64,000 nt of DNA from the NCBI GenBank assembly GCA_902761905.1, contig CACWMK010000010.1, positions 3,215-67,214 of the forward strand. Direction: 5' to 3'. The notes beneath the pieces are model-generated. The model saw nothing but the letters and a program-made list of their open reading frames with translations. It ran no database searches and was not told where the DNA came from. Below, piece after piece: positions 1 to 64,000 of the stretch (within the stretch, counting starts at the first letter, position 1; the number at the start of each line of letters is the position of its first letter). Made by a program: the position numbers and the translations under genes. Source of the stretch: an uncultured Prevotellaceae bacterium. GTDB lineage: Bacteria; Bacteroidota; Bacteroidia; Bacteroidales; Bacteroidaceae.

Positions 1-222
1 AGCGTGCGGAGTATAGAAGTGGGCGCCAATCTTCAACTCGCGTTTCTTAGCCTTATGCTCATCTTCGGTCAGTTCACCACGCAACTTCTGTTCCAGTGCG
101 TCGGCCAGCTGGGCGCAGATGTCCCCAGTGTGGGGATCATCCGCGTAGCTGTAGAAACCTTCGGGTGTGGCTGCAGTGGTCTGCGGACTGCGCATATCGC
201 GGCCTATATCTATTCTTGACAT
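1..222 (-). CDS. VirE N-terminal domain (BT4734/BF3469-like) protein, partial; runs off the window edge
   Basis: Not in the ORF track. ATG at 222 overlaps the lysozyme stop (TAATG) and the frame stays open to base 1: MSRIDIGRDMRSPQTTAATPEGFYSYADDPHTGDICAQLADALEQKLRGELTEDEHKAKKRELKIGAHFYTPHA. It resembles the N-terminus of Prevotella VirE-like primase/helicase proteins (recognised from memory). Confidence 0.6.
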   Translation of the reverse strand, partial: MSRIDIGRDMRSPQTTAATPEGFYSYADDPHTGDICAQLADALEQKLRGELTEDEHKAKKRELKIGAHFYTPHA

Positions 223-650
223 TATAACTCGAAAAATCGTTTAGATTCCCATGCACGGCGCACTTCCAGTCCACGCAGTCGTCGGCCACCGGCATACACC
301 CATCGATGAAACTCCTTGCAAATCTGATTGACCGACCCGCCATTGCGTATCAACTTGAGCAGAGTAGAACTCTTAAACTTGTCGAATCCGATGTTGAACA
401 CAAGCGACACCAGTGCGTCGGTCTGTCCCTGTGTTAGCACCAGTCCCAGCGTGTCAATCTGCTCCTCTACCTTAGCCACATCGCGCTCCAGCAGTTCGCG
501 AGCCCAGTACTTGCTTATCTGGTCGCCCATGCGCACATTCCATGTGTGGCCGTAACCGATGGTTACTACTCCTGCAGCGTCGCGATAGGCACTCAACTTG
601 AGTCCTTCGAACTCCATCAGTTTTCCTAACAATAGTCTGCTCGCTTTCAT
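222..650 (-). CDS. Phage-type lysozyme (GH24)
   Basis: Catalytic E-x8-D-x5-T triad in MEFEGLKLSAYRDAAGVVTIGYGHT; also DALVSLVFNIG and GLEVRRAWE motifs. Confidence 0.9.
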   Translation of the reverse strand: MKASRLLLGKLMEFEGLKLSAYRDAAGVVTIGYGHTWNVRMGDQISKYWARELLERDVAKVEEQIDTLGLVLTQGQTDALVSLVFNIGFDKFKSSTLLKLIRNGGSVNQICKEFHRWVYAGGRRLRGLEVRRAWESKRFFEL

Positions 651-1273
651 TGTGGCATCTTAACGAAATCGATTAGTGTAATGTCCTGCAGTGTGCGACC
701 GTCGTACTCAAACGTGTCAAACATCAGTTTGCCAGCTATCACATCGCCGGGCTGCAGCTCTACTTGTGCCAGCGTTCCTAGCACATTCACCACAAATCGG
801 GCTTTTCGCTTGCCACCCAGGCCCTCAATCACCAACATGCGCTTGGGTGTCGACTTGGTTCCCACACTAAAGAGTTCGCCACTCTTTTCAACTCTGAAAA
901 TCTTTTCCATTTTCCTTTCGTGTTCGATTACTTTTATATTACTGTCCTCCTTCATTACATTTACCAGCAGGTCTAGCTGATACTGCACCAGCAGATTGCG
1001 AGGCTTAGGCAGATAGCCCGTCAAACGGTTCAACAGCAGTGCATAGTCGATGGCTGCGCGATCGTAGGGGTGATAAAACTGCAGAACCTTTTCCACCTTT
1101 TGGCGCTGGCGGGTGGTAAGAAACAGGTTAAGCAGATTTCTCATCATCCGCTCGGGCACGTTCATCTCCCAGTCGCCTACCACCTCCGTCTGGTTGGTCT
1201 TGTCTATCCAAGGCATCAACCACTCCATCGTCTGTGTCAGACCGTAGTCGTACATTTTTTCTTTGTCAATCAT
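647..1273 (-). CDS. Hypothetical protein with a C-terminal DUF3127-like OB-fold (probable ssDNA-binding) domain
   Basis: Start trimmed to ATG 1273 because a -7 promoter box (1328-1335) lies inside the longer ORF. The last 87 aa from internal ATG 910 (MEKIFRV...GLGGK...LGTLAQVELQPGDVI...YDGRTLQDITL) resemble small Bacteroidetes OB-fold proteins. Confidence 0.6.
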   Translation of the reverse strand: MIDKEKMYDYGLTQTMEWLMPWIDKTNQTEVVGDWEMNVPERMMRNLLNLFLTTRQRQKVEKVLQFYHPYDRAAIDYALLLNRLTGYLPKPRNLLVQYQLDLLVNVMKEDSNIKVIEHERKMEKIFRVEKSGELFSVGTKSTPKRMLVIEGLGGKRKARFVVNVLGTLAQVELQPGDVIAGKLMFDTFEYDGRTLQDITLIDFVKMPQ

Positions 1274-1327
1274 TTTTCTGATAACTTGTTTTGATTTTAC
1301 ATATTGTTCAGCTCTCGAAAGCGAATG

Positions 1328-1335
1328 CAAAATTA
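1328..1335 (-). promoter_or_regulatory. Bacteroidetes sigma-A -7 element
   Basis: TAATTTTG(CA) on the minus strand, about 55 nt upstream of ATG 1273. Confidence 0.6.
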
Positions 1336-1405
1336 TAGCGAAAAAGCGTACTATCCTGCCGAAAGGGTACAAAATATTCTGCCCGAAATGCAGTTTTTTC
1401 AGGCA

Positions 1406-1455
1406 GAATGAACAGAGTGAAAAGAGTGAACGTGTCTCGATGAAAAGAATGAAAC
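1406..1455. repeat. Degenerate 9-mer repeats (GA[A/G]TGAA..)
   Basis: gaatgaaca gagtgaaaa gagtgaacg ... cgatgaaaa gaatgaaac. Confidence 0.45.
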
Positions 1456-1458
1456 TGT

Positions 1459-2187
1459 TTACTCCTTATACGGCATGCTTTCAGGCAGTTTCTTGCCTAC
1501 AAGTATGCAATACTCCCTTTCGTCTTCATGCTCAGGTCCCCACCCTTTGTAGCGACCTTCAGGCAACTTTCGCATCTTTTGCGACATGGTATTTGCCGTT
1601 AGAGCAACATCCAGATCGGCTGATAATATATCCCACGCCTGCATCACCTTGATGAAATCAGTGTGATGATTGCGATGATATAGTTGTCCATGGTCGTAGA
1701 ATGTGGCCTCAATAAGTGCCAACTGCGCACCGTCGCCATTATAATAAGCATCTACAGCAGCCTTAAGTCGCTCGCGAACAAACTGACTACTATGCTTGAA
1801 AACTCTACGGATTTCCTCGTCGCTCATCATTTCCACCTTATTATATATAGGCGATAGTATGGATGTGGAGTCGTCGGCAACTTCCTCAAAGTCAGCGTAT
1901 TCTGCCTCGTCTGATTCGTCGTCAGTCTCATTGCCATAGTTGAACACCGGGTGGTCCATATCACCATTGTAAATGATGCGACCATGATTGTAGTTGATGA
2001 TGATTTTTTGATGTTTGGGCATAATAACTTTATTAATTAGGTCTTTAAAATACAAATTCTCGTTTCTAAGATTACGGATTTCACATCTCTGTTTATAGCA
2101 TTTCCACAACAATACAACAAAAAGACACAGAAAAACAAGGCCGTGTCTGGTTAGGTTTTGCCATATGGATGATAGTAACGTAGTCAT
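1459..2187 (-). CDS. Hypothetical protein with an N-terminal transmembrane anchor
   Basis: 242-aa ORF with hydrophobic GLVFLCLFVVLLW, an acidic linker and its own -7 box at 2207-2214. Confidence 0.7.
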   Translation of the reverse strand: MTTLLSSIWQNLTRHGLVFLCLFVVLLWKCYKQRCEIRNLRNENLYFKDLINKVIMPKHQKIIINYNHGRIIYNGDMDHPVFNYGNETDDESDEAEYADFEEVADDSTSILSPIYNKVEMMSDEEIRRVFKHSSQFVRERLKAAVDAYYNGDGAQLALIEATFYDHGQLYHRNHHTDFIKVMQAWDILSADLDVALTANTMSQKMRKLPEGRYKGWGPEHEDEREYCILVGKKLPESMPYKE

Positions 2188-2206
2188 TATTTAATAATAG
2201 GTGTGG

Positions 2207-2214
2207 CAAAGATA
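2207..2214 (-). promoter_or_regulatory. -7 promoter element
   Basis: TATCTTTG(CC) on the minus strand. Confidence 0.6.
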
Positions 2215-2287
2215 CCATAAATTATTGATACAGCCAAATTTTTCAGCGAATTTAGTAATAAAACTTTAAACTGGGTTTGAGTTTTCT

Positions 2288-2306
2288 ACTAACTAACTTA
2301 GTTAGT
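2288..2306. repeat. Inverted repeat with perfect 9-bp arms (operator-like)
   Basis: ACTAACTAA-C-TTAGTTAGT. Confidence 0.6.
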
Positions 2307-2404
2307 GGTATTTACATGTATTAGCACGAATTAACAAGTATGTAATTAAATTCTATTAATTATTTAGATCGATTTACATTGTATATATTTTTCAACAGTC
2401 TGTT

Positions 2405-2559
2405 TTCTTTCAATCTTTCATTCTTTCAATCTTTCATCCGAAAGGAAACAACTGCAAACAAAACCAATATTATAATAATATATATATTATTATAATATTG
2501 ACGACTTTAAGGCCAGCAATCTAGCAGTGAAAGAATGAAAGAATGAAAGAATGAAAGGA
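2405..2559. repeat. Symmetric structure: four 8-mers, a 36-bp perfect AT palindrome, four inverted 8-mers
   Basis: [T/A]TCTTTCA x4 (2405-2436); CAATATTATAATAATATATATATTATTATAATATTG (2465-2500, all 18 pairs checked); TGAAAG[A/G]A x4 (2528-2559). Confidence 0.9.
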
Positions 2560-2599
2560 TTTCACCACTCCACCTCAATCATAGCTCTACCCTAACTAG

Positions 2600-2643
2600 A
2601 TCGCCCGTCTACTCGGAGTAAATCGCCCGTCTACCCGGAGTAG
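2600..2643 (+). repeat. 22-bp tandem direct repeat, 2 copies
   Basis: ATCGCCCGTCTACTCGGAGTAA / ATCGCCCGTCTACCCGGAGTAG (20 of 22 identical). Confidence 0.85.
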
Positions 2644-2731
2644 ATTAAATCACGCCTAAATTCGCATTTCTCTTTAACGTTATTTAAGAAATAAAAATAC
2701 CCTAAACGTCCAATCGCATCAAAAATCTTCG

Positions 2732-2739
2732 TATCTTTG
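2732..2739 (+). promoter_or_regulatory. -7 promoter element for the HU-like gene
   Basis: TATCTTTG(CA), 34 nt upstream of ATG 2773. Confidence 0.65.
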
Positions 2740-2772
2740 CATTGTTAATCTTAAACGAACATACAAAAGATT

Positions 2773-3435
2773 ATGGCATCAGAGAAGATTGCTATGGGGA
2801 TTAATCTCCGACAGAACAAAAACAAAAACAACGCCGGTTACGGCAAGTATTATCCTGAGGTTGACCAGCAGAAGACATTGAGTCTGCGTGGATTCGCCGA
2901 GCACATGGTCAGCCACGGCTGTCCTCACGGCCGAGCCATCGTAGAGGGCGTGCTGATGCAGATTACCGAGTGTCTGCCAGAGTTGGTGGCACAGGGCATT
3001 CCAGTACAGTTGGGCAGTCTGGGTATCTTCTACCCTACAGCCGAGGTGGCCGAGAATGGTGCAGTGGCCAGCATCGCTGCCATGGACGGTCTGAACCCCA
3101 GCGACATCGTGAAGGCTATCCACATCAGATTCTTGCCCGACTCGACCAAGCTCGACAACCTGTGCGGTCCTAAGTTTAAGGATGCATGTGCTCTGGAGTT
3201 GCGCAACATCGTAGACACCAAAGAGGTGACGGTGGACGGCAAGAAGAAAAAGGTACAGACGCTTAAGCCAATCGCCACAGCAGTAGCAGAGTACAAGTCG
3301 GGTCAGTCAGCATCGAGCGGCCCCAGCCAGAGCGGCAATACTGGTGGTAGTCAGACCCCAAGTCAGGGTGGCAACACCAGCGGAGGTGGTAACACCGGCG
3401 GCGGCGGCGATGACGACGACGTAACCTACGATTAA
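2773..3435 (+). CDS. Bacteroidetes HU/IHF-like DNA-binding protein with a Gly/Ser-rich tail
   Basis: GKYYPEV...TLSLRGFAEHM...V.GVL......ELVAQG.PVQLGSLG.FYP pattern, followed by a low-complexity G/S/N/T tail ending DDDDVTYD. Confidence 0.8.
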   Translation: MASEKIAMGINLRQNKNKNNAGYGKYYPEVDQQKTLSLRGFAEHMVSHGCPHGRAIVEGVLMQITECLPELVAQGIPVQLGSLGIFYPTAEVAENGAVASIAAMDGLNPSDIVKAIHIRFLPDSTKLDNLCGPKFKDACALELRNIVDTKEVTVDGKKKKVQTLKPIATAVAEYKSGQSASSGPSQSGNTGGSQTPSQGGNTSGGGNTGGGGDDDDVTYD

Positions 3436-3481
3436 AGCACCGAGGCTGGGGCGCAAGCCCCACCCTCTCCTAACACCCCTC

Positions 3482-3645
3482 TGTCATCTCGACTAAGCGT
3501 AGCATCCCCCTCTGTCATCTCGACTAAGCGTAGCGCATGGAGAGATCTCATGATCTCATGTAGGAGATTTCTTGGACAAGCCAAGCGGCAGAGCCGAGCG
3601 CTCGACTACGCTCGAGATGACAAGGCTGGGGGGAGCGAGATGACA
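3482..3645. repeat. Cluster of MITE/REP-like palindromic elements (TGTCATCTCGA...TCGAGATGACA)
   Basis: Truncated left arm at 3482-3503, full 110-bp element at 3513-3622 with 11-bp terminal inverted repeats, and an extra right-arm fragment CGAGATGACA at 3636-3645. Confidence 0.8.
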
Positions 3646-3702
3646 AAAGGAAAACAAAATCAGTAAAATCCGTATAATCCGTAGGAAAAACAGAAAAAGC
3701 GT

Positions 3703-3804
3703 ATGACCAAGAAGGAAACCATCAAGTTTGTAGTTCAGCTTATCGCATCGATTGCATCGGCGATACTGACGGCACTGGGAGCGACATCGTGCGTAGGCGC
3801 GTAA
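3703..3804 (+). CDS. 33-aa 'smalltalk'-family small hydrophobic protein
   Basis: Not in the ORF track. MTKKETIKFVVQLIASIASAILTALGATSCVGA*, with the family's K..I.F...LIAS.A.AILTALG.TSC pattern, in its usual position after an HU-like gene and followed by a terminator. Confidence 0.8.
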   Translation: MTKKETIKFVVQLIASIASAILTALGATSCVGA

Positions 3805-3813
3805 CAAATGAAT

Positions 3814-3845
3814 AAGGCTTGCATCTGATTGCAAGCCTTTTCTTA
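3814..3845 (+). terminator. Intrinsic terminator
   Basis: AAGGCTTGCA-tctgat-TGCAAGCCTT followed by TTCTT. Confidence 0.7.
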
Positions 3846-3873
3846 TTGTATGCCAGGTACCTGTCCCCTGGCA
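3841..3873. repeat. REP-like palindromic direct repeat, copy A
   Basis: TCTTATTGTATGCCAGGTACCTGTCCCCTGGCA with TGCCAGG/CCTGGCA arms; 31 of 33 identical to copy C. Confidence 0.8.
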
Positions 3874-3879
3874 TAAAGC

Positions 3880-3990
3880 TCAGAATATCTGTGCTATCTG
3901 TTGGGGTCTGTCCTTTTCCTTTGCACCTGCTACATTGTCAAGCTGCTCGTCTTTGAGCTCATCTTGCTTCTTGATTTCTTCTGTTTTCAT
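3880..3990 (-). CDS. 36-aa peptide with a double-glycine-type leader (precursor 1)
   Basis: Not in the ORF track. MKTEEIKKQDELKDEQLDNVAGA-KEKDRPQQIAQIF*; the leader matches EL.DEQL..V.G[GA]. Confidence 0.75.
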   Translation of the reverse strand: MKTEEIKKQDELKDEQLDNVAGAKEKDRPQQIAQIF

Positions 3991-4055
3991 AATTGTAAAG
4001 TTTTAAAATGTTAATAATAATATTTATTTTTTTAATTAATAATTTTACTCAGACG

Positions 4056-4082
4056 TGTATGCCAGGAACCTATCCCTCGGCA
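4056..4082. repeat. REP-like palindromic direct repeat, copy B (degenerate)
   Basis: TGTATGCCAGGAACCTATCCCTCGGCA. Confidence 0.65.
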
Positions 4083-4097
4083 GCGTCATTGGCAGCG

Positions 4098-4232
4098 TTA
4101 AGAGACATCTTTGGCTCTTTCCTTGAACTCTTTTATCTCTTTAATGAGATCTTCTACTTCACCTGCACCTGATACATTGTCAAGCTGCTCGTCGTTGAGC
4201 TCATCTTGCTTCTTGATTTCTTCTGTTTTCAT
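4098..4232 (-). CDS. 44-aa peptide with a double-glycine-type leader (precursor 2)
   Basis: Not in the ORF track. MKTEEIKKQDELNDEQLDNVSGA-GEVEDLIKEIKEFKERAKDVS*; 21 of 23 leader residues identical to precursor 1. Confidence 0.75.
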   Translation of the reverse strand: MKTEEIKKQDELNDEQLDNVSGAGEVEDLIKEIKEFKERAKDVS

Positions 4233-4272
4233 AATTGTAATGTTTTAATGTTTTTATTATTGTTTTCTGCTG

Positions 4273-4280
4273 CAAAAGTA
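4273..4280 (-). promoter_or_regulatory. -7 promoter element for the peptide pair
   Basis: TACTTTTG(CAGC) on the minus strand, about 40 nt upstream of ATG 4232. Confidence 0.65.
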
Positions 4281-4371
4281 GGAAAAAAAATCGAAATAGA
4301 TGTATCACTGCTGGAAAAAGTTGTATCAAATCAGGAAAAAATGTCAGGAGTCCCCATGGACGAACGAAAGA

Positions 4372-4431
4372 AAGGCCAGCAGTTAATGCTAGCCTTTATC
4401 TTATTGTATGTCAGGGACCTGTCCCCTGGCA
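4372..4431. repeat. Hairpin plus REP-like direct repeat, copy C
   Basis: AAGGCCAGC-agttaat-GCTAGCCTT hairpin, then TCTTATTGTATGTCAGGGACCTGTCCCCTGGCA (4399-4431); same arrangement as 3814-3873. Confidence 0.8.
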
Positions 4432-4442
4432 GAGTTACCCCT

Positions 4443-4500
4443 TGTCATCTCGACTAAGCGCAGCGCATGGAGAGATCTCTCGACTAAGCTCGAGATGACA
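4443..4500. repeat. 58-bp MITE/REP-like palindromic element
   Basis: TGTCATCTCGA...TCGAGATGACA terminal inverted repeats; left arm nearly identical to 3513-3549. Confidence 0.8.
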
Positions 4501-4597
4501 TGGGTGGATATGAAGACATCTCTCACCTGGACATTGCTCCATTTTTATGTTTAGAGTAAAGAGTGAGTGACATATCTAGTTGATTATTGAGATTTTA

Positions 4598-5095
4598 TTA
4601 CTTTAGAATTTCTGTGATATCCTTGCGGTTCTTTTCTTTGGGTTCGTCGGCGGCGTAGCCGATGGGGATGAGCACGGCGGGCTCTTCGTTGCTGTCGAAG
4701 GTGAACAGCTCGTGGCACTTATCGGCATCGAAGTTGCACACCCAACAGGTGGCCAAACCTTGCTCGGTAGCGGCCAGACACAGATGCTCTACGGCGATGG
4801 CTATGTCGATGTCGCCATGATGCTTGCCATCCTTGCGCACCCACTCCTCGTCGTGCAAGATAGAGCAGATGATGTACATGGGGGCTGTGCAGAACCAATC
4901 GCGGGCGTAACACTGCTGCAACTTGGCACGGTCGGCCTCGGCACTAATAACACGGAACTTCCATGGCTGCTTGTTGACTGCCGACGGTGCAAAGCGCACG
5001 CACTCCATCACGTAGTCGAGCTTGCTCTGTTCCACACTCTGCTGCTGATAGCTTCGGCAGCTATATCTCTGCTTAACTAAATCTAAAAATGCCAT
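4598..5095 (-). CDS. Nitroreductase family protein
   Basis: Start trimmed to MAFLDLVKQRYSCRSY. APSAVNKQPW and L.AT..GLATCWV FMN-binding motifs. Confidence 0.9.
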   Translation of the reverse strand: MAFLDLVKQRYSCRSYQQQSVEQSKLDYVMECVRFAPSAVNKQPWKFRVISAEADRAKLQQCYARDWFCTAPMYIICSILHDEEWVRKDGKHHGDIDIAIAVEHLCLAATEQGLATCWVCNFDADKCHELFTFDSNEEPAVLIPIGYAADEPKEKNRKDITEILK

Positions 5096-5118
5096 ATATT
5101 TTTCTTTCTTATTAATTT

Positions 5119-6015
5119 TCAATCGCGGTAGGCCTTTTCGCCGATGGTCTCTTGCGAGCCGATAGTCATCTGGCGAAGGTCGTAGAACGAGCCGTTGTAG
5201 ATGTTGAAGTCTACATTGCCCTTGATGCCTGGCAGACGGCCCACGTCGGTGTGTTGCCAAAACTTCCACGGCCCCTGATACTCGAGCGAGTCTACGTAGT
5301 AGTGGGCTATCCAGTAAGGATACTCGTCGAACACGGGATCGGACAGATAGCGAGTCTTAAATTTAAAATAGGTATATATAATAGGCTTGACACGGTAGTG
5401 ACTCTCTACGATGTTAAGCCACTTGAGCACTGAGTGCTTGAAGTCCTCGTCGGACTGATTCTTGGGTTTGTGTTCCACATCGAGCACGGGTGGCAGGTCG
5501 CCGTTCTTCAGGTCGACTGTCTTGATGAAGTGGTATGCCTGCTGCTCGGCCGGGCTGTGAACACTGTAGAAGTGATAGGCTCCACGGGTAAACCCATTCT
5601 CGCGAGCCTGATAGAAGTTGTCGCGGAAGTTGCGGTCGGTCTGGGTGGCTCCCTCGGTGGCCTTTATCATCACAAAGCGTATGGGGCAGTGATTGATAAG
5701 TCCGTTGTCCTTGAGTTCGTCCCAGTCGATACGGCCCTGATGGTGCGAGATGTCGATGCCATGAATCTCGTAGCCTTCGGGATAGCTCACGTCGCCATAG
5801 AGCGCACGCCAGCGGAATCCGAACGGACCGACAAAGAAGTAATAGAAAAAATAGAGATAGACAGCGACTACGGCCGCTCCGCCTACCCAGTATGCCCAAC
5901 CGGGCATGTGGCGCAGAATACGGACAAAGAATCCGGGCTTACGACGGCCACGGGGGCCATGGTAAGTGTGGGTAGTTCCTACCCCTTTTCTACGGATTAC
6001 GCGTCGCTTGTTCAA
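5119..6015 (-). CDS. GH25 muramidase with a basic N-terminus and a membrane anchor
   Basis: GIDISHHQG, IKATEG, GAYHF, PPVLDVE, WIAHY and WQHT motifs; TM at about aa 42-62; TTG start uncertain. Confidence 0.88.
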   Translation of the reverse strand: MNKRRVIRRKGVGTTHTYHGPRGRRKPGFFVRILRHMPGWAYWVGGAAVVAVYLYFFYYFFVGPFGFRWRALYGDVSYPEGYEIHGIDISHHQGRIDWDELKDNGLINHCPIRFVMIKATEGATQTDRNFRDNFYQARENGFTRGAYHFYSVHSPAEQQAYHFIKTVDLKNGDLPPVLDVEHKPKNQSDEDFKHSVLKWLNIVESHYRVKPIIYTYFKFKTRYLSDPVFDEYPYWIAHYYVDSLEYQGPWKFWQHTDVGRLPGIKGNVDFNIYNGSFYDLRQMTIGSQETIGEKAYRD

Positions 6016-6028
6016 TTTCTTTTTAAAG

Positions 6029-6065
6029 AAGAGAGAGTTCCGCTGCTAGAGCGAAGCTCTCTCTT
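6029..6065 (-). terminator. Stem-loop after pfp
   Basis: AAGAGAGAG...CTCTCTCTT arms around an inner CGCT/AGCG stem. Confidence 0.55.
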
Positions 6066-6090
6066 AATTCTAAATTCTTAATTCTAAATT
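6063..6090. repeat. Heptamer tandem repeat x4
   Basis: CTTAATT CTAAATT CTTAATT CTAAATT. Confidence 0.8.
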
Positions 6091-6092
6091 AA

Positions 6093-7730
6093 TCACTTGG
6101 CCTGCTCGAGAGCAAGTGTGCGGGTTGGCTGGTCGCAAACCTCTGTTGGTCCCCAGTACTGGATTGGACCAGGATATACGTAAGCGGTCTCACGAGCCCA
6201 GCGATCACGCTGTGCAGCAAATGCCTTGAATGGAGCACCGTCGAGCTCAACCAGAGCCTTGCGGATAACTGGCTTCATCTCGCCGTTACGCTTCTCCATG
6301 TTCATCATCATGGTGATGGGCACACCACCGGCGATCCACTGCTCGGCAGGAGCTGTAGTGTTCTTAACGATAGCCATATAGCCAGTCTTGCCGTTAGCAA
6401 TCAGCTGGGCAGCGCTGGTACCGAGAGCGTAGCAATAGTCGGCATCGAAGTTAGAAGGAGCAGCGCAGCGTCCCTCGTAACCGAAGAAGTGGTGCAGAGC
6501 TGAGAACTTGCCAGCGTACTTGCCTTCCTTCTTCATCTTCTCGAGCTTCTGGGCTACCATAGTGCTGAGCAGCTTCTCGGTCTCGATGAGTGATACCTGT
6601 ACGTTTCCGTGTGGGTCGCGGTCGAGAGCCAGCTGGCGGGCAACACCAGTAGGCAGGCTGTTGAATACAGCCAGGTTGGCATCGGTGAGGTGAGCCTTAA
6701 CGAAGTCGATTGACTCGTGACGATCGAGGTTCTTAGCCTCTGGCATAGCCAGTACGTCGTTGAGCTGAGCGATGAGCTTCTTGATGGCTGGGATGAACTC
6801 GATAACACCCTCAGGGATGATAACGGTACCGAAGTTGTTGCCATCGGCTGCACGCTGGCAAACAGCGTTAGCGATGTAGTCGACGATATCGTCGAGGCTC
6901 ATACCCTTCTGCTCGATCTCCTCAGACACGAGGCAGATGTTAGGCTGAGTCTGCAGAGCGCACTCAAGAGCGATGTGAGAAGCTGAGCGACCCATCACCT
7001 TGATGAAGTGCCAGTACTTGCGGGCTGAGTTACAGTCGCGCTCAATGTTACCGATAAGCTCTGAGTATGTCTTACAAGCAGTGTCGAAACCGAATGAAGT
7101 CTCGATCTGAGCGTTCTTCAGGTCGCCGTCGATAGTCTTAGGACAGCCGATTACCTGTACGCCATAGTTCTTGGCAGCGTAGTACTCGGCCAGAACACAA
7201 GCGTTGGTGTTAGAGTCGTCGCCACCGATGATAACGATAGCCTTGATGTCGAGCTCGCGGATAATCTCGAGACCCTTCTCGAACTGGTCAACCTTCTCGA
7301 GCTTGGTACGACCAGAACCGATCATATCGAAACCACCAGTGTTGCGATACTCGTCGATGATATCGGCTGTGAGCTCCATATAGTTGTGGTCTACCAGACC
7401 GCCAGGACCCAGGATGAAACCGAACAGACGGTTCTCGGGGTTGAGCTTCTTGATCTGGTCGAACAGACCTGTGATAACATTGTGACCGCCAGGAGCCTGA
7501 CCTCCAGAGAGGATGATACCTACGTTCATCTTAGTATTGTTAGCCTCGGTGGCTGGCTCAAACTCTACGATAGGCATACCGTAGGTGTTAGGGAAGAGCT
7601 TCTGGATCTCCTCCTGGTCGCCAACACTCTGAGTGGCTGCACCCTCCTTGATTTTTACTGCACCCTGAAGCGCCTTAGGCAACTTAGGCTGATAAGCGGC
7701 TCTCGCCAACTGCAATGCACTTTTTTCCAT
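6093..7730 (-). CDS. pfp: Pyrophosphate-dependent phosphofructokinase
   Basis: Start trimmed to [32 protein letters not shown] and MGRSASH motifs. Confidence 0.95.
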
Positions 7731-7775
7731 ATACCTTTTTAATATTAAAAATAGAACTAAATGTTTTCTGAGGCG

Positions 7776-7783
7776 CAAAATTA
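7776..7783 (-). promoter_or_regulatory. -7 element for pfp
   Basis: TAATTTTG(CG). Confidence 0.6.
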
Positions 7784-7878
7784 GTCAATTTTTGTAAGAA
7801 ATACGAAAGAAATCACGCGATTTTCGACATTTTAATATTTTTTTTGGATGAAACACTTGTTATATCAGATTTTTTTTC

Positions 7879-7886
7879 TAACTTTG
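7879..7886 (+). promoter_or_regulatory. -7 element for the rightward operon
   Basis: TAACTTTG(CT). Confidence 0.55.
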
Positions 7887-7934
7887 CTTACTGAATATAA
7901 CAAAACGCCCTAAAAGGAAGGGATAATAAAGATT

Positions 7935-8201
7935 ATGATGAACAAAAGAACACTGAAGAAGTCAATTAACACAATTTGTGACCAGCTTTTCGCTAATGCA
8001 GTAGCATTATCATTGTATGGAAGTAACAGAAACCAGGAAAACGACGAGGCTCTGATAGAGTCGATCCTCAAGATGCGTGAGGACTACGTGAGCCGCATTT
8101 CACACCCCGAGCCAGGCATGAAGAAGCAGGAATTCTATAAGGATCTGCGCGAGAAGTTTATTTCGCGTGCACAGGAACTTGCTGATCAACTTAACGCTTA
8201 A
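7935..8201 (+). CDS. Small conserved hypothetical protein
   Basis: 88-aa ORF with an A-rich leader, coupled to the next gene (TAATG). Confidence 0.8.
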   Translation: MMNKRTLKKSINTICDQLFANAVALSLYGSNRNQENDEALIESILKMREDYVSRISHPEPGMKKQEFYKDLREKFISRAQELADQLNA

Positions 8202-8764
8202 TGCCGATGCCGGGAAAGTTTTGCAGTTGGCTGCTATATAAACGACTGGGGTGGACCAAAGACGTAACACAGCCCCACCCCGACAAGTTTATCATCTGTC
8301 TTGCCCCGCATACCAGTAACTGGGACTTTGCGCTGGGACAGCTGTACAGCCGCGCCGAGGGAATGAAGATTAACTTCCTGATGAAGAAGGAGTGGTTCTT
8401 CTGGCCCCTCGGCCCCATCTTTAAGAGCATGGGAGGCATACCGGTGTTTCGCCAGAAGAGAACAAGCATGACAGATGCAATGGCCGAAACGGCTAAGAGT
8501 GTAGACAACTTTAAACTCTGCATCACCCCCGAGGGTACCCGTAAACGTGTGGAGGAGTGGAAAAAAGGATTCTACTTCATCGCACTCAAGGCGGGTATAC
8601 CTATCTTATTATATGGAGTAGACTACGAGCGAAAGCTGATACAGTGCACACGAACCATCATACCAAGTGGCGACCTTGAGGCCGACATGAGGGAGATAAA
8701 ACTGTATTTCAAGAACTTCAAGGGCCGAAAACCCGAGAACTTCACGATAGGAGACGTAGAATAA
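8201..8764 (+). CDS. 1-acyl-sn-glycerol-3-phosphate acyltransferase (PlsC family)
   Basis: PHTSNWD (HX4D) and PEGTR motifs. Confidence 0.9.
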   Translation: MPMPGKFCSWLLYKRLGWTKDVTQPHPDKFIICLAPHTSNWDFALGQLYSRAEGMKINFLMKKEWFFWPLGPIFKSMGGIPVFRQKRTSMTDAMAETAKSVDNFKLCITPEGTRKRVEEWKKGFYFIALKAGIPILLYGVDYERKLIQCTRTIIPSGDLEADMREIKLYFKNFKGRKPENFTIGDVE

Positions 8765-11706
8765 TGAAACGCAACGTGATAATACCCCTGGCCCTGTGCG
8801 CCCTACTTGCTGCAACGCCTATCGACGCAGCGCGGAAGGTAAAGGTAAAAACACCGCCAGACCCCTATAAAGTTCTAAAGGAAAAGATAGACAGATACTT
8901 CGTCAACTACAAATCGGACGAGCAGCGCACCGGCGCTATTTACCACTTGAGCAGTCTGGTGGTAAACGACTCGTTGCAGACGGTAGACATCAGCGCCAGC
9001 ACCCGGCTGAGCGAACTGCTGTTTGATGATGATATGGCCGAGACCATATACCAGGAGATAGGCGAGCTGCTGCCCGACTCGATACAGACGTACGACCTGA
9101 CTATCAAGACCAACGGCTGGGACCTGCGACAGCTGGTGCCCAACCGACTGCGCGAGCATAAGGACAAGGCACGCACTTGGGGCAACACGGATTATCACGG
9201 ACGTCCATGGGTGAGCAATGCATCGCGACCCTTCGAGATATCAGAGGGACTGCAGAACCGCCATATAGCCCTATGGGCTAGTCATGGGCGATACTTCAAC
9301 GTGAAGGACAGCACGTGGAAGTGGCAACGACCACCGCTGTTCGGCACTCGCGAAGACCTGTTTACACCCACTATCGTTACCCCCTACCTCATCCCCATGC
9401 TGCAAAACGCTGGGGCTGTGGTTTTTACCCCGCGCGAGCGCGACTGGCAGCGCAATGAGTTCGTAGTGGACAACGATACGCCTGAGACAGGATACAGCGA
9501 GACCAACGGACACAACCCATGGGAGAAGACAGGCGCCATCGGATTTGCCTGGCACCCAGGTACTTACGGGGACTACGAGAACCCGTTTAACGAGGGTACG
9601 GCCCGCATGGCTGCTACCACCAACAAACTGAGCAGTCAGAGCGAGATAGTATGGATGCCAGCCATCACCGAGAGTGGTAACTATGCCGTGTACGTGAGCT
9701 ATCAGACCACCGACAAGAGCATAGACGATGCGCACTACACGGTGTGGCATCAGGGCATGCCCACAGAAATTCGTGTGAACCAGCAGATGGGCGAAAAGAC
9801 TTGGGTATACCTGGGCAACTTCTACTTTGACGAGGGGCAGAGCCGCCGCAACTGTGTGACACTGTCGAACCTGAGCCGCCATCACCACGGTGTGGTAACT
9901 GCCGACGCAGTACGTTTCGGCGGTGGCATGGGCAACATAGATCGCGGTCGCGGCATAAGCGGACTGCCACGATGTCTGGAGGCAGCACGCTACTACGCCC
10001 AGTGGGCCGGAATGCCCTACGAGGTGTATAGCACCAAGGACGGCGAGGACGACTACGGCGACGACATCAACGTGCGCAGCTACATGGTGAACCATCTGGC
10101 CGGAGGCTCGGTATTCGTGCCCGACACCACCGGTCTGAACGTGCCCATCGAGCTGTCGCTGGCCATACACTCGGATGCAGGATATACCAAGGACGGCAAG
10201 AGTCATACCGGCACACTGACAGTGTGTACCACCACCATGAACGACTCGATACTTAATTCGGGGATGACCCGACTGGTATCGCGCGATCTGGCCGACGAGC
10301 TGCTCTACTCTATCCCATCCGACATCACTCGCAAATATGGCAACTGGCCCATGCGCGAACTCTACGACCGCAACTACTCGGAGACACGATGCCCGATGGT
10401 GCCAAGTGCTATACTCGAGACGATGTCGCACCAGAACTTTGCCGATATGCGTATGGGGCAGGATCCTAACTTCCGTTTCGACCTGGCTCGCAGCATCTAT
10501 AAGGTGGTGCTGCGCTACATCTGCGACATGCACCACAAGAAGTATGTGGTACAGCCGTTGGCGCCATGCCGCCTGAGTGCAGAACTTACCGGCAAAGGCG
10601 AAGCCAAGATAAGCTGGCGCGCAGTGTACGACCAATACGAACCCACCGCCAAGCCTACCGGCTACGTGCTTTACACAGCCACAGGCCGTAGCGGATTCGA
10701 CAACGGTACATACATTAAAGGCGGCACCGAGACGTCGATAACCATACCCGTGGAGAGCGACAAGGTGTACTCATTCCGTGTGACTGCCGTAAACGAGGGT
10801 GGCGAGAGTTTCCCAAGCGAGGTGGTTTCGGTGTTCGATGTGCCCGAGGCTCAGAAGACGGTGCTGGTGGTCAACGGATTCCATCGTCTGGCATCGCCAA
10901 AGGTGATCGACAACTCTATCAATCAGGGATTCGACATCGAGGAAGATGCTGGCGTGACCTACGGTCGCACAGCTGGATGGCTGGGATATCAGACCGGTTG
11001 GAGCAAGAGCAAGATGGGCAGTGAACGCCGCGACGGACTGGGATATACCAACGACTCGCTGATGGGACAGTTTGTGGCCGGCAACGACTTCGACTACATC
11101 CGCACCCACACGCAGGCCATCGCCACTGCACGCAAGTATCGTGTGGTGAGTTGTTCGAGCGAGGCACTGGAGTACAACGATGTGCATCCGCAGGACTATG
11201 AGATGATGGACCTGATACTGGGACTAAACCGCAAGGACGGCTACTCGCTGGTGCCCTATCAGGTGATGACACCGATAATGCGCGAGCACCTGCGCCTGAT
11301 GGCCAAGAAGGGCGGTGCGCTGCTGGTTAGCGGTGCATATCTGGGCAGCGACATGCAGGAGCCTGCCGAGCGACGCTATCTGGCCGACGTGCTGAAGATT
11401 AACTACGAGGGACGCGACCGGGACAGTCTGCAGCGCGACTCTATCCGCGGACTGGGCATGGAGTTCACATTCCATCGCCATCTGAACGAGCGACACTATG
11501 CGGCTCATCATCCGGAGATACTGGAGCCTGTGTACCCCGCATTCTCGGCCATGAAATATGCCGATGACTATAGCGCCTGCGTGGCCTATGGCGGCAATGA
11601 CTATAAGGCTATCACAATAGGATTCCCCCTAGAGTGCATCAAGGACGAACCCAAGCGCAACTCAATCATGCGCGGCCTGCTGCAATTCTTATTACAATCG
11701 CAATAA
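8764..11706 (+). CDS. Secreted multidomain protein: Amidase_3-like domain, golvesin-like insert and FN3 (family often labelled 'xanthan lyase')
   Basis: Signal peptide; SHG, RED, HSDA and ILE.MSH amidase-like motifs; ADAVRFGGG golvesin-type motif; YSFRVTAVNEGGES FN3 end. Confidence 0.75.
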   Translation: MKRNVIIPLALCALLAATPIDAARKVKVKTPPDPYKVLKEKIDRYFVNYKSDEQRTGAIYHLSSLVVNDSLQTVDISASTRLSELLFDDDMAETIYQEIGELLPDSIQTYDLTIKTNGWDLRQLVPNRLREHKDKARTWGNTDYHGRPWVSNASRPFEISEGLQNRHIALWASHGRYFNVKDSTWKWQRPPLFGTREDLFTPTIVTPYLIPMLQNAGAVVFTPRERDWQRNEFVVDNDTPETGYSETNGHNPWEKTGAIGFAWHPGTYGDYENPFNEGTARMAATTNKLSSQSEIVWMPAITESGNYAVYVSYQTTDKSIDDAHYTVWHQGMPTEIRVNQQMGEKTWVYLGNFYFDEGQSRRNCVTLSNLSRHHHGVVTADAVRFGGGMGNIDRGRGISGLPRCLEAARYYAQWAGMPYEVYSTKDGEDDYGDDINVRSYMVNHLAGGSVFVPDTTGLNVPIELSLAIHSDAGYTKDGKSHTGTLTVCTTTMNDSILNSGMTRLVSRDLADELLYSIPSDITRKYGNWPMRELYDRNYSETRCPMVPSAILETMSHQNFADMRMGQDPNFRFDLARSIYKVVLRYICDMHHKKYVVQPLAPCRLSAELTGKGEAKISWRAVYDQYEPTAKPTGYVLYTATGRSGFDNGTYIKGGTETSITIPVESDKVYSFRVTAVNEGGESFPSEVVSVFDVPEAQKTVLVVNGFHRLASPKVIDNSINQGFDIEEDAGVTYGRTAGWLGYQTGWSKSKMGSERRDGLGYTNDSLMGQFVAGNDFDYIRTHTQAIATARKYRVVSCSSEALEYNDVHPQDYEMMDLILGLNRKDGYSLVPYQVMTPIMREHLRLMAKKGGALLVSGAYLGSDMQEPAERRYLADVLKINYEGRDRDSLQRDSIRGLGMEFTFHRHLNERHYAAHHPEILEPVYPAFSAMKYADDYSACVAYGGNDYKAITIGFPLECIKDEPKRNSIMRGLLQFLLQSQ

Positions 11707-11732
11707 CAATAACACTAACAACATTAATAATT

Positions 11733-12077
11733 ATGAAAATTCAATCTAATTCATCCGGAACCCGTAGCATCGAGGTTAGCGAAGAGCACCTTATGACAAT
11801 CGAACACTACCAACTCTTTCGCGACCTGATCGACAGCAATGGCTATGTCGATGAGCAGGTGCTTGACAAACTGAAGTTAAACATTCGCAGCTTGCTGGAG
11901 GGCGACGCAGGTAAGGACAAACGCCTGCTTGACTTGTGCCTCGACGTGATTTATCACCAGAACATGAAGGCATTCGGACTGCAGCAGCTGGTATTATTGT
12001 ATATCAACTGGAAGGATAAAGCCAACGACGGTCTGGGCATGACCATCAGAGCCGTGCAGGGCACGCCGTTTAATTGA
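11733..12077 (+). CDS. Conserved hypothetical protein
   Basis: Start trimmed to MKIQSNSSGTRSIEV after an A-rich leader; 114 aa. Confidence 0.75.
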   Translation: MKIQSNSSGTRSIEVSEEHLMTIEHYQLFRDLIDSNGYVDEQVLDKLKLNIRSLLEGDAGKDKRLLDLCLDVIYHQNMKAFGLQQLVLLYINWKDKANDGLGMTIRAVQGTPFN

Positions 12078-12085
12078 TCCCTCAG

Positions 12086-12106
12086 AATTAAAAATTTAGA
12101 ATTGAG
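12086..12106. repeat. Heptamer repeat x3 that contains the ygiQ start codon
   Basis: AATTAAA AATTTAG AATTGAG; the TTG start at 12102 lies in the third unit. Confidence 0.6.
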
Positions 12107-14165
12107 AGAATATAGATTAACAGATTTTCTACCGACAACAAAGAAAGAGCTTGAACTCCGAGGATGGGACTACGTAGATGTAATCCTATTCTCGGGTGAT
12201 GCTTATGTAGATCACCCTTCGTTTGGTGCAGCAGTCATCGGCCGTACGCTCGAGGCTGCTGGTTTCCGTGTGGCAATAGTGCCCCAACCCGACTGGCATG
12301 GCGACTATCGCGACTTTAAGAAGTTGGGCCGTCCGCGCCTGTTCTTCGGTATTGCACCAGGCTGCATGGACTCGATGGTTAACAAGTACACTGCCGCACG
12401 CCGACTGCGCTCGGAGGATGCGTACAGTCCCGACGGACGTCACGATATGCGCCCAGAGTATCCCACCATAGTGTATGCCAAGATACTTAAGGAGCTGTAT
12501 CCCGATGTGCCCGTGGTATTGGGCGGTATAGAGGCATCGCTGCGCCGAGTGACTCACTACGACTACTGGAGCGACAGCCTGAAGAAGTGCCTGCTGTGCT
12601 ACTCGCCTGCCGACATGATAACATACGGCATGGGCGAGAAGACAACCATCGAACTGGCCCGCCGACTGGATTCAATTGAGAATTTAGATTTTCGAATTAA
12701 GAGTGATGACCCGTCTCTAAATCCTCAATTCTTAATTCGTAACTATCTCAGCGACCTGCCGCAGACGGTATATCTGGCCCGCAAGGAGGATATACCAGGA
12801 GGTATAACCGAACACGACATAGTGCTGCACTCGCACGAGGAGTGCATGAAGAACAAGCGCGCACAAGCCGAGAACTTCCGCAACGTTGAGGAGCAGTCGA
12901 ACATGATGCACGCACAAAGATTGCTGCAGGGAGTTGACGGGCGCTACGTGGTGATAAATCCACCCTACCCGCCTATGACTACCGAAGAGCTCGACGCATC
13001 GTTCGACCTGCCATACACTCGCCAGCCGCACCCCAAGTACAAAGGCAAGCGCATACCGGCTTACGACATGATTAAGTTCAGCGTAAACATCCATCGCGGA
13101 TGCTTTGGCGGTTGCGCATTCTGCACCATATCGGCCCATCAGGGCAAGTTCATCTCGTGCCGCTCTAAGGAGAGCATCATGCGCGAGGTGAAACAGGTGA
13201 TAGAGATGCCCGACTTCAAGGGTAATCTGAGCGATCTGGGCGGACCGTCGGCCAACATGTACGGCATGAGCGGTAAGAACAAGAATGCGTGCGAAAAGTG
13301 CCGCCGACCATCGTGCGTGCATCCGCAAATATGTCCGAACCTGAATACTGACCACTCAAAGCTGCTTGATATCTATCGTTCGGTAGATGCCCTGCCCGGC
13401 ATAAAGCACAGCTATATAGGCAGTGGTGTGCGCTACGACCTGCTGCTGCATCGCAGCAAGGACGAGGCCAGCAACAAGGCTGCAATGGACTACACACGCG
13501 AACTTATATGTCATCACGTGTCGGGCCGACTTAAGGTAGCGCCTGAGCATACCAGCGACCGAGTACTGTACCTGATGCGCAAGCCATCATTCTCGCAGTT
13601 CTACGACTTTAAACGTATCTTCGACCGCATAAACCGCGAGGAGGGACTGCGCCAGCAGATCATCCCCTACTTCATATCAAGTCACCCAGGATGTCAGGAG
13701 GAGGATATGGCCGAACTTGCAGTTATCACCAAGAATCTGGACTTCCATCTGGAGCAGGTGCAGGACTTTACGCCAACACCGATGACCAACGCCACCGAGA
13801 CGTGGTATACGGGCTACGATCCATACACGCTGGAGCCGATATTCAGCGCCAAGACACCTAAGGAGAAGCTGGCACAGCGACAGTACTTCTTCTGGTACAA
13901 GCCCGAGGAGCGCCGAGGCATAGAGCAGTCGCTGCGACGCATAGGTCGCCCCGACCTGATAGCAAAGCTATACAGCGGCATGCCACCATCGCAAGGAGGC
14001 TATCGTTCATCGGGAGCCCAGCGCTCATCAGGCGATTATCGCACATCAAGTGGAAACAAGCCAAAATCATATAACCCAAATTTTAAAAATGAAAATAATA
14101 GAGCAAAGCATCATAGCGAAAAGCCCCGCGAAGAAAAGCGAGGACGGGATCGTCGTCACAGATGA
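12102..14165 (+). CDS. ygiQ: YgiQ-family radical SAM protein
   Basis: GDAYVDHPSFG N-terminal motif; RGCFGGCAFC (CxxxCxxC); EQVQDFTPTP. Confidence 0.92.
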   Translation: MREYRLTDFLPTTKKELELRGWDYVDVILFSGDAYVDHPSFGAAVIGRTLEAAGFRVAIVPQPDWHGDYRDFKKLGRPRLFFGIAPGCMDSMVNKYTAARRLRSEDAYSPDGRHDMRPEYPTIVYAKILKELYPDVPVVLGGIEASLRRVTHYDYWSDSLKKCLLCYSPADMITYGMGEKTTIELARRLDSIENLDFRIKSDDPSLNPQFLIRNYLSDLPQTVYLARKEDIPGGITEHDIVLHSHEECMKNKRAQAENFRNVEEQSNMMHAQRLLQGVDGRYVVINPPYPPMTTEELDASFDLPYTRQPHPKYKGKRIPAYDMIKFSVNIHRGCFGGCAFCTISAHQGKFISCRSKESIMREVKQVIEMPDFKGNLSDLGGPSANMYGMSGKNKNACEKCRRPSCVHPQICPNLNTDHSKLLDIYRSVDALPGIKHSYIGSGVRYDLLLHRSKDEASNKAAMDYTRELICHHVSGRLKVAPEHTSDRVLYLMRKPSFSQFYDFKRIFDRINREEGLRQQIIPYFISSHPGCQEEDMAELAVITKNLDFHLEQVQDFTPTPMTNATETWYTGYDPYTLEPIFSAKTPKEKLAQRQYFFWYKPEERRGIEQSLRRIGRPDLIAKLYSGMPPSQGGYRSSGAQRSSGDYRTSSGNKPKSYNPNFKNENNRAKHHSEKPREEKRGRDRRHR
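12674..12744. repeat. Heptamer-based imperfect palindrome read in frame inside ygiQ
   Basis: Left AATTGAG AATTTAG ATTTTCG AATTAAG; 15-nt spacer; right CTAAATC CTCAATT CTTAATT CGTAACT. Confidence 0.75.
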
Positions 14166-14901
14166 TTTTATCGCAGTCATAGATGGCAGCACATCCAAGA
14201 CCAATCGTCGCCATTGCCCAGGCATAAGCAATGGACGATATGCTATGTTGCTGCTCAGCCATTATATCCGAAAGATGCCGGCCGACACGACGTGTCACCA
14301 GTTCTGCGTGGGTGCCACCAAGGCTATACGCCTGCACTACCTGTGGCGATTCCCCGTAAAGAGGATGAAGGAACACCCCGAAGAGCGCCTATGTGCATCG
14401 GTGATAATCTACAGCCGACTGCGCCGCGAGGTGTGGATGGTGGGCGACTGCCAGTGTCTTATCGGAGGTGAATATTTCGACAATCCTAAGCCATACGAAC
14501 AGGAACTGGCCGAAATGCGTGTGGCCAAGGTACGTGAACTGTTGGCACAGGGAGTACCGCAGAAGGACCTGCTGAAGCAGAAAGACCCTGCACGCGAGGT
14601 GATGATACCAAGCATGCTCGAGGTGATGCAGAACCAGAACGTGACGTATGCTGTGGTGGACGGTTTCCCCATCCCCGAAAGTAAGGTAAGGGTTCTTCCG
14701 CTGGATTTCCAGAAGTGGCAGATAGTGTTTGCCAGCGATGGTTATCCTAAGATAACCGACACACTGGAGGAGACCGAGCAGTTGCTGGACTATCAGCGAC
14801 AGACCGACCCGCTGAACATTGGCACGTTCAAGGCCACTAAGGCGTTTGTAGAAGGTAATAACTCGTTTGACGACCGCACATACATCCGATTCGAAGTATG
14901 A
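14089..14901 (+). CDS. PP2C/PPM-like phosphatase-fold protein
   Basis: Start trimmed to MKIIEQS. SEDG, AVIDGS, ASDGY and DDRT acidic metal-binding motifs. Confidence 0.6.
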
Positions 14902-15470
14902 CACAACCCAAGGAGAAGATAATACTAGGTATCGACCCGGGAACCAATCTGATGGGTTACGGACTGCTGAAGGTGATTGACGGGAAAGCGCAGATGATGA
15001 CCATGGGTGTGATCGACCTGCGAAAATTTCCCGATGCATATCTCAAGCTGGGGCATATCTTTGAGCGTGTCACCGGCATCATCGACGGATTTCTGCCCGA
15101 CGAGATGGCCATCGAGGCTCCGTTCTTCGGCAAGAATGTGCAGTCGATGCTGAAACTGGGTCGTGCACAAGGCACTGCGATAGCTGCCGCTGTGCATCAC
15201 GGAGTGCCCATACACGAGTATGCGCCGATGAAAATCAAGATGGCGCTGACGGGTAATGGTAACGCATCGAAAGAGCAAGTGGCAGGCATGCTGCAGCGAC
15301 TGCTGAAGATACCAAACGAGGAGATGGGCAAGTATATGGACGCCACCGATGCACTGGCAGCTGCCTACTGTCATTACCTGCAGATGGGACGCCCAGAGAG
15401 CGATGTGAAATATCGCGGATGGAAAGATTTCATAAATAAGAATCAAGATAAAGTTTCGAAGAGAAAATGA
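14898..15470 (+). CDS. ruvC: Holliday junction resolvase RuvC
   Basis: ILGIDPG, AIEAPF, KLGRAQG and DATDALA motifs. Confidence 0.95.
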
Positions 15471-16906
15471 AGACTATAGAGCTCAAAAACGCAAGAGCAA
15501 GAAAGCCGGAATGGAATCTGGCTGAACCAGTAAACTTCTACCTGGACGAAGGCGAGCACTTGGCTATCGTTGGCAGAAACGGTGGCGGCAAGAGCATGCT
15601 TGTAGACATGATTACAGGGCGCCATCCAGTGAACCCCGACCAGATAAGTTATTCTTTCACCGAACCGTATAACAATCTGAAACACATCACGTTTCGCGAC
15701 ACATACGGTGGCGACAACGACCGCACATACTTCCTGCAACAGCGCTGGAATCAGATGGAGATAGACGAGGAAACTCCAACCGTAGGAAGCAAGCTGGAAG
15801 AGGCTTTTCTGATGTCGGGCGAGGATACTCCTGAGCGCAGAGAATTCCAAAAACATCTGTACGAGCTCTTCCATCTCGACGAACTTCTTGACAAGTATAT
15901 CATACTGCTGAGCAGTGGCGAGCTGCGCAAGTATAAGCTGACGGCCAACCTGTTTACCAAGCCTAAGGTGCTCATCATAGAGAATCCGTTTATTGGTCTG
16001 GATGCCGAAACGCGCGACCAAGTGAAAGACTTGCTCGACATGCTGTCGAAAGAAAAGGATATGCAGATGATACTGGTACTGTCCAAGATGGACGAGATAC
16101 CAGGCTTTATCACTCGAGTAATCAGAATGGCCGACCTGAAATTCGTGTCGGACATCAAGGTAAAGACCGAATTCCCCATCGAGCGATGCCCGTTTGCTGT
16201 ACAGGTGACACAAACCGAGAAAACAATGCCCCCACTGCCACAAGAGGTTATCAAATTTAACAACGTGACCATCCGCTATGGCGAGCGCACCATTCTGAAG
16301 AATCTGAACTGGGTGGTGCTGAAGGGTGAGCACTGGTCGCTATCGGGCCAGAACGGTGCTGGTAAATCTACCCTACTCTCGCTGGTTTGTGCCGACAATC
16401 CACAGAGCTACGCCTGCGACATTTCGCTATTCGGCCACAAACGCGGTAGCGGCGAGAGCATCTGGGATATCAAGAAGCACATAGGCTACGTTTCGCCCGA
16501 GATGCACCGCAGCTACAAGCAGAACATCCCAGCAATACAGATTGTGGCCAGCGGACTAAAGGATACCGTGGGACTGTACTATAAACCCACCAAACAGGAG
16601 AAGGATCTCTGCATAGAGTGGATGAACCTGTTTGGCATAAAGCATCTGGCCGACCGTAAGTTTCTGGAAATGTCGAGTGGCGAACAGCGACTGGTGCTGT
16701 TGGCACGTGCGTTTGTGAAGAGTCCCGATCTGCTCATACTTGACGAGCCTCTGCACGGACTCGACCTCTGCAATCGCAATCTGGTAAAGGCTGTGGTAGA
16801 TCGATATATGTTCGAGAATCCTGACCGCACACTCATCTACGTGACACATTACGAAAATGAGTTACCGAACTGTATCGATAACTCATTATATCTGAAGAAA
16901 AACTAA
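15467..16906 (+). CDS. ABC ATPase with two nucleotide-binding domains (ModF-like)
   Basis: GRNGGGKS and GQNGAGKS Walker A motifs; LSSGE/MSSGE signatures. Confidence 0.85.
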
Positions 16907-16917
16907 TCAATGATTTC

Positions 16918-17517
16918 TTATTTCTCCATCAGGGCCGCTGTTCTAACACGGGACAGCGTCTCTGGTGTCATCTGCAGGTAGCTGGCGATGTAAACCAGCG
17001 GAGCACGCAGCACCAGCTGTGGCTGATTCTTAACTAGCTTCTGATAACGATCCTGAGCACTCTCAAAGCGCAGCATATCAGCGTGGTGCTGACTCAGGAT
17101 CAGACTCTCCTCCAATATCTTACGATACAGAATCTGGATGTTAACACTCTTCATTGCCACAGCCTCGAGTTCGGCCTTTGGCATAGCAATAAGAATGGTG
17201 GGCTCAAGGGCCTTGATCTGGAGCTGAGATGGCTGCTCGCGGAACAGACTCTCGATACACATCACGATACTGTTCTCGGTTGCCATATACTCGGTCAACT
17301 CCTTGTCGTTTTTAAAGTAATACTGACGCACTAGTCCACGTACTACCCAGTAGATGTTAGTACATACCTCGCCCTCCTTCAGTACCATTTCGTTCTTGGC
17401 GAACTTCATTGGCACAAGGATGCTCTCAAGCAGGTCGAGCTCTTCGTGGGTCATTGTACTGTATCTACGTGCCAATTCGCGGGCCACGTCGCGTGTTGTC
17501 AAGCTTACATTTGCCAT
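16918..17517 (-). CDS. Crp/Fnr-family cNMP-binding regulator
   Basis: cNMP fold (LKEGEVC...GLVRQYY) and C-terminal IASYLQMTPETLSRVR helix-turn-helix. Confidence 0.88.
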   Translation of the reverse strand: MANVSLTTRDVARELARRYSTMTHEELDLLESILVPMKFAKNEMVLKEGEVCTNIYWVVRGLVRQYYFKNDKELTEYMATENSIVMCIESLFREQPSQLQIKALEPTILIAMPKAELEAVAMKSVNIQILYRKILEESLILSQHHADMLRFESAQDRYQKLVKNQPQLVLRAPLVYIASYLQMTPETLSRVRTAALMEK

Positions 17518-17533
17518 AGATTATTGTTTGTTT

Positions 17534-19315
17534 TTAGTCCAATTTCAATACTGCGAGGAATGCCTTCTGTGGCACTTCCACGTTACCTATCTGTTTCATA
17601 CGTTTCTTACCTCTCTTCTGCTTCTCCAGCAGCTTGCGCTTACGGCTCACGTCACCACCATAACACTTGGCGGTAACATCCTTACGCACCTGCTTTACAG
17701 TCTCGCGGGCGATAATCTTTGCACCGATGGCTGCCTGGATAGCAATATCGAACTGCTGACGCGGAATGAGTTCCTTAAGCTTCTCACACATACGGCGACC
17801 GAATGTAACGGCATTGTCCTGATGTGTAAGTGTGCTGAGAGCGTCGACAGGTTCTCCGTTCAACAGGATATCAAGCTTGGCCAACTTCGACGGACGGAAA
17901 CCGTCGATATGATAGTCGAACGAAGCATATCCCTTAGATACCGACTTGAGCTTGTCGTAGAAGTCGATCACAATCTCGCCCAGTGGCAGCATAAAGTGCA
18001 ACTCTATGCGGTTGCCGCTTACGTACTGCTGGTCGAGCAGCTCGCCACGCTTGTCAAGACACAGCGTCATTATCGGACCGATAAAGTCGGCTGCTGTGAT
18101 GATCGAAGCACGGATATATGGCTCTTCGATATGATCAATCATAGTCTGGTCGGGCAGTCCCGAAGGATTGTGCACCTCCTTAACCTCACCCTGCTTGGTG
18201 TAGCACATATAGCTAACGTTGGGCACGGTGGTGATAACGTCCATATCAAACTCGCGGTCAAGTCGCTCCTGGATAATCTCCATGTGCAACAGACCAAGGA
18301 ATCCGCAACGGAATCCGAATCCCAGAGCAACAGAGCTCTCGGGCATAAACGTGAGCGAAGCATCGTTAAGCTGCAGCTTTTCGAGCGATGCGCGCAGGTT
18401 CTCGTAGTCGGCAGGATCAATCGGATAAACTCCGGCAAACACCATAGGTTTAACCTCCTGGAAGCCCTCGATGGCCTTGTCGCAAGGAGTAGCCACGTGA
18501 GTGATGGTATCACCCACCTTTACCTCCTTAGAGTTCTTGATACCGCTGATGATATATCCTACGTCGCCCGTCTTAAGTTCCTTGCGGGGTATCATATCCA
18601 TCTTCAGTACTCCAATCTCGTCGGCATCGTACTCCATGCCGGTATTAAAGAACTTAACGTGGTCGCCCGACTTGATGCTGCCGTTCACAATCTTAAAATA
18701 TGCAATGATACCACGGAACGAATTGAATACAGAGTCGAAAATCAGCGCCTGTAGCGGAGCCTTCTCATCGCCCACGGGGTGTGGAATCTTCTCGACTACA
18801 GCATTAAGTATCTCTTCAACGCCCTCGCCTGTCTTACCCGATGCACGGATAATGTCGGAGCGGTCGCATCCGATAAGGTCGATGATTTCGTCCTCAACCT
18901 CATCAGGCATAGCGCTGGGCATGTCAATCTTGTTAATCACTGGGATAATCTCCAGATTATGGTCGATGGCCATATAGAGATTAGAGATAGTCTGAGCCTG
19001 GACACCCTGTGTGGCATCAACCACCAGCAGTGCGCCCTCGCAGGCAGCAATCGAACGGCTAACCTCGTAAGAGAAGTCAACGTGTCCCGGAGTGTCGATC
19101 AGGTTCAGAATATACTTCTCGCCTTGATAAGTATACTCCATCTGGATGGCGTGACTCTTGATGGTGATACCACGTTCACGCTCCAGGTCCATATCATCGA
19201 GCATCTGTCCTTCGGTCACCTGTATAGTCTTAGTAAACTCCAACAGACGGTCTGCCAGAGTAGACTTGCCGTGATCAATATGGGCAATAATGCAAAAATT
19301 TCTTATATGATTCAT
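17534..19315 (-). CDS. lepA: Elongation factor 4
   Basis: [24 protein letters not shown] and KCYGGD motifs. Confidence 0.97.
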
Positions 19316-19338
19316 TGATATATCTACGCTTTAGAGTG

Positions 19339-19346
19339 CAAAAGTA
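19339..19346 (-). promoter_or_regulatory. -7 element for lepA
   Basis: TACTTTTG(CA). Confidence 0.6.
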
Positions 19347-19387
19347 CAAAAAAAGTCGCTAATTACGCATAATTTTGCTTTTTTTTG

Positions 19388-19395
19388 TATCTTTG
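19388..19395 (+). promoter_or_regulatory. -7 element for the lipoprotein gene
   Basis: TATCTTTG(CA). Confidence 0.6.
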
Positions 19396-19417
19396 CAGCC
19401 AAAAAATAGGATTCATT

Positions 19418-19804
19418 ATGAAAAAGTATTGGTTATTGGCCGTAATCGCCATGTTTTTTACAGCATGTCAGGAGTCGCTCGAAGACAAATGTGAGCGCGA
19501 TGCTAAAGACTACACGCGCAAACAGTGTCCAGCAGTCATCGACAGCAACACTATCATCGATTCGCTAACCTTTGAGCGAGCCACTCACACTATACATTAT
19601 TATTATAGACTGACTGGCGCCGCCGACGAAGAGAAACTGCTGAACGAAATAGATGCAATAAACACCCTGAAGAAGAGTCTGAAAAATGCAACAGTAGTAA
19701 AGACGTATAAAGACGCAAAATATCGCTTTGCTTACACCTACCGTTCAGACAAGGATCCAAACAAGATACTGCTGGATGTGGTATTTACAGACAAGGATTA
19801 TTAA
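19418..19804 (+). CDS. Hypothetical lipoprotein
   Basis: Start trimmed to MKKYWLLAVIAMFFTA-C (lipobox), downstream of the promoter box. Confidence 0.8.
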   Translation: MKKYWLLAVIAMFFTACQESLEDKCERDAKDYTRKQCPAVIDSNTIIDSLTFERATHTIHYYYRLTGAADEEKLLNEIDAINTLKKSLKNATVVKTYKDAKYRFAYTYRSDKDPNKILLDVVFTDKDY

Positions 19805-19826
19805 ATCGATTATCCAATAAAAAAAG

Positions 19827-19859
19827 TAAAGGTGCCTTTCGAAAAGAAAAGCACCTTTA
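19827..19859. terminator. Bidirectional terminator between convergent genes
   Basis: TAAAGGTGC...GCACCTTTA with A/T-rich flanks. Confidence 0.7.
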
Positions 19860-19880
19860 TTATTTATTGATTGAACTATC

Positions 19881-22016
19881 TTAGAAGAACAGGTAGCGGT
19901 TGTCGACTACACCAGCCTTCTGATAAAGCTCCTGCATGAACATGCGAGCTGCCTGAGTGGCCTGCATCTGAAGCTGACGCTCGGTCTGAGCTGCATCAAA
20001 CTTAGCACCCTCGCGGTTGCTCTTCTTCAGCACCTTGAACAGGTAAGCACCACCGTTACCCTTAACTACAGCCTTGCTGAACTCACCAGCCTTAACAGCT
20101 GCTACAGCACCTGCAAGAGCGGGCTCAGAAGCACCAGTTGCCTGAACGAATACAGGAGCAGTGAAGGTGATCTGATTTACAGAATCGATCTTAGCACCCT
20201 TAGCCTGAGCACCGGCGATGTCCTTAACACCAGCAAGCTTAGCCTTGATCTGCTCGAACTTCTTGTCGCGCAGTACCTCTGACTTCAGCATCTCCTTGAT
20301 GCTGTTCATATCGCGATAGCCTACAGGATTAACCTTAGTAAGTGCTACAACCAGCAGGTGGTCGTTGTTACCGCACTCGTACAGAGGACTAACCTCACCA
20401 GCCTTAGCATCGAAGATCCACTTCATAGCCTCGCGTGTGGCACGCAGGCCAGCTACGTTGTGCTCGTAGTTGTAGAGGTCCTGACGTGGAGTAACCTTGA
20501 AACCGAACTTAGGAGCGTTCTTCTCCATATCCTCGATAGTCTTGTTCTCGCTAACAAACTGGCTGAACTTGTTGTAAGCCTCAGAGTATGTAGTCTTAGA
20601 GAAATCGATAGTGTGCTTAACTACAGCTGCCTCGTACTTGTCGACCATAGCCTTGCGAGCAGTTACCTGCAGGATGATGTTGCCCTGAGCAAACTCGAGG
20701 TTCTTAACATCGTTTACAGCTAGGCTGTTGATAGAGTTGAGGTAGTTCTTTGACTCCTCGTCGATAGTGTTGCTGCTCTCGTACATAGCAGATGTGAGCC
20801 ACTGCTTTGCACCAGTCTGACCATACTTCTGAGCAAGCTGCTCGAAGTCGGCACCAGCCTTAAGAGCGGTGTAGATGCTGTCAGCTGTCTTCTTAGCAGC
20901 CTCAGGTGTAGCACCTGCTACCTGAATCTGACGATACTCAATAGAGTCAGGCTGCTGTGACTTAGCGATGAGCTTAACTACATTAAGAGTATTGTCGAAA
21001 GCTGTCTCGAATACAGCAGAGGTCTGACCTACAGCCATAGAATCGAGCTTAGCTGCGATATCTGAAGGATAAGCGCGCTTGGTAGCAGCGAAACCTGTGT
21101 AAGCAAACTGTGACTGAGCCTTGCGAACAACCTCAGCGGCGTTAGCACCACTCTGCAGCTTCTGAGCTGCGTCGTTCATAGTAGCCATCAGAGCCTTGCG
21201 GTCGGCTGCAGAAGCTACAACCTGGAAGTCAACATACTTGATGTCGCGGCTCTCAACGTCCTGCTTGAACATCTCCTTGTGCTCATCGTACTTAGCCTTA
21301 ATATCCTTATCATCAACCTTAACATCGTTGTCGTTGATTGAAGAGTAAGCGATCGAAGCCAGCTGGATGTCGCTCTCGGTGTTCTGACCCTCGAAAGCCA
21401 TCTTGGCTGAGATTGGGTTAGAGATCAGACAGTTGCTGAGCAGAGCCTGATACTTCTGAGCGAGAGTCTGAGTGCGGAGGTTCTTCTCGATGAACTGCCA
21501 GTACTTGTAGATGGTCTGGTACTGCTCTGCGAGCTGAGGGTTCTGACCAGCCTTCTTGTAATCGTCCAAGAACTTGGTAAGCATGGTAACGTCGAAACGA
21601 CCAGTCTGCTGGTTAACGAATGGAGACTGCATCAACATTGGGTTGGTACCCTCCTTCATGATGTTCTGAAGCTCCTCGTCGGTAACGGTGAGACCGAGCT
21701 TCTCGCACTCGCTGCTGATGATCTGCTCATTGATGTACTGACTCCAAACCTGATCCTTGATCTGATTAAGCTCCTCCTCAGAGAAGTTTTCACGACCCTG
21801 AGTAATCTTCAGAACATCCTGATACTCATCAACAAGAGCCTGAAACTCCTGTACGTTGATTTTGTTTCCTAACACTTCGCCAATCTGCTGACGCTGCTGG
21901 TTCTTGGTTGCTTCGCAAGAACGGAAAGCTTCTTCAGCAATGAAGGCGAAAAGGCCTAAGCCAATAATGCAAACGAGGGCTACGCCTCTTTTACGGATTT
22001 TTCCTAATGCTGCCAT
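19881..22016 (-). CDS. ppiD: PpiD-like periplasmic chaperone/peptidylprolyl isomerase (SurA N-terminal domain)
   Basis: MAALGKIRKRG plus TM, SurA_N region, rotamase segment (GADFEQLAQKY), C-terminal VVDNRYLFF. Confidence 0.85.
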   Translation of the reverse strand: MAALGKIRKRGVALVCIIGLGLFAFIAEEAFRSCEATKNQQRQQIGEVLGNKINVQEFQALVDEYQDVLKITQGRENFSEEELNQIKDQVWSQYINEQIISSECEKLGLTVTDEELQNIMKEGTNPMLMQSPFVNQQTGRFDVTMLTKFLDDYKKAGQNPQLAEQYQTIYKYWQFIEKNLRTQTLAQKYQALLSNCLISNPISAKMAFEGQNTESDIQLASIAYSSINDNDVKVDDKDIKAKYDEHKEMFKQDVESRDIKYVDFQVVASAADRKALMATMNDAAQKLQSGANAAEVVRKAQSQFAYTGFAATKRAYPSDIAAKLDSMAVGQTSAVFETAFDNTLNVVKLIAKSQQPDSIEYRQIQVAGATPEAAKKTADSIYTALKAGADFEQLAQKYGQTGAKQWLTSAMYESSNTIDEESKNYLNSINSLAVNDVKNLEFAQGNIILQVTARKAMVDKYEAAVVKHTIDFSKTTYSEAYNKFSQFVSENKTIEDMEKNAPKFGFKVTPRQDLYNYEHNVAGLRATREAMKWIFDAKAGEVSPLYECGNNDHLLVVALTKVNPVGYRDMNSIKEMLKSEVLRDKKFEQIKAKLAGVKDIAGAQAKGAKIDSVNQITFTAPVFVQATGASEPALAGAVAAVKAGEFSKAVVKGNGGAYLFKVLKKSNREGAKFDAAQTERQLQMQATQAARMFMQELYQKAGVVDNRYLFF

Positions 22017-22055
22017 AAATATTTAAATTTTTAATTATTATTCATAAAACGCGTG

Positions 22056-22063
22056 CAAAATTA
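22056..22063 (-). promoter_or_regulatory. -7 element for ppiD
   Basis: TAATTTTG(CA). Confidence 0.55.
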
Positions 22064-22106
22064 ATAAATTTGTTTGAAACAACGAAATTTTTTCGTAGAA
22101 ATTTGG

Positions 22107-23384
22107 CTAATCAGTGATGTTTAAGCGCACCAACTCTATTTTTGTTGCCGTATTCTTGACGATTTTAAACTCGTAATGGTCAATTTTTACCACCTCGTTA
22201 AGTTTGGGGAACGACTGATATTCGTGCAGAATCAGACCGCCCAATGTCATATATTCATCACTCTCGGGCAAGTCGAGGTCGAACATCTCGTTGATCTTAG
22301 CAATCTCCAGGCGGGCCGACAAGATATACTCATGATCAGACAGCTGTTTTGCCACATGGTTAGTATTGTCGTGTTCATCCTCAATCTCACCGGTAATCTC
22401 CTCCATTATATCCTCGAGCGACACCAGTCCGCTGGTACCTCCGAACTCATCGACAACGACAGCCAAAGAGCGTTTCTGCTGCATGAGCTGGGCCATAAGT
22501 TTAGAAGCCAGCATAGTCTCGGGCACAAACGTAATCTCACGGATTAGTTTAGTATCAATAATTGCGGTCTGCGAGGCACTCTTATCCAGACGGAACATAT
22601 CAGACGAATGGATGTATCCGATGATATGATCGACGTCTTCGTGATAAACCACAATCTTACTATGTCCACTCTCTATAAACACCTGCATAAGTTGCTCAAT
22701 GGTTGAGGTGTCTTCTACCGCATCAATCTCGGTACGAGGCACCATACAGTCGCGTATTTTTGTCTCAGAGAAGTCAAGTGCATTCTGGAATATCTTTACC
22801 TCTTCCTCGATGTCGTCTTCATTATCGGCGCTGTCGATACTTGTCTGCACCAGATAGTCAAGGTCAACCTTGGTAAACTCCTTCTCCTCACCACCCTTCT
22901 TCATCCTGATACCCAACAGTCGGAGCAGTCCTTTTGACAGCAACGTAGCAAATCGTGAAATAGGATAAAGCACCACGTAGCATATCCACGCAGGAACTGC
23001 AAATACTACGAGCAACGTATTTGGATTATTCTTGAATATCGACTTTGGCAAGAATTCGCCCGTAAACAGAACTACAAGCGTAGACAACAGAGTGTCGCAC
23101 GTCACTCTAACGCCATCGCTAAAAGACGCAAACAACGTATCGTCAAAGAGTTTTGCAAAAAGGATACCGTAGATTACAAGCGAGATATTATTCCCCACCA
23201 ACATAGTTGAAACAAAGTTGTTGGGATGCTGATAGAATATCTTGATGATACGCTGCGAGAAACGATTCTTCTCGCGGTCCATCTCGGCCCTAAGTCGGTT
23301 TGATGACACAAAAGCGATCTCCATACCAGAGAAAAAGGCGGAGAACAGCATCGATACGAGTAGCCAGATAATCAGTTCAGTCAT
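22107..23384 (-). CDS. Hemolysin/CNNM-CBS-CorC family protein
   Basis: SAFFSGMEIAF, MLVGNN, GEFLPK, MVPR..I and VVDEFGGTSG motifs. Confidence 0.9.
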   Translation of the reverse strand: MTELIIWLLVSMLFSAFFSGMEIAFVSSNRLRAEMDREKNRFSQRIIKIFYQHPNNFVSTMLVGNNISLVIYGILFAKLFDDTLFASFSDGVRVTCDTLLSTLVVLFTGEFLPKSIFKNNPNTLLVVFAVPAWICYVVLYPISRFATLLSKGLLRLLGIRMKKGGEEKEFTKVDLDYLVQTSIDSADNEDDIEEEVKIFQNALDFSETKIRDCMVPRTEIDAVEDTSTIEQLMQVFIESGHSKIVVYHEDVDHIIGYIHSSDMFRLDKSASQTAIIDTKLIREITFVPETMLASKLMAQLMQQKRSLAVVVDEFGGTSGLVSLEDIMEEITGEIEDEHDNTNHVAKQLSDHEYILSARLEIAKINEMFDLDLPESDEYMTLGGLILHEYQSFPKLNEVVKIDHYEFKIVKNTATKIELVRLNITD

Positions 23385-24055
23385 TGTCCGGTCCTCCTGT
23401 GCTTCTGTAATTGCTGGCGCTGTGGCTGTGGTGGAGTCTGCACTGTATCCTTCTTTTCGCCAGGCTTATCCTGAGCTTCATCAGACTTCTCGCCAGTCAT
23501 ATCCTCGCGAGTAAACGAACCCTTAGAGTTGCTTACGATATAGTGAGTCATACGTTCATCTGAAAGGAAATAAGATCCTTCCATACTGCGCTCAGGTGTT
23601 GTAACCTTAGAGAATACATTAGAATAAAGTTCGTGCTTTATACCGTCCCAGAACAACTCTTCGCTCTCGTATACCAGTCCGTTGATGTTGCGGATACGCA
23701 CACGACCACGCAGATGCCATAGTTTCTTCTGGTCGAAATACCAGGCTGTATCTGCCTGAATATAAGCCTCTACATGGAACTTTTCATCGAACTGTTCGAA
23801 GAAGACTCCCTTCTCGAATGTCCAGCATGACGGATTCTTAACCACGTTAACATCCCATCGCTCGGTAACAATCTTATACTTGATAACTCCGCTATCACTA
23901 ATGAGCGTGTTAACACCATATGATGTCATCACCGAGACCGAATCGCGATCGTGAATGGCAGGCGCAATATGCTCTTGCACCTCAGTACAAGAGCCAAGTA
24001 TCATTGCCACTACTGTGGCAATGGCGATTACTCTACCTTCCACTTTGCGAACCAT
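23381..24055 (-). CDS. lptC: LPS export protein LptC
   Basis: N-terminal anchor; ISDSG..KYKI, F.KGVFFEQFD and EELFWD motifs of Bacteroidetes LptC. Confidence 0.8.
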   Translation of the reverse strand: MVRKVEGRVIAIATVVAMILGSCTEVQEHIAPAIHDRDSVSVMTSYGVNTLISDSGVIKYKIVTERWDVNVVKNPSCWTFEKGVFFEQFDEKFHVEAYIQADTAWYFDQKKLWHLRGRVRIRNINGLVYESEELFWDGIKHELYSNVFSKVTTPERSMEGSYFLSDERMTHYIVSNSKGSFTREDMTGEKSDEAQDKPGEKKDTVQTPPQPQRQQLQKHRRTGQ

Positions 24056-25302
24056 CTCTCGTTGAAAGTAAATCCAATGTTAAGGCGGAACATGTTCTCC
24101 TTAATCATATTATCAGCCGAACGATGTACAAACTGACCACTAATGCTAAGTATAGAACGAGCATTATATCCATTCATGATGGGAATACCAAATCCGAGGC
24201 TGGCCGATATCTCCTTTGGACCTTCTTTACCATTAATATAATAATAAGGTGTAGCCATACCAACACCGGCACGATAACGAACGCGCTGAAGGAACTTACG
24301 ACCAAGAGGACGTGGAGTCCACTCTGCACCAAGGTTAAAGCGATAGCTATCCTTTAGCAATCCAGACTTGAGTGCATAAGTACCATTGGTGTATTCAGGA
24401 TAGTCAATACTACCCCACTTCTGAATCTGCAAATCAGCACCCACACGGAGGTTTTGAGCATGATTATATGCAAGACCGAATCCGAATGCTGTAGGAATAC
24501 TCAGACCATTGGCGATCTTAAATGTGTCAGCATCAGCTTTACTAATGCTTGAATTCGTGTTAGTGATAATCATTTCTGGATCTGCCTTCAGCGAATGGCC
24601 AGGTGTCCAAGTAGCAGCAAGAGTAAAATTATCGTTCTTACTTACAGGCAACTCAAGCTGAGCACCAAAATCAAGCTTATAACTGCTAATATCGGCAGAA
24701 TACTGCTTGGTAAGCGCGTTAATAGACGAAGAACTACTAGATGCCACGCTACGATTATATTCACCCCACAAATACGAAAGGTTTACACCTATTGACAATG
24801 GTTTGATGGGGCGTATACCTGTTCCGATAAACAACTGATGAAGTCCGCCATTGCCTTCGTTGGTAGTAGAAACGGCAGTCTGAACATCGTTTAGCGTCTC
24901 TGTACTATAATACTTATATCCTATATTAGAATAAGGTAAAACACCAAATGAAACACCCACATTCTTGAATGCACGGAACAAACCCACTACATAATCGAAG
25001 CCACCACTCTTGCCATTAAGCTTAGTGCCATTCTCGTTGTAGTTGGTTATCTGACCTGACAGACCTGCATCGAACAGCATTGTAAGCGAATCGATTGCAG
25101 AGTATGAGGCAGGGTTCATTGGGTTGACTTCATTACCGCGGCGCATAGCAAGGCCTACGCCATTCATACCTTTATTAAAACTTACACTCTGGTCGGTAAG
25201 GTCGCCTAAGCCAAACTGGCTGTAGGGAGAGTTAGTGTTGCTTTGCGCAAAAGCCGATGTCGTCAGGGTTGCCATGACGAAACTGGCGAGAATCTTATTC
25301 AT
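24028..25302 (-). CDS. Outer-membrane beta-barrel (FadL/long-chain fatty acid transport-like)
   Basis: Start trimmed to MNKILASF (signal peptide). NSPYSQFGLG and NPMNPASY motifs; C-terminal NERWF.K.K.E. Confidence 0.75.
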   Translation of the reverse strand: MNKILASFVMATLTTSAFAQSNTNSPYSQFGLGDLTDQSVSFNKGMNGVGLAMRRGNEVNPMNPASYSAIDSLTMLFDAGLSGQITNYNENGTKLNGKSGGFDYVVGLFRAFKNVGVSFGVLPYSNIGYKYYSTETLNDVQTAVSTTNEGNGGLHQLFIGTGIRPIKPLSIGVNLSYLWGEYNRSVASSSSSSINALTKQYSADISSYKLDFGAQLELPVSKNDNFTLAATWTPGHSLKADPEMIITNTNSSISKADADTFKIANGLSIPTAFGFGLAYNHAQNLRVGADLQIQKWGSIDYPEYTNGTYALKSGLLKDSYRFNLGAEWTPRPLGRKFLQRVRYRAGVGMATPYYYINGKEGPKEISASLGFGIPIMNGYNARSILSISGQFVHRSADNMIKENMFRLNIGFTFNERWFAKWKVE

Positions 25303-25341
25303 ATTTTGTAATTTAATTCTATTGAAAAACATTTCAGCGTG

Positions 25342-25349
25342 CAAAATTA
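25342..25349 (-). promoter_or_regulatory. -7 element, leftward
   Basis: TAATTTTG(CA). Confidence 0.55.
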
Positions 25350-25394
25350 TCAAAAAAAAACCGAAGTAATGGCTTTTTCTTCGAAAATATAAGT

Positions 25395-25402
25395 TATTTT
25401 TG
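25395..25402 (+). promoter_or_regulatory. -7 element, rightward
   Basis: TATTTTTG(CA). Confidence 0.55.
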
Positions 25403-25421
25403 CATCGTGAAACATTTAGAA

Positions 25422-26603
25422 ATGAATATTAAGAGGTTACTGACCATAGCTATCGTGCTGAGTGTCAGCCACATAACGCCAATTTTTGCGCAATCTGATG
25501 CAAAACCCCAAATTGTCGCATTTGAGCACATCGGACCAAATTTCGATCCGATGGACTCGGTCGAGGTGAGTTTATTGACTTGTTCGCCACATGAGGAGAT
25601 ATACAGTTTGTATGGTCATGCTGCACTGAGATGGCATGAGGGCGATACAGACATGGTATTCAATTGGGGCATGTTTAGCTTCAGCAAACCATACTTTGCA
25701 CTGAGGTTCGTTTTCGGACTTACCGACTACGAGTTGGCAGCCTACCCATTTGACAGATTCTGGCCATATTACCAGCAATGGGGAAGCAGCATAACCGAGC
25801 AGGTACTGAACCTGACAAACGATGAGAAGCGAAAGCTAAAGAAACTACTCGCCGAGAACCTGGAACCAGAGAATCGTGTGTATCGCTACAACTTCTTCTA
25901 CAACAACTGCTCGACAAAACCACGCGACGTAGTTGAGAATAGTATCAACGGACAGGTGATATACAACGAACGCGAGGATTACGAGCCATCGTTCCGCGAT
26001 ATGGTGCGCGAATGCACCCGAAATCACCTGTGGTCGAAATGCGGTAACGATATGCTGCTTGGCCTGAAGGCTGATATGAAGACAAATCGTAGCGAACAGG
26101 AGTTCTTGCCAATGAACCTGATGCAGGATTTTGCACATGCACAGATATATAAAGATGGTGAATACCGTCCGCTGGTAAAGGAACAGCGCATGCTGGTAAT
26201 GCCTGGTGTACAGCAGATAGAACCCGACTTTATACTTACTCCTACAGAGTTGGCACTGATACTGCTTGTGATATCGCTGGCAATAGCTCTGTATGAATGG
26301 AAACGAAAGAAGATTGCGAAATGGTATGATGTGCTATTGATGACAGTTCAGGGACTTGCAGGTATAGTGCTAACGGTGATGATATTCTCGCAGCACCCTA
26401 CTACATCACTCAACCTGAACCTGTTGCTGTTTAACCCACTGCCATTACTGTTCATTCCTGCCATTATTAAAGGTAAACGTGGATTATGGCGCAAGGTGCA
26501 ATTTTCTATGTTGATACTATTTGCAATTGGCGGCATATTCCAGAGCTACGCCGAGGGAATATGGATTGTGGCATTATGTTTGCTGAGTAGACTAAAGAAA
26601 TGA
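25422..26603 (+). CDS. lnb: DUF4105/Lnb-like lipoprotein N-acyltransferase
   Basis: LLTCSPHEEIYSLYGH, FNWGMF and YRYNFFYNNCST motifs; four C-terminal TMs; start at 25422 or GTG 25407. Confidence 0.72.
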   Translation: MNIKRLLTIAIVLSVSHITPIFAQSDAKPQIVAFEHIGPNFDPMDSVEVSLLTCSPHEEIYSLYGHAALRWHEGDTDMVFNWGMFSFSKPYFALRFVFGLTDYELAAYPFDRFWPYYQQWGSSITEQVLNLTNDEKRKLKKLLAENLEPENRVYRYNFFYNNCSTKPRDVVENSINGQVIYNEREDYEPSFRDMVRECTRNHLWSKCGNDMLLGLKADMKTNRSEQEFLPMNLMQDFAHAQIYKDGEYRPLVKEQRMLVMPGVQQIEPDFILTPTELALILLVISLAIALYEWKRKKIAKWYDVLLMTVQGLAGIVLTVMIFSQHPTTSLNLNLLLFNPLPLLFIPAIIKGKRGLWRKVQFSMLILFAIGGIFQSYAEGIWIVALCLLSRLKK

Positions 26604-27763
26604 AGAATAGATATCTATACGTAACCCTGCTGGCGATGTTGGCACTCAGCTCGCAGGCACAGACAGAAAAGGGATCAGGGCCCAGGTTGGTAGTGAATAT
26701 CACTATCGACCAGCTAAGGAATGACTACCCCGCCCTGTTCGATGATGGTTGCGTATATGAACAAGGTTATTACCCGTACAGCCAGATTGACCTGTCGTCT
26801 GCCATTTCGTCAGTAGTGACAGGCACATCGCCATTTTATCACACCATTACTGCCGACAAATGGCTTGACAGGCACTCGTTACAGACCGTAACAGCCACCC
26901 CCAACGAAATCGCAGTATCAACCTTAGCCGACGAACTGAAGATTGGTACTAAAGGTGCAGGAAAAGTATGTGCCGTAGCCACAAAAAAAGAAACAGCCGC
27001 ATTGCTTTCTGGTCATAATGTCGACCGCATAATTTGGAACGATGACAAACGTAACAACTGGGATGCTATCAGCCTAACCGTCAAGGCATTGCAACTAGTA
27101 GTTGAAGAAAGACTTGGAAAAGACTCGATTCCTGATTTGCTATTCTTACAGTACGAGAAAGAAAATTACAAATCTGCTCTACAAAAGCTAGTTACTGAGA
27201 TTGAAAGTCTGATAGGCAAAGAGCATGCGCTGTTTGTGCTAACCTCGACTGGCTACGGCGAAGAGAATATCGATGAGTACGCGAAATATCACGTACCCAC
27301 AGGGGTATACTATATTAACCGCACGGCCAACCTGCTGAACATGTACTTGGGCGCGCTCTGGGGGCAAGGCAAGTATGTAGAGGGTACTTATCACAATCAA
27401 CTGTACCTGAATCATCAGCTGTTGGAACAGAAACGCATCACTCTATCCGACGCCACTCTGAAAGCAAAGGAGTTCTTGCTGCAGATGACAGGCGTAAAAC
27501 GCGTACAAACCCATCTATATGAGTCGCATATAGGCGATTTAGTAGTTGAGTTGGCACCTGGTTGGCAGATGCAGAACGACGACACTCACGAGCAGATACA
27601 GATAAAACAGCAACTTGCATATTTCCCAATCATATTTTATGGTGCAAATATCCCAGCCGAAAGGGTAAAGACACCTGTTAGCATCGAGCGTATTGCCCCT
27701 ACAATTTCGAAGGCAATCCGTATTCGTGCGCCTAATGCATGTATGGCTACACCTCTTTTTTAA
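26600..27763 (+). CDS. Alkaline phosphatase superfamily (PafA-like) protein, probably catalytically degenerate
   Basis: PRLVVNITIDQLR and TGTSP motifs; TSTG where TADHG is expected. Confidence 0.7.
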   Translation: MKNRYLYVTLLAMLALSSQAQTEKGSGPRLVVNITIDQLRNDYPALFDDGCVYEQGYYPYSQIDLSSAISSVVTGTSPFYHTITADKWLDRHSLQTVTATPNEIAVSTLADELKIGTKGAGKVCAVATKKETAALLSGHNVDRIIWNDDKRNNWDAISLTVKALQLVVEERLGKDSIPDLLFLQYEKENYKSALQKLVTEIESLIGKEHALFVLTSTGYGEENIDEYAKYHVPTGVYYINRTANLLNMYLGALWGQGKYVEGTYHNQLYLNHQLLEQKRITLSDATLKAKEFLLQMTGVKRVQTHLYESHIGDLVVELAPGWQMQNDDTHEQIQIKQQLAYFPIIFYGANIPAERVKTPVSIERIAPTISKAIRIRAPNACMATPLF

Positions 27764-27794
27764 TAAAAGGCTTGGTTGTTACAAATATTTTTTG

Positions 27795-27802
27795 TAATTT
27801 TG
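27795..27802 (+). promoter_or_regulatory. -7 element for secA
   Basis: TAATTTTG(CC). Confidence 0.6.
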
Positions 27803-27857
27803 CCGCCGTTTTAGAATCAGTCATACATAAACAATAAGTAAAAAAGTAAAATTAGAT

Positions 27858-30800
27858 ATGAATTTCAACAAATTTTTAAAGTCGCTGTTCGGTGACAAAT
27901 CCAGCCGCGACATGAAACTTATCCAGCCACTAGTAGAGCAGGTAAAGGCTGTTTACCCCGAGGTACAGAAGCTGGACAACGATGCTTTGCGTAATCGCAC
28001 AAAGACATTGCAGAAGCAGGTACAGGACTCAGCAAAAGAGCAGAAAGCCCGTATCGAAGAGTTAAAGGCAACTATCGAGAATACACCTATCGACGAGCGT
28101 GCCGATATCTTCGCTCAGATCGACAAGATCGAGAAGGAAGTATTGGATATCTACGAGAAGGCACTCGACGAGGTAATGCCAGAGGTTTTTGCCATTGTAA
28201 AGGAAACAGCACGCCGTTTTGCTGAAAACGAGGAGACCGTAGTTACAGCTACTGACTTCGACCGTGAATTGGCCGGCGACCCAAAGAAGGACTTCATCAC
28301 CATCGATGGTGATAAAGCCATCTATCATAATCACTGGACTGCAGGAGGCAACGACCTCAAGTGGGAAATGGTACACTACGACGTACAGCTGTTTGGTGGT
28401 GTTGTTCTGCATCAGGGTAAGATTGCCGAGATGGCAACTGGTGAAGGTAAGACGCTTGTGGCTACCCTGCCAGTATTCCTGAACGCACTGACCGGTAATG
28501 GTGTTCACGTAGTAACAGTGAACGACTATCTGGCCAAGCGTGACTCTGAGTGGATGGGTCCTCTCTATATGTTCCATGGCTTGAGCGTGGATTGTATCGA
28601 TAAGCATCAGCCAAACTCAGAGGCTCGCCGCAAGGCATATCAGGCAGATATCACATTCGGTACTAACAATGAGTTCGGTTTCGACTATCTGCGTGACAAC
28701 ATGGCAATATCTCCAGCCGACCTGGTGCAGCGCGCACATAACTATGCCATCGTCGACGAGGTCGACTCGGTATTGATCGACGATGCCCGTACACCTCTTA
28801 TTATATCAGGTCCTATCCCCAAGGGCGACGACCAGATGTTTGAGGAGTATCAGCCTTTGGTTGAGAAGCTGGTAGGTGTTCAGCGCCAATTGGCAACTCA
28901 GTATCTGGCTGATGCCAAGACACTGATTAGCGAAGGTAACAAGCTGATGGAGGCAGGCAACAAGAAAGAAGGTCAGGAGAAGCTGGATGCAGGATTCCTG
29001 TCGCTGTACCGTTCGCACAAGGCCATGCCAAAGAACAAACCTCTGATCAAGTTCCTCTCAGAGGAAGGTATCAAGGCTGGTATGCAGAATACTGAGAACA
29101 TCTACATGGAGAACAACAACCGTCGTATGCCAGAGTGTGTAGAGCCTCTGTATTTCGTGGTTGAAGAGAAGATGAACTCTTGCGACCTTACCGATAAGGG
29201 TACCGCATGGCTGGCTAAGCAGGTGAACGATAACGAACTGTTTGTTTTGCCCGATATCACAACCGAGCTCTCTGCACTGGAGGCTCAGGAAGGTTTGACC
29301 GATCAGGAGCGTCTGGACAAGAAAGACGAGCTGATGAGCCACTACGCCGTACAGAGCGAGCGTGTGCACACACTGCAGCAGCTACTTAAAGCTTACTGTA
29401 TGTTCAACAAGGATGATGAGTATGTTGTTATCGACGGCGAGGTTAAGATTGTTGACGAGCAGACTGGACGTATTATGGAGGGTCGCCGCTGGAGCGACGG
29501 TCTGCACCAGGCTGTTGAGGCCAAGGAGCACGTAAAGGTTGAGGCAGCCACACAGACATTCGCTACCATTACCCTGCAGAACTACTTCCGTATGTATCAC
29601 AAACTGTCGGGTATGACCGGTACAGCATCAACAGAGGCTGGTGAGTTCTGGGATATCTACAAGCTGGATGTGGTTGAGATTCCAACCAACCGTCCAGTGA
29701 TCCGTAACGACCAGGACGACCGTGTTTACAAGACCGCTCGCGAGAAGTACAAGGCTGTTATCGAGGAGGTTGTAAAGATGAGAAATCAGGGCCGTCCAAC
29801 ACTGATTGGTACCACATCGGTAGAGATATCAGAGTTGCTGAGCCGTATGCTTGATATGTATGTTAATCCTGAGACCGGTAAGCGCGAGGGTATCCCCCAC
29901 CAGGTGCTGAATGCTAAGCTGCACCAGAAGGAGGCCGACATCGTAGCACTGGCCGGACAGAGCACCAACGGTAAGGGTGCCGTAACCATCGCCACCAACA
30001 TGGCAGGTCGTGGTACCGATATCAAGCTGTCGCCCGAGGTTAAGGCCGCAGGTGGTCTGGCCATCATCGGTACAGAGCGTCACGAGAGCCGACGTGTAGA
30101 CCGCCAGCTGCGTGGTCGTGCCGGACGTCAGGGTGACCCAGGTTCATCAGTATTCTATGTATCACTCGAGGATAAGCTGATGCGTCTGTTCGCTTCTGAG
30201 CGTATCGCTTCGGTAATGGACCGTCTGGGATTCAAGGATGGCGAGATGATCGAGAGCCCAATGATTTCTAAGAGTATCGAGCGCGCACAGAAGAAGGTTG
30301 AGGAGAATAACTTCGGTATACGTAAGCGCTTGATCGAGTACGATGATGTGATGAACAAGCAGCGTACCGTAATCTACGAGAAACGTCGCCACGCCCTGAT
30401 GGGTGAGCGTATCGGTATGGATATCGCCAACATCATCTGGGACCGCGTAGTAAACATCATAGAGAACTCTGGCGACTATCAGGGTGTGAAGGAGGAGTTC
30501 CTGCACATACTCTCTATGGAGGTTCCATTCAGCAGCGACGAGTATCTGAACCAGCCACGTGAGGTGCTTACCGAGAACGCATTCCAGGCTGCTATCGGTA
30601 ACTTCAACCGCAGAACTGAGCGCATCCAGACCGTTGCCCAGCCTATCATCAAGCAGGTATACGAGACTCAGGGACAGATTTACGAGCGTATCATGGTGCC
30701 TCTGACCGACGGTCGTAAGATGTTCAACATCCCTTGTAACCTGAAGGAGGCTTACGAGAGCGACTGCAAGAGTATCGTGAAGGAGTTTGAGAAGAGCATC

Positions 30801-31250
30801 CTGCTGCATATCATCGACGATAGCTGGAAGGAGAACCTCCGTCAGCTTGACGAACTGAAGCACTCTGTACAGAATGCCAGCTACGAGCAGAAGGACCCAC
30901 TGCTGATTTTCAAACTCGAGAGTGCAAAGGTTTGGGACGAGATGATCAACGAAATGTACAACCGCATCTGCTCTATCCTGACACGTAGCGGTATCCCCGA
31001 GATGCAGCAGCAAGTACAGGAGGCAGCTCCTGAGCAGCACACTCAGCGTCAGCAGTACACCGAGAGCAAGCAGAACATCAGCGAGGAGCAGTTGGTCGAC
31101 CGCAATCAGCAGGCAGCAGTTCAGCACGACACACGTGCCCAGCAGAACCACGAGCCAATCGTAAAGGATAAGCTGCCCGGACGTAATGATCCATGTCCTT
31201 GCGGCTCAGGTAAGAAGTTTAAGAACTGTCACGGAAAAGGAATCGTGTGA
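27858..31250 (+). CDS. secA: Preprotein translocase ATPase SecA
   Basis: [36 protein letters not shown] and C-terminal [13 protein letters not shown]. Confidence 0.98.
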
Positions 31251-31276
31251 CATTGAAGATTAAAGGCTGCGATTAA

Positions 31277-31326
31277 GCGAGAACAGAGCCAAGCTTGCTT
31301 GAGCTATGTCGAGCGTGAGCAGGCTC
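31277..31326. repeat. Prevotella-type extragenic palindromic sequence (tentative)
   Basis: GCGAGAACAGAGCCAAGCTTGCTTGAGCTATGTCGAGCG in the secA-ABC spacer; one copy in the window, resemblance recalled rather than searched. Confidence 0.4.
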
Positions 31327-31359
31327 AATACGAAGTATTAACATTAAACATTAAAGATT

Positions 31360-32061
31360 ATGATAACCATAACCAATTTGAAGAAAGCGTTTGGCAAGAC
31401 AGTTGCCTGTGACATCGAACAGTTCCAGGTAAATGATGGCGACATCCTTGGTCTTGTAGGTAATAACGGAGCCGGTAAGACTACACTCTTCCGCATGCTT
31501 TTAGACCTGCTGAAACCCGATGAGGGTGAAGTTGCGCTCGACGGCATCAACCCTGCACAGAGCGAAGAATGGAAGGCTAGCACCGGTTCGTACATTGATG
31601 AGGGATTTCTGATCGACTTCCTTACACCTGAGGAATACTTCGCCTTTATCGGCAAGATTACAAATATGACTCAGGCACAAGTAGACGAGAGACTGAAAGA
31701 CTTTGAGAAGTTGGCCGCTGGCGAGATTTTCGGACAGAAGAAACTGATACGTAACCTCTCGGCCGGTAACAAGCAGAAGGTAGGAATCATTTCCGCCCTG
31801 TTCAATCACCCCAAGCTGGTGATTCTTGATGAGCCATTCAACTTCCTCGACCCATCGAGCCAGAACACGCTTAAGCACGTGCTGACTGACTACAACAAGC
31901 AGACAGGCGCTACCATTCTGGTTTCAAGTCATAACCTGGCACACACCATCGACATCTCTACACGCATAGCGCTGCTGGAGAAAGGTCATATTGTTAGCGA
32001 TTTGCCAAATGCCGACGGAAGTGCCAAAGCTGAGCTCGAGAACTACTTTGAGACAGAATAA
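31360..32061 (+). CDS. ABC transporter ATP-binding protein
   Basis: GNNGAGKT, LSAGNKQK and ILDEP motifs. Confidence 0.9.
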   Translation: MITITNLKKAFGKTVACDIEQFQVNDGDILGLVGNNGAGKTTLFRMLLDLLKPDEGEVALDGINPAQSEEWKASTGSYIDEGFLIDFLTPEEYFAFIGKITNMTQAQVDERLKDFEKLAAGEIFGQKKLIRNLSAGNKQKVGIISALFNHPKLVILDEPFNFLDPSSQNTLKHVLTDYNKQTGATILVSSHNLAHTIDISTRIALLEKGHIVSDLPNADGSAKAELENYFETE

Positions 32062-32088
32062 CCTATCATCATTTTTAGGTATTTTATA

Positions 32089-32128
32089 AAACTTGCGACT
32101 CTTTGCAATCGAGTTGCAAGTTTTTTTT
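32089..32128 (+). terminator. Intrinsic terminator
   Basis: AAACTTGCGACTC...GAGTTGCAAGTTT followed by a T run. Confidence 0.8.
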
Positions 32129-32130
32129 AT

Positions 32131-32138
32131 TACCTTTG
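32131..32138 (+). promoter_or_regulatory. -7 element for feoB
   Basis: TACCTTTG(CA). Confidence 0.6.
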
Positions 32139-32157
32139 CACTCAAAATCAAAGAGTT

Positions 32158-34569
32158 ATGAAACTTTCGGAACTGAAAACAGGAGAAAAAGGCATAATAG
32201 TTAAGGTGCTGGGACACGGTGGATTCCGTAAACGCATCATCGAAATGGGATTTATCCGCGGACAAGAAGTCGAGGTATTATTAAATGCTCCACTACAAGA
32301 TCCCGTGAAGTATAAACTGATGGGATATGAGGTCAGTCTGCGACATCAGGAGGCCGACAATATCGAGGTTGTATCAGCCGATACCCCATTCGAGGCAACT
32401 TCATTTAATAATCTTGCAACTGACAATAATCGTCACGAAGACGACTATATACGCCACGAGGCAATGAAAGAGCGTCGTACCATCAATGTGGCACTGGTTG
32501 GTAATCCCAACTGCGGTAAGACTTCACTGTTTAATTATGCATCAGGTGCACACGGTCATGTGGGCAACTATTCGGGTGTAACTGTTGATGCCACCGAAGC
32601 ACATGCATCGATGTTCGGATATGAGTTTAACCTTACCGACCTCCCAGGCACATATTCGCTTTCATGCTATTCGCCCGAAGAACTGTATGTTCGTGAGCAT
32701 CTGACAGAAAAAATGCCCGATGTAGTAATTAACGTCATCGACTCGTCGAACCTGGAGCGTAACTTGTATCTAACCACTCAGCTGGTTGATATGAACATAC
32801 GCATGGTGTGTGCACTCAATATGTATGACGAGTTTGAGCGTCGTGGCGACCATGTGAATATCGACACTCTTAGTACTCTGTTTGGTACACCAATGATACC
32901 AACTTCTTTTAAAAATGGTATGGGCGTAAAGGAATTGTTCCGTGCAGTGATTCAGGTTTATGAGGGCACCAGTAAGTTCTCGCGCCATCTGCACATCAAC
33001 TACGGCCATGAGATTGAGGATGGCATTTCACATATTCAGAAGTATCTGAAGGCCGACGAGCACATCACCCAGCACTACTCTACCCGATATCTGTCACTGA
33101 AACTATTGGAGCACGATAGTCAGGTTTTGGATTATCTTGGCACACATATGGCTGGCGAACAACGTATACAAGACTTCCATCACCTGGCCACTGAGCGCGA
33201 CAAAGCCTCAGCACGTGTAAAAGAGGAAACAGGTAGCGACTCTGAGACAGCAATTATGGACGCCAAGTATGGTTTCATCAATGGAGCACTAAAGGAGGCA
33301 GAATACAAGACCGGTCATAAGAAGGATACATATAAGATGACCCATAGAATAGACCGGTTATTGTCGCACAAGTATTTGGGGTTCCCTATCTTCTTCTTTC
33401 TTCTTTATATTATGTTCCAAACTACTTTTTCACTCGGCCAATATCCTATGGACTGGATAGAGGAAGGTGTAGCATGGCTTGGTGAGAAGATTAGCGATGG
33501 TATGAACGACGGCCCACTGAAGGCGATGCTGGTTGATGGCGTTATCGGCGGTGTAGGCAGTGTGATTGTTTTCCTGCCGCAGATACTGATACTATACTTC
33601 TTTATCTCACTGATGGAAGATTCAGGATATATGGCACGTGCTGCATTTATCATGGACAAACTGATGCACAAGATGGGACTGCACGGAAAGTCATTTATCC
33701 CACTTATCATGGGATTTGGATGCAATGTTCCTGCCGTGATGGCAACACGTACTATCGAAAGTCGCAGGTCGCGTATCATCACTATGATGATTCTACCATT
33801 CATGTCGTGCTCTGCCCGTCTACCTATCTATATTATGATAGCCGGAACATTTTTCTCGCTGCAATATCGCTCATGGGTATTGCTTTCGCTATATGCTATA
33901 GGTATCGTGGTATCAGTAATCGTAAGCAAGATATTCTCATCATTAGTTATCAAAGGTGAAGACACTCCATTCGTAATGGAACTGCCACCATATCGATGGC
34001 CAACACCTAAGGCTATCTGGCGACACACCTGGGAGAAAGGCAAAGAGTATCTTAAGAAGATGGGAGGAATAATCCTCGTGGCCAGCATAATAGTATGGGC
34101 ACTCGGTTATTTCCCACATAACGAGAGTATTCCACAAGAACAACAACAGGAACAGAGTTATATTGGACGTATGGGTAAAGCCATCGAACCAATATTCGCT
34201 CCTCAGGGATTCAACTGGAAACTTGATGTATCATTGCTTGCAGGTGTTGGAGCAAAAGAAATTGTTGCATCTACTATCGGCGTACTATACAGCGGTGACG
34301 ACTCATTTGGCGACGATGAAGAATTTAGCGATGATGCTGAAAAATATACCCGCTTGCGCCAGATTATGCTACAGGAAGGAATAACACCGCTGGCAGCTTA
34401 TGCCTATCTGATATTTATATTGTTATACTTCCCATGTATTGCCACTATTGCAGCCATCAAAAACGAGACCGGTTCGTGGCGCTGGGCATGCTTTGCTGCT
34501 GTCTACACTACAGTTGTGGCATGGGTAGTAAGTATGCTAGTATTCCAGATTGGAAGCATGCTAATTTAA
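32158..34569 (+). CDS. feoB: Ferrous iron transporter FeoB with a fused N-terminal FeoA domain
   Basis: FeoA domain (LSEL..GEKG...RIIEMG); GNPNCGKT, DLPG and LNMYD GTPase motifs; GFGCNVP and YFPC gates. Confidence 0.95.
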   Translation: MKLSELKTGEKGIIVKVLGHGGFRKRIIEMGFIRGQEVEVLLNAPLQDPVKYKLMGYEVSLRHQEADNIEVVSADTPFEATSFNNLATDNNRHEDDYIRHEAMKERRTINVALVGNPNCGKTSLFNYASGAHGHVGNYSGVTVDATEAHASMFGYEFNLTDLPGTYSLSCYSPEELYVREHLTEKMPDVVINVIDSSNLERNLYLTTQLVDMNIRMVCALNMYDEFERRGDHVNIDTLSTLFGTPMIPTSFKNGMGVKELFRAVIQVYEGTSKFSRHLHINYGHEIEDGISHIQKYLKADEHITQHYSTRYLSLKLLEHDSQVLDYLGTHMAGEQRIQDFHHLATERDKASARVKEETGSDSETAIMDAKYGFINGALKEAEYKTGHKKDTYKMTHRIDRLLSHKYLGFPIFFFLLYIMFQTTFSLGQYPMDWIEEGVAWLGEKISDGMNDGPLKAMLVDGVIGGVGSVIVFLPQILILYFFISLMEDSGYMARAAFIMDKLMHKMGLHGKSFIPLIMGFGCNVPAVMATRTIESRRSRIITMMILPFMSCSARLPIYIMIAGTFFSLQYRSWVLLSLYAIGIVVSVIVSKIFSSLVIKGEDTPFVMELPPYRWPTPKAIWRHTWEKGKEYLKKMGGIILVASIIVWALGYFPHNESIPQEQQQEQSYIGRMGKAIEPIFAPQGFNWKLDVSLLAGVGAKEIVASTIGVLYSGDDSFGDDEEFSDDAEKYTRLRQIMLQEGITPLAAYAYLIFILLYFPCIATIAAIKNETGSWRWACFAAVYTTVVAWVVSMLVFQIGSMLI

Positions 34570-34576
34570 TAAGATT

Positions 34577-34618
34577 TGCAAAGTACCTAGAGAACATTTT
34601 TTCTTTAGGTACTTTGCA
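34577..34618. terminator. Long hairpin between convergent genes
   Basis: Perfect 13-bp arms TGCAAAGTACCTA/TAGGTACTTTGCA. Confidence 0.7.
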
Positions 34619-34642
34619 TTTGAAAACTAGTTAAAGAAAAAA

Positions 34643-35248
34643 CTATCCGAATACAAAACGTAATGATGCATAGAATTGGATAGCAAAAATGTAAATTATT
34701 ACAAGTGAAGCGCCTTGCCGTATTCCATAGGAGAGGATGTCAATGATGTCCTCTCCTTTTTTTTTATGTCCCGACATCATAGCGAAGACAATCGAAAACA
34801 AGGTAACACCAAAGCATATAATGGGTAAAATGCTACGACTAAAGGCCGAAGGAAAAAGACTACCCTTGACAGAGAGAAGAATGGCATGGGGCATAATGGT
34901 GAGCATGCAGATAACAATAGCGTAGAGTAAAACAAATACGCTAGCTACACGTAATGCCAGACGATCACGAAAGGATATCTTGCCTTTACTACCCAAAAGT
35001 GGTATCACCCCACTCTGCTGTATGCTTCCACATGCTATAAGCATAAGCAATAGCCAAGCTAACAGAGGACTGGCAACAATATCGGAAAAACCACCAACAA
35101 ACCAGCGAATACCCTCTGACGACAACATGGAGCGCACGCCTTCGAGTCGCAATGCAGAAAGCAACCACGACACGATGACCAACACGCCCTCGGCCACCAA
35201 AAGCACCATGCACAATCGGCTACTCTTCATCAGCTTCCAGGTTATCAA
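34643..35248 (-). CDS. Membrane protein (short AbgT-like family)
   Basis: About five hydrophobic segments; VRSMLSSEGIRWF motif resembles the AbgT N-terminus. Confidence 0.6.
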   Translation of the reverse strand: MITWKLMKSSRLCMVLLVAEGVLVIVSWLLSALRLEGVRSMLSSEGIRWFVGGFSDIVASPLLAWLLLMLIACGSIQQSGVIPLLGSKGKISFRDRLALRVASVFVLLYAIVICMLTIMPHAILLSVKGSLFPSAFSRSILPIICFGVTLFSIVFAMMSGHKKKGEDIIDILSYGIRQGASLVIIYIFAIQFYASLRFVFG

Positions 35249-35939
35249 TATCGAGTATACGTAACTCTAGTGCACGTACTACAAGACGTGTGGCATTAAT
35301 ACCACCAGTACCATCTGGGAAGAGTTTTTGGATGAGTTCATTTTGACGTTTCTCAAGACTCTTAACACCAAATGGCATACCACGTAGGTTAGTAATCTGC
35401 TCCTTAGTATAGCCAAGTGCCAGATGACGCAGGAATCGCTCATCGTACTCATCAATCTCATAGTTAACCAGCGCCTCTTGTTTCACAAGTTCGCCACTAA
35501 CGGCACGCTTGAAGCGCTCAACTATCTTCTCGAGTATAGGTTCATTGAACACTAACTGTTTACCGTCCATAACAGCAGAAACATCACGACGTGTAAGGAG
35601 CTCGCCAGTCTTAAGAATAATACCATCAGCACCAGCATCAAGCACATCCACCCAAAGTTTCTCGTTCAAGATTTCGCCTGTGAAGATAAGCACTTTTACA
35701 TCAGGATATGTCTCCTTAGTGTGACGACATATCTCTACACCAACAGTAGTAGAACCTCCTAGACCTAAATCTAGCAACACAAGGTCTGGCACCTGCTGCT
35801 TAATCAGTCGCCAGAAGGCTTGCTCGTTCTCAGCTGTCCCAATAACCTCGGCCTCAGGGATATCACTTTTTATAATTCCGAGTGTGCCCTTTAGTTCCAG
35901 GGGTACATCCTCTACTATTATTACTTTGAATTTTTCCAT
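35220..35939 (-). CDS. Response regulator (REC plus HTH; DUF5932-like)
   Basis: Start trimmed to MEKFKVIIVED. Phosphoacceptor in LVLLDLG, FTG, ADGIILK; LuxR-like C-terminus. Confidence 0.85.
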   Translation of the reverse strand: MEKFKVIIVEDVPLELKGTLGIIKSDIPEAEVIGTAENEQAFWRLIKQQVPDLVLLDLGLGGSTTVGVEICRHTKETYPDVKVLIFTGEILNEKLWVDVLDAGADGIILKTGELLTRRDVSAVMDGKQLVFNEPILEKIVERFKRAVSGELVKQEALVNYEIDEYDERFLRHLALGYTKEQITNLRGMPFGVKSLEKRQNELIQKLFPDGTGGINATRLVVRALELRILDIDNLEADEE

Positions 35940-38900
35940 ACGCTTGGTAATGTTATAATCATATATGTTGTATTTTCTTGAATAGTGGCGTATATACCGC
36001 AACCACGACGGTTAGTTGCCTCACCTAAGTCACGCACAATCTGACGACATAGCAGATATGGCAGATGATCTTTAGTCGGAGTAAACAGGTTGGCAGCCTC
36101 AGCCTCATTCAGTTTGAGCTCCGGCATGGGGACACGTACCTCAACATATCCGCGCTCGCGTTTTGTATATTCTGGTTGCAACTTACTTCCAGCTAACTTA
36201 CGAAGTATATCAAAGAGGTAGCGCACGAGCGTCTCATCGCCAAGGATATCGTCGTGCAAAGGTTTCAGATGCAGTCGGGTACGTTCGGTCTGGCGCAAAG
36301 CCTGCTGACTGAGCACTCCATATAGTTCTCGATAATATGTAGTAACCTCGCTAAGTGACTCCATATCACCGTTGTCTAGCAGTTGCTGAATGCGTGAAGG
36401 ATAATACATCGTTTCGTGCTTAAGTGCCGACAGACAATTGTCTAGTACAGCATTAGATACGTGCAGGTTACTATCTTCCAACTCTGCGCGATGCAGTTCA
36501 TCATCTAGCATTTCCAGATCATTTATACGTTGCTGTTCTCGCACAAATCTATCATAAAGACGATGGCGGTAGTACAACAGATAATATGCTGGTATAATAG
36601 ATATCATAAGCAATACCAGCATGATAATAGCAATTGTCTTATTGGTTTGCGATTGTTGCATGGTACTACAATACTCACCAAGTGTAACGTCAGCCGACAT
36701 TTCCTTAAACAACTGTGTATAGATTCGGTTGTTGTAGCTATACAACTGCCACTCATGCAGTGCCAAAGCAGCAACTGCACTCTCGTTACGGATATCAAGA
36801 ATAATATGATAGTTGGTCTTGATACTATCGTGATACCACTTAATCTCAGGTGCCATCAGTGACAGATTTCCCATCGGTCGCATCAGATATCGGCCACGGG
36901 GTACCTGATTTAGATAATGCTTGTTAAGGTAATATCTACACGAATCAGCAAAAACAAGCGTGCGCTCGTATTCTCCATTAATGTTACAGAAATAGGCAGA
37001 ATCTGAATAGATACTTGCCATACCCAGATTGTCTATCTCGTCAGGTTGAGCCTGCATTTGTATAGGCACAAGACACAACAGAGCTATAACAATGCGGGCA
37101 ATACCTTTAGGCAGGCGAAAGTACAGACGCGAGCCTTTGCCAAGTGTACTTGTGGCGCCGATTTTACAAACAGAGAATATCTGGCTGATTTTGCGATATT
37201 TCTCAATTATCCCCTTACAATTAAGCAAGCCAAAACCATGACCTTCAACTATCTTATGATCAAAAAGATGTTCTAGCTGTTCTTCGGTCATTCCACTTCC
37301 TGTATCTTCAACAGAGATTTCAACATAATCAGCAGTCTGTGTGGCAGAAACGTCAACCCTCCCCTCACAATCGGTAAACTTACGTGCATTGTCGGCAAGA
37401 GTGTTCAACATAAATAACGTAAGCACACGGTCGGCTTTTACTACAGCATCGGTGGTTTCCACATTTAGTTCTACACCCTTCATCTGGAAAGATGTTCGTC
37501 CCTTATGCAGCACATCAAACAATGGCTGTAATGGGAAACTCTCAATATGCAGACTAAGTTCTCCCTGACGCAATTGAATCCAATAAGTAAGCACATCGTT
37601 ATACGAATTTATCTGATTGATAAGTTCGCGTATATATGCAAGACGCTCTTCACGATCAGGTACATCATTCTGTAGTCGAGCAACTTCATGTATCATTCTA
37701 TCGATGAAAGGAGTAATGTTGCATACCAACGATACTTTCGCACGTTGCTCAAGATTGTGTCGTTCATTATTCTCAACCTGCAAAATCTGCGCAGCAAGTT
37801 GTTCACTCTTTTGCTCGAATGTATTATCAGGCTCATCATTTTTAGTCTGCTTCTTGTTCAGATAGTTAAACAGCCACAACGAGAATAGTAACAGCACTAT
37901 AGCCACAACTACAGCTATAAGCATAATGTTAAGTTGCGACAATTGTCGCTCATACTGATATGCACGTGCCTCAAGTTGACGATCCTGGCGTGTTGTTTCC
38001 TGCAAATCCAGATACAAATTTCGATTCTCGTCGCTCTGTTGTTTGTCATCTATAGCAGCATAAGCCACACTAAGCTGCTCGCGAATTGATGCAACCAGAT
38101 CAGGAGCCTGATTGATAATACTGTCCGATAATGCTTGCTCCAGGTTATAAAGAGCCGACCGATAGTCGCCTATTTGGCGATAGCACGAGGCCAGCGTACG
38201 ATATGCTCCGGCTATCTGATACACATCACCATAACGTTCAAATATACTCAAAGCATTTTCTGCCAGGAATACTGGCAACATCTCATCATCAACACCTACT
38301 GGATTTATAAACTTCATTGCCGGGAGATTGTCTTCTGTAAGTTGTTGACGATAATCTGGGTCCATCAGATGTTCAGACAGGGCCTCTAGAGCATTTGCTG
38401 CAAAATAAGGGTAATCGCCCTTACGCGCCGTAAGGAAACAGCGCATCAGTTTATCAAACTCCTGCTGGTTTATCTCTTGTTGCGTACCTTGGGTAATAAT
38501 ACCTCCTGCACCAATATTATAGAGGTAATTAAGATACTGCGCAGTATCACGTTGAACCTCTTCTGGATTGATAGCTCCGAGTGCTTCTATCGACTGCTGT
38601 TCCAAACCTACATAATAATAGTAAGTAGAATTTACGATAGCGTACTCCGTTTCAGCATACAGCAATTGCTTCAAGTCGCGCTCATTTAGCTGGTCACGTT
38701 CCTCATAAATACGGCGCAAAGTACGGTTGGCCATTTCGCGAAACTCATGAAACTCGCGATTACGCGAACGGCGCTGACATAGTCGCATCTGCTGTACGTA
38801 GGCTATCAGCTGCTGCAGCTGATTATCGGTAGTCTCAACGGCTTCGTTAAGTTGTCGTTCTGCATCATCGTAACGCATACGTACGATGTTTACAAATGCC

Positions 38901-39100
38901 ATATTATTAAGAGCCTCTGCACGACCAGCAGGATAATTAACAGCCAATTCAAACGAACAACGTGCAAGGGCTTCGGTAGAATCTATATTACGATAATGAT
39001 AGGCATAAGATTGAGAATTCAACTTGTCCACCGCTTGCCTATCAGGGCGCGAACAGGCTGATAAAAGTATGGTTGATAATATGAATAGCCAAAGTTTCAT
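35921..39100 (-). CDS. Large sensor histidine kinase-like protein (DUF5112/DUF5113-like)
   Basis: Lipobox LSAC, TPR-like sensor, TM, HATPase boxes (DNARKFT, EDTGSGM, GFGL), second TM and periplasmic domain, third TM, KHETMYYP. Confidence 0.8.
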   Translation of the reverse strand: MKLWLFILSTILLSACSRPDRQAVDKLNSQSYAYHYRNIDSTEALARCSFELAVNYPAGRAEALNNMAFVNIVRMRYDDAERQLNEAVETTDNQLQQLIAYVQQMRLCQRRSRNREFHEFREMANRTLRRIYEERDQLNERDLKQLLYAETEYAIVNSTYYYYVGLEQQSIEALGAINPEEVQRDTAQYLNYLYNIGAGGIITQGTQQEINQQEFDKLMRCFLTARKGDYPYFAANALEALSEHLMDPDYRQQLTEDNLPAMKFINPVGVDDEMLPVFLAENALSIFERYGDVYQIAGAYRTLASCYRQIGDYRSALYNLEQALSDSIINQAPDLVASIREQLSVAYAAIDDKQQSDENRNLYLDLQETTRQDRQLEARAYQYERQLSQLNIMLIAVVVAIVLLLFSLWLFNYLNKKQTKNDEPDNTFEQKSEQLAAQILQVENNERHNLEQRAKVSLVCNITPFIDRMIHEVARLQNDVPDREERLAYIRELINQINSYNDVLTYWIQLRQGELSLHIESFPLQPLFDVLHKGRTSFQMKGVELNVETTDAVVKADRVLTLFMLNTLADNARKFTDCEGRVDVSATQTADYVEISVEDTGSGMTEEQLEHLFDHKIVEGHGFGLLNCKGIIEKYRKISQIFSVCKIGATSTLGKGSRLYFRLPKGIARIVIALLCLVPIQMQAQPDEIDNLGMASIYSDSAYFCNINGEYERTLVFADSCRYYLNKHYLNQVPRGRYLMRPMGNLSLMAPEIKWYHDSIKTNYHIILDIRNESAVAALALHEWQLYSYNNRIYTQLFKEMSADVTLGEYCSTMQQSQTNKTIAIIMLVLLMISIIPAYYLLYYRHRLYDRFVREQQRINDLEMLDDELHRAELEDSNLHVSNAVLDNCLSALKHETMYYPSRIQQLLDNGDMESLSEVTTYYRELYGVLSQQALRQTERTRLHLKPLHDDILGDETLVRYLFDILRKLAGSKLQPEYTKRERGYVEVRVPMPELKLNEAEAANLFTPTKDHLPYLLCRQIVRDLGEATNRRGCGIYATIQENTTYMIITLPSVWKNSK

Positions 39101-39107
39101 GTTAATA

Positions 39108-39147
39108 AGAAAGAGTCCCCCTCGCCCATTATTAGGCGGGAGGGACT
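39108..39147 (-). terminator. Intrinsic terminator after eda
   Basis: AGTCCCTCCCGCCT-aataat-GGGCGAGGGGGACT followed by CTTTCTTATT. Confidence 0.7.
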
Positions 39148-39160
39148 GAGTATTTGAATG

Positions 39161-39829
39161 TTATGCACGTGCCTTAGCTACGTAACCAAGTGCTTCGCGA
39201 CACTTATCGGTAACGTACTGCCAGTCACCTGCCTTAACCTTGTCGCTGGGGAAAAGCTTAGAGCCCATACCAACACAGAACACACCGGCCTTGAACCACT
39301 TAGTAAGATTCTCCTCCTCGGGAGCAACTCCACCAGTAACCATAATTTTAGACCAAGGCATTGGAGCCTTCAGACCTTTCACCATGTTTGGACCTACTAC
39401 ATCTCCAGGGAACACCTTTGTAAGGTCGCATCCCAACTCCTGAGCCTTACCAATCTCACTGACTGTCATACAGCCAGGGCAGTAAGGAACCAGACGACGA
39501 TTGCAAACAGGTGCAATCTCTGGGTTGAACAGAGGACCTACCACGAAGCAGGCACCCAACTGAAGATACATAGCTGCAGTGGGAGCATCCACTACAGAGC
39601 CGATACCAAGAGCTAGTTCTGGACACTCTTTATCAGCCCACTTCACAAGTTCGCCGAAAACCTCCTGTGCGAAGTCGCCACGATTAGTAAACTCGAAAGC
39701 ACGAACACCGCCTTCGTAACAAGCCTTCACAACGTTCTTACATGTATCAAGATCCTTATTATAGAATACAGGAACCATACCGGTATCACCGATCTTCTTC
39801 AATACTGCAATCTTATCAAACTTTGCCAT
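39161..39829 (-). CDS. eda: KDPG/KHG aldolase
   Basis: Start trimmed to MAKFDK. FEFTNRG, GIGSVVD and KVFPG motifs. Confidence 0.92.
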
Positions 39830-39852
39830 AATTGTCAATATTCAATGTTCAA

Positions 39853-40875
39853 TTATCTCTGTACTCGTCCGTTAGCATTACCGCCAGCAAGCGACTCTAC
39901 TTCGTCAACAGATACAAGGTTGAAATCTCCATTAATGGTGTGCTTAAGAGCTGATGCTGCAACAGCAAACTCGAGAGCCTCGCCCTGAGTAGCCTTAGTG
40001 AGCAGACCGTGGATTAGACCACCCGAGAATGAATCGCCACCACCTACACGGTCAATGATAGGATTAATCTCATAGCGCTTAGACTGATAGAACTCCTTTC
40101 CATCATAAATAAGAGCCTTCCACCCATTATATGTTGCGCTGTAGCTTTCACGAAGAGTTGAAACAACATACTTGAATCCAAACTCCTTCATCATCTGCTT
40201 GAAGATACCCTCGTATCCGGCAGCATCTGTCTGGCCACCCTCAACATCTGCATCGGGCTTGAATCCAAGACAGAGCTCTGCATCTTCCTCATTGCCAATA
40301 CATACATCCACATACTTCATAAGAGGACGCATGATTGAGATAGCCTTCTCGCTGGTCCACAACTTCTTACGGAAGTTCAGGTCAACCGATACGGTTACAC
40401 CATGACGCTTTGCAGCCTCACATGCAAGTTTGGTCAGTTCGGCAGCCTTATCAGAGATAGCTGGTGTGATACCACTCCAGTGGAACCAAGCAGCACCTTC
40501 CATAACCTTATCAAAATCGAAGTCAGATGGATCAGCCTCAGCGATAGATGAATGAGCGCGGTCATAAATAACCTTTGAAGGACGCATTGATGCGCCAGTT
40601 TCGGCATAATACAAGCCTACGCGATCGCCACCACGAGCCACAAACTCAGTGTTAACACCATAACGACGAAGTGCATTAACAGCAATCTGTCCGATTTCAT
40701 GCTTGGGAAGCTTTGAAACAAAGTATGCCTCGTGACCATAATTAGCTACAGAAATAGCTACATTGGCCTCACCACCACCAGGGATGATGCGGAAAGACTC
40801 ACTCTGAATGAAACGGTCGTTGCCCTGAGGCGAAAGGCGGAGCATAATCTCGCCCAAAGTTACAATTTTTGCCAT
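39853..40875 (-). CDS. kdgK: 2-keto-3-deoxygluconate kinase
   Basis: GEIMLRL, GGGEANVA, DLNFRKKLW and DRVGGGDSF (PfkB) motifs. Confidence 0.92.
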   Translation of the reverse strand: MAKIVTLGEIMLRLSPQGNDRFIQSESFRIIPGGGEANVAISVANYGHEAYFVSKLPKHEIGQIAVNALRRYGVNTEFVARGGDRVGLYYAETGASMRPSKVIYDRAHSSIAEADPSDFDFDKVMEGAAWFHWSGITPAISDKAAELTKLACEAAKRHGVTVSVDLNFRKKLWTSEKAISIMRPLMKYVDVCIGNEEDAELCLGFKPDADVEGGQTDAAGYEGIFKQMMKEFGFKYVVSTLRESYSATYNGWKALIYDGKEFYQSKRYEINPIIDRVGGGDSFSGGLIHGLLTKATQGEALEFAVAASALKHTINGDFNLVSVDEVESLAGGNANGRVQR

Positions 40876-40928
40876 TGCTTTGTTTGATTTTTTTGATATA
40901 TTTCCTACTTATTTTTTCGTTTGCGAGG

Positions 40929-40936
40929 CAAAGATA
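40929..40936 (-). promoter_or_regulatory. -7 element for kdgK-eda
   Basis: TATCTTTG(CC). Confidence 0.6.
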
Positions 40937-40990
40937 TGAAGATTTTTTGACCCACGCAAATTTTTGAGAGTATTTCAGCCAAAAATATTA

Positions 40991-41004
40991 CGGAAACGAT
41001 TTCG
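40991..41004. promoter_or_regulatory. LacI-type operator
   Basis: CGGAAACGATTTCG fits GnAAnCGnTTnC and lies between the divergent promoters. Confidence 0.55.
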
Positions 41005-41049
41005 CGGCAATTATTTGCCCAAGATGTTTGGTGAATCGGAAAAAATATG

Positions 41050-41057
41050 TACCTTTG
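41050..41057 (+). promoter_or_regulatory. -7 element for lacI-uxaA
   Basis: TACCTTTG(CA). Confidence 0.6.
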
Positions 41058-41075
41058 CAAAAAATATCTCAGATT

Positions 41076-42143
41076 ATGGCAAAAGAAAATATTACTATTA
41101 AGGATATTGCTGCAAGAGCAGGCGTTTCAACAGGAACAGTAGATCGTGTACTACACAATCGTCCGAATGTGTCGAAAAGTGCCTTAGAAAAAGTAAACAA
41201 GGCACTGGAAGAGATGGATTACCGTCCCAACATGTACGCCTCGGCATTAGCTTATAATAAGGAATATACATTCTATTGCGTGCTGCCTAAGCATGAGCAG
41301 GAAGCCTATTGGGATGAGATTGAGGAAGGTGCTCTTGCATGTACCGAATTCAGACGCGATTTTGGCATAAAGCTCAAGTTTATCTATTACGAGCGTTTCA
41401 ATCCGCCTGCATTCACCAAAATGGCCCGCGAATTATTTACCGCAAAGATTGACGGAGTAATTATTGTGCCGGCCACTTTAGAACAGACATCCAGATTTAC
41501 AGAGAAACTAACAGAGCGTAACATTCCATATGTATTGCTCGACTCATATATGCCCGACCTCAAGCCGCTATCATTCTTTGGCCAGGATTCTTTTGCCAGT
41601 GGATATTTTGCAGCAAAAATGCTGATGCTTATTGCTAACAAGGAAAAAGAGATTGCCCTGATGAAGCAGACACGCGACGGAAAGGTAGGTTCGAAACAGC
41701 AGGCAAACCGTGAGACAGGCTTCCGTCATTATATGGTTGACCATTTCCCACAAATTAAGATTACCGAGGTAGACCTGCCATTGGATGAAGATCACAAGGA
41801 CTACGACGGAATCCTGGAGAAATTCTTCTCTACGCACCCGCACGTACATCATTGTATAACTTTCAATTCTAAAGCACATATCGTTGGCGAATTCCTGCAG
41901 AGAAGTAATCGAAGAAACGTACAGATTATGGGATATGATATGGTGGCAAAGAATGAGGAGTGTGTGCGCAAGGGAAGCATTTCATTCCTGATAGCCCAGC
42001 ATGCATACCAGCAAGGATATGCTAGTGTTGATGCTCTGTTCAACGCTATCGTAATGAAGCGCGCCGTAAATCCTGTCAACTACATGCCAATTGAAATCCT
42101 TACAAAAGAAAATGTGGATTTCTATCGTAGAACAGCAATTTAA
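41076..42143 (+). CDS. LacI-family regulator (hexuronate)
   Basis: Start trimmed to MAKENITIKDIAARAGVSTGTVDRVL (HTH). Confidence 0.92.
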   Translation: MAKENITIKDIAARAGVSTGTVDRVLHNRPNVSKSALEKVNKALEEMDYRPNMYASALAYNKEYTFYCVLPKHEQEAYWDEIEEGALACTEFRRDFGIKLKFIYYERFNPPAFTKMARELFTAKIDGVIIVPATLEQTSRFTEKLTERNIPYVLLDSYMPDLKPLSFFGQDSFASGYFAAKMLMLIANKEKEIALMKQTRDGKVGSKQQANRETGFRHYMVDHFPQIKITEVDLPLDEDHKDYDGILEKFFSTHPHVHHCITFNSKAHIVGEFLQRSNRRNVQIMGYDMVAKNEECVRKGSISFLIAQHAYQQGYASVDALFNAIVMKRAVNPVNYMPIEILTKENVDFYRRTAI

Positions 42144-42172
42144 ATTTATACTAAAATAATAATAAAGGAAAA

Positions 42173-43666
42173 ATGGAACAAGCTACATTTCTAAAGATTA
42201 ATCCGGCTGACTCGGTTGTAGTGTGCCTTCAGCCAAAAAAGAAGGGGGAAGTTATCGAGGTTGACGGAATGCAGATTACTGTCAATCAAGACACCCCAGC
42301 GGGTCACAAGGTACTGATTAAGGATACAAAAGAGGGTACTGATATCATAAAATACGGCTACCCTATCGGCCACGCCAAACAAGACCTCAAGGCTGGCGAC
42401 TGGGTAAACGAGAACAATCTCAAGACAAACCTATCGGGCACCCTAGAATATACATATCAGCCTGTAAACAAGGAACTTAATATAAAAAACGACAACAGAT
42501 CCTTTAAGGGGTATATTCGCAAGAATGGTGATGTCGGCATCCGTAATGAAGTTTGGATAGTACCTACTGTAGGTTGCGTAAACGGCATAGCTGAAAGACT
42601 TGTAAAAGAGCTGAAGAAGGAGACTGACGAGCATGGAGTAGATGCAATATACGCATGGCATCACAACTATGGCTGTTCACAGCTGTCAGAGGATCACGAG
42701 AATACACGTAAGGTGCTTAGAGATATTTGCCTGCACCCAAATGCTGGCGCAGTATTGGTACTTAGTCTGGGATGCGAGAACAACCAGCCAGAGGACTTTA
42801 TGAAGATGCTGGGTGATTACGACAAAGACAGAATTAAGCTGCTCGTAACACAACGAGTAGATGATGAAATGGAGGCTGGTATGGAGATTCTGCGCGGCTT
42901 ATATCAGCTGGCCAGCAAAGATAAGCGCACCGAGGTACCAGTAAGCAAGTTGCGTGTTGGACTTAAGTGTGGCGGTTCAGATGGATTCTCTGGCATCACA
43001 GCCAATCCTTTGGTAGGTGAATTCTCAGATTGGTTAGTTGCTCAAGGCGGAACATCGGTATTAACTGAAGTTCCAGAAATGTTTGGTGCAGAAACAATCC
43101 TAATGAACCGTTGTCGAACAGAAGAGTTGTTCAATCAAACGGTCTCTATGATCAACAACTTCAAGAATTACTTCCTGTCGCATGGTGAGCCAGTAGGCGA
43201 GAATCCGAGTCCGGGAAACAAGGCCGGCGGTATTTCTACCCTCGAAGACAAGGCACTGGGTTGTACACAGAAATGTGGCAAAGCCCCTGTAAGCGGAGTA
43301 ATGGAATATGGCGACAGATTACAGAATACTGGTTTGAATTTGCTTTCTGCTCCTGGCAACGATCTTGTCGCATCTACTGCCCTAGCCTCTTGTGGCTGTC
43401 ATTTAGTATTATTCACTACAGGAAGAGGTACGCCATTCGGTACATTTGTACCGACAATGAAGATTGCTACAAATCCTGATTTGGCTAGTCGGAAAAAGAG
43501 TTGGATAGACTTCTCTGCAGGCCAACTAATTGAGGGAAAGACCATGCAAGAATTAGTTCCTGAGTTTATCGATAAAGTTTTGTCGGTTGCTAGTGGAGAA
43601 AAAGCCAAGAACGAAGAGAACGATTATCGTGAAATATCAATATTTAAAAATGGAGTAACCCTGTGA
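42173..43666 (+). CDS. uxaA: Altronate dehydratase
   Basis: SAF domain; PTVGCVNG, HNYGCSQ, CGGSDGFSG and NPSPGNKAGG motifs. Confidence 0.93.
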   Translation: MEQATFLKINPADSVVVCLQPKKKGEVIEVDGMQITVNQDTPAGHKVLIKDTKEGTDIIKYGYPIGHAKQDLKAGDWVNENNLKTNLSGTLEYTYQPVNKELNIKNDNRSFKGYIRKNGDVGIRNEVWIVPTVGCVNGIAERLVKELKKETDEHGVDAIYAWHHNYGCSQLSEDHENTRKVLRDICLHPNAGAVLVLSLGCENNQPEDFMKMLGDYDKDRIKLLVTQRVDDEMEAGMEILRGLYQLASKDKRTEVPVSKLRVGLKCGGSDGFSGITANPLVGEFSDWLVAQGGTSVLTEVPEMFGAETILMNRCRTEELFNQTVSMINNFKNYFLSHGEPVGENPSPGNKAGGISTLEDKALGCTQKCGKAPVSGVMEYGDRLQNTGLNLLSAPGNDLVASTALASCGCHLVLFTTGRGTPFGTFVPTMKIATNPDLASRKKSWIDFSAGQLIEGKTMQELVPEFIDKVLSVASGEKAKNEENDYREISIFKNGVTL

Positions 43667-44937
43667 AGAAAGGTATCATAGCATTATCACCAATAATGGT
43701 GTTTATCCTGTTTTATTTAGTCACCAGCATCATAGCTGGTGACTTTTACAAGATCCCCATAACTGTAGCGTTTATGGTTTCCAGCATCTATGCCATCAGT
43801 ATTTTTAAGGGCATGCCATTAATGCAACGCATAAACAGCTATAGTCGCGGTGCCGCCACAGAACAGATGATGCTTATGATATGGATATTTGTTTTAGCCG
43901 GTGCATTTGCCCATTCTGCCAAAAACATGGGCAGTATTGATGCCACGGTTAATCTGGCACTAAGTTTCCTTCCCCCGCAAATGATCTTTGCCGGTATGTT
44001 TCTGGCAGCTTGTTTTATTTCGCTTTCAATAGGAACTAGTGTAGGAACAATTGCCGCTCTCACTCCTATTGCCGTTGGACTGGCACAAGAAACAGGAGTA
44101 GACGTTGCCATGATGACCGCTATCATTGTAGGCGGTTCGTTCTTTGGCGACAATCTTTCGTTCATATCCGACACCACGATAATGGCCACCCAGACACAAG
44201 GATGCAGATTGAGCGATAAGTTCAGAGTAAACGCCTTTATAGTTGTACCAGCAGCTCTGGTCATACTGGTTGTCTACTTTTTTCTTGGTCAGGACACTGC
44301 TGCCCCTCAACAGATTCCCGATGTAGAATGGATAAAAGTTATACCATATCTCACGGTGCTAATAACAGCCATATGTGGAATGAACGTTATGGCTGTACTT
44401 ACACTCGGAATTGTTTTATGTGGAATAATCGGTATCATTACAGGTTCTATGGACATCTACGGTTGGTTTGGTGCTATGGGCGAAGGTATACTTTCGATGG
44501 GTGAGCTTATTATTGTTACAATGATGGCCGGAGGAATGCTCGAATTAATAAAACAACAAGGCGGTATAGACTTCATAATTAAACTACTTACACGACGTGT
44601 AAATGGCAAGCGCGGTGCAGAGTTCAGCATCGCCACTCTTGTATCCCTTGTTGATGTTTGTACAGCAAATAACACCGTAGCAATCCTTACTGTAGGCAGC
44701 ATTGCCAAACAGATAGGTGACAGATATGGAGTAGATAATAAGAAGTGCGCATCAATACTCGACACTTTCTCATGCACCGTTCAAGGTCTTATCCCCTATG
44801 GTGCACAAATACTAATTGCGGCAGGACTGGCATCGGTCAATCCCGTATCCATCCTACCCTATCTTTACTATCCGTTTACACTAGGATTGGTAGCCATATT
44901 GTCAATCCTACTACGTTATCCAAAAAGATTCTCATGA
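43663..44937 (+). CDS. NhaC-family Na+/H+ antiporter-like transporter
   Basis: GTSVGT, GSFFGDNLSFISDTTI and CTANNT motifs. Confidence 0.85.
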   Translation: MKKGIIALSPIMVFILFYLVTSIIAGDFYKIPITVAFMVSSIYAISIFKGMPLMQRINSYSRGAATEQMMLMIWIFVLAGAFAHSAKNMGSIDATVNLALSFLPPQMIFAGMFLAACFISLSIGTSVGTIAALTPIAVGLAQETGVDVAMMTAIIVGGSFFGDNLSFISDTTIMATQTQGCRLSDKFRVNAFIVVPAALVILVVYFFLGQDTAAPQQIPDVEWIKVIPYLTVLITAICGMNVMAVLTLGIVLCGIIGIITGSMDIYGWFGAMGEGILSMGELIIVTMMAGGMLELIKQQGGIDFIIKLLTRRVNGKRGAEFSIATLVSLVDVCTANNTVAILTVGSIAKQIGDRYGVDNKKCASILDTFSCTVQGLIPYGAQILIAAGLASVNPVSILPYLYYPFTLGLVAILSILLRYPKRFS

Positions 44938-45743
44938 ACACGATACAACGAAACTTTTTCAGATTATTAAGATGTGGTGTTTTCCATACTACTGAGACAC
45001 TCGAACCTATGTCTGTTCACAAATGGGAAAAACTGCATCAATTGTCCATCCTTCACGATGTACAACCATATGCATATAAGGGTTTGGAAAAGTGCAAGGA
45101 CCAATTCTTTGTCAATCTTACTGAAGCACAGTGGAAACAATGGGCACAAGTGACAGAAAACAACACGAACGATGATGAAGAAGAATTGTTGAGGCCGTAC
45201 AAACTTACCAATCCCATTCTAAATCATCAATTACAAGACATTTTGGATGATGAACAGTCGGATATCAATACCCGCAAGATGCTTATCCAGATAATAAGGA
45301 TAGCGCGTCACATCCTCAATGAAGGTCTACCACTAAGGCTACTTATCGACTTAGGATTGATGATAAAAGACAAGGACAGCAAAGTCGACTACTCTACTCT
45401 GGCAGAATGGCTTAGGAAACTAAGATTTCAGCAGATGGCACAGTTGGAAGGAGCTCTATTAATAGAATTGTTTGGTTTTGAAACAATAGATATTCCCTTT
45501 GCCCAAGGAGATGTCGATAAGAAAACTGCGATTGTAGCAAAAGAACTTGCCGAATATACGAATGTACACAAGGATTTCTACTTTTCACAATCCCCCGACA
45601 GCATCTTTGTACATACAAGCAATAGCGGAGCCTTAATTAGTCATATTAAGCGCTCAGCAAGATATATGCGATTTATACCTTCAGAGGCACTTACCAACTT
45701 CTTCGCGTCATTTGCCCACTCCCTTACGCACATTGAAGAATGA
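44934..45743 (+). CDS. Nucleotidyltransferase-family-like hypothetical protein
   Basis: Start trimmed to MNTIQRNFFRLLRCG (ATGA overlap); EGLPLRLLIDLG resembles the family's C-terminal helix motif. Confidence 0.55.
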   Translation: MNTIQRNFFRLLRCGVFHTTETLEPMSVHKWEKLHQLSILHDVQPYAYKGLEKCKDQFFVNLTEAQWKQWAQVTENNTNDDEEELLRPYKLTNPILNHQLQDILDDEQSDINTRKMLIQIIRIARHILNEGLPLRLLIDLGLMIKDKDSKVDYSTLAEWLRKLRFQQMAQLEGALLIELFGFETIDIPFAQGDVDKKTAIVAKELAEYTNVHKDFYFSQSPDSIFVHTSNSGALISHIKRSARYMRFIPSEALTNFFASFAHSLTHIEE

Positions 45744-46604
45744 TACTTGTTTTTCGAGTCGCCGCACATGATTGAATTTTATTTCACGCAATCCATGATC
45801 GCCCATAAAGCGACTCTTGTCAACATTGCCTCTGATTCCTATAATCCTGCCATGACTGGTGTATTGCCACATGGTGATATCACGACCGTCGGCTAATACA
45901 GGCTCCTCGTCGGTATACATAGCAATCATCAGCTTGTAATTATCAATCATACCTATAAGATGACGATTATAGAAGTTTCTGAAAGTGTATATCAAGGGTT
46001 GATGATGATAAGCCTGTTCAACCATATCCAAGAATGTCAAAAGCGAATCACAGAACTCGTCTGTCGACAATCCTCCAGTTGTCTCCACGTCTATCATTGG
46101 TATCAAGTCCTGTTCACCAGGACGGCACTGAGTGATAAAGTTCTGTAATTGGGTCAATAATGGTGTCTTGGGGCGAAAGAAATGGTACGACCCAACCTTC
46201 AGCCCATGACGATGGGCAAGCTCGATATTACGCTCGTATTGTGCATCTATATGATCACCGCCCTCGGTAGCTTTCAGATATACATAAGCCATCTTGGTAT
46301 TTTCGCCTACAGTCTCCCAAAACACTTCACCCTGATAATGTGACAAATCTATACCATGTACATGACTACATGTATCTTCACATTGCAAGAACGGATCATA
46401 ATAAGGATCAGTCAGTAGTCGAGGGTCTGGTCGGAAGGCGGCAACCGTCCTTTTCTTCGACATCTTATTCTTTTTATGTTTACTCACCACCCTTTGAGTG
46501 CGATGTTTAGAGTGGTTTTTGTTGTATTTTGAACGTTGTGCAAATCCGTTATTAGCGCCGAACATCAACATACATAATGTCAGCAGAATATATAGTTTTC
46601 TCAT
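45708..46604 (-). CDS. Secreted GH25 muramidase
   Basis: Start trimmed to MRKLYIL (signal peptide). GIDLSHYQG, KATEG, GSYHFF, PMIDVE and WQYTS motifs. Confidence 0.88.
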   Translation of the reverse strand: MRKLYILLTLCMLMFGANNGFAQRSKYNKNHSKHRTQRVVSKHKKNKMSKKRTVAAFRPDPRLLTDPYYDPFLQCEDTCSHVHGIDLSHYQGEVFWETVGENTKMAYVYLKATEGGDHIDAQYERNIELAHRHGLKVGSYHFFRPKTPLLTQLQNFITQCRPGEQDLIPMIDVETTGGLSTDEFCDSLLTFLDMVEQAYHHQPLIYTFRNFYNRHLIGMIDNYKLMIAMYTDEEPVLADGRDITMWQYTSHGRIIGIRGNVDKSRFMGDHGLREIKFNHVRRLEKQVSFFNVRKGVGK

Positions 46605-46625
46605 TATTTCCTTTATTTTGAGGTG

Positions 46626-46633
46626 CAAAGATA
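46626..46633 (-). promoter_or_regulatory. -7 element, leftward
   Basis: TATCTTTG(CA). Confidence 0.6.
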
Positions 46634-46676
46634 GCAAAAAACAATTAAAAAAATGCCATTATATCTTATTTATTCG

Positions 46677-46684
46677 TACCTTTG
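46677..46684 (+). promoter_or_regulatory. -7 element, rightward
   Basis: TACCTTTG(CC). Confidence 0.6.
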
Positions 46685-46700
46685 CCGCAAAAATTGATTT

Positions 46701-47978
46701 ATGAACAGAATAATAATTGCGATTATAGGTATTTTGGTATGTTGTTCATGCTCTAAGAAAGATGACCCAGAGCCAACTCCAGAGCCTATTGTACAGCATA
46801 CAGTATTAGTATATATGTCGGGCGAGAATAACCTGACTCAGGATTCTGCATATCCAAATGAATCATATCTTGCCGACGACTTGGAAGAAATGTTAGAGGG
46901 TTCTTATCTACTCTCTAATGGTCAACATCTTATAGCCTTTATTGATTCTGTGGGCAAAAACAACAAGCCTCACATTGTAGAGATAGCTAATGGCAAAGCC
47001 ACTGAAGTTTACAGCTTTGACAGCGAGTTCCATGCTAGTGATCCCGTAAAATTCCGTGAGATTGTAAAATGGACGATAGATAATTACCCATCTAATGACT
47101 ACAGTTTAGTATTATGGGGCCATGCCACAGGTTGGGCGATTAGCAATGACACCATAGCTTCTTCACGCAAATTAACCCGCGCCTATGGCCAAGACAAAGG
47201 TTGGGATAACAACAGTTCTGAAAAGTGGATGAACATTACCCAAATGGCCAAAGCGCTTGAAGGACTGCCAAAGTTTAAGTACATCTTCGCAGACTGTTGT
47301 TGTTTTATGTGTGTCGAAAGCGCATACGAGCTCCGAAATGTTGCTGATTACCTGATAGGATCACCTGCAGAAATACCAGGCGAAGGTGCTCCATATCATA
47401 TACTATTACCAAAATTATTCTCACAATCATCCACATTCTATAAGGAAATCTGCGACACCTACTATGATTTCTTTATGGAGGCATATCAAACGCCTCCATA
47501 CTCAGACAATTCTTCCAACTCATACCTAATTGGTTACAGTGTGCCACTATCTGCGATAGATCTATCAAAAATGGACAATCTGGCTCAAGCCACCAATCAG
47601 GTACTTAAGTCGTTTGCCACCAACAATCCTGAAGTATTAAATCTCGCCAACGTTCCATTCTATTTCGGATATGACTATCCAGTAATGTACGATATGAAAA
47701 CAGTCATACAGAAATATGCTCCATCAGCAGATTACTCTCAATGGCTATCCGCATATAACCAAGCCGTACCATATTCACTGGTTTCCAAAAGATGGATGAC
47801 CATCTATTCTATGATTAAAAACAATTACGATCTCTTTCCAAGCGACGATACTGTATACGGATGCGTTAGTATGTTCTTCCCTCAGTATAACTACGACAAT
47901 TCTAAATTCAAATACAATACACGCATAAGAAACTACCAATGGTATAATGCTGTAGATTGGAGTAATTATGGTTGGTAA
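46701..47978 (+). CDS. Clostripain-family (C11) cysteine peptidase lipoprotein
   Basis: Lipobox; VLVYMSGENNL; catalytic His in WGHATGW and Cys in FADCCCFM; GSPAEIP. Confidence 0.88.
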   Translation: MNRIIIAIIGILVCCSCSKKDDPEPTPEPIVQHTVLVYMSGENNLTQDSAYPNESYLADDLEEMLEGSYLLSNGQHLIAFIDSVGKNNKPHIVEIANGKATEVYSFDSEFHASDPVKFREIVKWTIDNYPSNDYSLVLWGHATGWAISNDTIASSRKLTRAYGQDKGWDNNSSEKWMNITQMAKALEGLPKFKYIFADCCCFMCVESAYELRNVADYLIGSPAEIPGEGAPYHILLPKLFSQSSTFYKEICDTYYDFFMEAYQTPPYSDNSSNSYLIGYSVPLSAIDLSKMDNLAQATNQVLKSFATNNPEVLNLANVPFYFGYDYPVMYDMKTVIQKYAPSADYSQWLSAYNQAVPYSLVSKRWMTIYSMIKNNYDLFPSDDTVYGCVSMFFPQYNYDNSKFKYNTRIRNYQWYNAVDWSNYGW

Positions 47979-49295
47979 TTACTTTTCTGCATCATGAATT
48001 ATCACTTTGATTTTCGAGATGCGATGTCCATCAAGTTCTGTTACCTCGAAGGTAAAGTTTTTATAATCCAAGCGTTCGTGCAGTTCTGGGAAGTCTCCCT
48101 TAATCTCAAGCAATAGACCTGCCAACGAATCGGCGTCACCTTCTACATCCTCGAATGTCTCATCATCGAGATCCAGAATTTTGTACAAGTCGCTCAGCAG
48201 CGTCTTACCTTCAAATATATAGGTATTAGCATTTATACGGGTATACGATTTCTCCTCCTCGTCATATTCGTCGTTTATCTCGCCTACTATCTCCTCAAGA
48301 ATGTCCTCAAGCGTAATTATACCACTGGTTCCACCAAACTCGTCAACCACGATGGCTATGTGGACCTTGTTCTCCTGGAACTCGCGTAGCAGATCATCAA
48401 TCTTCTTTGTCTCTGGTACGAAATATGGCGGCCGTATAAGCGACTGCCAACGGAATGAGGCAGGTTTTGACAGATAAGGAAGTAAGTCCTTGATATAAAG
48501 GATTCCGCGAATATTATCTATAGTGTCCTGATATACCGGTATACGAGAATAGTTGTTTTCCACGATGCACTTCAACACTTCTGGGAAAGGCAGACTAAAA
48601 TCCAGATCAACCACATCCTGTCTACTAGTCATTACCTCCTTGGCAGTCTCGTCTCCAAAGCGCACGATGCCTTCAAGCATATCTTTCTCGTCCTTCAGTT
48701 CCTCTTCGTCCGTAAGTTCAAGAGCCTGCTCCAAATCATCTACACTCAGCACATGATTCTCTTTCTGAACCACTTTCTCAGCAATGATACCCGAACGTAT
48801 CAGTATCGATGATAATGGATAGAACACCTTACGCAGGATCATTATACTACCGGCTACTTTACGACAAAACGACAATGCTTTCTGCCCTGCATACACTTTA
48901 GGCATAATCTCGCCAAACAGCAACAGAAGGAATGTAAGCAATACAGTAATTACAATAAACTGCAACCAATAAGCATTTCCAAAATCAACAACATGAGCAA
49001 AGAAATAATTGCATAACATAATAATGGTTACGTTTACCAGATTATTAGTAATCAGTATCGTAGCCAATGTACGCTCTGAATCCTCACGCAGCTGACGAAT
49101 TTTACGATCCGAGTCATTCTTCTCCTCATCAAGTTCACTAAGATCTGTAGGAGAAAGCGAAAAAAACGCTATCTCAGACCCCGAAGCGAAGCCTGAGAAG
49201 ATAAGTAGTATTCCTGCTATCAAGATTGCAATCAGTGCTCCCAGCGAGGGAGTCATGATTGTTACTTCATTCAGGATTTGTTGAAGATAATCCAT
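47979..49295 (-). CDS. gldE: GldE-type CNNM/CBS protein
   Basis: Start trimmed to MDYLQQIL. SGFASGSEIAFFSL, GEIMPK and VVDEFGGTSG motifs; next to ssb as is typical in Bacteroidetes. Confidence 0.85.
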   Translation of the reverse strand: MDYLQQILNEVTIMTPSLGALIAILIAGILLIFSGFASGSEIAFFSLSPTDLSELDEEKNDSDRKIRQLREDSERTLATILITNNLVNVTIIMLCNYFFAHVVDFGNAYWLQFIVITVLLTFLLLLFGEIMPKVYAGQKALSFCRKVAGSIMILRKVFYPLSSILIRSGIIAEKVVQKENHVLSVDDLEQALELTDEEELKDEKDMLEGIVRFGDETAKEVMTSRQDVVDLDFSLPFPEVLKCIVENNYSRIPVYQDTIDNIRGILYIKDLLPYLSKPASFRWQSLIRPPYFVPETKKIDDLLREFQENKVHIAIVVDEFGGTSGIITLEDILEEIVGEINDEYDEEEKSYTRINANTYIFEGKTLLSDLYKILDLDDETFEDVEGDADSLAGLLLEIKGDFPELHERLDYKNFTFEVTELDGHRISKIKVIIHDAEK

Positions 49296-49629
49296 TGTCT
49301 GATTTTGGTGAAAGCATTTCCATATTATCAGCCCAGATCTCTGTAGCATAACGACGCTGGCCCTGCTTGTCATCATAAGTAGTATAGCGGATACGTCCCT
49401 CTATATATAGCTTATCGCCTTTATGTACATATTTCTCTACGATCTCGGCCAGTCTACGCCATAGTATTACATTATGCCAATCTGTATGATCTGGAACCTG
49501 AGTTCCATTCTGAAGTGTATAACCACGTTCGGTTGTTGCAAGTCTTACACGAGCCACAGCCACACCCTGTTCTACATATCTCACTTCTGGATCCTGGCCA
49601 ACATTGCCTATGAGCATTACTTTATTCAT
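49267..49629 (-). CDS. ssb: Single-stranded DNA-binding protein (no acidic tail)
   Basis: NKVMLIGNVG.DPE, TDWHNVILW and KGDKLYIEGRI motifs. Confidence 0.93.
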   Translation of the reverse strand: MNKVMLIGNVGQDPEVRYVEQGVAVARVRLATTERGYTLQNGTQVPDHTDWHNVILWRRLAEIVEKYVHKGDKLYIEGRIRYTTYDDKQGQRRYATEIWADNMEMLSPKSDNGLSSTNPE

Positions 49630-49650
49630 AATTGTCGTTTTTGAAGGTTT

Positions 49651-50193
49651 TTATTTTGCTCTGCCTAAATAGCGGAACTTAAAGTTCTTTCCCTTGGGCG
49701 ATGGAAACTGACTACGAGTATCAACCCTGTCTCTCAGATAGTCAATCATGCGGTCATAGCATTCCATACCTGATACAGCCTTAAGACGGGCTACAAACTG
49801 AGTATCACGATATTGGAATTTACCTGTACCAGGAACAAGTAACACACGCTTGAAATCTACTACACCCTCATACCATCCATCATTAATTTCATTCAGACGC
49901 ATAAGGATTGGAGTATTTTTAGATGACGGTTCAATATTCTCTGGTTCATGAACAGCCTTTTTATCTTTAAAATCTTGCATTGTCTGTGCTTCTGTCTTTA
50001 TAATAATGAAATATACTCTAGGATGAACCTTATATCTCTTAGGATAGTATACATCACTCGAAGCATATTCACGTATATCAGCCTCAAGGAGTGGATTCAT
50101 CTCAATTTCCTCGATTGAACTCAAAAAATCAATAGCCTCGTCAACAGTAGTCACGAGAGTTTCCCGGTCAAAATATCTTAAGTATAAATTCAT
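49651..50193 (-). CDS. Conserved hypothetical protein
   Basis: 180-aa ORF co-oriented with the tRNA cluster and ssb. Confidence 0.8.
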   Translation of the reverse strand: MNLYLRYFDRETLVTTVDEAIDFLSSIEEIEMNPLLEADIREYASSDVYYPKRYKVHPRVYFIIIKTEAQTMQDFKDKKAVHEPENIEPSSKNTPILMRLNEINDGWYEGVVDFKRVLLVPGTGKFQYRDTQFVARLKAVSGMECYDRMIDYLRDRVDTRSQFPSPKGKNFKFRYLGRAK

Positions 50194-50229
50194 TGTTTTT
50201 GAAAAAGATGTGGTTTCCTAAATAATAAG

Positions 50230-50302
50230 AGCGGAAAACGGGACTCGGACCCGCGACCCCAACCTTGGCAAGGTTGTGCTCTACCAACTGAGCTATTTCC
50301 GC
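50230..50302 (-). tRNA. tRNA-Gly(GCC)
   Basis: GCGGAAA acceptor stem, TTGCCAA anticodon loop, U73; T-loop is TCCGAGT. Confidence 0.95.
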
Positions 50303-50320
50303 AAATATTTCAAATAAAAA

Positions 50321-50407
50321 TGGTGAAGAGGAGGAGACTCGAACTCCCACGTCGCAATTGACACTACCCCCTCAAAGTAGCGCGTCTACCAATTCCGCCA
50401 CCTCTCC
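50321..50407 (-). tRNA. tRNA-Leu(GAG), CCA encoded
   Basis: CTACT-TTGAGGG-GGTAG anticodon arm and long variable arm. Confidence 0.95.
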
Positions 50408-50430
50408 AACATACGCTGAATAAAAAAGAG

Positions 50431-50512
50431 TGCCCAGAACAGGACTCGAACCTGCACGCCTTGCGGCACACGCACCTGAAACGTGCGCGTCTACCAATTC
50501 CGCCACCTGGGC
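50431..50512 (-). tRNA. tRNA-Leu(CAG)
   Basis: CACGT-TTCAGGT-GCGTG anticodon arm, variable arm, GTTCGAGTC T-loop. Confidence 0.95.
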
Positions 50513-50563
50513 ATTTTTAACATTAAGGCCATTCCTTAATGACTCTTTTTTGTTCAACAAGTG

Positions 50564-50636
50564 AGCGGAAAACGGGACTCGGACCCGCGACCCCAACCTT
50601 GGCAAGGTTGTGCTCTACCAACTGAGCTATTTCCGC
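50564..50636 (-). tRNA. tRNA-Gly(GCC), identical second copy
   Basis: Same 73-nt sequence as 50230-50302. Confidence 0.95.
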
Positions 50637-50677
50637 GTTATTCTCTTTATCAGAGGCATCTCTCTTGATTGCGGGTG

Positions 50678-50685
50678 CAAAGGTA
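50678..50685 (-). promoter_or_regulatory. -7 element of the tRNA operon
   Basis: TACCTTTGCACCCGCAA; the same extended motif occurs upstream of tRNA-Asp. Confidence 0.7.
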
Positions 50686-50769
50686 ATGCTTTTTTTTGAA
50701 CTGACAAACTTTTCAGCGATTTTTTTTCGAAAAAAGTGCCATTTTATCGATTTATTTACAAATCCGGGC

Positions 50770-51891
50770 CTAATCCATACGATTTCGATAATCTTCGTAC
50801 CCAAAACTCCTCAAAATCTCCAATCGTCCATCTGTATGTAACATACCAATTGCAGGATGTGAAATTCCGTTAAAAGTACAAGTTTTAACAGTTGTGTAGT
50901 GAATCATATCCTCGAATATCACTTCTTCACCAATTTTCAATATATGGTCAAAATGCCAAGAACCCATAAAATCGCCACTCAAGCAACTGTTACCTCCAAG
51001 ACGATATGTCATAGGTTCGGTAGCCTTTTCCATTTCTACTATTTCAGCACCACGCACTTCCGGCATATATGGCATTTCCAGGCAATCGGGCATATGACAT
51101 GTAAAGCTTACATCCAAAATTGCAGTTTTAATTCCTTTATCTTCTACCAGATCTACAACATGTGATACCAACGGACCGGTTTGCCAGGCAAAGGCACTTC
51201 CTGGTTCAAGTATAACCTTCAACCAAGGATAACGCTGCTTAAAATCCTTCATCAACTTTATCAGCAAGTCAACATCATAGTCCTTACGCGTCATCAGATG
51301 ACCACCGCCAAAGTTAATCCACTTCAACTGTGGGAACCACTTTGCAAACTTCTCTTCGATATGAACCAGCGTACGTTGGAACACATCTGCCCCACTCTCG
51401 CAATGACAATGGCAATGGAATCCTTCAATATCACTTGGTAATTCCTCGGGCAACTTATCGGCAGTCACGCCAAAGCGTGTGCCAGGTGCACATGGATTAT
51501 ATAATAATGTGCCAACTTCCGAATATTCGGGATTAACTCGCAATCCTAACGATACTGTCTTTGCTTGATTATGGAATCGCTCATACTGCGAAAGCGAATT
51601 AAATGTAAGATGCGACGAGCATTTTACAATTTCAGGAAATTCGTCCTCAGTATATGCAGGCGAATAAGTATGAGCAGGTGCCTTAAACTCCTCATACGCC
51701 AGACGAGCCTCCGACAATGAACTGGCCGTAGTACTATTGATATACTCACGGAAGATAGGAAATGTCTTCCAAAGTGCAAATGCCTTAAAGGCAAGTATAA
51801 TCTCTATATCAGCATTCGCCGCAACATCAGCAATAAGCTTGAGGTTACGGCGAAGTTTAGATTCCTCTATAATATAAATAGGTGTATTCAT
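50770..51891 (-). CDS. nspC: Carboxynorspermidine decarboxylase
   Basis: LAFKAF, LRVNPEYS, PCAPGTRFG, HFHCHCE-like GFHCHCHCE, NFGGGH and HMPDCLEMPY motifs. Confidence 0.92.
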   Translation of the reverse strand: MNTPIYIIEESKLRRNLKLIADVAANADIEIILAFKAFALWKTFPIFREYINSTTASSLSEARLAYEEFKAPAHTYSPAYTEDEFPEIVKCSSHLTFNSLSQYERFHNQAKTVSLGLRVNPEYSEVGTLLYNPCAPGTRFGVTADKLPEELPSDIEGFHCHCHCESGADVFQRTLVHIEEKFAKWFPQLKWINFGGGHLMTRKDYDVDLLIKLMKDFKQRYPWLKVILEPGSAFAWQTGPLVSHVVDLVEDKGIKTAILDVSFTCHMPDCLEMPYMPEVRGAEIVEMEKATEPMTYRLGGNSCLSGDFMGSWHFDHILKIGEEVIFEDMIHYTTVKTCTFNGISHPAIGMLHTDGRLEILRSFGYEDYRNRMD

Positions 51892-53033
51892 TATTTCTTA
51901 AGCGGTACGGTAAAGCTAAATGTACTTCCTTGTCCTTCTATTGATTCTACATAGCAATCTCCTCCATTCTTCCGTGCAAAATCCTGACACAACTGCAGCC
52001 CAAGTCCAGAGCCTTCCTCTCCACCGGTTCCGTAGGTGGTATCACCCTTCTTAAATATAGAACCAATTCGGTCGGCAGCTATTCCCACGCCATGGTCGGT
52101 AACGCTGATTTTTGCGAATTCGCCTTCTGCCGTCATTTTAATTTCGATAGTCGAATTCTCTGGCGAGAACTTAATGGCGTTCGAAAGGAAATTACGCATC
52201 ACAGTCTTCAGCATATCATTATCCGCAGTAACAACCAGATTATCCGATGATGGCTGCAAATCCAGTTTGATATGCTTTGTCTGTGCTATCATTTCGAATA
52301 TCTCTACTACACCAGGTATGATATCGTTAAGTTCAAGATCCTGAACCACAACATTCAGTCGTCCGGTCTGACTCTTTGTCCACTTCAGCAGATTGTCCAG
52401 CAGATCATGCACATCCTCTGACTCACGGTTTGCCTTATCCAACAGTTCGTAGAGTTCCTGACCTACAGTTTCTGGAGATGTCGAAGCAACTACCAGATTA
52501 AGTACCATACGGATACTAGCCATAGGCGAGCGCAGATCATGAGCAATTACCGAATACATCTTATCACGATTTGCCAGAGTAGCTCGCAGATCTTGGTTCT
52601 GCTGCTCAATGATACGCTTAGCTGCAACAAGTGATATCTGCTGCATCACACGCATCACAAGTTCTTCCTTATTAAAAGGCTTAGTCAGGAAGTCACTGGC
52701 ACCAACCTGGAATCCATGCACCAAATCCTGGGGAGTATTCAACGCTGTCAGGAAGATGATGGGTATATCTTTTGTTTCCTCATCTTTCTTCAGTACTACA
52801 GCAGTATCAAAACCACTAATGTCTGGCATCATAACATCTAGCAGTATCAAGTCGGGATGCTCCTTCTTGGCCTGTTCTATACATGTCGTACCATTGTTCG
52901 CAGTACAAACCTGGAACTTTTCATTGGTCAACAAGATCTTCAGCAGTAAGACATTGCTCACTACATCATCTACAATAAGTATTTTATACTCACTGCGGTT
53001 TATTTTAGATTCTAGTGTATCTGCTACATCCAT
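51891..53033 (-). CDS. Cytoplasmic hybrid response regulator/histidine kinase (REC-HisKA-HATPase)
   Basis: Start trimmed to MDVADTL. ILLDVMMP, AHDLRSP, NFLSNAIKF and GSGLGL motifs; no TM. Confidence 0.9.
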   Translation of the reverse strand: MDVADTLESKINRSEYKILIVDDVVSNVLLLKILLTNEKFQVCTANNGTTCIEQAKKEHPDLILLDVMMPDISGFDTAVVLKKDEETKDIPIIFLTALNTPQDLVHGFQVGASDFLTKPFNKEELVMRVMQQISLVAAKRIIEQQNQDLRATLANRDKMYSVIAHDLRSPMASIRMVLNLVVASTSPETVGQELYELLDKANRESEDVHDLLDNLLKWTKSQTGRLNVVVQDLELNDIIPGVVEIFEMIAQTKHIKLDLQPSSDNLVVTADNDMLKTVMRNFLSNAIKFSPENSTIEIKMTAEGEFAKISVTDHGVGIAADRIGSIFKKGDTTYGTGGEEGSGLGLQLCQDFARKNGGDCYVESIEGQGSTFSFTVPLKK

Positions 53034-53077
53034 GACTTTAGTCAGTAATACTTCGTAAAAAGTTGAATATGACTTTG

Positions 53078-53085
53078 CAAAAATA
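53078..53085 (-). promoter_or_regulatory. -7 element
   Basis: TATTTTTG(CA). Confidence 0.5.
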
Positions 53086-53165
53086 GTGCAATAATTTGAA
53101 ATAACCAAATTATTACACCATTTTTTTGCATTTTATAGGTAATATAAGCCTTTCAGGCCTCTATT

Positions 53166-56100
53166 CTACTTATATTCTGACCAAGATTTGATACCTATTT
53201 CATTTAATTTAATGCTACAGAATGCATGTATGAATGCACTTGCAAGTCGGCTATTTGTAATCAAAGGCACATTCAGATCAATGGCTGCACGACGTATTTT
53301 ATATCCGTTTGTCAGCTCGTGTGTGGTAAGATTCTTTGGAATATTTACTACCATATCAATCTTATGCTCATGCAACAGGTCGAGCGCCTGTGGCTGGGCA
53401 TCTTCTGATGGCCAGTGCACCAATGTATTCTCGATTCCGTTGTCTGTAAGGTATTTCGAAGTACCTCCTGTAGCATATAGCTCATAACCATTGTCTACCA
53501 GTTGCTTGGCAGCATCCAGCATTTCTGCTTTCTGCTTAGCCGAACCGGTAGACAGCAGAACAGTCTTCTTTGGTATACGATGACCTACGCTAAGCATTGC
53601 CTTGAGCAGAGCAGTGTCGGTATTATCACCTATACATCCCACCTCACCGGTCGATGCCATATCTACTCCGAGCACTGGGTCGGCCTTCTGCAGACGATTA
53701 AAACTAAACTGCGATGCCTTGATACCTACATAGTCCAGATCAAACAGGTTCTTAGCAGGCTTCTCAACAGGCAGACCGAGCATCACCTTAGTTGCCAGGT
53801 CGATAAGGTTAAGTTTAAGTACCTTGCTTACAAATGGGAAACTACGCGATGCACGCAGGTTACACTCGATAACCAGTATATCGTTTTCGCGAGCCATGTA
53901 CTGGATGTTGAATGGCCCATTGATGTGCAGTGCTTTTGCTATCTGACGAGAGATACGCTTGATACGGCGCACTGTCTCTACATACAGTTTCTGTGGTGGG
54001 AACTGGATTGTAGCATCACCAGAGTGTACACCAGCAAACTCGATATGCTCACTGATGGCGTATGCAAGTATCTCGCCATCCTTTGCCACTGCATCCATCT
54101 CAATCTCCTTGGCATGCTCAATGAACTTAGAAACCACCACAGGATGATCCTCTGAAACATTAGCTGCGAGTTGCAAGAATTTCTCAAGCTCTTCCTTGTT
54201 CGAGCATACGTTCATGGCAGCACCCGAGAGCACATACGATGGACGAACCAGTACAGGGAATCCTACTCTGTCTACAAACTTGTCGATATCCTCCATTGAT
54301 GTCAGTGCGCTCCACTCAGGCTGGTTCACACCTATCTCGTTCAGCATCTGTGAGAACTTGGCACGGTCCTCAGCTCCGTCGATATCCACAGCCTGAGTGC
54401 CAAGAATGTTCACATGCTGCTCGTCCAGATATACTGCCAGATTGTTTGGAATCTGGCCACCGGTAGATACGATCACTCCGTGTGGCTGTTCCATATCGAT
54501 GATATCAAGCACTCGCTCAAATGTCAACTCATCAAAGTACAGACGGTCACACATATCATAGTCGGTCGACACAGTCTCGGGATTGTAGTTTATCATCACC
54601 GAGCGCCAGCCTTCCTTGCGTATAGTGTTCAATGCCTGCACACCACACCAGTCGAACTCTACCGACGAACCGATGCGGTAAGCACCCGAACCGAGTACAA
54701 TAATACTCTTCTTATCATTCTCAAACTGGATATCACTTGCAACACCGCTGTATGTCACATACAGATAGTTTGTCTGTGCGGGATACTCGGCAGCCAGAGT
54801 ATCTATCTGCTTTACTACAGGAAGGATGCCAAACTGCTTACGACGATTACGAACCAGCAGCAAAGCCTCGTGCATATTGCGGCTTTCACTCTCCAATCCG
54901 ATGGCACGAGCTATCTGGAAGTCTGTAAATCCATATACTTTAGCCTCGCGCAGCAGATCCTTTTCCAGAGTATTGATATTCTGCTTCCTCAGCTGCTCAT
55001 CTATGTCGATGATATGCTTAAGTTTCTGCAAGAACCACTTGTCGATCTTTGTCAGCTCGTGTATGCGATCGATATCATACAGCTTATCGTGCATAGCCTT
55101 CGAGATCACAAAGATACGCTTATCGGTTGGCTCACGCAGTGCAGCATCAATATCGTTTATCTTCAGTTCCTTATTCTCAACAAATCCGTGCATACCCTGA
55201 CCGATCATACGCAAACCCTTCTGGATAGCCTCCTCAAAGTTGCGGCCGATAGCCATAACCTCGCCTACTGACTTCATCGACGAACCCAGTTCCTTATCAA
55301 CACCATGGAACTTTGACAGGTCCCAACGTGGAATCTTACAAACCACATAGTCTAGTGCAGGCTCAAAGAATGCCGACGTAGTCCTTGTTACCGAGTTCTT
55401 CAGTTCGAACAGTCCGTAACCCATACCCAGTTTGGCTGCGACAAATGCCAGAGGATAACCGGTTGCCTTTGAAGCCAGCGCCGACGAACGGCTCAGTCGG
55501 GCGTTAACCTCGATTACACGATAGTCTTCCGACTGTGGGTCGAAGGCGTACTGCACGTTACACTCACCCACAATACCGATATGACGTATAATCTTGATAG
55601 CCAGCGCACGCAGCTTATGATACTCAGAGTTGGTAAGTGTCTGCGATGGAGCGATAACGATCGACTCACCTGTATGAATTCCCAGTGGGTCGAAGTTCTC
55701 CATATTACATACGGTGATACAGTTATCGTATTTATCGCGCACTACCTCATACTCTATCTCCTTCCATCCCTTCAGCGACTTCTCTACCAGCACCTGTGGC
55801 GAGAATGCGAAGGCTTTCTCTGCGAGTTTGTTCAGTTCTTCCTCATTGTCGCAGAAACCTGAACCAAGTCCACCCAATGCGTATGCTGCACGCAGGATAA
55901 CGGGGTAACCCAGTGTAGCAGCAGCTTTGCGGGCACTCTCAATATCTGAGCAAGCTTCACTCTTGATGGTCTTAACACCAATCTCGTCCAGCTTCTTAAC
56001 AAAGAGCTCACGGTCCTCAGTATCCATGATAGCCTGTACCGGAGTTCCCAGAACCTTCACGCCATACTTCTCAAGCACACCGCTCTGGTACAATTCTACG

Positions 56101-56393
56101 CCACAGTTAAGGGCAGTCTGTCCACCGAATGCCAGCAGTATTCCGTCTGGACGTTCCTTCTCGATTACACGCTCCACGAAATATGGCTGAACAGGCAGAT
56201 AATATATCTCATCGGCAACACCCTCTGACGTCTGTACGGTGGCAATATTCGGGTTAATCAATACCGTTTTCACCCCCTCTTCGCGCAGTGCCTTCAGGGC
56301 TTGCGAGCCACTATAGTCGAACTCACCGGCCTCGCCGATTTTCAATGCGCCGCTACCCAGCAGCAAAACCTTCTTTATACTGTTATCTTTCAT
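53166..56393 (-). CDS. carB: Carbamoyl-phosphate synthase large subunit
   Basis: GEFDYSGSQA, two ATP-grasp halves, MGS domain. Confidence 0.97.
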   Translation of the reverse strand: MKDNSIKKVLLLGSGALKIGEAGEFDYSGSQALKALREEGVKTVLINPNIATVQTSEGVADEIYYLPVQPYFVERVIEKERPDGILLAFGGQTALNCGVELYQSGVLEKYGVKVLGTPVQAIMDTEDRELFVKKLDEIGVKTIKSEACSDIESARKAAATLGYPVILRAAYALGGLGSGFCDNEEELNKLAEKAFAFSPQVLVEKSLKGWKEIEYEVVRDKYDNCITVCNMENFDPLGIHTGESIVIAPSQTLTNSEYHKLRALAIKIIRHIGIVGECNVQYAFDPQSEDYRVIEVNARLSRSSALASKATGYPLAFVAAKLGMGYGLFELKNSVTRTTSAFFEPALDYVVCKIPRWDLSKFHGVDKELGSSMKSVGEVMAIGRNFEEAIQKGLRMIGQGMHGFVENKELKINDIDAALREPTDKRIFVISKAMHDKLYDIDRIHELTKIDKWFLQKLKHIIDIDEQLRKQNINTLEKDLLREAKVYGFTDFQIARAIGLESESRNMHEALLLVRNRRKQFGILPVVKQIDTLAAEYPAQTNYLYVTYSGVASDIQFENDKKSIIVLGSGAYRIGSSVEFDWCGVQALNTIRKEGWRSVMINYNPETVSTDYDMCDRLYFDELTFERVLDIIDMEQPHGVIVSTGGQIPNNLAVYLDEQHVNILGTQAVDIDGAEDRAKFSQMLNEIGVNQPEWSALTSMEDIDKFVDRVGFPVLVRPSYVLSGAAMNVCSNKEELEKFLQLAANVSEDHPVVVSKFIEHAKEIEMDAVAKDGEILAYAISEHIEFAGVHSGDATIQFPPQKLYVETVRRIKRISRQIAKALHINGPFNIQYMARENDILVIECNLRASRSFPFVSKVLKLNLIDLATKVMLGLPVEKPAKNLFDLDYVGIKASQFSFNRLQKADPVLGVDMASTGEVGCIGDNTDTALLKAMLSVGHRIPKKTVLLSTGSAKQKAEMLDAAKQLVDNGYELYATGGTSKYLTDNGIENTLVHWPSEDAQPQALDLLHEHKIDMVVNIPKNLTTHELTNGYKIRRAAIDLNVPLITNSRLASAFIHAFCSIKLNEIGIKSWSEYK

Positions 56394-57463
56394 AATGTCT
56401 CAATAAAACGGTCAAACATAAATTCTGTGTCAACTGGACCCGAGCATGCCTCGGGGTGAAACTGACTCGAGAACCAAGGGTGTGAGAGATGACGTATACC
56501 CTCGTTCGAGCCGTCGTTCATATTTACAAATAGTTCACGCCAGTCGTTGCCCAGTGTCGATGCATCAACTGCGTAGCCATGGTTCTGAGATGTAACATAG
56601 CAGCGGTTAGTACCTATCTCGCGCACTGGTTGGTTGTGAGAGCGGTGTCCGTACTTCAACTTATATATGGTAGCACCGCCTGCCTTAGCCAGCAACTGAT
56701 TACCCATACATATACCACAGATAGGCTTGCGCGATGCCGACATCTGTTTTTTCAGTATCTCGACTGCATCTACACACATATCCGGGTCGCCAGGGCCGTT
56801 AGCCAGGAACAGTCCGTCAAACTCCATGTCGGTATAGTCGTAGTTCCATGGTACACGGATCACCTCAACGCCACGGTTTACCAGACAACGTATGATATTA
56901 TTCTTTACACCGCAGTCTACCAGCACTACCTTTCTACCGGCACCTTCGTTGTAGCGTGTTACATCCTTGCAACTTACCTTGTCTACCCAGTTCACTCCCT
57001 CATATTCGGCAGTGGGGATATTGTCGGGCTCATCGTCAAATATTATCTGCCCCATCATCACGCCATGCTCACGAAGCACCTTTGTCAACTCGCGGGTGTC
57101 TATTCCAGTGATACCAGGCACACCCTCACGCTTAAGCCAGTCAGCCAGGCTCTCGTTTGCATTCCAATGCGAATAAGCTTGACTATAATCACTCACGATA
57201 ATGGCTGAAGCATAAATCTTGTCGCTCTCCATAAATGTTGCCAGACCATTCTTCTCTACTGTGAATGGTGGCACTCCGTAGTTTCCTACCAGAGGATAAG
57301 TAAGTGTCATTAACTGTCCGGCGTAACTGGGGTCTGTCAGCGATTCAGGATAACCCATCATCGCAGTGTTAAACACCACCTCGCCTGCCACGGGCTGTTC
57401 ACAACCGAAGCTCTTGCCGTGAAATTTTGTTCCGTCCGAAAGGACCAGTGTTACATCTCTCAT
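56390..57463 (-). CDS. carA: Carbamoyl-phosphate synthase small subunit
   Basis: Start trimmed to MRDVTLVLSDG. GEVVFNT, NGPGDP, GICMG and QFHPEA motifs. Confidence 0.95.
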   Translation of the reverse strand: MRDVTLVLSDGTKFHGKSFGCEQPVAGEVVFNTAMMGYPESLTDPSYAGQLMTLTYPLVGNYGVPPFTVEKNGLATFMESDKIYASAIIVSDYSQAYSHWNANESLADWLKREGVPGITGIDTRELTKVLREHGVMMGQIIFDDEPDNIPTAEYEGVNWVDKVSCKDVTRYNEGAGRKVVLVDCGVKNNIIRCLVNRGVEVIRVPWNYDYTDMEFDGLFLANGPGDPDMCVDAVEILKKQMSASRKPICGICMGNQLLAKAGGATIYKLKYGHRSHNQPVREIGTNRCYVTSQNHGYAVDASTLGNDWRELFVNMNDGSNEGIRHLSHPWFSSQFHPEACSGPVDTEFMFDRFIETL

Positions 57464-57496
57464 ATTCTTTCTTTGATAATACCTATATTCTTTTAT

Positions 57497-57532
57497 AAAA
57501 AAGGCGAAACGTTTAGAAAACGAATCGCCCTT
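57497..57532 (-). terminator. Terminator-like hairpin between glmS and carA
   Basis: GGCGATTCGTTT-TCT-AAACGTTTCGCC followed by TTTTTT on the minus strand. Confidence 0.6.
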
Positions 57533-57536
57533 GATT

Positions 57537-59381
57537 TTATTCAACAGTAACTGATTTTGCTAAGTTTCTCGGCTGATCAACGTTTTTACCTTTGCAAACG
57601 GCAACGTGATAAGCCAACAACTGAAGAGGAATAGTGGCAACCAGCGGTTCGAGACATTCCAGAACGTCTGGCAATTCAATCACCTCATCAGCAATCTTCG
57701 CTATGGTGTCATCACCCTTCGAAACCAGTGCGATCACCCTACCCTGACGAGCCTTAATCTCCTGAATGTTCGAGAGCACCTTTTCGTACATCGCGTTGTG
57801 TGTGGCGATAACTACTACAGGCATATCCGAATCGATCAGTGCGATAGGTCCGTGCTTCATCTCGGCAGCAGGATAACCCTCAGCGTGGATATATGAAATT
57901 TCCTTAAGTTTCAGTGCTCCTTCGAGTGCTACTGGATATGAGAATCCACGACCCAGATACAGGAAATTGTGCGCATATGTAAATGTACGTGCGAGGTCGG
58001 CTACCTTATCATTTGTCTGCAACACCTCGCGTATCTTCATCGGAATCTCGCTCAGTCCCTTTACTATCTTAAGATACTCCTGACGATCAACGGTTCCCTT
58101 AGCCTCCGAAAGTGCGAGGGCAAACATAGTGAGCACCGTTACCTGTCCGGTAAATGCCTTAGTAGATGCCACACCTATTTCGGGACCTACGTGAATGTAA
58201 GTACCTGTATCTGTAGCACGTGGGATAGAAGATCCGATGGCGTTACATATTCCATATATAAATGCGCCCTTTTCCTTTGCAAGCTGTACAGCAGCCAGTG
58301 TATCGGCAGTCTCACCGCTCTGGCTTATAGCGATTACCACATCACCCTTGCCTACCACTGGATTGCGATAGCGGAACTCTGATGCATATTCTACCTCTAC
58401 AGGTATACGACATAGTGTCTCGATTATCTGCTTTCCAATCAGACCAGCATGCCATGATGTACCGCAAGCCACGATTACCACACGCTTAGCATCGAGCAAC
58501 TGGCGACGATAGTCGATAAGAGCCGACAAAGTAACATGCGTCGCCTCTACATTTATACGTCCACGCATACAGTTGGTCAAGCACTCTGGCTGCTCAAAAA
58601 TCTCCTTGAGCATAAAATGGGGATAACCACCCTTTTCTATCTGACCAAGGTCGATATCTACCTTCTTAACTTTCAGGTCCTGATCCTCACCATAAATGTT
58701 TACCACATGAAGCTCCTCGCCTCTACGAATCACTGCAATGTTACCATCCTCCAGATATACCACCTTGTCGGTGTACTCAACGATAGGACTTGCGTCTGAA
58801 CCCAGGAAGAACTCGTTCTCTCCGATACCTACCACTAGCGGACTCTGCTTACGGGCGCAGATAATCTGGTCAGCATCACGCTTGTCTAGCACTGCAATGG
58901 CATAAGCACCGATAACCTGATACAAGGCTACTTGTACAGCGGTCAACAGGTCTACCTGCTTGTGTTCCTTAATATATTCTATAAGCTGCACCAGCACCTC
59001 GGTATCGGTATCACTCACGAAGTGTACACCCTTAGCCTGCAGCTTTTCCTTCAGCTCGGCATAGTTCTCGATGATACCGTTGTGGATGATAGCCAGATTC
59101 TTGCTCTCCGAGTAATGTGGATGAGCATTGCGCGATGATGGTTCACCATGAGTAGCCCAACGAGTGTGAGCGATACCTATAGTGCCGCTAACATTCTTAT
59201 CATTACAATACTCACAAAGATTATCGACTTTACCTTTCGACTTGTAAACATTCAAGTCTCCATTGTCATTGATGAGAGCTACGCCAGCGCTGTCGTATCC
59301 GCGATATTCCAGTCGGCGCAAGCCTTTAATAAGTATGGGATAAGCTTCCTTACTCCCGATGTATCCTACGATTCCACACAT
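57537..59381 (-). CDS. glmS: Glutamine--fructose-6-phosphate aminotransferase
   Basis: MCGIVG, EYRGYDSAG, HTRWATHG, SQSGETADT and PRNLAKSVTVE motifs. Confidence 0.97.
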   Translation of the reverse strand: MCGIVGYIGSKEAYPILIKGLRRLEYRGYDSAGVALINDNGDLNVYKSKGKVDNLCEYCNDKNVSGTIGIAHTRWATHGEPSSRNAHPHYSESKNLAIIHNGIIENYAELKEKLQAKGVHFVSDTDTEVLVQLIEYIKEHKQVDLLTAVQVALYQVIGAYAIAVLDKRDADQIICARKQSPLVVGIGENEFFLGSDASPIVEYTDKVVYLEDGNIAVIRRGEELHVVNIYGEDQDLKVKKVDIDLGQIEKGGYPHFMLKEIFEQPECLTNCMRGRINVEATHVTLSALIDYRRQLLDAKRVVIVACGTSWHAGLIGKQIIETLCRIPVEVEYASEFRYRNPVVGKGDVVIAISQSGETADTLAAVQLAKEKGAFIYGICNAIGSSIPRATDTGTYIHVGPEIGVASTKAFTGQVTVLTMFALALSEAKGTVDRQEYLKIVKGLSEIPMKIREVLQTNDKVADLARTFTYAHNFLYLGRGFSYPVALEGALKLKEISYIHAEGYPAAEMKHGPIALIDSDMPVVVIATHNAMYEKVLSNIQEIKARQGRVIALVSKGDDTIAKIADEVIELPDVLECLEPLVATIPLQLLAYHVAVCKGKNVDQPRNLAKSVTVE

Positions 59382-59424
59382 AAGCTGTTTTGTCGTTTTG
59401 TCGTCATTATACTATTTTCGGCTG

Positions 59425-59432
59425 CAAAATTA
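59425..59432 (-). promoter_or_regulatory. -7 element for glmS
   Basis: TAATTTTG(CAGC). Confidence 0.6.
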
Positions 59433-59490
59433 CAACAAAAATCTGAATCTACAAACATTTTGCTAAAAAATCTTTTATTTTTCTTACATA

Positions 59491-59532
59491 AAAACAAAGA
59501 GTCCACCAAGATTCACATCTTGATGGACTCTT
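59491..59532 (-). terminator. Terminator after tRNA-Asp
   Basis: 16-bp stem with one mismatch (AAGAGTCCA.CAAGAT/ATCTTG.TGGACTCTT), then TGTTTT. Confidence 0.75.
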
Positions 59533-59533
59533 G

Positions 59534-59607
59534 CGGTGCGTACGAGATTCGAACTCGTGACCTCCTGCGTGACAGGCAGGCATTCTAACCTACTGAACTA
59601 ACGCACC
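59534..59607 (-). tRNA. tRNA-Asp(GTC)
   Basis: GGTGCGT acceptor stem, CTGTCAC anticodon loop, GTTCGAATC T-loop, G73. Confidence 0.95.
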
Positions 59608-59608
59608 A

Positions 59609-59664
59609 AACTCGTGACCTCCTGCGTGACAGGCAGGCATTCTAACCTACTGAACTAACGCACC
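59609..59664 (-). pseudogene. Truncated 5' copy of tRNA-Asp from a 57-bp tandem duplication
   Basis: Exact repeat at a 57-nt offset; stops in the T-loop and lacks the 3' acceptor strand. Confidence 0.85.
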
Positions 59665-59692
59665 AAAGAACGCATTTTCTTATTTGCGGGTG

Positions 59693-59700
59693 CAAAGGTA
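59693..59700 (-). promoter_or_regulatory. -7 element for tRNA-Asp
   Basis: TACCTTTGCACCCGCAA. Confidence 0.7.
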
Positions 59701-59762
59701 GTGATATTTTTGGAACTACCAAAACTTTTCGACGTTTTTTTACTATAAAACCTGCATTTTTT

Positions 59763-60266
59763 CTAAAATCTATACAGAAATAGCACAGAATCGTGATATT
59801 TAACGCCATCAAAGAGCCAATCTTTGATTTTTGCGTTCTCACAAAAACCTGCTTTTTCAAACAGCCCCATCGATGCATTATTATTGCAATCCACATACGC
59901 GTATATCTGATGTAGATGTAAAATTCTCAATGAATAGTCCTTAATGGCATCAATTACAGCAGTAGCATAACCCTGTCGACGGTATTCGTTCATTATTATT
60001 ATACCCACCTCGGCACGACGGTTAGCAGGATCGAAACTCACCAGATCAACCACACCTACCACCTTACCGTCTTCGTTTTCCACCATCATCCTCACCTGTC
60101 GGTCGGTATATATGTCGTTTTTGGCATTTGCCACATAGTCATGTAGCAAATAGCGTGAGTATGGCACATTAGATGTACCTACATTCCACAACTCCACATC
60201 ATTCTCGATGTGATATAGCAGGTCCAGATCCTCTGGCTCGATGGCTCTTAGTTTAATCTGTCTCAT
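59763..60266 (-). CDS. GNAT acetyltransferase (RimJ/RimL/SpeG-like)
   Basis: LRAIEPEDL, YRRQGYA acetyl-CoA loop, LFEKAGF. Confidence 0.85.
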   Translation of the reverse strand: MRQIKLRAIEPEDLDLLYHIENDVELWNVGTSNVPYSRYLLHDYVANAKNDIYTDRQVRMMVENEDGKVVGVVDLVSFDPANRRAEVGIIIMNEYRRQGYATAVIDAIKDYSLRILHLHQIYAYVDCNNNASMGLFEKAGFCENAKIKDWLFDGVKYHDSVLFLYRF

Positions 60267-61102
60267 CCCAAATGCAGTTTTTTACGTATCAAGTCTGCCA
60301 GCGCCAACGATGCACGGAAGTAGATGGCAACCTTTACCGGCATTGTAAAGAAGAAGCTTAGATGACTGTAGTGCTTGCGGAAGAAGATGAGCATGGCCTG
60401 ATAGAACACATGCACATAGCGGAAATCCGATTTCTGCGTCGACTGGCCCTTGTAGTGGATGATATCCAGTGGTAGATACCAGTTCTGCCAACCGCCCTTA
60501 AGCAGTCTATACGACAGATCGATATCTTCGCCATACATAAAGAAGTCTTCGTCGAGTAATCCCACCTCGTCGATGGCCTTGCGGCGCAGCATCATGAATG
60601 CTCCGCTTATCACCTCAATCTTTCCGGGCTTGTCCCATGGCAGATAACTCATATAGTAGCGCTTGGTAAATCCCAGCATCTTGCGTGCAGCCACCAGCGG
60701 TGTTGGCACAGCTCTTCTGCTCTCAGGTGCCAGCGTACCATCTGTATTGTGCATCCTCACCCCGGCGCCACCAACCTCGGGGTGCTGATCCATAAACTCC
60801 ACCGCGCCACTCAATGTACCTTCGGCCACCACAGTGTCAGGATTTAGCAGCAGTACATATTCGCCCTCTGATTGTCTGATAGCTATGTTATTAGCTTTCG
60901 AGAACCCAAGATTCTCCTTATTATTAACAAGGTGTACCCATGGATAGTCGCGGGCAATCACCTCAACGGTATCGTCAGCCGAATTATTATCCACCACAAA
61001 AACTTCGGTATCGATTCCCTCAGCAGCCTTAACCACACTGTCGATACAGGCGGTCAATAACTCTCTAACGTTATAACTAACTATTACTACGCTTAGTTTC
61101 AT
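60263..61102 (-). CDS. Glycosyltransferase family 2
   Basis: VIVSYN, VVDNNS, NLGFSKANN, LLNPD and FFMYGEDID motifs. Confidence 0.92.
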   Translation of the reverse strand: MKLSVVIVSYNVRELLTACIDSVVKAAEGIDTEVFVVDNNSADDTVEVIARDYPWVHLVNNKENLGFSKANNIAIRQSEGEYVLLLNPDTVVAEGTLSGAVEFMDQHPEVGGAGVRMHNTDGTLAPESRRAVPTPLVAARKMLGFTKRYYMSYLPWDKPGKIEVISGAFMMLRRKAIDEVGLLDEDFFMYGEDIDLSYRLLKGGWQNWYLPLDIIHYKGQSTQKSDFRYVHVFYQAMLIFFRKHYSHLSFFFTMPVKVAIYFRASLALADLIRKKLHLG

Positions 61103-61518
61103 TCTTCAATTTCAGCTTCGCAACGACTCTTTGATGGAAATACAAACGGCATACAGAGCATCTGGATGATAGCCATATATCCGAATGTGGTGTTCATAAA
61201 CATATAATATAAATAGGTATTATACATCATTGGCAAGCCCAACATAAGCAGCCGCAGAAGCCCCCACTTTTTCAGAGCAGCATACTTACGGGTCACTAGA
61301 TCATCGTGCACCTTATTAAACTTAAACAGTCGGAGTGCCAAAAACACCGTACCCAGTGTCACCAGCTCCATTAACGCTGTCATCACAAATTCCACATTCT
61401 TATCACCAGCACTATAACCAGGCTCAAAGATGTTAGTCTCAAACACAATGGCAACTGCCGCCACATATCCGATAGGTATGCAGAACAGTGTCATCAACAG
61501 GTTTCTTGTTTCTTTCAT
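61099..61518 (-). CDS. Hypothetical membrane protein
   Basis: 139 aa with about four hydrophobic segments; in an operon with recR. Confidence 0.75.
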   Translation of the reverse strand: MKETRNLLMTLFCIPIGYVAAVAIVFETNIFEPGYSAGDKNVEFVMTALMELVTLGTVFLALRLFKFNKVHDDLVTRKYAALKKWGLLRLLMLGLPMMYNTYLYYMFMNTTFGYMAIIQMLCMPFVFPSKSRCEAEIEE

Positions 61519-61530
61519 ATCTTTAGTTTT

Positions 61531-62148
61531 TTATTTCTCTTCGAATAATGTTCGGTTGGCTATCGATCGTCCAAGGGTTACCTCGTCGGCATATTCCAGT
61601 TCGTTACCTACGGCTATACCTCGGGCGATAACGCTCACCTTTACACCGCTAGGCGCCATTTTGCGATAGATGTAGAAGTTGGTGGTGTCACCCTCCATCG
61701 TCGGACTGAGCGCCAGTATCACCTCTTTAACATCTCCCTCGCCCACTCGCTGTATCAGCGAATCTATCTCGATGTCGGCAGGCCCCATACCGTCCATAGG
61801 CGATATCACTCCGCCCAGCACGTGGTACAGTCCATGAAACTGCTGAGTATTCTCTATGGCCATCACGTCCTGTATATTCTCTACCACACACACCGTCGAC
61901 TGGTCGCGACGATGATCTGCACAGATAGGACATACATCAGTGTCGCTTATGTTATGACACACCTTGCAGTATTTCACTTCAGCCTTAAGCTTACTCACAG
62001 CCTCGGCAAAAGCAGCCACGTCGGCATCATCCTGCCTTAACAGCCATAGTACTAGGCGCAGTGCAGTCTTACGACCGATGCCAGGTAGTTTCGAGAACTC
62101 CTGCACAGCCTTTTCCAATAGTTGTGATGGGTATTGTTGTTGTATCAT
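61531..62148 (-). CDS. recR: Recombination mediator RecR
   Basis: Start trimmed to ATG 62148 (ATGA overlap with the upstream stop). [10 protein letters not shown]4 zinc finger, Toprim (EGDTT). Confidence 0.95.
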
Positions 62149-63974
62149 ATCTCGCTTAATTCCAGCCAACGCATGCTCTTCTCGTCCAACTCGTCATTCA
62201 GCACGGGCAGGCGCTTGCTCATTTTTGTTATTTCGTCTACAGATGTAGTTCCGCCACAGAGCGCTTCTTCTATCTGCTTCTTTTCAGCTTCCAGGGCTTC
62301 GATCTCCTTCTCCAACTGCTCCAGTTCTCGCTTTTCCTTATAGGTCAGTTTGCGTTTACCGTTGCCTGCACCATCGCTAGCAGCTGTGTTCGACGAACTG
62401 GCAGCACTAGTCTTGTTGGTTTTGCCAGCACCTCCTGTCCGGGCACCAGATGCCGGCTCACTGGGCTGCAACTGACTCCACTGGCGATACTGCGTATAGT
62501 TACCCGGAAAATCCTGTATATCACCTTCGCCCTTGAATACCAGCAGATGGTCCACCACTTTATCCATAAAGTAGCGGTCGTGACTCACCACAATCACACA
62601 TCCAGGGAAATCCTGCAGATATTCCTCCAAAATCTGCAGCGTCACTATATCCAGATCGTTAGTAGGTTCGTCAAGCACCAGGAAGTTCGGGTTCTTCATC
62701 AGCACCGTACACAAATACAGCTTGCGGCGCTCACCACCACTCAACTTGTACACATAGTTGTGCTGCTGTTCTGGAGTGAACATAAAGTGCTGCAGAAACT
62801 GCGATGCTGTCAAGTGCTTACCACCACCCATATCGATATATTCGGCGATGTCCTTCACCACATCGATCACTTTTGTCTGCTCGTCAAAATGCAGTCCCTC
62901 CTGCGAGAAATAGCCGAATCGCACGGTGTCGCCGATATCAAACTTTCCGCTGTCGGGTACCACCTGTCCCAGTAGCATCTTTATGAATGTCGATTTGCCG
63001 GTACCGTTATTGCCCACGATACCCATCTTCTCAAATCTCGAGAAGTTATAATAGAAGTCCTTCAGTATGGTCAGCGGCTCAGCATCGGGGCGCTCAAACG
63101 CCTTGCTCACATACTGGCACTCAAATATTTTACTTCCAATATACACATTGCGCGATTTCAGTCGTACCTGCCGCTCCTCTATGCGCTGCTTGGCCACTTT
63201 TTCCAGTTCATAGAAAGCCTCTTCGCGATAACGCGCCTTATGACCTCGAGCCTGTGGCATGCGGCGCATCCAGTCCAGTTCGGTACGATACAGATTGTTT
63301 GCACGGGCTATCTCTGCGCGACGGTTATCGATACGCTCCTGTCGTTTCTCCAGATAGTAACTGTAATTACCACGATATGTATAGATAGTCTGATCGTCCA
63401 GTTCCAGTATCACCGAGCACACTCGGTCCAGGAAGAATCGGTCGTGGGTAACCATCAGCAGCGTCTTGTTGCCACGGTTCAGATACCCCTCCAGCCACTC
63501 TATCATTTCCAGGTCCAGATGGTTGGTAGGCTCGTCCAGTATCAGCAGATCGGGATCGGTTATCAGCACGTTGGCCAGAGCCACACGTTTCTGCTGTCCA
63601 CCGCTCAACTGCCCCATTGGTTGTTCCAGATCACGTATCTTCAACTGCGTCAATATCTGCTTGGCTTTCAACACCTTATCAGGATCACCTTGATGATTAA
63701 AGCAAGCATCCAGCACACTCTCGGCAGGGTCGAACGCTGGCGATTGCTCCAGCATTCCCACCTTCAGATCGCGGCGGAATATTATCTCGCCCTGATCGTA
63801 TCCCTCCTTGCCGCTAAGTATCGATAGCAACGTAGATTTACCGGTACCGTTCTTGGCTATCAGTCCCACCTTCTGTCCCTCGGCAATCGAGAAACTCAAG
63901 TCGCGAAACAGTACCAGCGCACCAAACGACTTTGTCAGCTTTTGAACGTCTAAGTATGGTATCTCTTTAGCCAT
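62145..63974 (-). CDS. ABC-F family ATPase (Uup-like)
   Basis: Two nucleotide-binding domains (LSGGQ/LSGGE, DEPTN) and a C-terminal coiled coil [11 protein letters not shown]. Confidence 0.92.
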
Positions 63975-64000
63975 TCGCCAGTTCCTTATTTATCTGTTCT

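Follow-up and report, generated by a model that had tools for sequence, protein, structure and literature searches.

A probably bicistronic pair of double-glycine-leader peptide genes in a rumen Prevotella relative, likely to be served by a distant C39 exporter under a shared tandem operator

Based on the evidence collected in this study, two small genes in the window (the whole stretch of 64,000 nucleotides that was analysed) are best understood as a bicistronic operon for double-glycine (GG) leader peptides. The peptides appear to be processed and exported by a C39 peptidase-containing ABC transporter (PCAT) encoded on another contig of the genome (C14), to be co-regulated with it from a common operator, and to belong to a family whose members exchange their cores. 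We assign this explanation as a whole a probability of about 0.72. In the mechanism proposed, the operon would encode ribosomally made, probably unmodified peptides, the 23-residue leader of which would dock through L-12, L-7 and V-4 in the C39 domain of the NHLM-type transporter on C14. The C39 domain would cut the leader after Gly-Ala, and the 21-aa and 13-aa cores would exit through an ABC/HlyD/TolC channel. The shared tandem operator would place the window pair under common control with the exporter and some 19 further genes for GG peptides, its likeliest binder being a lineage-specific subfamily of membrane-spanning AraC-type activators, and recombination would swap the cores while retaining promoter, UTR and leader. 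The sequences themselves show the genes and their family, the constraint on the leader, the intact exporter, the operator and its linkage to the regulator across species, and one exchange of cores between strains. Translation, cleavage, export, the box-binding protein and the biological role of the peptides are what we infer here; the route of processing and export appears well supported by the conserved features from which it is deduced.

Window positions 3600-4500 were read with all ORFs of at least 20 aa listed, and two small ATG-initiated ORFs were found, both on the minus strand. The features of the locus, from high to low coordinate, are these:

4371..4397, minus strand: terminator-like hairpin (by folding) that ends the upstream nitroreductase gene
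4301..4340, minus strand: tandem operator box TTTTTCCTGATTTGATACA-AC-TTTTTCCAGCAGTGATACA, PWM score 57.5
4273..4280, minus strand: Bacteroidota-type -7 promoter box TACTTTTG, which fits TAnnTTTG and has a constant position in all boxed promoters
4233..4272, minus strand: A/T-rich 5' UTR ending in ..aacattacaatt before the ATG, conserved and common to paralogous cassettes
4098..4232, minus strand: peptide gene 2 (ORF2), 44 aa, MKTEEIKKQDELNDEQLDNVSGAGEVEDLIKEIKEFKERAKDVS; leader 4164-4232, MKTEEIKKQDELNDEQLDNVSGA; predicted core GEVEDLIKEIKEFKERAKDVS
4057..4081, minus strand: degenerate copy of a REP-like palindrome, GCCGAGGGATAGGTTCCTGGCATAC, with a weak fold, not a terminator
3880..3990, minus strand: peptide gene 1 (ORF1), 36 aa, MKTEEIKKQDELKDEQLDNVAGAKEKDRPQQIAQIF; leader 3922-3990, MKTEEIKKQDELKDEQLDNVAGA; predicted core KEKDRPQQIAQIF
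3848..3872, minus strand: REP-like palindrome GCCAGGGGACAGGTACCTGGCATAC, present in 33 copies genome-wide
3814..3839, minus strand: intrinsic-terminator-like hairpin that closes the two-gene unit, bidirectional and also ending the DUF6486 gene

The preliminary description of this DNA had recognized both ORFs, and what it saw of their leaders, cores and promoter box holds. The leaders, MKTEEIKKQDEL[N/K]DEQLDNV[S/A]GA, are identical in 21 of 23 residues and 67 of 69 nucleotides, while the cores are unrelated; the -7 box TACTTTTG lies at 4280-4273, where it had been placed; and the two ORFs are preceded by near-identical 5' UTRs (..aacattacaattATG and ..aactttacaattATG). Predicted core 2 has 21 aa with a net charge of -2 and a GRAVY of -0.95, and its amphipathic-helix moment has p=0.03. 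Predicted core 1 has 13 aa, a net charge of +1 and a GRAVY of -1.37. Both are as poor in modifiable residues as had been claimed, with no Cys and 0-1 Ser/Thr. The monoisotopic masses calculated for the unmodified cores are 1599.87 Da (KEKDRPQQIAQIF) and 2461.31 Da (GEVEDLIKEIKEFKERAKDVS).

Terminator-like hairpins at 4397-4371 and 3839-3814 bracket the pair. No terminator was found between the two ORFs, where the intervening element folds no better than shuffled sequence, so that the pair probably forms one bicistronic unit. On the distal side, the 68-nt fold at 3815-3882, consisting of terminator-like hairpin and REP-like stem, has z = -5.2; the hairpin on the upstream side (4371..4397) lies within a 59-nt block that is 100% identical to the end of a peptide cluster on contig C20. 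The flanks comprise nitroreductase and GH25 lysozyme genes upstream, and DUF6486 and HU-HIG genes downstream, in convergent orientation. Neither a transporter nor a tailoring enzyme was seen near the pair.

The same leader recurs well beyond the two window copies. The host genome, a 3.45-Mb assembly of 100 contigs from a rumen relative of Prevotella/Xylanibacter ruminicola, holds 12 near-identical leaders (six-frame scan and leader HMM, E 1e-13 to 1e-17; independently confirmed), which the leader HMM distributes as two in the window, one on contig C6 and nine in the C20 cluster (C20:2644-7022). On C14, next to the exporter, there are two diverged copies, and some 7 other GG peptides, made up of a long-leader class (consensus MATLT.EQIEQKKQQLK...ELVEAGAWPLS..DLD.V.GG) and one peptide on contig C48, bring the total to about 21. 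Among 5.8 billion proteins searched, 48 metagenome protein clusters carry essentially the same leader in front of many cores. Recurrence of the leader 12 times in the genome and in 48 metagenome clusters is far beyond chance, and what the preliminary description proposed from two copies, a fixed leader with a variable core, is thus extended to a multi-copy family (12 close leaders, 48 clusters) with hypervariable cores. These are 11-35 aa long and mostly hydrophilic (GRAVY mostly -0.2 to -1.7), with net charges of -5 to +5. Recurrent types can be told apart among them: an ORF2-type family of G/S-x-x-x-D-[LVI]-I-K helices (xxxD[LVI]IK), an ORF1-type family that ends in ..PQIA[QM]IF and includes one in-frame length variant, a GEFTSYDKSDRPR-like family and a Lys-rich, GAAGKAGKVSKKVIK-like family, GAAGKAGKVSKKVIK itself having a charge of +5.

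Judged by sample names and organism titles, the family belongs to rumen Prevotella and X. ruminicola relatives; one homologue is labelled 'bacteriocin-like protein' by JGI. A search of 1.84 billion cluster representatives yielded only ten matches at E<=0.001, and one of these is a protein of 1658 aa. Applied to 150 further genomes of the genus, the leader HMM found nothing comparable, the two weak matches having a different operator. The peptide family is, as far as these searches define it, narrow and lineage-specific, and thus out of reach of broad comparative genomics. Some copies run on into the next cassette or a REP element, and in the members at C20:6432-6710 and C20:2644-2859 the core is not followed by a clean stop, so that decay may affect some of the copies.

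Assignment of the leader to the double-glycine type, as made in the preliminary description, agrees with the recognition pattern for a PCAT that can be read from it: L-12, L-7, V-4, G-2 and A or G at -1. The leader rule calls for hydrophobic residues at -4, -7 and -12 and an acidic residue near -8 (PMC6363468). L-12, L-7 and V-4 are invariant in 13 paralogues; position -8 is Q and position -9 is E. The 23-aa window leaders end in ..VSGA and ..VAGA, GG being found at the aligned position in 10 of the 12 close paralogues; PCAT proteases accept GG, GA and GS as cut sites (PMC6363468). Matches to curated leader models are weak, with best scores of 14-15 bits against cut-offs of 32-51 (such as TIGR03798, TIGR03793, NF038167). 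Those at E 0.02-0.05 involve the cleavage-proximal ends of Nif11, NHLP and CTB-bacteriocin leader models; only the last ~20 model positions align, and in TIGR03798 these are positions 44-67 of 68. Pfam returned no match.

Purifying selection acts on the leader across the paralogues. The pN/pS ratio is 0.30 across 13 paralogues, and the residues L12, L17, V20 and G22 (-12, -7, -4, -2) are invariant although two or three codons are used for each. The window pair differs by 0 synonymous and 2 nonsynonymous changes, so these two copies alone cannot show selection; the ORF1 leader differs from its syntenic orthologue by 4 synonymous changes and 1 nonsynonymous, conservative change. It had been considered at the outset that leader conservation might reflect nothing but recent neutral duplication, with dN about equal to dS; a pN/pS of 0.30 across paralogues puts the conservation beyond that.

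The exporter required in trans is present. Peptidase_C39 (PF03412) has exactly one match in the genome, on C14 and outside the window, in a locus that supplies HlyD and TolC partners, and the earlier expectation of a C39-ABC exporter elsewhere is thereby borne out. The operon is ordered C39-ABC (713 aa), second ABC, HlyD adaptor and TolC-like OEP, with the C39-ABC gene preceded by that of an HlyD-like 278-aa protein. Scored against the models of the NHLM export cassette (TIGR03794/03796/03797; Haft, Basu & Mitchell 2010, PMC2887384), it reaches 892 bits for TIGR03796 (cut-off 853), 700 bits for TIGR03797 (cut-off 709) and 99 bits for TIGR03794 (cut-off 156; partial). The closest relative of the peptidase domain is LahT150 (PDB 6MPZ, E 2e-55), and the C39 active site is intact, Q14/C20/H92/D109 aligning to Q21/C27/H101/D117 of LahT. 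One GG peptide with a related leader, MKQDDLKKEQQLNEQQLDEVTGG followed by KHTISSRDPEA, is encoded inside the exporter operon and a second one divergently upstream of it. Among 101 genomes of the genus, 7 carry other NHLM-type PCAT loci; in the one inspected (genome G262) the upstream region showed no box and no GG peptide, only a STAS protein.

Modified Nif11/NHLP peptides are the typical cargo of NHLM-type exporters (PMC2887384). In the present genome, searches gave no match for YcaO, and the only SPASM protein was the anaerobic sulfatase maturase (781 bits). LanC was not matched either, in a search whose control likewise matched none of 14 reference genomes and which is uninformative for that reason. 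The preliminary description had seen no modifying enzyme in the window; in the genome, no lanthipeptide, YcaO or RiPP radical-SAM enzyme was found, with the LanC search carrying no weight (empty control). Since no tailoring enzyme was found, the peptides are probably exported unmodified.

The tie between peptides and exporter is suggested by a shared operator together with a membrane AraC regulator, both of which the preliminary description had missed. The 168 nt upstream of ORF2, used as a BLAST query on the genome, revealed the promoter block at the other peptide operons, and pattern and PWM scans followed. The operator consists of TTTTTCC-N5-TGAkACA twice, that is, 19-bp direct repeats with a 21-bp period, and the distance from its end to the -7 box is fixed at 20 nt exactly. 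The PWM scan of the genome gave 9 strong sites (score 51-59), 2 weak ones (28) and nothing else down to a score of 22. All 11 sites are at peptide or exporter promoters, as are all 18 of the exact half-sites that occur genome-wide; a control scan with the reversed pattern gave 0 matches. The sites obtained in the pattern and PWM scans are distributed as follows:

Short-leader units: the window pair, three C20 operons and the C6 peptide
C48: a peptide, then a C10 protease gene
C22: three long-leader units
C14: the divergent peptide and the PCAT operon itself

One boxed C22 unit is a lipoprotein-like ORF of 200 aa whose N-terminus is of the long-leader kind, and another boxed C22 GG peptide is directly followed by three GT8 glycosyltransferase genes. 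A scan for the box pattern in 200 further genomes of the family, with up to 2 mismatches allowed, gave no match.

Between the two C14 boxes is the gene of a candidate regulator, an AraC/HTH_18 protein of 232 aa that has two TM helices at its N-terminus; the stop codon of this gene abuts the box of the PCAT operon. Five close paralogues of its HTH occur genome-wide, at 44-57% identity, other AraC proteins being at most 31% identical, and four of the five sit in the C22 peptide island. The two C22 paralogues examined have a lipobox signal, an external TPR region of ~360 aa, a single TM helix and an HTH on the cytoplasmic side, which amounts to a predicted ToxR-like topology. Direct repeats that are bipartite, have a 21-bp period and lie next to the promoter are what AraC/XylS activators use. 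Binding of the box by an AraC protein, which we infer, agrees with this usage.

From 28 other rumen Prevotella genomes we took orthologues of the C14 regulator with 50-61% identity, and a tandem box lies within ~130 nt downstream of the TM-AraC orthologue at 24 of 29 loci of other species. The box varies between species (TGAAACA, TGAGACA, TGATACA). In all 13 boxed loci examined downstream, it is followed by a conserved small membrane protein (conserved part ~60 aa, M..VFQRWRISDNNAHLKEFIDEN..), such that the order conserved in other species is regulator, box, small TM protein. The eight related genomes scanned have only 1-2 boxes each, preceding a small membrane protein, lipoproteins or proteases. 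We had expected TM-AraC orthologues beside a PCAT in other species as well; this failed, tblastn having found none. Given orthologue loci without a PCAT and only 1-2 boxes per genome, the box would not originally have been a peptide-export operator. The regulator-box pair is, from this comparison of loci, ancestral and cis-linked, with an operator that predates its use for peptides, and its spread to 11 promoters together with the recruitment of GG-peptide cassettes and PCAT operon appears specific to this lineage.

Comparison between strains suggests how the cores diversify. Synteny with the window, with flanks 97.9% and 94.9% identical, was seen in a metagenome scaffold of 100 kb, in which the C-terminal half of core 2 (window positions 4083-4128) has given way to 136 nt of unrelated sequence, resulting in GKVEDVIKKTKEISDQLNKDVESVILKS. 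Other strains have different core pairs behind the same box and leader. Within the genome, the window and the C20 cluster share blocks of 59-113 nt that are 92-100% identical. From these patterns the family is understood to evolve as cassettes, in which promoter, UTR and leader supply the homology and the cores are exchanged. REP-like palindromes (33 copies genome-wide) flank the cassettes; as an element specific to peptide cassettes the palindrome was rejected, 23 of the 33 copies being at unrelated genes. Orthologous cores are nearly identical in nucleotides between strains, with few differences, all nonsynonymous, and selection on the cores is not measurable because of this near-identity.

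Regarding the role of the peptides, for which the preliminary description allowed signalling or antagonism, we lean towards diffusible signals or interference peptides rather than membrane-active bacteriocins. The estimates that we attach to role, decay and modification are separate ones and not meant to sum to one. Cell-cell signals, sensed in the periplasm by the TPR-TM-AraC proteins or by the TM-AraC protein with a small membrane partner, are a tentative possibility compatible with our best explanation: the regulators would bind the tandem box and exert positive feedback on exporter and peptide genes. It draws on the one operator common to the exporter operon and all peptide operons, on the regulator gene being flanked by two boxes, and on the paralogues that combine lipobox, external TPR region of ~360 aa, single TM helix and cytoplasmic HTH. 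The cores are short and hydrophilic, moreover, with C-terminal motifs kept across strains (e.g., PQIA[QM]IF, despite an in-frame indel), and no immunity gene was seen. However, other species keep the regulator-box pair without GG peptides or an adjacent PCAT, hence peptide sensing is not required for it, and about twenty different signals per cell would be unusual. Antagonism, by which the peptides would be class II bacteriocins or microcins with hypervariable cores arising from an arms race among rumen Prevotella, is in our estimate only slightly less probable than signalling; it concerns the role and is compatible with the account of processing and export. A multi-copy family that exchanges its cores between strains behind a conserved leader would suit it, as would an exporter from the 'NHLP bacteriocin export' family, the weak leader matches to the CTB bacteriocin model, the homologue called 'bacteriocin-like protein' by JGI, and paralogous cores that are cationic and amphipathic, e.g., GAAGKAGKVSKKVIK at +5. 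The window cores themselves are short, very hydrophilic, of charge +1 and -2 and free of Cys, unlike bacteroidetocins and class II pore formers, and no immunity-like membrane protein was found in the window operon or its flanks.

The remaining alternatives question what the cores are, or whether there are peptides at all. Only the promoter-UTR-leader cassette might be meaningful, or selfishly duplicated, with arbitrary cores and the window copies being remnants of the C20 cluster. We consider this improbable. The 2-nt difference between the window leaders, both changes nonsynonymous, the near-identical blocks of 59-113 nt shared with C20, the copies that read through into the next cassette or REP element, and cores devoid of synonymous variation all count in its favour. 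Several strains nevertheless retain the two window cores with their clean stops, at the syntenic locus and in different surroundings, and core families hold their length and key residues, the in-frame indel preserving ..PQIAxIF. Tailoring of RiPP precursors by enzymes beyond the reach of standard searches, e.g., the three GT8 glycosyltransferases of the regulon, appears very unlikely to us. It would be in keeping with the position of these genes directly after the boxed C22 GG peptide and with the modified Nif11/NHLP cargo typical of NHLM-type exporters (PMC2887384). Against it are the failure to find YcaO, a RiPP rSAM enzyme or LanC (the last with an empty control), the few modifiable residues offered by cores with 0-1 Ser/Thr and no Cys, and the location of the GT8 genes, which is near neither the window nor the C20 cluster. 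Lastly, the high nucleotide conservation of the leader DNA could mean that the ORFs are untranslated and that the conserved stretch acts as RNA or DNA. This reading is hardly tenable in view of the pN/pS of 0.30, the invariant ATG, the in-frame indels, the clean stops and the exact fit of the leader to the PCAT recognition pattern.

The operon that we favour, one for GG peptides processed and exported in trans, has analogues among known systems. The Nif11/NHLP precursors with their NHLM cassette, prochlorosins included (PMC2887384), use the same exporter family, form large paralogous families with a leader ending in GG or GA and hypervariable cores, and are likewise scattered far from the exporter that serves them in trans. 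Their leaders are ~60-80 aa long, whereas the leader here has 23 aa and no homology to Nif11 or the nitrile-hydratase alpha subunit. They differ further from the present system in that the latter has no LanM, cyclodehydratase or rSAM partner that could be found, has cores poor in Cys, Ser and Thr, and resides in a rumen Bacteroidota host with one operator linking all genes. Because the leader is short, the homology domain is lacking and no tailoring enzymes were found, the window peptides are judged from their sequences not to be members of the Nif11/NHLP precursor families. LahT with its LahA precursors from Lachnospiraceae C6A11 (PDB 6MPZ; PMC6363468) provides the closest solved C39 domain, with identical catalytic residues, and the likeness extends to one promiscuous protease for many precursors with similar leaders and diverse cores, to the pattern V-4, L-7, L-12, and to cut sites of GG, GA or GS. 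The LahA peptides are lanthipeptide precursors encoded beside their synthetase; here the precursors are dispersed, no synthetase was found, and an outer-membrane route by HlyD/TolC is implied. By analogy, the mechanism is read as NHLM/LahT-like, with one promiscuous C39 exporter for many scattered precursors.

Short, unmodified GG peptides exported by a PCAT are also found in ComC/BlpC/PlnA with ComAB/BlpAB and in pneumococcal Rtg (PMC7018657). As in the Com/Blp/Pln regulons, the exporter and several peptide operons are under one promoter-proximal direct-repeat operator. LytTR boxes have a 21-bp repeat period, equal to the period here. Unlike Com/Blp/Pln/Rtg, there is no linked histidine kinase with LytTR and no Rgg, the candidate regulator being a membrane-spanning AraC-type protein, and in distinction from the Gram-positive GG regulons the host is diderm and has more peptides (about 21). 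The cores of bacteroidetocins are ~40 aa long, class IIa-like, disulfide-bonded and encoded beside the transporter; those of the window differ in having 13 and 21 aa, no Cys and a hydrophilic character, and in lying far from the transporter. Common ground with bacteroidetocins is the origin in Bacteroidales, the GG leader and the use of a PCAT (Coyne et al. 2019, PMC6671954). The class II bacteriocin traits of a cationic or hydrophobic core of >=~30 aa, often disulfide-bearing, and an adjacent immunity gene are not seen in the window peptides.

GG-motif peptides and PCATs have already been noted in Bacteroidales (PMC10352776, PMC6671954). Our literature search returned no description of this leader family, its operator or the regulator link, and almost nothing on peptide secretion or signalling in Prevotella, a genus dominant in the rumen and frequent in the human gut. 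One species is now seen to carry about 21 unannotated genes for predicted secreted peptides, which gene finders and RiPP miners miss because the genes are short and far from biosynthetic genes; through the shared operator, all members of the regulon can be traced by sequence. On the whole, the genes have the appearance of a coordinated system for peptide secretion whose general kind is known and whose regulator is unusual. Its notable features are the operator-defined regulon, the possible control of a diderm PCAT by a membrane AraC protein, and the number of hidden genes. An auto-inducing Bacteroidota circuit, in which PCAT-exported GG peptides act outside the cytoplasm on ToxR-like TPR-AraC sensors that bind the tandem 19-bp operator, with ~20 recombining peptides, is a speculative and rather unlikely extension; if true, its assembly would be recent, through the spread of an ancestral single-copy operator within one rumen Prevotella lineage. 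Control by the membrane-spanning AraC subfamily, which the linkage suggests, would give a diderm PCAT a circuit unlike the two-component and Rgg circuits of Firmicutes, and the core swaps between near-identical flanks would constitute a natural allele set for strain-level interference or recognition in the rumen.

The tandem operator box (TTTTTCC-N5-TGAkACA twice, 21-bp period) introduces several units of the genome that hosts the window.

C14:9106-9390 (L004 4107-4391): small membrane protein gene, first gene 3' of the box of the PCAT (exporter) operon
C48:33986-36751 (L006): boxed promoter unit
C22:40000-63000 (46001-66000 of the contig being L005): island of AraC regulators and double-glycine-leader (GG) peptides
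C22:58794-62011: three tandem GT8 glycosyltransferase genes, immediately 3' of a boxed GG peptide

The small membrane protein on C14 has orthologues of ~60 aa that also come after the box in other species, and in the C14 protein the C-terminus is extended by a tail that contains a GG-like motif (LNEDDLDVVAAAG|VNKKNTISEDPLND). On C48, the boxed promoter leads into two small ORFs, one of them encoding a GG peptide (MAQELNEEELEQATGG|LSANRTVKMPHEF), and these are followed by an 808-aa Spi-inhibitor/Peptidase_C10 (streptopain-like) protein; C10 proteases are likewise found 3' of the box in the orthologous loci of other species. The C22 island groups four paralogous AraC regulators of one HTH subfamily; in two of these the HTH is combined with a lipobox, a TPR region and a single TM helix. 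Long-leader GG peptides are encoded there as well, as are a C11 peptidase and an LRR protein of the BspA type. The products of the GT8 genes located there could serve in peptide modification.

The peptide genes of the window lie among copies of two dispersed repeats.

Window 3848-3872, 4057-4081 and 4406-4430, minus strand: REP-like palindrome GCCAGGGGACAGGTACCTGGCATAC
Window 3549-3600 and 4440-4500: second dispersed repeat, an inverted-repeat unit (..GCGCTTAGTCGAGATGACA..)

The palindrome occurs in 33 copies over 9 contigs, with 10 of the 33 in peptide loci, and is a generic intergenic element, not one specific to the peptides. The inverted-repeat unit reaches ~134 copies genome-wide. Leader cassettes of the window type have an HU-HIG gene and one for a 33-aa DUF6486 protein as neighbours in at least four distinct genomic contexts (window 2773-3804; stretches L036, L038 and L089). 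The recurrence of this neighbourhood suggests a common hotspot for insertion or recombination, or else that the genes are functionally linked.

The peptide cluster on C20 includes a read-through ORF.

C20:6432-6710 (L001), minus strand: ORF spanning two complete leader-core cassettes

Both cassettes are spanned because the first core is without a stop codon; the ORF is either a copy in decay or a precursor with two leaders. Another ORF of the contig, C20:2644-2859, likewise continues through a REP-like element. The cluster also contains a protein with STAS and APH domains (L001:3118-4434); in another species (L092; G262:C63), a STAS-domain protein is encoded immediately upstream of the NHLM-type PCAT operon.

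Lastly, two further genomes of the same genus (G345 and G346; L017/L018) encode analogous small GG peptides (MEENKKTNPLADEQLDEVNGG|RLDQKLLRESERELRRKYN). Upstream of these lies another tandem repeat, made of two copies of TTTTCC..TGGCTSAC at a ~31-32-bp period, a hint of parallel operator-leader pairs that are each specific to their species.
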